NCBI GenBank assembly: GCA_023261815.1
Contig: JALNKA010000011.1
Coordinates: forward strand, 1 to 28,199
Reading direction: 5' to 3'
DNA length: 28,199 nucleotides
Source: Candidatus Wolframiiraptor sinensis
GTDB taxonomy: Archaea; Thermoproteota; Nitrososphaeria_A; Caldarchaeales; Wolframiiraptoraceae
Under the pieces are notes generated by a model that searched no databases, had not been told where the DNA came from, and saw nothing but the letters and a program-made list of their open reading frames with translations. Made by a program: the position numbers and the translations under genes. This document shows, one piece after another, positions 1 to 28,199 of this stretch; positions within the stretch are counted from its first letter, which is position 1, and every line of letters begins with the position of its first letter.

Positions 1-225
1 TTTTAAATTTTTTATAGAATGTTCTGCGCGATTCTTTGAGACTGTATCGCTGAAGCTGATGTAAAGATTGAAAGTGCATGAATTTATGAACGAGTTGCAT
101 TTAGCCTCCAGGTCACTTGGCCGTATTGATCAGGTAATGAGCTTTAGCTCAAGTAAGTTCATGCAGTAAATAGAGCGAATCATGGATCCTCAGACTCCTT
201 GAACTTGGGATTAGATTGGTGCCGG

Positions 226-1542
226 TTACTCGGGTTCTTTGACGTGGAGTATGAATAGTATTGTGGTGAGCGCTCCGAGTGCTCCCGTGATCCAGAATGG
301 GAGGGCTATTCCCTGGATCTGGAATTCTGTGACATGGTATGTCTGGCTCGCTAGTATCTGGGTGAGCCATCCTCCGAGTATTGATCCGGCGAGGACGCCG
401 CCGTTCATGAAGAGCTCCTGGATCCCGAAGATCGATCCCCTGACTTCCTTCGGCGTCAGGTCTGCTTGGAGGGCTTGCATGGCCGGCACCGATATCCCGA
501 ATGTCATGCTGGATGGTATCGCGAGCGCGAGGAAGAGGGCTGGATCGCGGATGAATGGTATCAGGAAAAATGTCCCCCTCCCGATCACGTATCCAAGCGT
601 TATGATGGGCTTTCTCCTTCTGATCCTATCGGTTACATATCCGGATGCGAGTGAGGCTGGGAGAGCGGCGGCCGAAGAGATGATGTAATATAGCCCGATA
701 TATGCTGGATCCTTCACGACGAACTCTATCATGTAGACTATTAGTGCGATCTCGATTATCCCGAGGCTGAATCCGTTTATGGCGCCGTTGAGATACATTA
801 TCTTCAAGCTTCTTGAGACCGCTTCTGGGAAGGATTTTATCGCCGCCTTGACCTCGCTGAGTCCAGGCTTTATTCTCGGGTTCGTGCTCGCCGGCGTGCT
901 CGGTAGAAAGATTACGGTGATGAGGGAGCCGAGGGTCATGAGCGCGAGGAAGATTATCGGGGACTTCATAGCCATGATGTAGTCGGCTCCCCCGAAGAAC
1001 GCGGTCCAAGTCTTGTATATCGCAACCCCTATCCCCGGCCCTATCAGCTCCGCGATCAGCATCGAGGCGACGTACGCTGAGAGCGCCCTCCCCCTCTGCC
1101 ACCTCCTAGTCACGTCTGCGAGATGTGCTTGGGCGACGGGCCAGACCATTGCGGAGCCGGCTCCTTGAACGGCCCTGAAGATTATCAGCATCGGGATATT
1201 CTGGGAGATTATGAAGCCTGTCGTCGCGAGGAGGTAGAGGCTCATCCCGGCGACTATCGTCCGCTTCCTCCCGAAGACGTCGCTCAGAAATCCCGAGAAC
1301 ACCGACATGGGCGCTCTAGTGATCATGAATGCCGCCATGAGGAGGCCGAACTCCAAGGCGCCATGATGCGCCTCGATCACGCCCGCGGTCAGCTCAGGAA
1401 GCTCCTTCAAGACGCCTTCCAGCGCGAGGACTAGGTATGGAAAGAGGGGGCCGAGCGCGGAGAACCCGAGATTTATGATGAAGGATGCAGCGATCAGGAT
1501 CAAGACCGCCTTCCTGACATCGAGCCTATCCGGCATTCTCAT
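226..1542 (-). CDS. MFS transporter
   Basis: 438 aa, about 12 hydrophobic segments, MFS motif A (GFLSDVFGRKR; repeated as GYVTDRIRRRK), RAVQGAG. Confidence 0.9.
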   Translation of the reverse strand: MRMPDRLDVRKAVLILIAASFIINLGFSALGPLFPYLVLALEGVLKELPELTAGVIEAHHGALEFGLLMAAFMITRAPMSVFSGFLSDVFGRKRTIVAGMSLYLLATTGFIISQNIPMLIIFRAVQGAGSAMVWPVAQAHLADVTRRWQRGRALSAYVASMLIAELIGPGIGVAIYKTWTAFFGGADYIMAMKSPIIFLALMTLGSLITVIFLPSTPASTNPRIKPGLSEVKAAIKSFPEAVSRSLKIMYLNGAINGFSLGIIEIALIVYMIEFVVKDPAYIGLYYIISSAAALPASLASGYVTDRIRRRKPIITLGYVIGRGTFFLIPFIRDPALFLALAIPSSMTFGISVPAMQALQADLTPKEVRGSIFGIQELFMNGGVLAGSILGGWLTQILASQTYHVTEFQIQGIALPFWITGALGALTTILFILHVKEPE

Positions 1543-1722
1543 TTACCATTCGAGCTTAGGCGCACAGGCTCACGGCCGCAGCCCCATGCTCTAAAAGCCC
1601 CTATTTATCCATGCGAGCAGAGCGCTTTCCCACGAGATAACTCAGCTCACAGATTCGGCAGTAAAATAATTTCAATTTCTCAGATCCTTCGGTGCGATGA
1701 TGAAATTATTGTTGCGGTAATG

Positions 1723-1797
1723 TGGGGCCGCTGGGATTTGAACCCAGGACCTCGCGGGCCCAAGCCGCGAATCATAACCAAGCTAGACCACGGCCCC
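1723..1797 (-). tRNA. tRNA-Pro(TGG)
   Basis: Reverse complement GGGGCCG TG GTCT AGCTTGGTT ATGAT T CGCGG CTTGGGC CCGCG AGGTC CTGGG TTCAAAT CCCAG CGGCCCC A; acceptor, anticodon and T stems all pair; no encoded CCA. Confidence 0.95.
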
Positions 1798-1893
1798 CGG
1801 CAAGGGTTCAATGGCATGCTGATTTTTAGCTTTACAGACTGCTCGGCATTTAAGGTTATGGTTATTAGGAGTAATTTTTACGATTTCCAGGGA

Positions 1894-1921
1894 GCCCCGG
1901 TAGCTCAGCCGGCAGAGCGGC
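1894..1921 (+). pseudogene. 5' fragment of tRNA-Thr (left junction, attL-like)
   Basis: GCCCCGGTAGCTCAGCCGGCAGAGCGGC = acceptor 5' strand + D arm; 26/28 identical to 3229-3256; ends abruptly in TTAAGGCCCC. Confidence 0.9.
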
Positions 1922-2113
1922 TTAAGGCCCCCCTCACTTTAACACCCTAACATTAAACATGTTTATACCAAAACTTTTATGTCCGGGAACTTGAGGAGAA
2001 GTGCGGCGCATGGGGCTTTAAAGCCCGAGCAGTTAGCGACCCGACGTCTTCTGCAACGCTGAGAACAGGGTCCTAGGAAAAGAATTATTAGTTTACATGA
2101 TTATAGAACGATG

Positions 2114-2145
2114 TTTAAAAAGACTATGAGCTAATAGAGGAGGTG
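2114..2145 (+). promoter_or_regulatory. TATA-like box and Shine-Dalgarno site of the element ORF
   Basis: TTTAAAAA at 2114-2121 and GGAGGTG at 2139-2145, upstream of ATG 2148. Confidence 0.5.
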
Positions 2146-2147
2146 CC

Positions 2148-3095
2148 ATGGAGTTGACTGAAAGGAAGATATACTATGTGGATGTAGCTAATGCAGGAAA
2201 GAAGAATAAGTTGCATGCGGTTTTTGATGGAAAGAGGACCTTTAAGGTTAGGAGGTTGATGGAGCTCGAGGATGCTGATGAAATCTACGTTGACATGTTA
2301 TTCCCGGAGAACTACGGTGAGGTCTTAAAGATGCTAGAGAAGGGCATTAAAATCTTTCTGCTGACGGAAACAAAACTCATCAAAAAGCTGAGAGTCCAAA
2401 ACAATGTAAGAAAAACTGATGAAAATGATTCAAAAGTCTTATCACTAATCTCAAAAGAATGCTTCCGAAATGTGAGTGTGGAGGAAATTAGGAGGAGAAT
2501 GGAAATGCAACCATTGATAGCGAAATACGAGGTCTTAACCCGAAGGATTAAAACTCTAAAACAATGGCTTAAAGATGGTCAAACCTCCGAAGAAATAAGA
2601 AAGGAGATCGTGAAAACGTCAAGAGAATTCGAGAAAGAAAGGAGTAAGATTGGCAGAGAGATAATCAGTGCACTCGGCGAGAATTATCGAAAAATTCTGG
2701 AAAAGATAGGGTTGAGGGGTAGCGTTGAGGCAGCCATACTACTAACATACTTGGATCTTAGTCGTGGAATAAATAAGCTGTTGACGTATTGTTGGAGGAG
2801 TAGAAAAGTGAACGAGCATTTATCAAAGTTAGTGTATAGCATTTATCGCCACTATCTAAGGGGAGACGTGGTCCCGGAGGCGTATAGGAAATTCATAGAA
2901 GAATCGAGAGGAAAATTGTCGAAGAGGCAGTTGCTCGTGAGACTCAAGAGAATGGTCATCAAAGATCTTAGAAGAGCATACATCGAACTTTCGGTGAAGT
3001 CGGCATCGCAAATAGGTGCCTATGGGACCGGAGGAAATGAGCCTCAGACAGCAAGAGCGACGGACGCGTCTATAGTTTCTTTGAAAAACCTATAG
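2148..3095 (+). CDS. IS110-family-like (DEDD RuvC + coiled coil + Nop/Tnp-like C-terminus) recombinase/nuclease
   Basis: YYVD(12) strand, IYVD(49), KTDEND (D91, D94; IS110 KTDxxDA motif), helical linker, IGLRGSVEAAILL and KLLTYC..N.HL..LVY resembling the IS110 C-terminal domain; the GLxP..QSG loop is absent. Confidence 0.7.
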   Translation: MELTERKIYYVDVANAGKKNKLHAVFDGKRTFKVRRLMELEDADEIYVDMLFPENYGEVLKMLEKGIKIFLLTETKLIKKLRVQNNVRKTDENDSKVLSLISKECFRNVSVEEIRRRMEMQPLIAKYEVLTRRIKTLKQWLKDGQTSEEIRKEIVKTSREFEKERSKIGREIISALGENYRKILEKIGLRGSVEAAILLTYLDLSRGINKLLTYCWRSRKVNEHLSKLVYSIYRHYLRGDVVPEAYRKFIEESRGKLSKRQLLVRLKRMVIKDLRRAYIELSVKSASQIGAYGTGGNEPQTARATDASIVSLKNL

Positions 3096-3147
3096 ACGCG
3101 CTACAAGGCCGACCTGTCTGGGGGCCGCCTCATACGGTCTCATAGGC
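3018..3147 (+). ncRNA. Putative guide (bridge/seek/tigRNA-like) hairpin RNA
   Basis: Stems 3018-3030/3135-3147, 3037-3041/3129-3133, 3042-3051/3114-3123 and 3065-3075/3090-3100; symmetric 13x13 internal loop whose strands match the tRNA target. Confidence 0.7.
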
Positions 3148-3174
3148 CCTCTCTTTTCTTCTTCCCTTTTCTCT
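3148..3174 (+). terminator. Pyrimidine/U-rich archaeal terminator-like tract
   Basis: CCTCTCTTTTCTTCTTCCCTTTTCTCT directly after the hairpin. Confidence 0.5.
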
Positions 3175-3228
3175 ACATTCCTTTAAAGAGCTAAGGTTAA
3201 TTAGCTTGAGAGTAAAATAGATTTTACA

Positions 3229-3331
3229 GCCCCGGTAGCTCAGCGGGTAGAGCGGCAGCCTTGTAAAGTTTATGTGATCTTTTGTTTTTCAAGAAAGCTG
3301 CAGGCCGCGGGTTCAAAGCCCGCCCGGGGCT
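3229..3331 (+). tRNA. tRNA-Thr(TGT) with a 30-nt intron at 37/38 (3266-3295)
   Basis: GCCCCGG/CCGGGGC acceptor stem, GCTC/GAGC D stem, GCAGC/GCTGC anticodon stem, GCGGG TTCAAAG CCCGC T arm; BHB motif with CTTG/CAAG central helix and TAA and AAA bulges. Confidence 0.93.
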
Positions 3332-3422
3332 TCAATATTCCTAGTCACGTGTTTTCTCTTTAAGGCTTTAATGACCGCAAGGCTGCTAAGATTTATCATC
3401 TCAATTGTAGGATGTTGTTAGT

Positions 3423-4272
3423 ATGGTCTCCTTAGGTAAGCGGTATGCGACTTTACTTGAGGTCTGCCTAGTCTCTCTACTTCTGACTTTTGTTGGATGG
3501 CTCCGAGATGCTTATTTAGCCTACTTGAAGTGTAGTATGTTCTGGCATTTTGGCTTCCCCAGCATTTATGATGCTCATAGCCCTACTTGCCATAATCTTA
3601 CCCAGGAGGAGCTTTAGGATTTACGGCTTTCTGCCCAGAAGCCCGCGCTTTACATTGAAGTGGAGCTCAGCATTTATAGCGGTCTTTATCCTGCCCGCGG
3701 TGTTCTCAATCGGGGTGTCGGCAGCTCTGGGCGTGGCTAAGCCTGCTGGGCTATCGCCGCTCAGCATAATTCTAAACGTAATCTTCAACATGATTTTCAT
3801 CGGGCTTGTTGAGGAGGCTTATTTTAGGGGTTATGTGCGGTCTAGGCTTAATGAGGCCTTTGAGAGGCGCTGGCGGAGGCTCATCTTTAAGGCTTGGAAG
3901 GTCGATTATAGAATGAGCTTACCTCTAACCTCCATAATCTTCGCCCTGATTCACATAGTCAACTACTGGAATCCGATTATATCAAGGTGGGAGCCGGCTT
4001 GGTGGATGCCCATACACATCCTAGGAGCCTTCGCCTTCGGGTGCCTGGCCGGCGCTCTAAGGGAGGCATCAGACATTTATGTCTCGGCTTCACTGCACGG
4101 AGGCATAATGACCGCCTACACGTTTCTATCCATTTATACAAGCGAATTGACCCTAAACATCAGCCTATTCATCAGCTGGCTCATCTTCTTCTACCTTCTG
4201 GCCATCTTCTTCCATGAATCCGAGAACCTAAGTGGCCTAGATTTGAGAGGGCGCAGTAAGAATAGTGAATGA
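3423..4272 (+). pseudogene. CPBP (Abi/CAAX) family intramembrane metalloprotease, apparently frameshifted near 3528-3550
   Basis: ORF 3550-4272 has GLVEEAYFRG, FALIH and SLHG motifs; ORF 3423 supplies an N-terminal TM segment in another frame. Confidence 0.65.
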
Positions 4273-4393
4273 ACTTAGGTCTTCGGAAACCCTAGATCAG
4301 AAGGTTGGAGGGAGCCTGAGGTCGGGGGTTCGAAGCCGCTCAGGGTTACAGATTACGGCTTTCCTCATGTAGATTGCGTTTCTTCCGGATTGC

Positions 4394-5569
4394 TCATTCT
4401 TGAGCTGAGTGCTTGTTCAATATTCCCAGCGTTATGAGTGACGCTGCTTGAGTGATGATTACGTAGCCTATGATTGTGGGCGCTGGTAGTTGTAGTAGGA
4501 GTGTTAGTATGAGGCCGCCAACCCCCCATGAGATTCCGTAAAGCATTCCGAAGACTCCGTAGGCGATCGCCAGCCCCTCTTTATCCACTATATCCGCTAT
4601 TGAGGCCCTCATTATGGTCTCTGAGGCGCCCATCGTGAGCCCCCAGAAGGCTGCCATCACGTATGCTAGTATCGCGCTCCTCGTGGTTAATAGTAGCGGG
4701 ATCATTAATGTTGCTATTGGAGCTATGTAGAGGCTCCTGAACTTTATCACGTCGTAAAGGTGGCCTATTGGGAGGGCTATTATGGCGTCCACGCCCATCG
4801 CGATCGCGTATAGCATCGCTATCTCGGCATCTCCCATGATACCCCATGATTTCAGGAAGTAGGATGCTATGGCCCAGTGCAGGAAGCCCAGAGACTGGAG
4901 CATCATCGCCGATGTGTAGAGCCAAAACCTTCTGCTCAGGCCTCTGAACGAGAGCTTTCTCGGCGAGATCTCGACGCTCTTAATTTTCGGATAAAGAGAC
5001 CATGCCGTGAATATGAAAATCATCGCCAGAGTGCCCGGGATCAGAAGCATTAGAAATGCCTTGGAGTAATCATAGTGTATGAGCATGAATGCGAAGAGTA
5101 GGGGGCCTGCCAAGGCGCCGACTTGATCCATAACCTCGTGGAGGCCGAAGCCCTTTCCCCTGCCAACCCCCTCCGTTACCTCGGCCAGGATCACGTCTCT
5201 CAAGGGCGTCCTTAAGCCCTTTCCAACCCTCTCCACGAGATATAGCGCTGTCGCGATCCACCAAAATCCCGCGAAGGCGAGGAAGGGCAGGACCATGACG
5301 TTCATGGCGTAGCCCAGTGCTACGAAGCCCCAGAAGGCGGCCGAGGACCCCAGGTAGGATGCCAGCATACCGCTCACGAATCTGAGAGCATATCCCAGAA
5401 ACTCGCCCGCGCCGATTATGGATGACGCGATTGGCGGAGCTCCGAGATGCTCCAAATAGGCTCCGCTGGCGGATCTAGCTCCCTCATAAACCATGTCAGC
5501 GGCCAGCGAGATGAGCCCGAGCAGAACAAAAACCACCAGAGCTCTCCTACCATATCTCCTGAGCTCCAT
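4394..5569 (-). CDS. MFS transporter
   Basis: Multi-TM; ADMVYEGARS, ERVGKGLRTPLRD and GKGFGLHEVMDQVGA motifs; start moved to ATG 5569, with TTAAATA about 30 nt upstream. Confidence 0.85.
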   Translation of the reverse strand: MELRRYGRRALVVFVLLGLISLAADMVYEGARSASGAYLEHLGAPPIASSIIGAGEFLGYALRFVSGMLASYLGSSAAFWGFVALGYAMNVMVLPFLAFAGFWWIATALYLVERVGKGLRTPLRDVILAEVTEGVGRGKGFGLHEVMDQVGALAGPLLFAFMLIHYDYSKAFLMLLIPGTLAMIFIFTAWSLYPKIKSVEISPRKLSFRGLSRRFWLYTSAMMLQSLGFLHWAIASYFLKSWGIMGDAEIAMLYAIAMGVDAIIALPIGHLYDVIKFRSLYIAPIATLMIPLLLTTRSAILAYVMAAFWGLTMGASETIMRASIADIVDKEGLAIAYGVFGMLYGISWGVGGLILTLLLQLPAPTIIGYVIITQAASLITLGILNKHSAQE

Positions 5570-5775
5570 CGCGTTAAACCTCGGAAATGGAGTGAAATAT
5601 TTAAGAGTATTATGTTTTTGCGGATGGATGCTCAGGCGCATGGAATGAGCGAGTATAGAGGCTTGACGAGCGAGGAGCCATCACCGCACTATGGCTCATC
5701 GGATTAGAGTAAGCTGTGCGAAAAGCTCGGGAACTGTATCGCCAAATCTTTCTATTGGCTTCAATGTTTCCTCAT

Positions 5776-6144
5776 TTATTCATGCTTATCATCCTCATGG
5801 ATTCTGAGCATTCTCAGGAGCTTCTTCCGCCCCTCCCGAGGATCCTTGAGGGCTTCAAGGAGCTCGTTTGGGTCTTCCGCATCGAGGATATTTTCCTCGA
5901 TCATCTTTTTGGCCATTATTCGGATCATCGCATCGGCCCCCTGCCCGAAGAGTCTTCTCATCGCTACGTGGAAGCTGTGGGGGTCCGCGCATAGGGCATC
6001 ATAGGGATTATTCTGCAGCAACTTCTCAAGATGATATTCCAGAACCCTCAGCCCTGTTCTGCCTAAGAGCGTTTCAAGCACTGGTCGGATGATCCTAGCG
6101 ACCTCCCCTCCTGAGGGGCTCGGAGAATACTCCCGATGCGACAT
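5776..6144 (-). CDS. Small helical archaeal protein (DUF3227/NitrOD-like)
   Basis: Pattern L..LLG..G..VL.YHL....P..F...MRRLFG.GA..M; ATG 6144 preceded by GAGGT. Confidence 0.55.
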   Translation of the reverse strand: MSHREYSPSPSGGEVARIIRPVLETLLGRTGLRVLEYHLEKLLQNNPYDALCADPHSFHVAMRRLFGQGADAMIRIMAKKMIEENILDAEDPNELLEALKDPREGRKKLLRMLRIHEDDKHE

Positions 6145-6307
6145 TACCTCATCATTTTCTCGCTGTGCATGCCTATAAGAATGCTGCTCGCGCGGAATTG
6201 AGGTATTCCCGTCAAATTTACACCATGAATATCCGGGGTGCCTTATGGGGATGAGCCTCTGAAGTGCGGCGAAAGAGATATTACTGGTGCTCAGCCCCAA
6301 TTAATGC

Positions 6308-7174
6308 ATGAATGGATTCGATTTGGGAATCGTCTTCTGGCTCTTCCTCCTATTGCTGATTTTTCTCTGGCCGCAGTATAGGCTTAGGGCTCTTCAGGGC
6401 GCTAGGCTCAGCCTGATCAGGAAGCTCGAGGCGAAGCTCGGATGCAGGGTCATCACGCTCATTCACAGGCAGGAGAGGATAGGGCTCTTCGGGATACCAT
6501 TTTACCGGTACATAGACATAGAAGACTCGGAGCACGTGCTCAGGGCAATCAGGACTACTTCGCCCGACACGCCGATAGCAATCATAATTCATACGCCCGG
6601 CGGCCTGGTCCTCGCGGCAGCCCAGATAGCCCTCGCCCTAAAAGAGCATAAAGCGAAAACGATAGCCATCATCCCGCACTACGCCATGAGCGGTGGAACG
6701 CTCATAGCCCTCGCGGCAGACGAGATCTGGATGGACGAGAACGCAGTCCTCGGCCCAGTTGACCCGCAAATAAGCGACCCGAGGCATGGAGCGATCCCAG
6801 CATCCTCGATCCTGAGAGTCGTGAATGAGAAAGGTAAAGATAAGGTTCGGGAAGAATACTTGTTGCTCGCGGACATCGCGGAGAAGGCGATGAGGCAGAT
6901 GGAGGAGCTCGTCTACAAGCTGTTAAAGGATAAAATGGGAGATAGGGCGAGGGAGCTGGCGAAGATAATGGTTGAGGGTAGATGGACTCATGATTACCCG
7001 ATAACGGTCGAGGAGGCCAGAAGCCTCGGGATACCGGTCAAGACCGAGATACCGGCCGAAGTCTATCAGCTGATGGAGCTCTATCCGCAGCCAGCCGCGC
7101 TAAGGCCGAGCGTCGAGTACGTGCCCGCGCCATACGCTCCGCCCAGGAGCCGTAGGGGCGAGCAGCAGAGGTAG
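6308..7174 (+). CDS. ClpP-class membrane serine protease (SDH_sah/DUF114 family)
   Basis: N-terminal TM, IHTPGGLVLAA, HYAMSGGTLIALAADEI, LGPVDPQ, WTHDYPI. Confidence 0.9.
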   Translation: MNGFDLGIVFWLFLLLLIFLWPQYRLRALQGARLSLIRKLEAKLGCRVITLIHRQERIGLFGIPFYRYIDIEDSEHVLRAIRTTSPDTPIAIIIHTPGGLVLAAAQIALALKEHKAKTIAIIPHYAMSGGTLIALAADEIWMDENAVLGPVDPQISDPRHGAIPASSILRVVNEKGKDKVREEYLLLADIAEKAMRQMEELVYKLLKDKMGDRARELAKIMVEGRWTHDYPITVEEARSLGIPVKTEIPAEVYQLMELYPQPAALRPSVEYVPAPYAPPRSRRGEQQR

Positions 7175-7186
7175 TGGCCGCGGGGT

Positions 7187-8158
7187 GTGCGGGGCTTGAG
7201 GAGGATTGGGATCGTTACGAGCGGCGGCGACGCGCCCGGCATGAACGCGGCGATAAGGGCCATCGCCAGGCTCGCGGCGTGGAGCGGCATGGAGGTCATC
7301 GGGTTCGAGAGGGGCTGGAGCGGCGTGATCAGGAACGAGTATGTATTGCTGGAGCCTAGGGCTGTTAGCGGCATACTCCACCTCGGCGGAACGATATTGA
7401 AGACGAGCAGGTGCCCGGAGTTCAAGACCAGAGAGGGCGTCGAGAAGGCGGCGAGAAGCATAGCCGAAGATGACCTCGATGCCCTGATAGTGATAGGCGG
7501 CGATGGCTCGATACGCGGAGCACATGAGCTGAGCAAGCTCACCGACGCGGCGATAATAGCTCTACCCGCCTCAATAGACAACGATGTATACGGGACGGAT
7601 GAGACGATAGGATTCGACACCGCCGTCAACACGGCTTTGACGGAGATAAACAAGATCAGGGATACCGCGGTATCGCTTGAGAGGACGTTCATAGTGGAGG
7701 TGATGGGAAGGAATAGGGGCTTCCTGGCCTCCGAGATCGGATTAACCGCCGGAGCAGAGGTAATTCTCGTTCCGGAGATACCGTATAACGAGGAGGTGAT
7801 CTTGGAGAGGCTTAGAAGGGATGCAGCCAAGGGCAAGAGATCGAGCATAATAGTTATCGCTGAAGGGGTTGGGAAGACGAGGGAGCTCGCGGAGGCCATA
7901 GAGAGAAAGGTCGGGGTTGAGGTCAGGATAAGTATCCTCGGATATGTTCAGAGGGGCGGGAGCCCGACAGCTAGAAGCAGGCACCTCGCATCAGTCTTCG
8001 CGGAGAAGGCTATAGAGCTGCTGCTCGACGGCGAGAGGAGCAGGGTCGTCGGGATACAGGGTGGGAGAATAACCTCGGTAAGCCTGGCGGAAGCATGCAG
8101 CAATCAGAAGCCGCTCAACCTGGAGATACTGAAACTCGCCGAGAAGCTCGCAATATGA
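7187..8158 (+). CDS. pfkA: ATP-dependent 6-phosphofructokinase (PfkA family)
   Basis: TSGGDAPGMNAAIR, GGTILKTSR, IGGDGS, SIDND, GFDTA, EVMGR, LGYVQRGG. Confidence 0.92.
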   Translation: MRGLRRIGIVTSGGDAPGMNAAIRAIARLAAWSGMEVIGFERGWSGVIRNEYVLLEPRAVSGILHLGGTILKTSRCPEFKTREGVEKAARSIAEDDLDALIVIGGDGSIRGAHELSKLTDAAIIALPASIDNDVYGTDETIGFDTAVNTALTEINKIRDTAVSLERTFIVEVMGRNRGFLASEIGLTAGAEVILVPEIPYNEEVILERLRRDAAKGKRSSIIVIAEGVGKTRELAEAIERKVGVEVRISILGYVQRGGSPTARSRHLASVFAEKAIELLLDGERSRVVGIQGGRITSVSLAEACSNQKPLNLEILKLAEKLAI

Positions 8159-8208
8159 GAGCCCGGAAAAGCGCAATTTCATATTCAACAAACTCTCCAG
8201 CTAATCGA

Positions 8209-8283
8209 GGAGATGATGAGCGCGTCCTTCTCTGAGCATGAGGCGCGATGAAGAGGGGGCGATGGAAGAAGCTGATCCCCCTC
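8209..8283 (+). ncRNA. Candidate box C/D sRNA
   Basis: C box ATGATGA 8213-8219, D' CTGA 8232-8235, C' ATGAAGA 8248-8254, D CTGA 8272-8275, in the gap between convergent genes. Confidence 0.55.
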
Positions 8284-8315
8284 CGATGCGGAGCACATTG
8301 ATTATTTGATCGCTG

Positions 8316-8894
8316 CTACGGCTTCTCTCCTAGGATCTCGTGGGCCTTCGGCCACTCGACATTATAGAGCTCTGGGTTCAGCCTCGGGATGAGCGCCGAT
8401 ACTATCGCCTGCGCGCACAGGTCTATTCTCCTAACGCGGTCTCGCGTCAGGTATCCCACAGCTCCGCCCTTGCGCCCGATCTCCCTGATCCCCGAGATCT
8501 CCTCCATGACCTCCTCAGCCTCCCGAGCCCTTCCACCCAGTATCCTCTCCACGACGATTACCGGAAACTCGAGTGTCATGCTGAACCCGAGAGTAACCCT
8601 CTCCTCGGAGTCGATTATCGCGCACACATGCTGATCGGCGTATCCCGTGATGCTGTGCAGGACCCTCATGAGCCCAGCCTCTATCCCGACTCCGAGATCA
8701 GCATCAGCCTTCCTCAAGGCCTCCCACGCCCTTATGACAGCCCCCCTAATAGTCTCCTCGAAGCCTATGGGCTGCGGCGGAACATCGACCGAGATGGGCG
8801 CGACTTCCACCACGCCGAAGAACTTCTCGAAGCACATTTTCACGGCCTCTATCTTGACCTCGTTCATCGAGCCGACTCCAACACGCATGACCAT
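8316..8894 (-). CDS. yjjX: Inosine/xanthosine triphosphatase (DUF84/YjjX)
   Basis: VGSMNEVKIEAV, QPIG.EET..GA..RA, GVGIEAG, GAVGYLT. Confidence 0.88.
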   Translation of the reverse strand: MVMRVGVGSMNEVKIEAVKMCFEKFFGVVEVAPISVDVPPQPIGFEETIRGAVIRAWEALRKADADLGVGIEAGLMRVLHSITGYADQHVCAIIDSEERVTLGFSMTLEFPVIVVERILGGRAREAEEVMEEISGIREIGRKGGAVGYLTRDRVRRIDLCAQAIVSALIPRLNPELYNVEWPKAHEILGEKP

Positions 8895-8919
8895 AACGCT
8901 CGATAAACCTGACCAGTAA

Positions 8920-9858
8920 TTATACGTCGCGCGCTTTCCCAGCCTCTTTGATCAGCTTCCTCAGCCCATCTTCCAAGCTTATTCTCGGGCTCCAGCCGAG
9001 CACCTTCCTGACCAGGGATATGTCGGCATAGCTATCCCTTATGTCGCCAGGCCTGGGCGGAGCATGAATCGGCTCAGCATCCATACCATAGAGCCTGGTC
9101 ATGATGCGGGCGAGCTCGATGATCTTGACCGGCCTACCAGACCCCAAATTAACTATGGTGGCTCTTTCCAAAGGGATTTCGAGAGCCCTGATGAATGCCT
9201 CCACAACATCATCCACGTGAATGAAGTCTCTCGTCTGATTTCCATCCCCGAATATGATCGGAGGCCTTCCTTCGCTCAGCCTCTCCATGAACTTCGTTAT
9301 GACGCCGGCATACTCGGGCCTCTGACCAGGCCCATAAACGTTGAAGATCCTGAAGATCAAGGACTTCTCCCGGCCCATGAAGCCCGATACGACGTATTCC
9401 TCGCTCATGAGCTTCGAGAGGCCATAGGGTGAGAGCGGTCTCGTGGGATGATCCTCGGCAACTGGGAGCTTAACGGGCTCGCCGTATACCGCTGCGCTGC
9501 TCGCGTGCACGAGCCTGTTCACTCCGGCCTTATTAGCGGCATCAACGAGCTTTTTAGTGCCCTCCGCGTTCACCTCCATGTAGAGCTCCGGAAGCCTCAT
9601 GCTCTCCTCGACGCTTATCAGAGCAGCCAAGTGAATCACGGCATCAGGCCTGACATCGGATAGGACATCAAGCACTGCAGCCCCATCCCTGATATCCGCT
9701 TTATGGAAGAGCATGCCACGATTCTTGAGCATCCTGATTTTCTCAAGGGATCCTCTGCTCAAGTCATCAAGACCGTGAACCTCAATCCCGAAATCCAGTA
9801 GCCTTTGACAAAGGCGTGAGCCTATGAAGCCCGCCGCGCCCGTCACCAGAACCCTCAA
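8920..9858 (-). CDS. NAD-dependent nucleotide-sugar epimerase/dehydratase (GalE-like)
   Basis: TGAAGFIG, HLAA, SSAAVYG, YGLSK, NVYGP, RDFIHV. Confidence 0.92.
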   Translation of the reverse strand: MRVLVTGAAGFIGSRLCQRLLDFGIEVHGLDDLSRGSLEKIRMLKNRGMLFHKADIRDGAAVLDVLSDVRPDAVIHLAALISVEESMRLPELYMEVNAEGTKKLVDAANKAGVNRLVHASSAAVYGEPVKLPVAEDHPTRPLSPYGLSKLMSEEYVVSGFMGREKSLIFRIFNVYGPGQRPEYAGVITKFMERLSEGRPPIIFGDGNQTRDFIHVDDVVEAFIRALEIPLERATIVNLGSGRPVKIIELARIMTRLYGMDAEPIHAPPRPGDIRDSYADISLVRKVLGWSPRISLEDGLRKLIKEAGKARDV

Positions 9859-9975
9859 AATCGTGATGCAGAATCGTGCGGAGGGATATTAAGATCCTCT
9901 CAGGCGCGTCCCGGCATTTTAACGAATATTCACTCACAAGGAATAAAGCTCCCCGCCGCCCACAATATATTGGGC

Positions 9976-10143
9976 ATGTGCAATCACTCCCGCCTCACAT
10001 ATCTCGGCTCTCAGAAAGCTTACGAGGGTTACAATTACTACTTCAAATGCCTCGAATGTGGAGCGGTTCTAATAAAGCTCCCCTCTGGAAAGATCTTCCA
10101 GGTGGGCGGCAGAAAGGCGGAGCTAAAGGCTCCAGCGGTTTAA
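9976..10143 (+). CDS. 55-aa putative Zn-ribbon small protein (below the ORF-track cutoff)
   Basis: MCNHSRLTYLGSQKAYEGYNYYFKCLECGAVLIKLPSGKIFQVGGRKAELKAPAV; CxH...CxxC; fills the intergenic gap. Confidence 0.65.
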   Translation: MCNHSRLTYLGSQKAYEGYNYYFKCLECGAVLIKLPSGKIFQVGGRKAELKAPAV

Positions 10144-10154
10144 GCGCATTGAAC

Positions 10155-11231
10155 CTATTTTTTCTCCCCGCGATAATGAGTAAGCACCGCCCTGAGATTC
10201 TCGAGCTCTCTTTCTATCGCCCGCTCATGGATCTCGGTGAACCACTCCTGGCCCCTCGAGATTCTCCAGAGCTTCTCGATGAGCGCTATGCTATTCGTTA
10301 AATGCTTCTCTATGTCGCCGGGCTCATAATCATATCCGGTGTAGAGTGTTGTCTGCCTCGCAGACCAGTCTCCCGGCTGATCCGCCCCCGGAATATACTC
10401 GGGAAGATACCTATTGAACGCCTCGTAGCTCGTGATCCCGCCGAGAAGCTTCAACTCGCCTCTCTCAGAGTAGTAGCTCTCGTCTGGGCCATAGAGCGGC
10501 ATGTCGTAGAGGTTGTAGCAGAGGGCGGTTAAGTTTCCAATCGCGAAGAAGTATGTCCTCCTGAATCCCAGCCTCGAGGCCGTTTCATGTATCATCCTCA
10601 GCCCGTCGATCGATATGAAGCCGTAGACGATGAGCTCCTCGAGCGCCGAGTTCCTCTCCTCCGCAACCTCGGCCAGCCTCTCGAGGGACGCTCTCCCGGT
10701 TCTCCCACTCGCCTCGGTATCGGGCTTCAAGACTATGAGAAGCTCCCTTCTCGGAAGCTCCGAGAAATCCTCGTAAACTATCTCTATCCTTCTCTCATCC
10801 GCCGCATGGTGAGCCCTGTATGAGGGGATCACGTAGCGGGGCCTTATCCAGACCTCCCTAAACCCGAGCCCGATTTCTCTTAATGCTTCATGAAGCCTGT
10901 ATCCGGGCGCGGCCCTCAGCACGTGCTCGAAGACTATCGCATCCGCGCGATACTCCCTTAGGCGTGTCAGCTGAGTTATCGCTTTCGCGGCATCTCTCGC
11001 GCAGGCTAGAGCCAGCTCCTCCAGCCTCTCACCAACTATATGCGGGTGGCATGCGATCTCCCTCCCCGCCTCGCAGTCAATTATGTATGCCTCGCAGCTC
11101 CTTGGGAGGCCCTTAACCCTGTAAACCCTGCTTCCCGGCGATAACCCCTCCACGCGAACATCCTCAGTGGAATCCACTTTAACGTTGAAGATCTCGATGA
11201 GCTTATCAGCGAGGCTGCCGTCGGATCTCAT
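10155..11231 (-). CDS. Hypothetical protein with a divergent phosphoribosyltransferase (UPRT-like) signature
   Basis: 358 aa; HVLRAAPG resembles the UPRT motif ILRAG; LIVLKPDTEASGRTG resembles a PRPP-binding loop. Confidence 0.55.
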   Translation of the reverse strand: MRSDGSLADKLIEIFNVKVDSTEDVRVEGLSPGSRVYRVKGLPRSCEAYIIDCEAGREIACHPHIVGERLEELALACARDAAKAITQLTRLREYRADAIVFEHVLRAAPGYRLHEALREIGLGFREVWIRPRYVIPSYRAHHAADERRIEIVYEDFSELPRRELLIVLKPDTEASGRTGRASLERLAEVAEERNSALEELIVYGFISIDGLRMIHETASRLGFRRTYFFAIGNLTALCYNLYDMPLYGPDESYYSERGELKLLGGITSYEAFNRYLPEYIPGADQPGDWSARQTTLYTGYDYEPGDIEKHLTNSIALIEKLWRISRGQEWFTEIHERAIERELENLRAVLTHYRGEKK

Positions 11232-11302
11232 CCTCTTCTGCTCCCTGCCTCAGGTGGATTTCAGCCCATATTAAAGCCCGAGTTCGCCGAGCATGCATGA
11301 GG

Positions 11303-12670
11303 CTACGCCGCGTCAGGAGATTCATCGAGGTTTGATGCTTCTTGGCCACGCCCACTCCGCTCCAAGATCTTCCCCGGATTATCCCTCACAGGCAAGTAGA
11401 CCTTCTCGTAAAAGTCTCGCTGGCTTCTGAGAACGTCTTCCGGGAACCCCTTGACATACTCGACGGCAGCAACCCAAAACTTCTCGAAGCTCGACCCGAA
11501 TCTCGCTGCTATCATCCTATCGAAATCAACCGGCCTCTGAATCTGCCCGCCTATCATGAAGTATCCCCCGGGAGATCGATAAGCGATCTCGTCGCCCACC
11601 TTCTCCTCTATCTCCTCGCGCTCGGCGGGCTGACCCGCCCTCGAGCTCCCTCCAGGCCTCCTCGCGGACACGCCGCGCTTCTTAGCCCAAGCATAGAATA
11701 TTGCCCTATTCAGCCCGAAGGACTTGGCGAGATCAAGATCGCCCCTCAGCACGTAGTATCTCGCGGCTTGGAGAAGCCCCATGACTTGGAACCTGCCAAC
11801 CTGGCCGGCTCGAGCCGCGGGCGCCGCCCTCTCCTCCACCCCCTCCCCGCCTATCATAGTCCTCGATTCGCTCCTGATCTCGGCAAGAGCTTTCAGCGCC
11901 AGCTCATCTCCCTCGCCATCCTCAAATAAGTCCCAATCACTCCAATACCTGAAGCTATCCATCCTGGCCCAGTCAAGATCGAAGTTCTCAAGCTCATCGG
12001 GCTTGATCGTCACGGCGACTAGATCGAGCTCTCGATGGAGGCTTAGGGGCGCTGTGAAGACTCTCTGAACATCCATCAGGTTCTCGATCTTAATCCTCCT
12101 ATCACTCGACCTCGATCTATCGCACACTCTTTCGAGCTCATCTCTCGCGCGCGTAAGAACATATTCTGCTATCGCGAATGAGATTCTCAGCGGCCCCATC
12201 TTCCAGATCTCACCACTCAACGCCTTTTCGTTCAGGTGGACGTGGATTCCCCGCCCGGACCAGACCAGGTAGATGGACTTCTCGACTCCCTCGCCTCTAA
12301 GAGTATCCACGAGTATCCCGGCCGCCTCCTTGATCAGATCCACCTCCTCCAGCGATCCATCGACATCCCAGCTCGGCGTGCTCATGAGAATATTATCCTC
12401 GGAGGAGACGTCTTCCTTTCGCTCAAGCCTCCTGTAAACATTCGCCGAGCCGTAGATCGTTCTCGGCACCCTATTTCCGAACCTGTTTATCAGCCTCTTC
12501 AAGTCGGCTGGCTCGCTTATCATGAGCGGTCTCCCATCAGGCCAATATCTGTAGAAGATTCGGTCACCGCCGCTAGACCGGCACTCCAGGGCAACCCATC
12601 TACCGGAGCAGAATCTCGAGATCTCCCTCGCGACATCCTCCCTCAAATAATGCCTCAGAGCGTGCTCCAT
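11303..12670 (-). CDS. Archaeo-eukaryotic primase (PriS/Prim-Pol-like) domain fused to an uncharacterised C-terminal domain
   Basis: WDVD (motif I), WSGRGIHVH (motif II), DVQRVFTAPLSLH (motif III); linker, then RFQVM..LQAAR...AKSFGLNRAIFYAWAK domain. Confidence 0.7.
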   Translation of the reverse strand: MEHALRHYLREDVAREISRFCSGRWVALECRSSGGDRIFYRYWPDGRPLMISEPADLKRLINRFGNRVPRTIYGSANVYRRLERKEDVSSEDNILMSTPSWDVDGSLEEVDLIKEAAGILVDTLRGEGVEKSIYLVWSGRGIHVHLNEKALSGEIWKMGPLRISFAIAEYVLTRARDELERVCDRSRSSDRRIKIENLMDVQRVFTAPLSLHRELDLVAVTIKPDELENFDLDWARMDSFRYWSDWDLFEDGEGDELALKALAEIRSESRTMIGGEGVEERAAPAARAGQVGRFQVMGLLQAARYYVLRGDLDLAKSFGLNRAIFYAWAKKRGVSARRPGGSSRAGQPAEREEIEEKVGDEIAYRSPGGYFMIGGQIQRPVDFDRMIAARFGSSFEKFWVAAVEYVKGFPEDVLRSQRDFYEKVYLPVRDNPGKILERSGRGQEASNLDESPDAA

Positions 12671-12772
12671 CCTCCGATCATATGATATGCTCTCGAGCGG
12701 GCTTTAACCTCAGGCAGGTTTAAGAGCAGAGGTCATACTTGAGGCATTATCGCCGTATCGTCTCCGGCGATC

Positions 12773-13948
12773 CTAGATCTTGGAGAGCGCCCTATCCAAG
12801 TCCTCCTTCAGGTCCTCGACATCCTCTAGGCCGACCGATAGCCTGAGGAGGTTCTCGCTTATCTCGAGCATCTCCATCTGCTCCCTGCTCATGTTCTTGG
12901 CCGCGGTCCAGATCGGATATGTTAGGAGGCTCTCGACGCCGCCAAGGCTCGGCGTGGGCTTAATCAGCTCCGTGCTCTTTAAGACCTCGATCGCCTCTCT
13001 CTGGCCTCCCCTCACCTTGAAGCTCAATACTCCTCCATAGAGCCTCCGCTTGAATATCCTATCCGCGATGCTCTTATATGGGCTGCTCGAGAGCCCGGGA
13101 TAGTAAACCCTCTCGATCTTCGGGTGGTCCTCGAGGAACTCGGCTATCTCGAGGGCACTCCTCGACTGCTTCTCGAACCTCGCCTCGAGCGTCGCCACCC
13201 CACGTATCGTGAGAAAAGCATCGAATGGGCTCATGATCGATCCGAGCTTCCTCCTCCAGTTCCAGAGGGTTTTCGCATCCTCCTCGCTTTTCACGATTAT
13301 CGCGCCGCCCACGACGTCGTTGTGGCCCGCGATGTATTTCGTCAAACTATGAACAGCGATCCAGGCCCCATCCTCGAGCGGGTTATAGAGTATCGGCGTG
13401 GTGAAAGTGTTATCGATGATTAATGGTATCCCGAGCTCGGCGCATCTCTTAGCGATCTCCTTGACGTCGGCAACCCTCACCATGGGATTTGTGATGGTCT
13501 CGACCAGCGCGAGTGAAATCCCATCCTCAAGCCTCTCGAGAAACTCATTCGTATCCGATCTGGCGAGAATGCACTTGACGCCGAATTTCGAGAGATTCTG
13601 GGCGAGCTCTTGCGTGGTCCCATAGCACTCAAGCGGCACCAGGATCTTCGAACCCGCGCTGAGCTTCGAGAGATAAGCGGCGGCGATCGCCGCCATACCG
13701 CTCCCGAAAGCGAGGCAATCAACGCCCTTCTCAAGCTTCGCCAAAATCTTCTCGAGAGCTCTAACCGTATAGTTCTCCTCCCTACTATACTTAAGATCTA
13801 GGCCGCGATCGCTAAGCCTAGGCTCGCCAGTTGCCGAGTCCGGATACTCGTATATGGCGGTCTGATATATGGGGACCTTAAATACCCCCCTCTCGCGATC
13901 CCTATACTCGTGCCCGTGAATCGCTTCAGTAGATATTTTTCGAGCCAT
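12773..13948 (-). CDS. Cystathionine gamma-synthase/lyase family PLP enzyme
   Basis: YSRE.N.T, FGSGMAAI, ETITNP, DNTF, HSLTKYIAGHND, SLGGVESL, RLSVGLED. Confidence 0.92.
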   Translation of the reverse strand: MARKISTEAIHGHEYRDRERGVFKVPIYQTAIYEYPDSATGEPRLSDRGLDLKYSREENYTVRALEKILAKLEKGVDCLAFGSGMAAIAAAYLSKLSAGSKILVPLECYGTTQELAQNLSKFGVKCILARSDTNEFLERLEDGISLALVETITNPMVRVADVKEIAKRCAELGIPLIIDNTFTTPILYNPLEDGAWIAVHSLTKYIAGHNDVVGGAIIVKSEEDAKTLWNWRRKLGSIMSPFDAFLTIRGVATLEARFEKQSRSALEIAEFLEDHPKIERVYYPGLSSSPYKSIADRIFKRRLYGGVLSFKVRGGQREAIEVLKSTELIKPTPSLGGVESLLTYPIWTAAKNMSREQMEMLEISENLLRLSVGLEDVEDLKEDLDRALSKI

Positions 13949-14035
13949 TTTGCAGATGTTTCAAATGTAATCGGATGTTCATAAACATTTATAATCAGAT
14001 ATTCCAACAGGAATCATTGAGGGGACGGCTGCTCC

Positions 14036-14611
14036 TTGGAGAGGCTCTGGGATCTCGAGTCCCTCGCGAAGCTCAGAAAGAGGCTTGGATTGAGTCAGAG
14101 GGAGCTTGCGAGAATGTCGGGGGTCAGCCAGTCTCTGATCTCGAAGATCGAGCGCGGCAGGATCAATCCCTCCTATGAGGCTGTTAGGCGGATTCTCCAA
14201 GCTCTCGAGATGGCTAGAGCTGAGAGGGGCGCCAAGCTCCTGGCCAAGGATATCTGCACGAGGGACGTTATCTGCGTGGAGGCATCCGATCAATTGAGCA
14301 AGGCAATAAACCTGATGAGGAGGCATGGGATATCGCAGCTCCCTGTTCTCAGGAATGGCATCCTCATCGGAAGCATCTCAGAGTCATCGATAATGAGGAA
14401 GCTCGAGAGGATAAGGTCCACGGAAGTGCCGGTGGGCGAGATAATGGATGAGGCTTTTCCGATGATACCCGAGGAGGCTTCTCTAAGCCTTGTCAGGCAG
14501 CTCCTCCAAGAATATCCGGCGGTGCTCCTCCAGAGGGATGGAAGGATAACGGGGATCGTGACAAAGGCCGATCTATTCAAGGTGCTGGACTCGAGGGTCG
14601 AGGAGCTTTAA
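14036..14611 (+). CDS. XRE-HTH + CBS-pair transcriptional regulator
   Basis: [26 protein letters not shown] followed by two CBS repeats (ISQLPV, GIVTKAD). Confidence 0.9.
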
Positions 14612-14838
14612 CGCGCTTCCCCGGCCTCGCTCACAGCCCTCAACAGCATCTTCAGGGCCTCGACATTCTCCCTCCTGCAGCTCTTGCGCCTCTCATCGAC
14701 GTATACCCCGAGCTTCCTCGCCTGCTGGATCGTTATTCCCGCCTCCCTCAGCTCATTCACGCTGAAGCCCCTGCCACTTCTCTCGATAATCCTACCATTC
14801 CTGAGCTTTCTCCTGACAACTGGGATGGGCAGGCTCAT
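14608..14838 (-). CDS. rpl13e: 50S ribosomal protein L13e
   Basis: GRGFS..ELREAG....ARKLG..VDERRKS...NVEAL. Confidence 0.92.
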
Positions 14839-14953
14839 CCCCCACCCCCCAGCAAGAGATACCTGCTCTCTTGAGATTCGCGGGCTTGAGGCTGGATTTA
14901 GCCCTAACGCCCCCGGGATAAAGCTTCCCCGCTCCTTTGAATCGCCTCGCGTG

Positions 14954-15361
14954 CTATGGACTCTGCCTCCTCTTCCAGACCTCCACTCTCGCGCCCTCGA
15001 CCCTCACAATATCTCCCCTCGAGATCAAGCTGATATCCACCTCATCCACGCACGGTATCTCGGCTATTATTGCTCCGACGGCGATTATGGGCTCGCACCT
15101 TTGATTTACTATGGCCTTCGGCGCTAGGCCACGCCTCCTCAGCCTGAGAAGAATGTATGATCCGACGGTCGAGCCCTTCCCATATGGAAAGACGAGTATC
15201 TTGTCGGCGATCACCTCTCCCTCGAGCTCATGTCCTCTCTCGATTATTCTACCGGTCTCGGGATCCACGCCGCCGTAGAAGCTTATGGGCTGCCGGGTCG
15301 TCAGCGCCTCGCCCTCAGCGCGCCCCTCCCTAATCACCCTGCCCTCGAGAACAATCCTCAT
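14954..15361 (-). CDS. Aconitase X swivel subunit (DUF126); probable phosphomevalonate dehydratase small subunit
   Basis: [31 protein letters not shown]. Confidence 0.88.
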
Positions 15362-16554
15362 CTCACAGCATCCTCCACGAGCTCTTGCAGGGGCTTGAGC
15401 TGAACCCTGACGCCGTGAATATTTCTCAGATAGTATGCGGCCTTGGAGGAGTTTGTGATGATGGTCTTTACCCCGAGCCTTCTAAGGGGCGCGACAACCG
15501 GGCACGTATCGCAGTAAACCTTGACTCCGATCTCCTCCAGCTTCTCGAGTAATCCTATCTTTTCGGCCTGAGCCTTGACTGCCCTTGAGGCGAATACCCA
15601 GAGCCTCCGCCCAATCCTCCTGCCGCCCAGCAGCAAATACAGCTCCGTGAGCTCTTCGATCGAGGCGTGGGGGCATCCGATGAATATCAGGTCGGGATCC
15701 TCTAAGCTCTCGCTGAGCAGCTCGATCTCCTCCCGCAGATCCTTCTCCGTTACCTCGATCTCTTCTTCGGCGTGCATCCCGGAATATCTATGCGCCTCCG
15801 GAGTGATCCCCTCAACATGGAAGAGCGCTATCCCTCCAGAGGACGCGAGGCCGGCGCCGAGAGCCTTGAGCTGATCCCTTGAAACCGCTCCAAGCCCCTT
15901 GAAGAATGGGACACCGCTTCCCAGCATCCTCCCAACGCGGTAGCCGAGAGCCGATGCCTCTAGTTCACTGCTTATCCTCGGAGCTCTTATGAGCATGGTG
16001 GGCGCCCTGTTTTCATCGAGGTGAAGGCCGTATAGCGGCGTCCTGCCAGCGATCGCGGCCGCGAGAGCGCTAGGCCCGCCCTCGCGATTAGTCCTCGCGC
16101 CAAGAACCGAGTTCGCGTAGATTACTGCTGAGCTCTCGCTCCACGCTACGTGGTCTCCGAGCCCTGGGATGTTGCCGGCGAGATATGGCGTGCAGGTTAG
16201 CGTCGGCTCGATTCCGAGCTTTAGATAAGCCTCGATAACCTTCAGCTGCTTATCCGCGAAGTCCTCTGGAACACCCATCTCGGCCCACTCCTCTAAGTCC
16301 ATGCCGCATGGGTTCAAGGTCGTGGGAACCCTGACCTTGCCATCTTCCGCGAGCTTGAGAAGAAACTCCAGCCCCTCCTCACCCAGATTAGCATATGAAA
16401 CTCCGGAGATCTGCGCGCTCCTTATCTCGATCAGTCGCTCAGCTCCATAGATCTTGCCGAGCGCGACGAGTATCTCCATGGCCTTCTGGGCGGCGTAGCC
16501 GTGCTCGCCCGCCAGCATCTCCTCTTCAAGCCTCGTCAAATACATCTCGGTCAC
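15358..16554 (-). CDS. Aconitase X catalytic subunit (DUF521); probable phosphomevalonate dehydratase large subunit
   Basis: ISGVSY.N, TCTPY, WSESSA..YANSVLGARTNRE, GCPH, DTCPVV, TNSSK. Confidence 0.9.
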   Translation of the reverse strand: MTEMYLTRLEEEMLAGEHGYAAQKAMEILVALGKIYGAERLIEIRSAQISGVSYANLGEEGLEFLLKLAEDGKVRVPTTLNPCGMDLEEWAEMGVPEDFADKQLKVIEAYLKLGIEPTLTCTPYLAGNIPGLGDHVAWSESSAVIYANSVLGARTNREGGPSALAAAIAGRTPLYGLHLDENRAPTMLIRAPRISSELEASALGYRVGRMLGSGVPFFKGLGAVSRDQLKALGAGLASSGGIALFHVEGITPEAHRYSGMHAEEEIEVTEKDLREEIELLSESLEDPDLIFIGCPHASIEELTELYLLLGGRRIGRRLWVFASRAVKAQAEKIGLLEKLEEIGVKVYCDTCPVVAPLRRLGVKTIITNSSKAAYYLRNIHGVRVQLKPLQELVEDAVR

Positions 16555-17855
16555 TTCACGTAATCTTCGATCCTGATCTCATCTTCTCCGGGTATCCTCG
16601 CCCTAATGAACTTGCTCCTATCGGCGGAGAGCGGTATTGTCGCGTCCAGGCCGGCCTTGCACGTCCTCCTAGTAACCTGATCGGCTGATGGGTCTAGGGA
16701 TGATCCAAGCTCATTCGGCTTCAACACGAGATCTCGATCGAGCTGAGCCCTCGTCGCTATGGCCCACTCGAGGTCAAGCGGATTCGAGAGATCTATATCG
16801 TCATCAACGACTATTACGTGCTTCAAGCTTCCATGAGCCCTCAACGCAGCTTCAATAACCCTTCTAGGATCATCATCGCTCCTCTTCCTGATGCTTATCG
16901 CGCAGTGAAGCCAATTGCATCCGCCCGGCGTAAGCCTGACATCCACGACCTCGCATACCTTCGATGCTTCGGCGTAGATCGCAGCCTCCCTCGGCATGCC
17001 CATCAAATTCCTGTGTTCGCTTCCGGCCGGAAGTATCTGCTGGAATATCGGATTCCTCCTCATCGTGATGCACTCTATCTCGATGACCCTCTCCTTTCTA
17101 ACGATGTCATATGTTCCGGTTATGTCTATGAATGGACCCTCATCGGCCCTCTCATCCGTTATCCTTCCCTCGATGACCAGCTCGCAGTCCGCTGGAACGA
17201 GAGTATCGCTCGTCAAGGCCTTGGCATATCTCATCGGGGCGAGAGCCGCCGCTATGTCAAGCTCGCTGACGCCGATCTTCCAGGTGACTGCGGCCGCAAG
17301 CATGAAAGCTGGATGATTTCCGACAGCTATCGCGACCCTCCTAACACCCCTCCTGATGAACTCGTCGAGATGCCTCGGCAGTATCCTTGCTGCAACCCTT
17401 CTTTCATCTAGGAGCATGAGCCTATGATAGCTCGCGTTATGCCCCAGCTCGGGGTCGCGGGCGATCACTATCCCGGCGGTCATGTATGGGCCGCCATCCC
17501 TCTCGCCGAAGATCAGGAATGGAAGCTTCCTAAGATCGGGGTCATCGATCACGATCTCCTGGCATGGCGGATCCTTCACGATCTCGCCTCTTCCAGGCTT
17601 CTCCATCGCATCGGCAATTCTCTTCAGGAGATCGCGCTCAGATATTCCCAGAGCTCTGGCCAGAATACTCCTATCGGCGCAGAGATTTCCGAGAAGCTTT
17701 AAGCCCGGAGCTTCCCGCACATCATGGAAAAGGACGGGTCTCGGATCCAGCCTCTTCATCAGTGCGGCGGCCTCATACCTCGTCGAGACGGGTCTCCGAA
17801 CGTGGACGAGAAGCCCCTCTTCATCCAGTAACTCGAGAAAGCTTCTCAGGCTCAT
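16551..17855 (-). CDS. UbiD-family decarboxylase; probable anhydromevalonate phosphate decarboxylase
   Basis: DGGPY, N.SYHR, EGPF.DITGTYD, VVDDDID, EWAIATR, GSSLDPS, GLDAT; in an operon with the AcnX subunits. Confidence 0.88.
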   Translation of the reverse strand: MSLRSFLELLDEEGLLVHVRRPVSTRYEAAALMKRLDPRPVLFHDVREAPGLKLLGNLCADRSILARALGISERDLLKRIADAMEKPGRGEIVKDPPCQEIVIDDPDLRKLPFLIFGERDGGPYMTAGIVIARDPELGHNASYHRLMLLDERRVAARILPRHLDEFIRRGVRRVAIAVGNHPAFMLAAAVTWKIGVSELDIAAALAPMRYAKALTSDTLVPADCELVIEGRITDERADEGPFIDITGTYDIVRKERVIEIECITMRRNPIFQQILPAGSEHRNLMGMPREAAIYAEASKVCEVVDVRLTPGGCNWLHCAISIRKRSDDDPRRVIEAALRAHGSLKHVIVVDDDIDLSNPLDLEWAIATRAQLDRDLVLKPNELGSSLDPSADQVTRRTCKAGLDATIPLSADRSKFIRARIPGEDEIRIEDYVK

Positions 17856-17967
17856 TCAAGCAGCTGATATCCCACACGACACCATGTATTAAGGTATCCT
17901 TCTCGCCGCATGCTATCGATCGCATCTAATGGTTTATCTTCCGCCCAGCGCATGATATGGATCGCCC

Positions 17968-18333
17968 TTGTCTCCCAGGTTCGTGGTTCATGAGCATCAC
18001 GCGAGGAGGGCTGGCCTGCACTATGATCTCAGGCTTGAGATAGGCGGCGTCTTGAAGTCCTGGGCCTTCAGGAAGGAGCTCCCGACGAGCCGCGGCGTGA
18101 AAAGGCTCGGAATACCGCAGCCTGATCACGAGCTTTGGTACGCGGATTTCGAGGGCGTGATCGAGGAGGGCTATGGAGCGGGCGTCGTCAATATATGGGA
18201 TAAGGGGGAGTTCAAGCTCATGGAATACGAGGAGGACAAGAAGATAGTTTTCGAGTGCATGGGATCAAGGTTAAGAGGAAGATACGCTATGGTGAATATC
18301 GGGAGGGGCTGGCTACTATTCAAGATCGCGTGA
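17968..18333 (+). CDS. Stand-alone LigD-type 3'-phosphoesterase (PE) domain protein
   Basis: RFVVHEHHARR..LHYDLRLE..GVLKSWA, DH, FEG.I..GYGAG.V.IWDKG. Confidence 0.9.
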   Translation: MSPRFVVHEHHARRAGLHYDLRLEIGGVLKSWAFRKELPTSRGVKRLGIPQPDHELWYADFEGVIEEGYGAGVVNIWDKGEFKLMEYEEDKKIVFECMGSRLRGRYAMVNIGRGWLLFKIA

Positions 18334-18342
18334 GGGATCGAG

Positions 18343-19080
18343 GTGATGGGGATATTGCTCAAGATCGAGAACCTGCACGTCGCGGTTAGGGACAGGTTGA
18401 TACTCAAAGGCGTGAACCTCGAGGTCGGCGATGGTGAAGTCCATGTAATCTTCGGGCCCAATGGCTCGGGGAAATCTACCCTTGCGATGGCGATAATGGG
18501 TCACCCGGAATACAGGATCGTGAGCGGTAGAATAATCTTCGATGGAGAGGACATAACGGAGAAGCCGATAGACGAGAGGGCCAGGATGGGAATAAGCATA
18601 GCTTTCCAGAATCCGCCGAAGCTTCACGGGATAAGGCTGAAGGATCTCCTCGCGAGAATAGCATCTGAGAACGGCGTTGGCGAAAAATTCTTAGAGATAG
18701 TCGATAAGCTCAACATATCGCGAGAACATCTGAGTAGATACGTGAATGTCGGGTTCTCGGGCGGCGAGATCAAAAGGTGCGAGATCGCTCAGGCGCTGGC
18801 CTCGAATCCGAAGCTCCTAATACTCGATGAACCGGACTCGGGCGTGGATGTTGAGAACCTCGAGCTCATCGGCAGATTTCTCTCCGAAAGCTTGAGGAAT
18901 AGATCCGCCCTGATCATAACTCATCACGGGCACATTCTGAGGCACCTGAAGCCCATGAAAGCCCATGTCCTCATAGATGGAATGATAGCGTGCGAGGGGG
19001 ACCCGGAGCAGATACTCAGCAGGATAATGAGGGATGGTTATAGGTGGTGCGAGAGATGCAGATTGATGAGGGGCGGCTGA
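18343..19080 (+). CDS. sufC: Fe-S assembly ATPase SufC (SmsC-like)
   Basis: GPNGSGKST, FQNP, NVGFSGGE.KR.E, LDEPDSGVD, ITH; C-terminal CERC. Confidence 0.9.
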   Translation: MMGILLKIENLHVAVRDRLILKGVNLEVGDGEVHVIFGPNGSGKSTLAMAIMGHPEYRIVSGRIIFDGEDITEKPIDERARMGISIAFQNPPKLHGIRLKDLLARIASENGVGEKFLEIVDKLNISREHLSRYVNVGFSGGEIKRCEIAQALASNPKLLILDEPDSGVDVENLELIGRFLSESLRNRSALIITHHGHILRHLKPMKAHVLIDGMIACEGDPEQILSRIMRDGYRWCERCRLMRGG

Positions 19081-20261
19081 GAGAGGCTCTCGGAAAGCCG
19101 GCTGAGCACGGCGAAGACTTGGATCTCGATGAGTTCGAGCGGGAGCCAGGAGTGAGAGCCGAGGTGGATGAGGATGTTAGGAGGAGGAGCCTCGAGGTCG
19201 GGGTTGATCTGGGCAAGGCCTCATCACTCACAACATTCCTTCAAGTAGATCACGAGATAGCGTATAGGGCGATACAGAAGCAGTTTCAGGGAGATATCGA
19301 GCTCATGCCCATACAGGAGGCGGTTGAGAAGCATCCATGGGTTCGAGAGCATCTCTGGAGCCTCGTAAGCCCATACGCGGACAAGTATACGGCGTATAAT
19401 GCGCTGAAATCCGCGGGCGGCTTCTTCCTCAGAATACTGGAGGGCAGAAGGCTTCACATGCCGATACAGGCCTGCTTCCTCTCATACTCGCCGGGGATAA
19501 TCCAGAGCGTCCACAACATCATAGTGGCGGAGCCGGGCTCCGAGGCATGCGTGATCACGGGATGCACGATGAGGAGGCGTGATCAGAGGGGCCTGCACAT
19601 CGGCGTAACCGAGATATTTATCGGGCCCGGGGCGAGGCTAAACTACACCATGGTCCACAGGTGGGGGCCGAGCTTCCACGTAAGGCCCAGGACTGGTATA
19701 GCGCTCGATGAGGGAGCGGTGCTATCATACAACTACGTGCTCCTCGGAGCGGTGGGCAGCTTCCAGTCAAAGCCGTCCGCCGTGCTTAAAGGGGGAAATG
19801 CCGCGGTATCCATGAACAATGTAATCTACCTCGATGGCTCCTCAAGGATGGATTTGGGCGGTGACTGCCTGATTGCCGGAAGGGGTTGCAGGGCCGAGCT
19901 GATAACAAGTGCCGTGGCATCTGGTAGGGCAAAGCTCGCAGTCAGGGGGAGAGTTGTGTGCGAGGCGGATGATGGCCGCGGCCACATAAGCTGCAGGGGC
20001 TTAATGCTCTCCGATGAGGCCGAGGTGTATGCGATACCGGAGCTGGTTTCGAGGAGGATGAGCGCGTCGCTGACGCACGAGGCGGCGATAGGCAGGATCT
20101 CCGAGGATCAGCTGGTATACCTAATGGCGAGAGGCTTCTCGAGGGAGGAGGCGGAGTCCATAATAGTCAGGGGATTCCTAGATGTATCATCCCTGAATCT
20201 GCCGAGCTTCCTGGAGGAGTCGATCAAAAAGATTATAGACCTCGCCGTCAAAGGATTCTAG
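19044..20261 (+). CDS. sufB: Fe-S assembly scaffold SufB/SufD family (SmsB-like)
   Basis: HNIIVAE, ITGC, H.W...HVRPR, GHISCRGL, IPEL, LTHEAAIGRI..QL.YLMARG. Confidence 0.88.
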   Translation: MVREMQIDEGRLREALGKPAEHGEDLDLDEFEREPGVRAEVDEDVRRRSLEVGVDLGKASSLTTFLQVDHEIAYRAIQKQFQGDIELMPIQEAVEKHPWVREHLWSLVSPYADKYTAYNALKSAGGFFLRILEGRRLHMPIQACFLSYSPGIIQSVHNIIVAEPGSEACVITGCTMRRRDQRGLHIGVTEIFIGPGARLNYTMVHRWGPSFHVRPRTGIALDEGAVLSYNYVLLGAVGSFQSKPSAVLKGGNAAVSMNNVIYLDGSSRMDLGGDCLIAGRGCRAELITSAVASGRAKLAVRGRVVCEADDGRGHISCRGLMLSDEAEVYAIPELVSRRMSASLTHEAAIGRISEDQLVYLMARGFSREEAESIIVRGFLDVSSLNLPSFLEESIKKIIDLAVKGF

Positions 20262-20265
20262 GAGC

Positions 20266-20766
20266 TTGGCATCTGAGGAAGGAGTGATCGGGGAGGTTAA
20301 GAGGCTTCGAGTAGAGCTCTCGGAGAAGCTCCATGAGCTCGAGGAGAGGATTAGAAGGCTTGAGGACATTGTCTCTCCATCGAAGCTGATCGCGATAAAC
20401 TGGAGGATCGCGCACGTGGAGGCTTTCGCTCACAGGATCCTATCACTGTCCAAAAATACTCTCACAAGCGTGCCCGAGATAGAGAGGGACTTGAGGGACT
20501 ATTTCAGCGACCTCGGAGACTTGGCGAAGCTTATTGAGAGGGAGATCGGCTCGGTGGATTGGGACCTCATAAGGTCCTGCACATTTGTGGTGATGCGCGC
20601 AGCTAGGACGGCTGGCCTACCATTCAGGACGATCGCGAGCATCGCGATCGAGAAGCTCGGTGGATTAGCTGTGGAGGCGATAGACGAGAACGCCGTCAAA
20701 GAGGTATACGGGTTTGTGGACTGGGATTACTGGAGGAGCTTAGCTGCGAAGTTAAAGAAACCCTAG
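20266..20766 (+). CDS. Hypothetical protein with an N-terminal coiled coil
   Basis: 166 aa, starts 4 nt after sufB, host-like composition. Confidence 0.65.
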   Translation: MASEEGVIGEVKRLRVELSEKLHELEERIRRLEDIVSPSKLIAINWRIAHVEAFAHRILSLSKNTLTSVPEIERDLRDYFSDLGDLAKLIEREIGSVDWDLIRSCTFVVMRAARTAGLPFRTIASIAIEKLGGLAVEAIDENAVKEVYGFVDWDYWRSLAAKLKKP

Positions 20767-21131
20767 AAGCCGATGTAGTGTATCCTTACGTGATTCCAAT
20801 ACTCCTCCTCGTAGGGGGTTATGAAGCCGCAGTGTGGGCAGATGAAGAAGCTCGAGCCGCGGCTCCCTCCCTCTCCCGACTCCTCATCCTCGACCACGAC
20901 CTCGCTCTCGGAGCTCGTTATTCCGCGAAACTTTATCCCGAGATCAAGTAGCGTTCTCGCGGTGAGCTTGGCTATCCCATCCACATCCAGCGAGCCGCCG
21001 GCGAAGCTATCATCCAAGATTATCTGAGACCTGTTGATGACCGGCATTATCCCCATCGGCGCCAGAACCTCTGATAGCCTCGCCGCCAGCTTCTCCGCGT
21101 TCCTCTCCCACCTCATCCTTATCCTTATCAA
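20763..21131 (-). CDS. Hypothetical protein with a C-terminal C2H2-type zinc finger
   Basis: FICPHCGFITPYEEEYWNHVRIHY (CxxC-x12-H-x3-H). Confidence 0.7.
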   Translation of the reverse strand: MIRIRMRWERNAEKLAARLSEVLAPMGIMPVINRSQIILDDSFAGGSLDVDGIAKLTARTLLDLGIKFRGITSSESEVVVEDEESGEGGSRGSSFFICPHCGFITPYEEEYWNHVRIHYIGF

Positions 21132-22188
21132 GCTTCTTCATCCTCCTAATGGCCCTCCTATAATAGGCTAGCGGGCTCCTGACGCCGCCGCCGCATAGAG
21201 CGCCATCCTTCACGCACAGGCCATTGGTCTTCATCGTGCTGCAGCTCGGAGCCGTATACCTCGTCCTGCTGCCCCTTAGGCCGGCTATATGCTCAACCTG
21301 ATATCTCGCGATCCTCTCATTGAAGTCCGGCCTATTCGCGTAGAACCTGATTATCTCGTGGGGCTCAAACCCTATGTTCGAGAGGAATGCGGCGAAGGAG
21401 AAGTTTGCGAAGTGGCTTATGTTCTCTCCGGCCATGAGCTTATCGGCTATGGCCCTCATGCACGGCGGCCAAGTCTCCGGCCCAGTTTTAACAGCGTCCA
21501 GCTCGAGCTCCACCGCGGCCGGCATCTTCCCCCTTATCTCCTTGATCGCTTCCTCAACCGGCCCGGGAAGCGCTCCAATCTTCCCAACCCTCTCTATCAG
21601 GGATAAGACGTGCTCCATCACGCGATCCTTCAAAAGCCTGATGAGCTCATGGGATGTTACGAGGACTCTCCCGCGCTCGACGACCCGGTTCACGAGCTTC
21701 CACTCCGGCCTATTGAATGCGAGAGCGCCCCTCAGGTAATCCCTCAAGCCCAGCGAGTAGCCGTAGGATACGCCGCCTATGACCCTCGCATCCTGCCTAA
21801 CATCCATGCTGAAGACATCCCGCGCGATCTTGAGAACTATCTCATCCCTCCATTCCGGATCCTCTGACTCGAGTAGCTTGATCGTGAGGGAGGCGGTCGC
21901 GAGAGCAAATCTCCTCGCGAGTCTCTTATCGCCCATTGCTGCTATCATCGCGATTGAGAGCGGGAATGATGCCAGCTCGATGAAGTCATCATCTGAGAGG
22001 CCGGAGAGCTCAATCTCATCGCCGCGCTCGATCGCCTCGAGGATCCTTCTCTTCGCCCTCTCGACGACCTTCAGGTAAGCCGGATCATTGAAGCTCTCGA
22101 GGGTTATCCCATACTCCGCGAGCCTCCGCCTAGCCTCAGGCAGGAACGGGTATCTGGCGGTTATCGAGAGCCCCTTAATCGAGGCCAT
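21010..22188 (-). CDS. priL: DNA primase large subunit
   Basis: RYPFL, WKLVNR...G.V, PPCM, H..NF..AAFL, PDFNE.IARYQVEHIAG, Y..PSC.TM...GLC, SPL.YY. Confidence 0.92.
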   Translation of the reverse strand: MASIKGLSITARYPFLPEARRRLAEYGITLESFNDPAYLKVVERAKRRILEAIERGDEIELSGLSDDDFIELASFPLSIAMIAAMGDKRLARRFALATASLTIKLLESEDPEWRDEIVLKIARDVFSMDVRQDARVIGGVSYGYSLGLRDYLRGALAFNRPEWKLVNRVVERGRVLVTSHELIRLLKDRVMEHVLSLIERVGKIGALPGPVEEAIKEIRGKMPAAVELELDAVKTGPETWPPCMRAIADKLMAGENISHFANFSFAAFLSNIGFEPHEIIRFYANRPDFNERIARYQVEHIAGLRGSRTRYTAPSCSTMKTNGLCVKDGALCGGGVRSPLAYYRRAIRRMKKLDKDKDEVGEERGEAGGEAIRGSGADGDNAGHQQVSDNLG

Positions 22189-22217
22189 CTACGGTCAAGA
22201 TTGCTGGGGTGCAGCTA

Positions 22218-22787
22218 TTAAGCTAAGCCCTCCGCCATCCTCATTAAAAGCCCCCTGAGCTCCGGGCTCCTAATCTCCCTCAAAGCGGACTCGTAGATCT
22301 CCCACGCCCCAGCGTATCCGGATTTTATGTAGCTGAGGGCTTGAAGGCCCATCTCGAGCTTATCCACGTCCCTAACGAGCCTCGCGGTTTCGCTCGACCC
22401 CTCAGAATACTTCCTCCAAGCATCAATAAGTTTCTCGGCGGCCTCGTCGGGAAGAGCTTTGGCCATCTCCATGATCACCTCCGCCTCCCTCTCCCCCAGA
22501 TCCCCGATCCTCTCCTTCTCTCTTGGAGTAAGATCTCCGATGAAGGCTTCCGGTAGATCATGTATCAGAGCTATTCTCATCGCCTCCGCCGCGTCGAGGT
22601 CCATGAGATCTGCCAAGATCATCGAGAGCACGGCGACGGCGTAGCAGTGGGCAGCAACGCTCTCTGGATTCCTCACGCCCCTCTTGAGCCAGCCGGTTCT
22701 CCTAAGCTCCTTAAGCCTTACAACGGCATCATGGATCCTCGCAAGCCCCTCTACCGAGAGCATCAGAGAGATCTGGCGAATAACCAC
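22218..22787 (-). CDS. HD-domain 5'-deoxynucleotidase (YfbR/HDDC2-like)
   Basis: LK...RTGW..RGV..PESVAAH, HDLPEA..GD, DVDKLEM. Confidence 0.88.
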   Translation of the reverse strand: MVIRQISLMLSVEGLARIHDAVVRLKELRRTGWLKRGVRNPESVAAHCYAVAVLSMILADLMDLDAAEAMRIALIHDLPEAFIGDLTPREKERIGDLGEREAEVIMEMAKALPDEAAEKLIDAWRKYSEGSSETARLVRDVDKLEMGLQALSYIKSGYAGAWEIYESALREIRSPELRGLLMRMAEGLA

Positions 22788-22907
22788 GTATTATCCCTGC
22801 GCTCGAGCCCGGGAAATGCTTAACACCCGGCACTATGAAAGCAGGGCCATGGCTCCCTGCTGCAAGAAATCCGCGAAAAAGAAGAAGGGGGAGAAGGAGT
22901 CTCCGCC

Positions 22908-24182
22908 CTAAACAATCCTCAACCCCATCTTTTTCTCAGCCAATATCTTCCCGAGCCTCTTCTGGATGCCCGAGCTATATTGCGCGGCCTTCTTCGGCTT
23001 CTCGAGAATCCCCATCGGGATCCCGAGAATCTCGGCGGCCTTCCTGAGAATCCACTTCCTGATAACCCTGCCATCCAAGATCCTCAGCTTGAGACTTGGG
23101 TCGATTGAGAGGGCGACCTCATAAATGGATTTAGCGACATAGGGCGCGAGCAACTGGGATCCGGCGAGAGCGGCCGCAAGCTCATCCCTCACCAGATTCT
23201 TCTCGTGGATCATCTCGACATCTCTTCTCATTAGCTCGGCCGCTGCCTCGATACCGCCCTCGAGCACGGCTTTCTCGTATCTCCAGTAGCCGCCGAAGAG
23301 CTCATCAGCACCCTGCCCGACGACGAGCATGCCTCGACCCCTCCTAGCGGCAAGAAGCACTATCGAACCTATCGAGAGATCCATGAGCCCGGCTCTCGGA
23401 AGATGGCTTAACAGGAGACTCGCGGCCTCGGCTAGCTCCGCGTCATGGGGCTCCAAGATCTCGAGTTCGATTCCTAGAAGATCTGCCGCCTCGCGTGCCC
23501 ATAGGTGATCGAGGCTTCCCCTCATCGCCACTGTAATCCCCTTAACTCTTCTGCCCAGTAGAGCTGCTAGATGCGCGAGGATCGAGCTATCGAGCCCCCC
23601 GGAGAAGCCGAGGAAGACCTGATCTGGGAGATACTTCTCGGCGGTGCTCATCAACCTCTCGGCGAGCTCCCTCGGGCTACTCATCGCCCATGGCGCGGGA
23701 TCATACCACCTGATTATCTTGGAGCCGAATGAGTTCAGAATTAGCATGTGGCCCGGCTCTAGGGTTTTTGCGGCCGGCCCAAGCGCCGATCTGCTTAAGG
23801 CCGCTGTGAGAGCCTTAGCGGTCTTCGCGTATCCTAGTGGCATGTGGCCAACATGATCCCTGAATAGCATGATACTCTCTCGATCGATGATGACGCCGGA
23901 GAAGAATTGGTCGAGGCCCCTCAGCGACCTCACGTGATCCTCCGACTCCAATAACTTCTCGAGGCGGCTCTCATCTAGGGGTGGATAATGGGCGCACGCG
24001 ATCAGCCTATCACTCTTCTCGAGAATCTCTCCCTCCCTCGCGGCCACGCACGCGAATCCCATCACGGTCTCGATCTCGATCAGCCTATGCGGCCTGGTAA
24101 GCCTGTATCTCTGCGCGGCCGCGATGCTCTCGGCGATGCTTCTCGCTTCCTCGGCTCTCTTGGCCACCGCGAGCCCTATCAT
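22908..24182 (-). CDS. Asparagine synthetase-like ATP pyrophosphatase
   Basis: RDHVG..PL, FSGGLDSS, GQGADELFGGY, KWILR, KKAAQY; start placed at ATG 24182, just after the upstream stop. Confidence 0.8.
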   Translation of the reverse strand: MIGLAVAKRAEEARSIAESIAAAQRYRLTRPHRLIEIETVMGFACVAAREGEILEKSDRLIACAHYPPLDESRLEKLLESEDHVRSLRGLDQFFSGVIIDRESIMLFRDHVGHMPLGYAKTAKALTAALSRSALGPAAKTLEPGHMLILNSFGSKIIRWYDPAPWAMSSPRELAERLMSTAEKYLPDQVFLGFSGGLDSSILAHLAALLGRRVKGITVAMRGSLDHLWAREAADLLGIELEILEPHDAELAEAASLLLSHLPRAGLMDLSIGSIVLLAARRGRGMLVVGQGADELFGGYWRYEKAVLEGGIEAAAELMRRDVEMIHEKNLVRDELAAALAGSQLLAPYVAKSIYEVALSIDPSLKLRILDGRVIRKWILRKAAEILGIPMGILEKPKKAAQYSSGIQKRLGKILAEKKMGLRIV

Positions 24183-24186
24183 CAGG

Positions 24187-24672
24187 CTATACTCCCAGCA
24201 GCAGCTCCTCAGGCCCGATTCCAACCTGGTGAAAAATCTCCTCCTCGATCTTCGCGGGCCCGACGCCCGCCCTCGCCTTAAGCTCCCTATACTTCTCGTA
24301 AAACGCGGATCTCACGAGGTCAACTTGATGGAATAGCTCCTCGCCATCCCTGTACTCGAGCTCCCTCCTCATCATCCTAAATCCATCATTCGTCTTCTCG
24401 GAGAGCTGATACCGGATTACTCCTCCCAGCTTCATCAATGACTCGATCTTTATCTCGTTCTTGATGTTCGCCTCCGCCTCCACGAGAATCGAGTAGAGCT
24501 TTCTGGTGCCGCCCTCATCGACCAGCACATCGATCGCGAAGCCGCATCTACCATGCCTCATGTATATTGCGCGCTCATGCGGGAGATGCCTGTGGGTGGC
24601 GAGGCCGACAACGCTCGGCCTCCTGATCAACTCGATTATCTCGCGAGTCACGGAAAGCTCCCTAGCGGCCAT
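24187..24672 (-). CDS. Hypothetical protein
   Basis: 161 aa, ATG start, TTAAATA-like box about 25 nt upstream, tightly coupled to the next gene. Confidence 0.7.
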   Translation of the reverse strand: MAARELSVTREIIELIRRPSVVGLATHRHLPHERAIYMRHGRCGFAIDVLVDEGGTRKLYSILVEAEANIKNEIKIESLMKLGGVIRYQLSEKTNDGFRMMRRELEYRDGEELFHQVDLVRSAFYEKYRELKARAGVGPAKIEEEIFHQVGIGPEELLLGV

Positions 24673-24776
24673 GGCACGTCATATTTCTCCAGCCCTCTAT
24701 TTAAGCAGAATTCGCGGAAAGGATTCCGGGATTAGGCTTATATCTTGGAATCCTCGGGCTATGTGGGAGATAGAGG

Positions 24777-25757
24777 ATGGTCAAGGACTCAAGGCCGAAA
24801 ACGGGCTCACTCGCCTTCCTGCCCAGATGCAGGGCTAGCCGCCTCGTTCCCAGAGTGAAATATTGGCCGCCATATGAGGGCGAGCCGAAGCCCCTCGGCT
24901 TCCTGGGCTACAAGGCTGGGCACCTCACAGCATATTACGTGGACACGACCCCCAATTCTCCGACGCAGGGCCAGGAGGTCGCCAAAGTGGCTACGGTCAT
25001 AGTTGCTCCGCCGATGCTCGTGGCGGGCCTAGTAGCATACGCTGAGGAGAATAATGCCCTGAGGGAGCTCGTGAGAGTCTGGAGTAGCAAGGCTCCAGCG
25101 GACCTAATGAGCAGGAAGACCTCGAACTGGAAGCCGAACGAGGAGGACCTAAGGAGGCTCGAGTCGCTGCGAAGAGAGATCGCGGAGATCAGGATAATCG
25201 CCGCAGCATTCCCCAAGCAAGCGGGCCTCTCGAAAAAGAAGCCGGATATATTAGAGATTAAGATCGGCGGAGACGTGGAGAAGGCGGTAGACTACGCGAT
25301 CTCGAAGCTGGGCCAGGAGATCAGGGTGAATGAAGTCTTCAAGCCGGGAGACTTCATAGACGTCATCGCTGTGACGAAGGGCAAGGGATTCGCCGGCGTC
25401 GTGAAGCGCTGGGGAGTCTCGATTCTGCCGAGGAAGAAGAGGAAAGGCAGGCGGGTCGTCGGAGCCATCGGCAGCAGAACTCCCGGCTACGTCCCATACA
25501 CCGTGCCAAGGCCGGGCCAGCTGGGATACCATAGGAGAACGGAGTTCAATAAGCGTATACTCGCGATAGGAGATGATGGATCAAAGGTCACGCCGAAGGG
25601 CGGGTTCCCCCACTTCGGCATTATAAGAACGACGTATATACTGCTTGAGGGAACTGTTCCGGGAACGCCGAAGAGGCCGATAGTCCTCCGTGCGCCGGCT
25701 AGGCCTCCGCCGGCAATAGAGCCGCCGCAACTGATATATGCAGGGATCCCGGTTTAG
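24777..25757 (+). CDS. rpl3: 50S ribosomal protein L3
   Basis: GSLAF.PR.RA, GYKAG, DVIAVTKGKGF.GVVKRWG, GYHRRTEFNK, TPKGGFPHFG. Confidence 0.96.
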   Translation: MVKDSRPKTGSLAFLPRCRASRLVPRVKYWPPYEGEPKPLGFLGYKAGHLTAYYVDTTPNSPTQGQEVAKVATVIVAPPMLVAGLVAYAEENNALRELVRVWSSKAPADLMSRKTSNWKPNEEDLRRLESLRREIAEIRIIAAAFPKQAGLSKKKPDILEIKIGGDVEKAVDYAISKLGQEIRVNEVFKPGDFIDVIAVTKGKGFAGVVKRWGVSILPRKKRKGRRVVGAIGSRTPGYVPYTVPRPGQLGYHRRTEFNKRILAIGDDGSKVTPKGGFPHFGIIRTTYILLEGTVPGTPKRPIVLRAPARPPPAIEPPQLIYAGIPV

Positions 25758-26182
25758 GTTCCAGTTATTCGCCGCTCCTGCCTCTTGAGCGAGCTCCAGG
25801 CATCCTCAACCCACTTGATTATCATCATAGCATAGCTTATCGCTGCCCTCGCATTCTGCCTCGTGTAGTAGTTTGAGGGTACACCCTCCACCCATGCATC
25901 CGGATACCTCGTCGGCAGAAAGAGCTTATCCAGCTCGCTCACCGCCTTCGTTATACTGGATGAGTCCAAGTCCTTCGGCAGGCCCGCGAGCATCCTCGTC
26001 AAGCTATGCGTATCATAGAGTATTCCAAGCCCCTTTAGAAGACCCTTCAGAGCGCACTCAGCGGCTTGCTCCGCCTTAAAGCATGACCAGTTATACTCTC
26101 CCCGCGAGAGATCGGCCTTCGCGGACTCCAGGGCTTGACAAGCAGCCCTTATCCACCGCGAATACTCAAATTCATTAAGCAA
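25754..26182 (-). CDS. HEPN-domain protein (no adjacent MNT)
   Basis: W...A...LESA..DL..G.YNWSCF.AEQAAE.ALK, THSL, LDKLF.PTRYPD; probable TTG start at 26182. Confidence 0.85.
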   Translation of the reverse strand: MLNEFEYSRWIRAACQALESAKADLSRGEYNWSCFKAEQAAECALKGLLKGLGILYDTHSLTRMLAGLPKDLDSSSITKAVSELDKLFLPTRYPDAWVEGVPSNYYTRQNARAAISYAMMIIKWVEDAWSSLKRQERRITGT

Positions 26183-26285
26183 GGATCCCCGGTTCTCGTA
26201 AGAATTCCTCAAAATGCGGATATAACATTTTCCATGAGCGCTTTGAATGGTGATGGGAGCTCGGCGGCCGCCTCTCAAAGACACC

Positions 26286-26292
26286 TTAAATA
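26286..26292 (+). promoter_or_regulatory. TATA box for rpl4-rpl23
   Basis: TTAAATA about 27 nt upstream of ATG 26319 (leaderless spacing). Confidence 0.5.
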
Positions 26293-26318
26293 TGGGTTTT
26301 GCGGGCTAGGAGCCTGGA

Positions 26319-27155
26319 ATGAGCTTACTGGTCGAGCTGCTGATGAATGCCTCTAGGGCGGGCGAGAGAAAGGTGCCCATCCTAGATCTAGCCGGAAATA
26401 GGGTTGGCGAGATCACACTCCCCAAGACATTTCTAGCCCCGCTTCGGGAGGATCTGGTCTGGAGAGCCTTCATACACCTCCAAACCCACGTTCTCCAGCC
26501 CAAGGGCGCATTCAAGGGATCCGGCCACAAGTATTCTGTCGAGTCCCTTGGAGCTGGCCATGGCATCGCCAGGGTCTCTAGAATAAGAGCTCATGGCACT
26601 GGAAAGGCTTGGGCTGGCGGAATGGTGAACTCGGCCGTGGGCGGCAGACCAGGTCATCCGCCGGTGCCAGAGAAGAAGATTCACAAGGATCTTAATGAGA
26701 AGGAGAAGAGGGCCGCGTTGGCTGTCGCGGTGGCCTTCACGGGAAGCCGTGAGGCGGTTAAGGCGAGAGGCCATAGAATTCCCGAGGACATGGCGCTTCC
26801 AATAGTCGTCGATGACGCGCTTCAGTCGATCGCGAGGACTAGGGAGGTTAGAGAATTCCTCGAGAAGATCGGCCTCGGCGAGGAGCTGGAACGATGCAAG
26901 GAGAAGAAGATCAGGGCTGGGAAGGGCAAGCGGAGGGGCCGAAGGTATAAGCGGAGGGTCGGCCCACTAATAGTGATACTCGAGGATCAGGGAATCGAAG
27001 AGGCCGCGGAGAACATTCCGGGAGTAGATGTCGTGAAGTTGAAGGATCTGAGCGTTCTGCACTTGGCGCCCGGCGCCGTGCCCGGGAGGCTCACGATATG
27101 GACAAAATCAGCCCTGGAAAAGCTGGATGAAAAGATTCTGGGTGGTCTGGCATGA
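26319..27155 (+). CDS. rpl4: 50S ribosomal protein L4
   Basis: [49 protein letters not shown]. Confidence 0.96.
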
Positions 27156-27412
27156 GGTCATCGGAAGTGATCAAGAGGATCGTGATAACGCAGGACGCGG
27201 TCTCGCTCATCGAGAAGGAGAATAAGCTCACTTTCATAGTGGATTTGAGGGCCACGAAGGCGGATGTCAAAAGGGCCGTAGAAGAGCTGTATGGCGTGAA
27301 GGTGGAGAAGGTGAATACGATGATTACGCCGAGGGGCGAGAAGAAGGCCTACGTAAAGCTCAGCCCAGAATACAAAGCAGCAGACCTCGCAGTCGAGCTC
27401 GGAATACTCTAG
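27152..27412 (+). CDS. rpl23: 50S ribosomal protein L23
   Basis: [35 protein letters not shown]. Confidence 0.96.
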
Positions 27413-27457
27413 CCCTCCAGCAAAGATTATAGCCCCTCGCCAGAGCATTATCATTGG

Positions 27458-28037
27458 ATGAAGGGCCTCCGGATAGCGCTAGTAATCGCGGTCATATTGG
27501 TGGCCATCGTTAGCATGACTGTCTATTTCACGCAGCCCGAGATCTCTGGAAAACCTCTCACAACCACTACGAGCATCCGAAGATTCATTCTCGAGAGCCC
27601 GGCCTTCGGCGATGGCGAGAGAATTCCGGAAAAATATACTTGTGATGGCCTCGATATCTCCCCGCCTCTCCAGTGGAGGGGTTATCCGCCCGAGACCAGA
27701 AGCTTCATACTGATAATGGAGGATCCGGATGCTCCCGGAGGAACCTTCACTCACTGGATAATCTACAATATGCCCGCGGATGCGAATAGGCTCGAGGAGG
27801 GGGTTAAGCCGCTAGAGGAGCTTCCGGAGGAATTATGCAAGGCGTGAATGATTTCGGGAGGATCGGATACGGCGGCCCATGCCCGCCGCCCGGAAAACCC
27901 CATAGATACATCTTCAAGCTCTATGCTTTGGACACGAGGCTCGAGCTCGGCCCAGCCACCTCACTGGAAGACGTCCTAAAGCTGATGAGCGGCCACTTCT
28001 AGCGGAGGCGACGCTGACAGGAATATACTCGAGATGA
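27458..28037 (+). pseudogene. YbhB/YbcL (PEBP/RKIP-like) protein with an N-terminal TM, broken by two single-base frameshifts
   Basis: YTCDG.DISPPL.W, DPDAP.GTFTHW in frame 1; [16 protein letters not shown]...HRY.FKLYALD from 27835; [12 protein letters not shown] from 27999. Confidence 0.8.
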
Positions 28038-28199
28038 TATTGATGCATAAGGCAATAAAATACTTGGGACTAAATAAGCCGAATGAGAAAACATAAAGAG
28101 AATCTGAGGAGAGGAATATAGAGGAATATGAGGAAAATTGCGGCGGCAATGCTGGGAGGTATTTAAATACACCGACGTCTAGCTTACTGAGTAGGAAAG

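Follow-up and report, generated by a model that had tools for sequence, protein, structure and literature searches.

A 1.3-kb element in a hot-spring archaeon that may keep its tRNA-Thr host gene working by replacing the 5′ part and is apparently directed to its target by a small RNA that it encodes

The tRNA-Thr(UGU) gene of the hot-spring archaeon Candidatus Wolframiiraptor sinensis is interrupted by 1.3 kb of DNA, and a second, complete tRNA-Thr(UGU) lies directly behind the interruption. What is this DNA, how does it choose its site, and how could an essential tRNA have survived its arrival? Coordinates are those of the window, i.e. the whole 28,199-nt stretch that was analysed (contig JALNKA010000011.1), and features are on the forward strand unless stated otherwise. 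The locus is marked by a divergent tRNA-Pro(UGG) gene on the reverse strand (1722–1797; ARAGORN, and Rfam with 59 bits), and the same Pro/Thr pair is present in two related genomes, G023 and G022. It is followed by the intergenic DNA and promoter that originally served tRNA-Thr (1798–1893), which are 79–82 % identical to the loci in these relatives, and by positions 1–28 of tRNA-Thr(UGU), severed from the remaining gene (1894–1921). In both relatives (G023:C16 and G022:C48) the tRNA-Thr beside tRNA-Pro is uninterrupted, its first 28 nt are identical to the left fragment (28/28), and the homology ends at 1921|1922. The empty site that the original prediction had proposed to look for is therefore present in relatives, and the DNA at 1922–3228 is an insertion.

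The two 5′ parts form a 29-nt direct repeat, D1 (1893–1921 and 3228–3256, 93 % identity), and local alignment of the flanks gave a score of 24, whereas the best of 20 shuffles reached 11. They differ at tRNA positions 17 and 20, which are C and C at 1910 and 1913 in the left copy and G and T at 3245 and 3248 in the right copy (3229–3256, D-loop AGCGGGUA). The left copy is the native one and the right copy, with 2 of 28 positions unlike it, is the deviant one. The downstream gene (3229–3331) is complete. Rfam reports a tRNA with a 32-nt insert (57.9 bits, E 2.3e-11) and ARAGORN with the -i option reports tRNA-Thr(tgt) with a 30-nt intron (about 3266–3295), although the gene is missed by ARAGORN at default settings. 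Hence the claims of the original prediction that a 5′ fragment precedes a complete tRNA-Thr differing from it at two D-loop positions, and that entry did not destroy the tRNA, were borne out. Non-canonical tRNA introns at positions 26–31 occur in this order. A further ARAGORN call, a tRNA-Glu with a 1791-nt intron at 6680–8557, lies inside coding sequence and is false.

Independent assemblies contain the same arrangement. Contigs that span the junctions were found in four runs from four studies, and the window itself may derive from one of these runs. In run X2 a single contig spans 1814–3317 with 0 differences, the left junction is crossed by contigs of X1, X4 and X7, and the right junction also by contigs of X1 and X7. 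In X7, a unitig over 1740–1909 (0 differences) has a depth of 192.7, which divides into an element branch of 37.5 and a branch of 155.1 in which 1921 is joined to the 3′ part of the tRNA. Filled and empty alleles thus seem to coexist in this run. The predicted circle junction, with the right end joined to the left end, did not turn up in the contigs of the four runs, in which rare forms would be invisible, and the metagenome contigs scanned gave 0 matches to either that junction or the empty-allele joint.

The insertion has a low GC content and a single ORF. The GC content is 0.39–0.44 over 1801–3000 versus 0.52–0.61 upstream, with about 0.54 for the genome. The left end (1922–2147) is non-coding. 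It contains the large hairpin to which the original prediction drew attention, which did not hold up: the fold has a z-score of -1.25 and 20 of 200 shuffles were equally good. Significant structure lies instead at 3019–3146. By inspection of the sequence, the right end (3147–3228) consists of a C/T-rich tract and then an AT-rich stretch with TATA-like boxes that abuts the rebuilt tRNA. No other stretch varies as much between strains, and here run X7 shows nine differences plus a gap of 14 nt. The fold of 3096–3228 taken alone was not significant. Inverted repeats at 1838–1853/2018–2033 (14/16) and 3074–3089/3284–3299 (13/16) are, by our own estimate, at the level expected by chance for 1.8 kb, and Tandem Repeats Finder found no tandem array in or beside the element (nearest entry at 7431).

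The ORF (2148–3095) encodes 315 aa, with a DEDD/RuvC-like N-terminal domain, a coiled middle and a helical C-terminal domain. The motif K89-T-D91-E-N-D94 corresponds to the RuvC/KTDxxD signature that had been predicted for a single ORF in AT-richer DNA. In an alignment of 13 family proteins (A1), the residues D12, E45, D49, K89 and D94 occur in every sequence and D91 in at least 90 %, and no invariant or near-invariant serine is found in the C-terminal half. In Pfam, the window protein matched no family and only one of the 13 members matched PF01548 (DEDD; E 0.059). The NCBIfam IS110 model NF033542 gave the window protein 15.3 bits, relative to a cut-off of 140, through a weak match at residues 60–101, and six of the 13 members matched with E-values no higher than 0.1, the best being 4.5e-5. 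A six-frame search for PF02371 was negative in all 35 family genomes. Comparison with a canonical archaeal IS110 fragment using hhalign gave a probability of only 1.5 %; in it the IS110 segment GLvPserS lines up with GLtpnkN of the element family. The sole sequence match of the A1 profile among solved structures was TasH of TIGR-Tas (E 0.0022, query 130–261). No A1 member matched Pfam Nop (PF01798), and, set against the Nop5 proteins of the family itself, the profile gave only a suggestive result for the N-terminal domains (probability 31 %, E 5e-4); a separate Nop5 is present in all 13 genomes searched. The IS110 half of the earlier label IS110/TIGR-Tas-like is supported by the DEDD motif, but every curated IS110 model failed and A1 shows no conserved serine. 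Judged by sequence comparison, the product is probably a remote relative of the IS110 and Tas proteins, and its likeness to IS110 is weak.

The significant structure is a candidate guide RNA of about 128 nt (3019–3146) that overlaps the stop codon. It has stems P1 (3019–3034/3128–3146) and P2 (3042–3051/3114–3123), an inner loop (3052–3064 and 3101–3113) and a hairpin, P3 (3065–3075/3090–3100), within which the stop codon (3093–3095) falls. The minimum free energy is -62.9 kcal/mol (z -6.66, 0/200 shuffles as good), and in six relatives the z-scores range from -3.65 to -9.48. The architecture is common to 26 sequences, in which 95.5 % of the alignment cells pair and both sides change at 17 of 19 pairs. 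This was matched by none of 500 shuffles, and slid controls paired at 22–45 %. By our own count, G.U cells outnumber A.C cells by 35 to 13, which fits an RNA transcribed from the ORF strand. The C/T tract on the 3′ side of the RNA is also kept in relatives. Rfam has no family for this RNA and also missed multi-intron tRNAs near relatives. A covariance model built from relatives (R1), when applied to the window's genome (G000), found the second copy described below but not the window RNA.

This second element (G000:C17/C27) encodes a protein with 39 % identity and interrupts tRNA-Leu(CAA) at a point that corresponds, in tRNA numbering, to the one in tRNA-Thr. Its left stub agrees in all 29 nt with the native tRNA-Leu(CAA) gene in G023, G022 and G034; an initial assignment of this stub to an absent tRNA-Leu(UAA) was ruled out by the same identity. 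The right tRNA has a different D-arm and native sequence thereafter, with only about 2 nt shared at the crossover. Interruption of a tRNA gene by this kind of element has therefore recurred.

Copies were found in 13 of 35 family genomes, with up to 21 matches per genome, and are restricted to the order (22 of 40 sampled genomes of families f1–f3, but none of 260 from other parts of the phylum), where far more than 100 matches were listed in all. A protein homologue search returned only two near-identical proteins, and a search of genome contigs for related loci returned no match. The genome of the window has contiguous empty sites for seven of the copies in G023. The expectation that homologues would sit in tRNA genes did not hold for most copies, as a same-strand tRNA lies just downstream at only 5–6 of the 37 loci examined. 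Other copies lie at the ends of protein genes or in intergenic regions. Flanking repeats around copies other than the window's vary from 2 to 29 nt, and those of the non-tRNA copies are 2–9 nt and at unrelated sites.

How such sites are chosen is suggested by the inner loop. On its 5′ strand (3052–3064), AGAGCG (3054–3059) repeats target positions 21–26 in the sense orientation and is a candidate for the left-target guide. This 6-nt exact match has a p of 0.13 alone and extends to 7 of 8 positions by our own reading. On its 3′ strand (3101–3113), CUACAAGGCCG is antisense to tRNA positions 28–37 and is a candidate for the right-target guide. With the tRNA in its native, uninterrupted form it agrees exactly over 10 nt (p 0.00075), and with the rebuilt tRNA of the window, in which position 29 is A, over 8 nt. 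For the Leu element, the left and right matches are 9 nt (p 0.003) and 10 nt (p 0.0011), and both together were seen in 0 of 20,000 shuffles. In the window element the matches to the two target halves meet at the junction. In the bridge RNA of IS621, according to PMC11208160, the 5′ side pairs with the bottom-left and the 3′ side with the top-right strand, with an overlap at the core, and the geometry in the window and C17 agrees with this in having the same side-to-strand order and an overlap at the core. The left-type guide is on the 5′ loop strand in these two copies and on the 3′ strand in L004, L009 and L022. For a second loop that would recognise the element's own joined ends, the only candidates are matches of 7–8 nt to the start of the left end (GGGGGCC for the window element, AAUCCUGC for the C17 copy), which are not significant (p 0.14–0.25).

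Complementarity between guides and flanks extends across the family. An antisense match of at least 10 nt to the locus's own right flank was found at 10 of 29 loci, as opposed to 3.3 % of the 812 pairings between different loci (binomial 1.9e-8, which overstates independence because the loci are paralogues). A same-sense match to the own left flank was found at 3 of 17 loci, relative to 2.9 % (p 0.013). Neither reversed-sense control was enriched. Among the 37 loci, nine lack a pattern-recognisable RNA (L001, L003, L004, L013, L014, L015, L018, L019 and L027) and stayed out of this comparison, except that L001 and L004 were included manually, and L030 was dropped as its pattern-cut RNA span is incomplete. 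Many of the family-wide matches lie 200–500 nt beyond the RNA, and independent junctions are available only for L001, L002, L009 and L022 (left) and L030 (right). The cis-encoded guide proposed in the original prediction thus stands in so far as a structured RNA matches both target halves, but the candidate is the 3′ RNA overlapping the stop codon and not the left hairpin.

The reading we favour, and regard as reasonably probable, is that 1922–3256 is a mobile, RNA-guided element resembling IS110, from a small family in archaea that is distantly related to IS110/IS1111. The element would have entered tRNA-Thr(UGU) between tRNA positions 28 and 29, leaving the native promoter and positions 1–28 on the left as a dead stub. 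The right end would supply an outward-facing promoter-like stretch and the element's own copy of positions 1–28, and joining this copy to the native remainder would keep a working tRNA-Thr. The target would be chosen by the RNA from the 3′ end of the element; one loop strand has the sense of the left half and so could pair with the bottom strand, and the other is antisense to the right half and so could pair with the top strand. The ORF product would bind this RNA and recombine a circular copy with the target, and the right-end arm would travel with the element. That the arm is the element's own, as first proposed, is indicated for Thr, where the right copy is deviant and its 28 nt are found exactly as native tRNA-Thr 5′ parts in nine other genomes. 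We infer that the Thr arm is foreign because it is exact in seven of the eight genomes of genus g4, the nearest relative of the ORF (50 % identity) is in g4, and the GC content of the element is low. The proposal did not carry over to Leu, where the element-side arm was found in 0 of 75 other genomes and an own donor arm is therefore indistinguishable from later divergence.

We think it unlikely that the element spreads instead by cutting and homing, in which a serine-less RuvC-Nop-like protein (TasR/TnpB-like) with the 3′ RNA would cut the empty allele and repair on a chromosome that bears the element would copy it in. This route would need neither a recombinase nor a circular form, and the rebuilt tRNA would be shielded from the element's own guide by its mismatches (A29 and the D-arm changes). 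The lack of a conserved serine in A1, TasH as the only match among solved structures, one guide-bearing loop rather than two, and the coexisting alleles in run X7 are all consistent with this, as are the better fit of the guide to the empty-type allele (10 versus 8 nt) and the alteration of the rebuilt Leu D-arm inside the segment matched by the left guide. However, there are at least 10 distinct insertion sites, with loops that fit their own flanks, and homing is inadequate because these require repeated entry into new sites. The duplicated 5′ part and the g4-type Thr arm are also left unexplained.

An ordinary insertion, with a target duplication of 28–29 nt, an outward promoter at the right end, later divergence and loop matches that do not serve targeting, is improbable in our estimate. 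It could accommodate the variable flanking repeats at other copies, the Leu arm without a native counterpart and a weak similarity upstream of the two copies (1.4 % and 2.4 % of 500 shuffles as high). However, the unconstrained stubs are identical to relatives (28/28 and 29/29), while the functional copies have changed, including a compensatory D-stem swap, and this is the opposite of drift. The identity of the Thr arm to g4 native sequence, and the enrichment of own-flank complementarity but not of the controls, also argue against it.

tRNA genes are classical att sites, and replacement of part of the tRNA is a classical strategy of islands. A tyrosine or serine integrase encoded elsewhere, with the 28 nt as a classical att core and another role for the ORF and RNA, is nevertheless very improbable, given that the single 315-aa ORF of the element matches no integrase family, that the Leu crossover is so short, and that non-tRNA copies have 2–9-nt repeats at unrelated sites. 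An error of assembly, or a tRNA gene that is split or has a giant intron, is hardly credible despite an assembly of 33 contigs with 127-nt overlaps between contig ends, as independent contigs span the junctions, the right tRNA is complete by itself (Rfam), the gene is uninterrupted in relatives and no 3′ half follows the left stub in the window sequence.

A broader form of the RNA-guided reading is speculative and, on balance, doubtful. The family may be a living, mobile member of the missing branch that links TIGR-Tas nucleases with IS110 bridge recombinases and with archaeal Nop5, in which a serine-less but catalytically intact RuvC-Nop protein moves DNA by means of a single-loop, two-strand guide RNA, and its lineage may have evolved a safe-harbour trick. 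If this were true, the elements would aim at the most isoacceptor-specific part of essential tRNAs (positions about 21–37), the promoter and guide-mismatched 5′ part would leave the rebuilt tRNA working and immune to re-targeting, and the elements might seed or exploit the order's tRNA introns at positions 26–31.

The first descriptions of IS110-type, RNA-guided recombinases date from 2024, and their development into genome-writing tools is under way. The family would add a compact system from thermophilic archaea, with a protein of about 290–315 aa and an RNA of about 125–150 nt. As no curated IS110 model covers it and the serine nucleophile seems to be missing, a rethink would be needed either of the chemistry or of where the family ends. 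The locus would also be a natural example of an RNA-guided element made harmless in an essential gene by a replacement part that it carries, and run X7 offers a natural polymorphic population in which movement could be studied directly.

Among known systems, tRNA-integrating elements of the archaeal SSV and pNOB8 types use tyrosine integrases. Islands of this kind likewise enter a tRNA gene and replace the displaced part so that the tRNA survives. Unlike them, the element has no integrase and is only about 1.3 kb, replaces the 5′ part and promoter where islands usually replace the 3′ part, and has a crossover as short as about 2 nt (Leu).

With IS110/IS1111 (IS621, ISEc11), the element shares a single ORF with a DEDD RuvC-like N-terminus and a K-T/S-D-x-x-D motif, the absence of terminal inverted repeats and a specific site for each copy. 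Also common to both are a structured non-coding RNA downstream of the gene, as in IS1111, and an apparent duplication of which one copy is assigned to the element (PMC11187229). Pairing of an internal loop with bottom-left and top-right strands that overlap at the crossover is also shared (PMC11208160), with the strand order reversed in other copies of our family. The differences are that the family scores below all curated IS110 models and shows no conserved serine in A1, whereas IS110 chemistry requires one (10.1101/2024.06.21.599552), that the RNA overlaps the stop codon and has one guide loop rather than two, that the element-side arm reaches 28–29 nt plus a promoter and rebuilds an essential gene, and that the family is confined to one archaeal order.

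TIGR-Tas systems (TasR/TasH) are described as having an N-terminal RuvC domain, an RNA-binding region of Nop type that lacks the serine of IS110, and a two-segment guide that addresses opposite DNA strands (PMC12045711). The element resembles them in its RuvC-like N-terminus, in showing no conserved serine and in a candidate guide with two such segments, and it may have a Nop-type region, the sequence match to TasH being weak (E 0.0022). Unlike TIGR-Tas, the element has no tandem guide array, its locus is itself mobile and multi-copy, and its guides match its own insertion site. Archaeal Nop5 of the box C/D RNPs has the same RuvC-like N-terminus, coiled coil and helical RNA-binding C-terminus with no serine hairpin (10.1101/2024.06.21.599552), but the element protein has retained the DEDD residues. 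Nop5 has been proposed to descend from an archaeal IS110-like lineage (10.1101/2024.06.21.599552), and the family described here is a candidate for that ancestral lineage.

The element at 1922-3256 of the window lies within a tRNA-Thr(UGU) gene, and the layout originally described for it, namely a tRNA-Thr 5′ fragment, DNA carrying an ORF and then a complete tRNA-Thr, was confirmed by the repeat, by Rfam and by ARAGORN run with introns. The left copy (1894-1921, forward strand) contains only the first 28 nt of tRNA-Thr, and the right copy (3229-3256) begins a complete tRNA-Thr(UGU) at 3229-3331 on the same strand (Rfam, 57.9 bits), which includes an intron of approximately 30 nt and was not detected by default ARAGORN without the intron option. 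Together with one further nucleotide each, the copies form a 29-nt direct repeat (1893-1921 and 3228-3256; 27 of 29 positions identical). The 1307 bases between them have a GC content of 0.39-0.44, compared with 0.52-0.61 upstream, and hold a single ORF (2148-3095, forward strand) that encodes 315 aa with the motif K89-T-D-E-N-D94. ARAGORN with introns also reported a tRNA-Glu with a 1791-nt intron at 6680-8557, but this is ordinary coding sequence and was rejected as a false positive.

The concern that the duplication might be an assembly artefact was removed by metagenomic data, and the insertion is real. The stretch is present in hot-spring metagenome runs from 10 studies. A contig from run X2 spans 1814-3317 with 0 differences, and independently assembled contigs cross the left junction in runs X1, X4 and X7 and the right junction in X1 and X7. 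The upstream unitig of X7, which covers 1740-1909 with 0 differences, has a depth of 192.7 and leads both into the element (depth 37.5) and into a joint that runs from 1921 through 8 other letters to 3295 (depth 155.1); the depths of the two branches sum to that of the flank. The joint is good evidence for an intronless empty allele that has the native D-loop and G at position 29 of the tRNA, though it falls short of proof because its short side is only 28 letters. We read this apparent empty allele as approximately four-fifths of the X7 population. The element-bearing allele has A at position 29 (window 3257) and a 30-nt intron (approximately 3266-3295). Among the differences listed between X7 and the window, the right-end tail (3147-3228) contains at least 9 and a 14-nt gap, the ORF upstream of 3019 contains at least 8, and none falls within 3019-3146.

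An intact tRNA-Pro/tRNA-Thr locus, predicted to exist in related genomes, was found in two congeneric genomes (G023:C16 and G022:C48), where divergent tRNA-Pro(UGG) and tRNA-Thr(UGU) genes are separated by a spacer 79-82 % identical to that of the window and carry no insertion. In both tRNA-Thr genes, nt 1-28 are identical to the left fragment. Hence, the stub is the original front of the gene and the working tRNA has a different one. The 28 nt on the element side were found exactly in nine other genomes, including seven of the eight in genus g4, and the closest relative of the ORF (50 % identity) is also in g4, in a locus of 38 % GC. This is consistent with the element having brought the Thr arm along from a g4-like host. 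Upstream of the two tRNA-Thr fronts, the sequences show weak similarity, an equally high score being reached by 1.4 and 2.4 % of 500 shuffles.

The genome that holds the window (G000) has eight matches to the protein family profile, three of them full length: the window copy, a divergent copy on contig C12 with no tRNA nearby, and a copy (L002; protein 39 % identical) with a tRNA-Leu stub on one side and a complete tRNA-Leu(CAA) on the other. L002 occupies C17 28375-29999 and C27 1-127, the two contigs being joined via a 127-nt overlap. Exact 127-nt overlaps are shared by 14 pairs of G000 contig ends, so this assembly could be joined further, and one family copy spans C14_R/C18_L. Orthologous loci in G023, G022 and G034 match the Leu locus at 93-94 % in the tRNA and 77-79 % in the downstream gene. 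Relative to these, the first 29 nt of the stub are native, and the working tRNA-Leu has a changed D-arm with a compensatory D-stem swap, followed by native sequence. These comparisons of stub and native sequence place the Thr and Leu insertions alike at the boundary of the D-arm and the anticodon stem. The proposal that the element carries its own tRNA 5′ end as a donor arm is partly supported: the Thr arm matches g4-type native sequence, but 75 other genomes yielded no counterpart of the Leu arm. For Leu, the difference may instead have arisen later, perhaps under selection for escape from the guide of the element itself.

The family is mobile, multi-copy and mostly found outside tRNAs. Copies occur in 13 of 35 family genomes, with up to 21 matches in one (many broken or at contig ends), and copies of one genome share approximately 1.0-1.25 kb at 70-80 % identity. 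Uninterrupted sites for seven G023 copies (L009, L019, L025 and L027-L030) are present in G000; they lie at the ends of protein-coding genes, between genes, upstream of a tRNA-Gly or within a tRNA-Gln(CUG) intron, with imperfect flanking repeats of 0-24 nt. L019 affects the last 64 nt of a protein-coding gene (repeat, 24 nt; empty site, G000:C10:164432-164455) and L030 the first 43 nt of another (repeat, 20 nt; empty site, G000:C10:126200-126219). Of their right ends, one gives a new C-terminus and stop codon, and the other a new start with a similar N-terminus. L025 (G023:C5) is inserted 4 nt in front of tRNA-Gly(CCC), in the opposite orientation (empty site, G000:C10:152615-152623), and at its left end a TATA-like box at about -30 replaces the displaced native one. 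At L027 (G023:C1:61000-64900; uninterrupted gene, G000:C18:29391-29517), a non-canonical intron (position 29/30) has taken up approximately 2.5 kb that includes a copy and a tRNA-Gln in inverted orientation. In this order, the tRNA positions occupied by elements are also those of non-canonical introns. Where G023 has a full copy, L022, G000 has a 606-nt stretch (C33:50160-50767) with a C/T-rich tract resembling an element right end, which is probably a decayed or ORF-less remnant. The expectation that homologs sit in tRNAs holds for a minority: of 37 loci, five (L001, L002, L011, L012 and L027) clearly have a tRNA or part of one on the same strand within 500 nt downstream and one (L024) is doubtful. 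All six are in genus g1, and the estimated chance expectation is approximately 1 % per locus.

A cis-encoded guide and a large hairpin in the left non-coding part of the element had been proposed. That hairpin folds no better than shuffles (z -1.25), and the candidate guide is instead an RNA encoded at the 3′ end. Aligning the downstream parts of the copies revealed long nested stems starting in the last codons of the ORF. In the two outer helices, 95.5 % of cells are paired across 26 sequences, with two-sided changes in 17 of 19 pairs; this pairing was reached by 0 of 500 shuffles, and slid controls pair at 22-45 %. By our own count, G.U cells exceed A.C cells 35 to 13, suggesting an RNA with the sense of the ORF. 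Single-sequence folds gave z of -5.3 to -9.5 in five relatives, -3.65 in L004 and -6.66 in the window. In the candidate of the window (3019-3146, forward strand), as across the family, an asymmetric bulge separates P1 from P2 and a large internal loop separates P2 from the P3 hairpin; in the window, the stop codon falls within P3. Two further complementarities, between the P3 loop (3074-3089) and the end of the tRNA intron (3284-3299; 13 of 16) and between a left-end segment (2018-2033) and the native promoter region (1838-1853; 14 of 16), are estimated to be within chance.

The internal loop matches both halves of the target. In the window, 10 nt of the 3′ loop strand (3101-3111) are antisense to native tRNA positions 28-37 (p 0.00075), and the 5′ strand carries AGAGCG, which has the same sense as positions 21-26 (exact over 6 nt, p 0.13; read by eye, 7 of 8 positions agree). 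These matches converge at position 28, the end of the stub, and A29 in the rebuilt tRNA-Thr shortens the guide match from 10 to 8 nt. In the Leu element, a 9-nt match (p 0.003) and a 10-nt match (p 0.0011) share 2 nt at the junction, and 0 of 20,000 shuffles yielded both. Adjoining the right-target match, the 3′ RNA of this element is also antisense, over 8 nt, to the first bases of the element itself. When the interior of each RNA was compared with its own flanks and those of other loci, matches of at least 10 nt were enriched for antisense to the right flank (own 10/29, cross-locus 3.3 %, p 1.9e-8) and same sense to the left (3/17, 2.9 %, p 0.013), but not for the reversed-sense controls (left 1/17, 5.0 %; right 2/29, 2.6 %). 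The matches abut independently known junctions in L009, L022 (left) and L030 (right). Although the guides of L004, L009 and L022 sit on opposite loop strands relative to the window and Leu elements, the strand logic is equal (left half sense, right half antisense).

The protein appears to be a remote relative of IS110 and Tas proteins. No Pfam family was found for the window protein, NCBIfam IS110 scored 15.3 bits for it (cut-off 140) and, at E <=0.1, reached six of the 13 members, and PF02371 had no match across the 35 family genomes, some with many copies. Among 1.84 billion proteins, a 13-member profile retrieved only 292 representatives at E <=0.001, of which 58 reach E <=1e-30. In a phylum sample of 301 genomes, the family is confined to three families of one order (22/40 there, 0/260 elsewhere). 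The alignment retains D12, E45, D49, K89, D91 and D94, a DEDD pattern. The sole sequence match among solved structures is TasH of TIGR-Tas (E 0.0022, C-terminal half), and language-model neighbours are archaeal hypothetical clusters followed by clusters partly with IS110 domains. In profile comparisons, a canonical archaeal IS110 fragment gave no match (probability 1.5 %), and the family genomes' own Nop5 proteins gave one that is only suggestive (31 %).

The most likely mechanism is RNA-directed strand exchange, in which the protein and the 3′ RNA would recognize approximately 17-18 bp of target on both strands and exchange strands at tRNA positions 28/29, the partner being an element copy whose right end finishes in a promoter-like stretch and tRNA positions 1-28. 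A less probable alternative is a TasR-like nuclease-plus-repair mode of movement, which would be consistent with the lack of a conserved serine in the alignment of 13 members; however, the many different guide-matched sites argue against it as the sole mode.

Among the publications listed for IS110, bridge RNA, archaea and tRNA genes, none was seen to describe an IS110-like element that rebuilds a tRNA, or this protein family. RNA-guided IS110/IS1111 elements (PMC11187229, PMC11208160) and TIGR-Tas (PMC12045711) are already in print, the loop geometry of the window and Leu elements is that of the target-binding loop of IS621 (PMC11208160), and descent of Nop5 from an IS110-like ancestor has been proposed (10.1101/2024.06.21.599552).

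Follow-up and report, generated by a model that had tools for sequence, protein, structure and literature searches.

The window, the whole 28,199-nt stretch of Candidatus Wolframiiraptor sinensis DNA that was analysed, contains a tRNA-Thr gene split by a compact element. The features of the locus are as follows.

1894-1921, + strand: resident 5' part of tRNA-Thr(UGU), 28 nt long and now orphaned, with the same letters as the corresponding stretch of the intact syntenic tRNA of relatives L054 and L053
1922-2147, + strand: left non-coding part of the element, absent from the intact locus of relatives
2148-3095, + strand: ORF P0001, 315 amino acids, with a RuvC-like DEDD domain, a coiled coil and a helical C-terminal domain
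3014-3150, + strand: putative guide RNA gene, a long hairpin that covers the last 82 nt of the ORF, stop codon included
3052-3064, + strand: 5' loop strand, CAAGAGCGACGGA, sharing its sense with the target's left half
3065-3100, + strand: inner hairpin with an 11-bp stem, which closes the internal loop
3101-3113, + strand: 3' loop strand, CTACAAGGCCGAC, reverse-complementary to the target's right half
3151-3176, + strand: pyrimidine tract with T runs, directly 3' of the hairpin
3177-3256, + strand: right arm, made up of a promoter-like stretch (TTTAAA at 3183-3188) and a replacement 5' part of tRNA-Thr (3229-3256)
3229-3333, + strand: restored, intron-bearing tRNA-Thr(UGU) (Rfam, 57.9 bits; ARAGORN, with intron)
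3248-3265, + strand: current copy of the 18-bp site, matched by the loops at 15 of 18 positions

P0001 by itself has no family match among curated models. A profile built from 24 family members and searched against the sequences of solved structures in the PDB found its best relative in 9MTY, the TasR ribonucleoprotein of Faure et al. (E 1.5e-9, query positions 79-255), while IS621 was reached at E 0.035. The AF2 model of P0001 has a pLDDT of 90.9, and its best 10 Foldseek matches were all full-length matches to IS621 or ISCro4 (TM 0.55-0.57, with 0.56 for IS621); 9MTY was absent among the matches listed, and among these IS621 stands closer to the whole-protein fold than any Tas structure. Of the acidic positions, D94 is invariant in the 24 members, and D12, D49 and D91 are each kept in at least 90% of them. 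Opposite the 'YESGS' stretch of IS621 (family positions 216-222 in the HMMER alignment) there is no conserved serine: residue 218 is N in 10, S in 5 and R in 4 of 23 members, and the model of P0001 is helical here, without a beta-sheet. IS621 has its catalytic serine in this stretch, as part of the C-terminal Tnp domain, and IS110 transposition depends on that serine site (Vaysset et al.). PF01548 matched one of the 24 members (E 0.0098) and PF02371 none. The NCBIfam model transpos_IS110 (NF033542) gave weak matches in seven (best E 8.4e-6), with P0001 scoring 15.3 bits against a cut-off of 140, and TIGR_Tas_endo (NF052498) matched four, all under the cut-off (best E 8.3e-5). P0001 is a TasR/IS110-like protein, a remote relative of both that lacks the IS110 serine, and its family falls within the full definition of neither TIGR-Tas nor IS110.

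The first-pass annotation, made from the letters of the window, had described a hairpin with a symmetric 13x13 internal loop at the end of this ORF, and both the fold and the positions and letters of the two loop strands proved correct. The stretch 3014-3150 (+ strand) folds with a minimum free energy of -71 kcal/mol, compared with a mean of -43.5 (sd 3.7) for shuffled sequences (z -7.42), and none of 200 shuffles folded equally well. The loop, bounded by a 10-bp outer and an 11-bp inner helix, is the only large internal loop in the hairpin. Its 5' strand would base-pair with the target's bottom strand and its 3' strand with the top strand. An Rfam search with the hairpin returned no family at E up to 1. 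The pyrimidine tract that had been noted 3' of the hairpin is present, recurs in 28 of the 29 copies listed, and is probably an archaeal terminator for the ORF and guide transcript. The left part of the element (1922-2147) is presumed to hold the promoter and 5' UTR; comparison of its fold with 200 shuffles detected neither a second RNA nor significant structure (z -0.48; 54 shuffles folded equally well). Contigs from RNA run X20 cover 2095-2307, 2588-2752 and 2828-3011; the hairpin lies outside them and they are uninformative on its expression. None of the differences shown for contigs from the sequencing runs falls within 3014-3150 (91 further differences were outside those shown).

The left junction (1921/1922) lies in the middle of the site that the loops specify, and the resident tRNA fragment stops exactly at this midpoint, where the break had been proposed. 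The right arm is a diverged duplicate of 1848-1921, and its replacement 5' part restores the tRNA. In the anticodon stem of the restored tRNA-Thr both sides of one pair are changed relative to four relatives, which accounts for the altered middle letter of the site core. The 15/18 identity of the two 9-mers to 3248-3265 and the overlap of the two guide footprints on CGG were both recovered. A copy in a tRNA-Leu gene (L002) has the same arrangement, with a replacement 5' tRNA part in its right arm, and shows it cleanly. Copies of the element interrupt tRNA genes and come with a substitute 5' half. P0001 is the sole ORF of at least 80 amino acids between the junctions, and no integrase match was found.

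Upstream of the element, the gene at 226-1542 has 80% protein identity to its counterpart in both L054 and L053. Downstream synteny does not fix the right boundary: synteny with relative G023 resumes only at window position 5791, beyond two ordinary genes (an Rce1-like protease and an MFS transporter), and the sequence 3' of the tRNA is shared by no genus relative. Contigs carrying the element occur in each of three DNA metagenome runs (X2, X4 and X11), the left junction being crossed by contigs of X2 and X4 and the right by contigs of X2 and X11; no contig of these runs skips the element or shows an empty allele of the same strain.

Uninterrupted sites were found in relatives. L054 and L053 share the upstream synteny and have an intact tRNA-Thr(UGU) in which the site reads CAGAGCGGCGGCCTTGTA. 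It matches the window loops at 16 of 18 positions, the right half at 9 of 9 or, when extended, at 10 contiguous positions. For the copy L029, the site GGGAAATAGGTTTAAGCCT is uninterrupted in L065 and the loop match is 19/19. The 17-mer specified by L002 (17/17) occurs exactly in the tRNA-Leu genes of five of nine relatives and with one letter off in three. Of the L029 and L002 sites, only that of L002 is a tRNA gene. In the three loci compared with empty alleles (the window, L029 and L002) the element stands at the centre of the site, so that the full match to the loops is lost on occupation.

Of 35 related genomes, 13 carry more than one copy of the family, and many copies are degraded. Copies within one genome share a median of 50% and a maximum of 77% amino acid identity, with no near-identical pair, and to judge from these values they are old. 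Elements are compact, at about 1.2-2.9 kb, with a protein of about 300 amino acids and an RNA of about 130 nt. A homologous hairpin lies 3' of every full-length copy examined, one per gene copy, and covariance model R1 found only single hairpins, dispersed over the contigs of five genomes. In an alignment of 17 hairpins, compensatory changes affect 15 of the 26 consensus pairs, and the interiors cannot be aligned with one another. Loops are symmetric, with 9-12 nt per side, and their edges carry conserved letters specific to subfamilies; in the window loop a single C precedes each guide, and we could not place the loop-edge letters on box C (CCA) and box D (UG), the motifs on either side of each TIGR-Tas spacer. 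We found no earlier description of the family in the literature searched, though the Tas family lists of the TIGR-Tas work may already include it.

Loop strands were compared with the flanks of their own copies. Among 29 discovery copies the loop caller made no call in six and two calls were excluded as wrong; two of these eight were recovered by the first caller, leaving 23 copies. Exact matches of at least 10 nt occurred in the guide geometry in 14 of 76 comparisons and in the opposite geometry in 1 of 76; at a threshold of at least 9 nt the counts were 22 and 3. The same test of at least 10 nt on a hold-out set of 40 further hairpins gave 10/114 against 2/114, with loops called in 35, the calling having failed on five and looking imprecise for several others. 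With the hold-out flanks limited to at most 420 nt, a limit set post hoc after the positions had been seen, matches of at least 9 nt numbered 12/70 against 1/70. These counts are conservative, yet they carry some error from the loop caller. A broader test, of the longest exact match between the 165-nt hairpin region (both strands) and flanks of about 2.6 kb, found own flanks no different from those of other copies (background 9-10 nt), and this test is without power. Both loop arrangements occur, even at one shared site where the elements point the same way, which agrees with the interchangeable spacers that TasR is reported to have. The comparison of homologous loci that had been suggested as a check gave stems that are kept and covary, variable loops, and loop matches to own flanks. 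The first-pass proposal of a two-strand guide loop that spells the insertion site is supported by this pattern, by the kinship of the protein and by the three empty sites.

A small selfish DNA element in this hot-spring archaeon very probably has the hairpin as its guide RNA. We favour a reading, to which we give a probability of about 0.45, in which the element has a single guide RNA with which its TasR/IS110-like protein cuts the empty allele, and repair copies the element in. Each of the two loop strands would pair with one half of an uninterrupted 17-19 bp site, the two on opposite DNA strands, and their footprints would overlap on the central 2-3 bp. The only protein of the element, a RuvC(DEDD)-coiled-coil-Nop-like enzyme, would act in a dimeric ribonucleoprotein and cut the empty allele hydrolytically, as TasR does. 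The element would then be copied in from an occupied allele by homology-directed repair, which would amount to homing or to retention of the TnpB kind. When an essential tRNA gene holds the site, the right arm supplies a promoter and a replacement 5' half and so restores the tRNA. The kinship of the protein, the conserved hairpin with its variable loop, the strand-specific matches of loops to flanks, the empty sites and the tRNA replacement are observed, whereas we infer that the RNA is expressed and processed, that cleavage takes place and which route repair takes.

Homing is preferred to an IS-like spread because each guide specifies one site, copies within a genome are old, and seven junction pairs inspected by eye show no conserved, inverted or covarying ends. 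It is also supported by the range of alleles at one site across relatives (occupied, clean empty, footprint and ORF-less remnant) and by the many degraded copies. Against cutting in the manner of TasR stand the 2-3 nt overlap of the footprints, which is a trait of IS110, and the whole fold, which is nearer to IS621; the spacers of TasR are unlikely to overlap, according to Faure et al. Homing further presupposes an exchange of DNA between cells or genome copies, it leaves arrival at a new site with a new guide unexplained, and the restored tRNA of the window still matches the loops at 15 of 18 positions. Cleavage and homing are tentatively favoured over true recombination.

In the strongest alternative, which is possible but rather doubtful, the element encodes a true RNA-guided enzyme of the IS110 type, a recombinase or transposase, and is excised as a circle that strand exchange inserts at the 2-3 bp core. 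Recognition of the donor junction would then fall to the same loop, to the protein or to a part of the RNA not found here. The geometry of the loop and the overlap at the core agree with this, matching those of the IS621 target loop, as does the position of the RNA 3' of the gene, where the IS1111-group elements are described as carrying it. The full-length fold match to IS621 and ISCro4, the weak transpos_IS110 matches in 7 of 24 members and the multi-copy state of the family, with up to 23 protein matches per genome, point the same way. So do two traits of the junctions: the three overlap letters stand on both sides of the L029 element, and several copies have a right end that looks like the end of the left target half. 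When the right and left ends are joined, they resemble the target in the window and in L029; they do not in L005, which rules this likeness out as a general trait. A recombinase of this kind is opposed by the missing serine and the lack of a beta-sheet at the aligned position, by the single internal loop beside a 5' region without structure, and by the failure to see conserved or covarying ends in the seven junction pairs. It is opposed, too, by the absence of near-identical copies within a genome and by the guide arrangement, which is independent of the orientation of the element. The target-site duplication, moreover, has no fixed length: it is about 8 nt in L029, 7/8 in L020 and 1-3 nt in L005 and L018, an overall range of about 1-8 nt.

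It is unlikely that the ribonucleoprotein binds or cuts the site to exclude competitors, to enforce addiction or to repress the tRNA promoter, with insertion taking place by another route. Roles apart from mobility have precedents in catalytically dead stem-loop TasR and TasA, described as repressors in a 2026 preprint, and one and the same site being held by two different lineages also speaks for them. Faure et al. see a function in the inheritance of mobile elements instead of defence. Such roles sit poorly with the conserved acidic active-site positions and with the central position that the element has within the site at three loci, and regulation in cis is hard to envisage because the full match is the empty allele, which is gone from the carrier genome.

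That the hairpin is merely a terminator of the ORF or an mRNA-stabilising stem-loop, its likeness to the tRNA site being due to chance or to a captured piece of tRNA, is very improbable and already contradicted by the family-wide tests. In its favour are the overlap with the stop codon, the T-rich tract 3' of the hairpin and the first broad longest-match test, which gave no significant result. Against it, the stems are kept while the loop varies, strand-specific matches to own flanks recur in two independent sets, and two more empty sites match perfectly with only one of them a tRNA gene.

Several known systems stand close to the element. Two are functional analogues: homing endonuclease genes recognise the uninterrupted insertion site, which insertion destroys, and TnpB and IscB act in guide-directed retention of transposons. 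The target here is likewise an uninterrupted site destroyed by insertion, with occupied, empty, footprint and degraded alleles at one site; recognition, however, is by an internal two-strand RNA loop instead of a protein or a guide read from the flank, and a separate transposase is absent. Elements that use a tyrosine integrase to enter tRNA genes also split the gene, carry the displaced part and leave the tRNA whole. They differ in that an integrase is lacking here, where P0001 is the only ORF, in that the 5' half and promoter are replaced instead of the 3' end, and in that the site is specified by RNA.

The family shares with IS110 and IS621 a RuvC-like DEDD domain with a coiled coil and a helical domain at the C-terminus, a stem-loop RNA encoded within the element whose guide spells the insertion site, and loop strands that address the left and the right target on opposite DNA strands, with an overlap at the core. 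In the IS1111 group the RNA is placed at the right end. In contrast to IS110, members of the family lack the conserved serine and do not reach the curated IS110 models; they have one loop, whereas the IS110 bridge RNA has a target loop and a donor loop; the two sides of their loops are symmetric; the loop strands can swap roles; and neither conserved ends nor young identical copies are seen.

With TasR, which has a RuvC domain fused to a Nop-type RNA-binding domain and a dual-spacer tigRNA (Faure et al. 2025) with stem-loop variants, the family shares its closest sequence relationship among solved structures, an acidic site that is intact as in active TasR, and two guides of about 9-12 nt on opposite strands of adjoining segments, set in a stem-loop. 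The guide roles are symmetric and swappable in both. The strand geometry of TasR is here deduced from the reported 3' overhangs and from the statement that each spacer directs the cut in the strand with which it pairs. Unlike the tandem array of TIGR-Tas, hairpins here are single and dispersed, with one for each gene copy; the footprints of the two guides share 2-3 nt; the gene is part of a mobile element whose target is its own insertion site; and TIGR_Tas_endo is reached by only four of 24 members, below its cut-off in each. The natural targets and role of TIGR systems are reported as unknown in the TIGR-Tas literature.

Sequence, the missing serine and symmetric swappable guides are the TasR traits of the family, and the single element-borne stem-loop, the overlap at the core and the loop-spelled insertion site its IS110 traits. 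This mixture bears on the evolutionary link proposed between TIGR-Tas, IS110 and box C/D ribonucleoproteins. It is quite possible, if tentative, that the family is a third, archaeal branch of RuvC-Nop RNA-guided systems, with a serine-less nuclease, a stem-loop resembling both bridge RNA and tigRNA, and RNA-guided homing with repair of the tRNA. It would escape pipelines keyed on the Pfam architecture of IS110 or on arrays. The system is small, comes from hot springs and reads 17-19 bp without an evident flanking motif, properties that would be of use in a tool. As a close cousin of TIGR-Tas with one guide and a known target, it offers a function that is directly testable. The swapping of the 5' half of a tRNA together with its promoter is an unusual way to inhabit an essential gene. 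If the reading is true, the family would represent a living intermediate that links TIGR-Tas with IS110, and P0001 would be the first TasR-like enzyme with a known natural target.

The element in the window and the tRNA-Thr sequences beside it are laid out as follows.

1894-1921, orphan 5' part of a tRNA-Thr gene, 28 nt, which breaks off after 1921
2148-3095 (+), ORF encoding P0001, 315 aa, whose final 82 nt and stop codon lie within the hairpin
3014-3150, single long hairpin, followed 3' by a pyrimidine tract with T runs
3229-3333, intron-bearing tRNA-Thr(UGU), starting 53 nt past the pyrimidine tract (Rfam 57.9 bits; ARAGORN)

The hairpin has a minimum free energy of -71 kcal/mol (shuffled sequences -43.5 +/- 3.7, z -7.42, 0/200 as stable) and contains a symmetric 13x13 internal loop, formed by 3052-3064 and 3101-3113, between a 10-bp helix and an 11-bp inner hairpin. 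The first-pass annotation had proposed that the two loop strands spell the insertion site on opposite strands, and its coordinates, its letters and its count of 15/18 identities between the loop and the present-day site (3248-3265) were all correct on rechecking. The proposal is supported by the intact tRNA-Thr genes of two related genomes, G022 and G023 (L054 and L053), which read CAGAGCGGCGGCCTTGTA and have the adjacent tRNA-Pro and an upstream gene (80% aa identity) in common with the window. The left half of the relatives' site matches the 5' loop 9-mer in the same sense at 7/9 letters, and the right half matches the 3' loop 9-mer as its reverse complement at 9/9, or 10 contiguous letters on extension. 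The overlap of the two guide footprints on CGG, also noted in the first pass, is seen on this intact site. The 1894-1921 fragment is identical to the 5' part of the relatives' tRNA and ends mid-site. Together with the intact genes, this indicates that ~1.3 kb of DNA was inserted into a resident tRNA gene, dividing it at the midpoint of the loop-spelled sequence.

Past the break at 1921, window positions 1922-1929 read TTAA and then GGCC, the continuation of the relatives' tRNA, so the left copy may extend as far as position 13 of the site, interrupted by 4 inserted nt. Compared with four relatives (L053, L054, L083, L084), the restored window tRNA is changed in both members of one anticodon-stem pair, and the middle letter of the site core is altered as a result. 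Between the tRNA and 5791, where synteny with G023 resumes, window 3334-5775 holds an Rce1-like CAAX protease (3550-4272) and an MFS transporter (4394-5641, minus strand), which may or may not have arrived together with the element. Compared with window 1722-1797, the tRNA-Pro of G023 (L053, G023:C16) has ~30 extra nt in its T-arm region that may be a non-canonical intron.

Other copies of the element have comparable sites. The loops of L029 (G023) predict GGGAAATAGGTTTAAGCCT, composed of 12 and 10 loop letters overlapping by 3, and this sequence is contiguous in G034 (L065, G034:C24; flanks 97% identical), with a 19/19 match. At the same site, G022 (L066, G022:C7) has a 9-nt footprint that shares 8/9 letters with the right end of the element, and the window's own genome, G000 (L067, G000:C33:49268-52636), has an ORF-less remnant of ~600 nt with hairpin and pyrimidine tract, in which 9 letters of the left half are still present in the 5' loop strand. 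A single site therefore exists among relatives in four states: occupied, clean empty, footprint and remnant. The paralogue L002 (G000) splits tRNA-Leu(CAA). Its loop-predicted 17-mer is exact in the genes of 5/9 relatives and one letter off in three; the ninth is another tRNA-Leu. The anatomy of L002 is clear-cut: its left fragment is identical to the 5' half of the relatives' gene, whereas the resident sequence is retained in the 3' half and the downstream flank. From the right arm come a promoter region and another 5' half, in which the D-stem is compensated, and this replacement is no longer a match to the left guide. The window element has the same layout.

A first broad loop-to-flank test had no power. 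Loop strands were then called by algorithm and exact matches to each copy's own flanks counted in two mirror geometries with identical search space, the guide geometry being that in which a loop strand either reads in the same sense as the left flank or is reverse-complementary to the right flank. In the discovery set of 23 copies, matches of at least 10 nt numbered 14/76 in the guide geometry and 1/76 in the opposite one (22 vs 3 at >=9 nt; 5 vs 0 at >=11 nt). The hold-out comprised 40 further covariance-model hairpins, with loops called in 35, and gave 10/114 vs 2/114 (19 vs 7 at >=9 nt). Guide-geometry matches lay mostly 70-330 nt beyond the hairpin, and a post hoc cut-off of 420 nt gave hold-out counts of 12/70 vs 1/70 at >=9 nt. 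Both site halves, one per side, were found in 6/15 discovery copies with at least 200 nt of upstream flank in the locus.

Matches to the P0001 profile occur in 13/35 genomes from the same family-rank group, reaching 23 in a single genome; a large number sit at the ends of contigs, and a large number contain stops. A homologous long hairpin stands 3' of every full-length copy examined, followed by a pyrimidine tract in all of them but L045. Stem covariation across homologous loci, suggested earlier as a check, was found: 17 hairpins retain the outer helices, 15/26 consensus pairs showing compensatory changes, and their interior gave no alignment. The covariance model finds the hairpin at ~27 places in G023, 9 in G007, 17 in G014 and 13 in G011, always as single, dispersed copies with no tandem arrays. 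Copies within one genome share a median of 50% aa identity (maximum 77%) and are old. G000 has 12 protein-profile matches (e.g. L003 on G000:C13, L034 on C12, and others on C14, C2, C10, C18 and C5), mostly broken or partial apart from the window's ORF and L002. L003, L009 and L035 have a conserved small ORF upstream of the main ORF (motif FEFCRFY...WLGSPLMERL), and L007 and L037, a minus-strand copy, have a common upstream GC-rich block of ~200 nt; the window element has neither. In L025 (G034:C54) the hairpin interior is inverted relative to close L009-type relatives, with the outer stem orientation unchanged, and an 11-nt flank match agrees with the un-inverted RNA. The cause may be inversion between the arms of the hairpin, or else an artefact of assembly.

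The window stretch is present in hot-spring metagenome contigs from several studies. Three DNA runs from three studies (X2, X4, X11) have contigs on the element, the left junction being crossed in X2 and X4 and the right in X2 and X11, and none has a contig skipping it. One RNA run (X20) has contigs over parts of the ORF only. In one of these, 3011 is linked back to 2172 through a single additional letter, which may reflect a circle, a tandem copy or faulty assembly.

P0001 reached no Pfam family, and a word-based search returned two near-identical proteins only. A full HMMER scan of 1.84 billion cluster representatives returned 170 with E <= 0.001, which makes this a small family. In a 24-member alignment acidic positions are conserved: D94 is invariant, and D12, D49 and D91 each occur in >=90% of the sequences. 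Against PDB sequences, the family profile matched 9MTY (E 1.5e-9), which is the TasR RNP from the TIGR-Tas paper, and IS621 (E 0.035). The best 10 structure matches of the AlphaFold model (pLDDT 90.9) were IS621 and ISCro4 over the whole length (TM 0.55-0.57), with TasH far weaker. Opposite IS621 'YESGS' the family alignment has no conserved serine and the P0001 model is predicted to be helical; the text of Vaysset et al. describes the serine site as essential for IS110 transposition. Curated models matched far below their cut-offs: PF01548 in 1/24 members (E 0.0098), PF02371 in 0/24, NF033542 in 7/24 and NF052498 (TIGR-Tas endonuclease) in 4/24. Near both TasR and IS621, yet reaching no curated model and lacking a conserved serine, the family lies beside both known families and inside neither. 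Our literature search, which included text of the TIGR-Tas, IS110-Nop5, bridge RNA and 2026 non-coding atlas papers, found no description of a TasR- or IS110-like element with a single guide spelling its own insertion site.

There is good support for the two loop strands recognising an uninterrupted site of 17-19 bp. For the events that follow, a true recombinase is the less favoured explanation. In its favour, the guide footprints share a 2-3 bp core, as they do in IS110, and the text of Faure et al. considers spacer overlap unlikely for TasR; the predicted whole-protein fold resembles IS621; and core letters are present on both sides of L029. Junction duplications of ~1 to 8 nt are too variable in length to decide between recombination and cutting. 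Hydrolytic cutting with homing or retention is favoured because there is no conserved serine, because the RNA has one loop only and no structured 5' RNA was found for the element, because no conserved element ends were seen, because each guide has one site and the copies are old, and because occupied, empty, footprint and remnant alleles occur at one site. A further reason is that the two loop strands can exchange roles, even between copies that share both site and orientation, which matches the swappable spacers of TasR (Faure et al.). According to that text TasR leaves 3' overhangs and each spacer directs the cut in the strand with which it pairs, from which we infer the same geometry as here. 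After recognition by the two loop strands, the RNP would cut hydrolytically and the element would home or be retained.

Follow-up and report, generated by a model that had tools for sequence, protein, structure and literature searches.

A TasR-like protein with one dual-spacer guide hairpin in a disrupted tRNA-Thr gene: a probable RNA-guided homing or insertion element of archaea

Introduction

Does a compact relative of the IS110 recombinases that appears to lack their catalytic-serine loop still act as a recombinase, or does it belong to another kind of RNA-guided system? The question is raised by a gene in a 28,199-nt stretch of DNA from Candidatus Wolframiiraptor sinensis (GCA_023261815.1, JALNKA010000011.1:1-28199), the whole of which is called the window here. 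A sequence-only reading of this stretch had proposed a RuvC-coil-Nop protein with a single guide lying at its own target, either an intermediate between IS110 and TIGR-Tas acting by cut-and-home or a decayed IS110. TIGR-Tas proteins are nucleases guided by arrays, and for most of them the natural targets and roles have yet to be established. TnpB and IscB of IS200/605 are guide-RNA nucleases that home onto the empty site. To our knowledge, IS110 elements are the only Nop-fold mobile elements known, and they are serine-dependent.

The gene and its protein family

The gene encodes a protein of 315 aa, with GGAGGTG directly 5' of its ATG (Table 1). Its 5' leader contains a TATA-like box at about position 2114 and a Shine-Dalgarno sequence at 2138-2144. 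Pfam assigned no family to the protein, and neither PF01548 nor PF02371 appeared up to an E-value of 10, while NCBIfam returned a sub-threshold IS110 match (E 0.008, residues 60-101). Among the 39 aligned relatives described below, PF01548 was weakly detected in six (best E 3.5e-5) and PF02371 in one. For the window protein itself, the earlier label of "IS110-like" has no basis beyond such weak direct matches. A word-index homologue search retrieved two near-identical proteins and nothing further, and a search of the ESM Atlas yielded leads only. Using a small HMM profile, we retrieved with HMMER 165 representative clusters at E ≤ 0.001, 95 at E ≤ 1e-10 and 30 at E ≤ 1e-30. Alignment A2 was built from 39 full-length proteins, namely the window protein, a paralogue from the window's own genome (G000) and 37 long proteins among the 150 listed representatives.

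Table 1. Features of the element and its surroundings (positions counted from the first base of the window)
Feature	Position	Strand	Basis
tRNA-Pro(UGG), chromosomal neighbour	1722..1797	-	ARAGORN, Rfam, synteny with G007 and G002
Left remnant of the resident tRNA-Thr(UGU), positions 1-28	1894..1921	+	Identity to the tRNA of G007 and G002
Left part of the insert, 5' leader of the ORF	1922..2147	+	Empty-site homology ends at 1921
TasR-like protein (RuvC, coiled coil, Nop), 315 aa	2148..3095	+	Profile, alignment, model, fold comparison
Candidate guide RNA, long hairpin	3014..3150	+	Inverted repeats I1 and I5; MFE against shuffles
Spacer A (CAAGAGCGAC), 5' side of the loop	3052..3061	+	Same sense as tRNA positions 19-28
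Spacer B (TACAAGGCCG), 3' side of the loop	3102..3111	+	Reverse complement of tRNA-Thr(UGU) 28-37
Pyrimidine-rich element end, then TATA-like box of the downstream tRNA ("right extra")	3151..3228	+	Recurrence in other copies
Intact tRNA-Thr(UGU) with intron	3229..3333	+	Rfam 57.9 bits, ARAGORN -i

The acidic residues previously named as an intact RuvC set (D12, D49, D91 and D94) proved to be correctly identified, and they are conserved in the alignment. The D12 column holds D in 36 of the 39 proteins and a gap in three, the D49 column D in 34, E in four and P in one, and the D94 column D in all 39; K89, close to the last two acidic positions, is also invariant (39/39). The D91 column is more variable, with D in 28, H in five, A in four, T in one and a gap in one. 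The residue is, therefore, replaced in ten of the 39 relatives, besides the one gap, which counts against the homing reading set out below.

At the position of the serine loop, for which the IS621 chain reads AGLTPRRYESGS, residues 211-225 of the window protein read LLTYCWRSRKVNEHL, and S218 is the sole serine within them. Between the Y.GL position and the ..R..L helix there are 12 aa in six of the 39 members, the window protein included, and 15-26 aa in the other 33. The collapse of the loop around a single serine, as inferred previously, is borne out by this 12-aa segment and by a structural model without a beta hairpin at this place. The standing of S218 as the only candidate serine did not survive the conservation check, which gave N in 22 and S in seven of the 39 members: S218 is not a conserved serine, since its column corresponds to the N of the family motif Y-N. 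Neither a QSG-type motif nor a conserved serine was found at the IS110 serine-loop site in any of the 39 aligned members. The extra-short loop is a trait of a sub-clade, while the missing serine loop is family-wide. Because the serine-less state is common to all 39 members, it is a trait of the family, and a private deletion in the window protein is ruled out.

Predicted fold and nearest solved structures

Comparison of the A2 profile with solved chains gave TaTasR (9MTY, the TIGR-TasR structure by its title) with an E-value of 1.4e-11 over 182 profile positions, followed by TasH (1.7e-5) and IS621 (0.049). TaTasR comes from a Thermoproteota archaeon (PMC12045711). An AlphaFold2 model of the 315-aa protein, built with A2, reached a pLDDT of 92.1 and a pTM of 0.83, and it runs from a beta/alpha N-domain through two long helices to a helical C-domain. 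In the model, helix 208-217 passes straight into helix 219-237, with no beta hairpin between them, and residues 300-315 form a disordered tail whose codons overlap the candidate guide RNA.

Foldseek placed 9MTY at the top (E 7.5e-7), followed by IS621 and ISCro4. Using VIA-align, we obtained a Z of 16.6 for 9MTY (249 aligned residues, rmsd 4.1), 16.1 for ISCro4 and 16.0 for IS621. TasH reached a Z of 12.5 over the C-domain only, Nop56/58 a Z of about 8 and RuvC one of about 7. The predicted architecture is, thus, RuvC followed by a coiled coil and Nop; the sequence profile places the protein closer to TasR, and by modelled fold TasR and the IS110 recombinases are tied. The earlier description of a TasR-like RuvC-coil-Nop protein without the serine insertion agrees with both the profile match to 9MTY and the fold tie at a Z of about 16.

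Insertion into a tRNA-Thr(UGU) gene

Two genomes of the same genus (G007 and G002) carry the empty site, in the order MFS gene, tRNA-Pro, a spacer of ~95 nt and an uninterrupted tRNA-Thr(UGU). Homology of the window to this site ends at 1921, which is tRNA position 28. The remnant to the left of the insert is identical in 28 of 28 bases to the intact syntenic tRNA-Thr(UGU) of both genomes and is preceded by its own TATA-like box; its final bases, 1913-1921 (CAGAGCGGC), are referred to as half-site H1. The same remnant forms a direct repeat (D1, 93%) with 3228-3256, at the start of the intact tRNA gene on the right. The first 28 nt of that right-hand tRNA duplicate the left remnant with two changes in the D-loop. 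It carries an A29-U41 pair, and its bases 3256-3265 (CAGCCTTGTA) correspond to the second half-site, H2, with the change G29A. ARAGORN places its intron at 3266-3295, and it is the sole Thr(UGU) gene among the 47 ARAGORN tRNA calls in the assembly.

The pyrimidine tract between the hairpin and the right-hand tRNA recurs at the right end of other copies of the element, and a 14-nt indel lies within 3151-3228 in a 99% identical strain. A single-protein metagenome scan retrieved the same locus alone, in a 99% identical strain, and is uninformative on mobility. Elsewhere in the window, an ARAGORN call of a tRNA-Glu with a 1791-nt intron at 6680-8557 was rejected as false on reading the sequence. 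Further downstream of the right-hand tRNA, ~2.4 kb at roughly 3335-5800, with two membrane-protein genes, is missing from the syntenic place in G007. The sequence downstream of tRNA-Thr in G007 matches the window from ~5803, so ~3335-5800 is an extra segment specific to G000, for which no link with the element emerged; its CPBP-like gene was found in one of 14 genomes of the genus.

A candidate dual-spacer guide RNA

The candidate guide RNA spans the 3' end of the ORF and the next 55 nt. Its predicted hairpin has an MFE of -71 kcal/mol (z -6.92), and none of 200 shuffled sequences was as stable. The fold presents one large internal loop holding both spacers, with an inner hairpin at 3065-3100. 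Spacer A agrees with tRNA-Thr positions 19-28 in seven of ten bases, AGAGCG being contiguous, and is the weaker of the two matches; its predicted partner is the bottom DNA strand of H1. Over all ten bases, spacer B is an exact antisense match to CGGCCTTGTA, positions 28-37 of the tRNA in the empty-site orthologues of G007 and G002, and has one mismatch to the window's own right-hand tRNA. The two half-sites share tRNA position 28, that is, the left junction at 1921/1922. A pattern search of G000 found no perfect composite target; the right-hand tRNA (through G29A) and two Thr(CGU) genes are each one mismatch away. The spacers are flanked by GAC/UGA-type boxes, and the arrangement UGAUGA...GUGA occurs only in the L003/C12 subfamily.

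Other places and forms of a guide were also considered. An upstream guide was discarded, as the region 1890-2150 folds no better than shuffled sequences (z -0.83), and so was a TIGR array, as TRF run on the whole window finds none near the gene. With Rfam, tRNAs alone reach the gathering threshold in the window. Permissive Rfam scans of the loci gave nothing useful, and a match to sR39 in locus L003 (E 0.2) was not credible. In one RNA run (X20, Logan contigs), small contigs with 90-96% likeness cover parts of the ORF only, and none of the contigs of that run covers 3062-3203, an absence that proves nothing in contigs of this kind. The view that a single guide sits at its own target was, thus, sustained: one dual-spacer hairpin is present, its spacers match both halves of the disrupted tRNA-Thr gene, and the same logic is found elsewhere, with empty sites.

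Spacers and flanks of other copies

A complete related genome (G030) contains five copies of the element sharing ~1.6 kb at 87-96% identity. Their right ends follow a common order: outer stem, UAUGAC, spacer, UGACGU, inner hairpin, UAUGAC, spacer, GACGU and outer stem. Both spacers are hypervariable among the five copies. For each copy, we looked for one of its own spacers in sense orientation in the left flank and for the other as reverse complement in the right flank; both were found exactly in four of the five copies and in all five with at most one mismatch. When spacers were swapped between copies as a control, 0 of 20 combinations matched exactly and four of 20 with at most one mismatch, and the copies' own spacers gave no match in the opposite orientation. 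Empty sites for three of these copies were found in the sister genomes G027 and G036, in which the half-sites adjoin or overlap by 1 nt. One of them (...CATCCTTAAATAATCT...) is the TATA box of a tRNA-Thr(CGU) gene, and the two others read ...CAGGGTTAAATAATGC... and ...TCACGATTTATACCGT....

The hairpin itself is also conserved. RNAalifold applied to ten copies gave 14 consensus pairs, three of them with compensatory changes, and nine loci of other subfamilies all fold into long hairpins in the same place. One guide unit per copy was present in every locus read. Spacer matches in these other subfamilies are uneven. Locus L012, at a tRNA-Asn gene, has a 9-mer in sense on the left and a 10-mer in antisense on the right, and in L011, L010 and L017 a 9-mer matches the tRNA directly downstream in antisense; for L011, the left half-site was not found. 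Four of the nine loci outside the G030 type gave 8-mers only, which is the estimated chance level. The 8-mers of L002 count against the scheme, since both half-sites lie uninterrupted inside the left tRNA fragment, with the junction 7 nt beyond. A further 9-mer of the L002 3' loop, matching at position 2108 of its reverse complement, was taken as chance because it falls inside an apparently intact gene. A broad genome-free scan for 8-mer pairs between right-end windows and flanks did not discriminate own pairs (20/22) from foreign ones (367/462).

The layout of the window, a tRNA remnant followed by the element and an intact, divergent, intron-bearing tRNA of the same kind, recurs at other loci. 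For the paralogue in G000 it is a Leu(CAA) tRNA, once more the sole gene with that anticodon. For L012, in genome G034, it is Asn(GUU), and an ARAGORN call even connects the distal remnant over a "1303-nt intron". The replacement tRNAs of L011 and L012 have their sense half-site split by an intron. A tRNA directly downstream on the same strand was found in seven of the 28 distinct loci scanned, with only ~1.5 kb of flank available for each.

Distribution and signs of mobility

The window's genome (1.18 Mb in 33 contigs) has 12 profile matches, with at least two other long open frames (C17 and C12) and the rest fragments. Matches were found in 18 of 41 relatives, at 0-29 per genome, and many of them are broken, with stops or in pieces. 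In an even sample across the phylum (E ≤ 1e-10), 29 of 401 genomes had a match, all in three families of the window's order. By family, the proportions in this order were 10/24, 8/15 and 10/17, with 0/3 in a fourth family, and all families outside the order were devoid of matches in the 401-genome sample. The window stretch is present in public runs, which are metagenomes of hot springs.

The inserts defined by empty sites measure 1632, 1979 and 2449 bp around a core of ~1.6 kb. From the conserved right end to the right half-site, the distance is 33-785 nt between copies, and the left ends vary by 0-115 nt, one copy being left-truncated exactly at its half-site. Two inserts have ATTTAT or TTAA on both sides. 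A gatD-like 5' fragment of 416 nt (85% identity) is common to the right extras of one G030 copy and one G036 copy. No second mobility gene is present in the 1.3 kb element of the window. Contigs skipping the element were absent from the Logan contigs of DNA runs X2, X4 and X11, an absence that is no proof.

Comparison with known systems

The best match in both sequence and fold is the TasR of TIGR-Tas (9MTY; PMC12045711), which shares with the window protein an N-terminal RuvC, a coiled coil and a Nop domain and has no serine loop. It also shares the use of two short spacers on opposite strands of one DNA target, here by sequence only. The element differs in having one hairpin unit per gene instead of a tandem array and a guide that is a long stem-loop overlapping the ORF end; in addition, its gene is a multi-copy insert, with spacers that match the insert's own flanks. 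According to the TIGR-Tas paper, the targets of TIGR were largely unknown (PMC12045711).

With the IS110 recombinases (IS621, 8WT6; ISCro4, 9T56), the element has in common the three-part fold (Z 16), its small single-gene format and a RuvC-like DEDD domain, here with D12, D49(E), D91 and D94 conserved, as well as an element-internal RNA that sets the insertion site by left and right guides on opposite strands. It differs from them in lacking the catalytic serine loop, in falling short of the Pfam thresholds and in its profile E-value of 0.049. Moreover, it has one guide loop pair, in contrast to the separate target and donor loops of the bridge RNA, and its inserts have variable ends and carry flanking DNA along. 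TnpB and IscB resemble it in that the element encodes a guide for the uninterrupted site and in the proposed role of double-strand-break repair in spread or upkeep. In contrast to them, the element encodes a protein of unrelated fold, lacks a TnpA partner and has a dual-spacer guide that lies wholly within the element.

The archaeal box C/D sRNP (Nop5, L7Ae and fibrillarin) shares the Nop domain and the coiled coil, together with the RNA layout C - guide - D' - C' - guide - D. By contrast, the window protein keeps its RuvC residues and matches this fold less closely (Z about 8), and the targets here are half-sites in DNA, on both strands. The inactive RuvC-like domain of Nop5 and its RNA-complementary guide have no counterpart here, as the acidic residues are conserved, one spacer is in sense to the tRNA, and other copies target non-transcribed DNA or both strands. 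The element, thus, combines a guide geometry like that of TIGR-Tas with the habit of IS110, TnpB and IscB of encoding a guide for its own site, and it lacks defining features of both IS110 and TIGR-Tas. No description of a single-guide, self-targeting, mobile TasR-like element was found in the literature searched, the supplements of which (including table S1 of the TIGR-Tas paper) were outside its scope and could list such loci.

Proposed mechanism and alternative explanations

Taken together, the element is probably an RNA-guided homing or insertion element built on a TasR-type nuclease with one dual-spacer guide. The sequence data establish its fold and family, the guide hairpin, the matches of spacers to flanks, the existence of empty sites, and the presence of multiple copies with a patchy distribution. 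From these we infer that empty sites are cleaved and by which route they are repaired, as well as the immunity of replacement tRNAs, the reprogramming of spacers and the chemistry of the element's mobility. We favour cut-and-home by the predicted nuclease, to which the variable insert ends, the carried-along flanking DNA and the microhomology at junctions point.

According to this model, the ORF product would be an RNA-guided DNA endonuclease of the TasR type; its RuvC domain looks active, and its coiled coil and Nop domain would serve in dimerisation and RNA binding, respectively. Its guide would be one dual-spacer, box-C/D-like RNA derived from the 3' end of the nuclease's own gene. The two spacers would pair with opposite DNA strands of adjoining half-sites of 8-10 bp, which, when joined, make up the intact insertion site; in the window this is the D-stem together with the anticodon arm of tRNA-Thr(UGU), at positions ~20-37. 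As described in the TIGR-Tas paper, TasR uses two 9-nt spacers on opposite strands; both strands are cut behind the fifth base of the respective spacer, which gives 3' overhangs of 8 nt (PMC12045711). Since the guide geometry here is that of TasR, a dimer on one RNA recognising the uninterrupted site would be the natural reading. Insertion separates the half-sites, so the occupied locus would be spared, while the unoccupied allele would be recognised and, presumably, cut. Repair templated by an occupied copy would then copy the element in, a homing or gene-drive-like step.

Joining at homology or microhomology would produce variable ends and drag flanking DNA along. At tRNA sites, the dragged piece would comprise a promoter and a replacement 5' part, giving a working, slightly different tRNA; such an extra, in register with the target, would be expected if the broken right end annealed to the homologous tRNA beside the donor copy. 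The replacement tRNA may resist the guide through a mismatch or an intron within the half-site. The replacement tRNA of the window is mismatched at a single base beside the junction; as it is only one base off the perfect target, its immunity is an assumption. That each copy bears its own spacers was counted against the homing reading. The fuller proposal is put forward more tentatively, as somewhat short of an even bet: an autonomous archaeal homing element whose TasR-like nuclease, with a single self-encoded dual guide, cuts empty sites, is copied in by repair and carries replacement gene parts so that essential targets survive.

Several other explanations were weighed. The element could be an RNA-guided transposase or recombinase working in the manner of IS110 with RuvC-only chemistry, in which the guide picks the target, the protein or the same RNA recognises the ends, and strands are transferred directly without host repair. 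The fold tie with IS621 and ISCro4 (Z 16.0-16.1), the conserved right-end motifs and the finding of multiple copies, each exactly at its guide-specified site, are in line with it. Against it stand the family-wide absence of the serine loop and an RNA with one guide loop pair and no second (donor) loop; precise recombination would not yield left ends varying by 0-115 nt or right extras of 33-785 nt either. We consider this explanation rather unlikely. A nuclease or binder for maintenance or addiction, comparable to TnpB for IS200/605, would punish or repair loss of the element while movement depended on other functions, or the protein could be an RNA-guided repressor. A guide matching the uninterrupted site would suit both roles, and nuclease-dead TasR repressors are described in a preprint (bioRxiv 10.64898/2026.09.09.750476). 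The conserved acidic residues, the lack of a second mobility gene in the 1.3 kb element and the different, matched guides of copies at different sites all argue the other way, making this a quite improbable account.

The remaining two explanations are very improbable. A decayed IS110, that is, a non-functional relic with a deleted serine loop, was one of the outcomes proposed from sequence alone, and the weak IS110 matches (NCBIfam E 0.008; PF01548 in 6/39, best E 3.5e-5) and the many broken copies in relatives fit it. It is hard to square with a serine-less state in all 39 aligned members of a family of 165 representative clusters, with the conserved acidic residues and the confident model, or with copies whose guide hairpins and spacer-flank matches are intact. 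The alternative of a box C/D-like sRNP modifying tRNA, in which the hairpin would be an sRNA pairing with the tRNA-Thr anticodon arm and the protein a Nop5 analogue, scarcely fares better. In its favour, spacer B runs antisense to the tRNA, the guide sequences precede GAC/UGA-type boxes, and one subfamily has a K-turn-like outer stem (UGAUGA...GUGA). Against it, spacer A reads in the sense of the tRNA, the targets of other copies lie at promoters and at the ends of protein genes, on both strands of the DNA, the acidic residues of RuvC have been retained, and the match to the Nop56/58 fold reaches only a Z of about 8.

Significance

Under the favoured cut-and-home reading, the natural target of a TasR-like protein can be read straight from its flanks and empty sites, and self-propagation becomes a testable natural function for the TasR-like fold. 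The locus offers a concrete pair of guide and 16-19 bp target for biochemistry, the proposed target duplex carrying AGAGCGGCGGCCTTGTA, and the compact, thermophilic protein of 315 aa is a candidate programmable nuclease. The family is also a candidate evolutionary bridge between transposon, array system and snoRNP, and it may be linked mechanistically to the way in which tRNA genes are disrupted and introns placed in thermophilic archaea. If the homing reading is true, the element would connect IS110 bridge recombinases, TIGR-Tas arrays and box C/D sRNPs as a free-living form. The element would then also act as a direct selective force behind tRNA gene fragments and oddly placed tRNA introns, because the intron of the replacement tRNA splits the guide half-site in two copies.

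Ends of the element and its tRNA sites

The left ends of the copies at four loci (L011, L024, L025 and L027) read ..TATTCTATTCTTGGTGCTTGGTATAG.., and in the G030-type element, the form found in five copies in the related genome G030, the conserved left end contains GCTTGGTA, the anticodon-loop sequence of tRNA-Thr(GGU). The L011 guide targets this sequence too, which may have been left behind by an ancestral tRNA site. In two copies from different genomes (L024 and L015), a common gatD-like 5' gene fragment was observed, as though the element had brought along DNA that flanked it at a previous site. In L011 and L012, the tRNA 3' of the element carries a D-arm intron, positioned after ..GAG, within the sense half-site of the same copy's guide; the predicted guide target is thus interrupted. 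Coordinates are listed in the table below.

Features accompanying element copies and the window locus
Feature	Locus	Position	Strand or orientation	Placement
Small-ORF pieces	L002	2364-2597	minus	
Small-ORF pieces	L003			upstream of ORF
CPBP-like membrane protease ORF	window	3550-4272		
MFS-like ORF	window	4394-5641	minus	
Downstream tRNA with D-arm intron	L011	~2624-2750	reverse complement	
Downstream tRNA with D-arm intron	L012	~2573-2680	reverse complement	
gatD-like 5' fragment	L024	2876-3290	reverse complement	between conserved right end and right half-site
gatD-like 5' fragment	L015	2512-2995		between conserved right end and right half-site

The window locus and its surroundings

Compared with a 99% identical strain (L043, DNA run X11), the window differs by a 14-nt indel at 3154-3167, within the pyrimidine tract, and by clustered substitutions between 3176 and 3228; no other part of the locus varies as much. 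In RNA run X20, one metatranscriptome contig (depth 3.6, likeness below 96%) jumps from position 3011 back to position 2172, adding a single base at the join; this could be an assembly artefact, or it could represent a circular or tandem form. To the right of the tRNA-Thr, about 2.4 kb (3335-5800) with the CPBP-like and MFS-like ORFs precede the first gene syntenic with the same-genus genome G007 (from ~5803), and the CPBP-like gene was found in only one of 14 genomes of the genus. Further along, a tRNA-Glu with a 1791-nt intron called by ARAGORN with introns allowed (6680-8557) was rejected as a false positive, the sequence not being tRNA-like.

A divergent subfamily and a possible second gene

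Within the same assembly, L003 on contig C13 and the copy at C12:672-1720 form a more distant subfamily with a longer protein loop, which in the broken L003 copy reads FLGLYKP...RSGERY. In the RNA at their right end, the outer stem includes what looks like a canonical box C/D K-turn (UGAUGA ... GUGA). Small-ORF pieces of a shared type, with the peptides ..LINLTPHEITIY.. in L002 and ..IPINRVEYGEVEG.. in L003, lie just 5' of both of these paralogues in the window's genome, which suggests that some versions of the element have a second gene.
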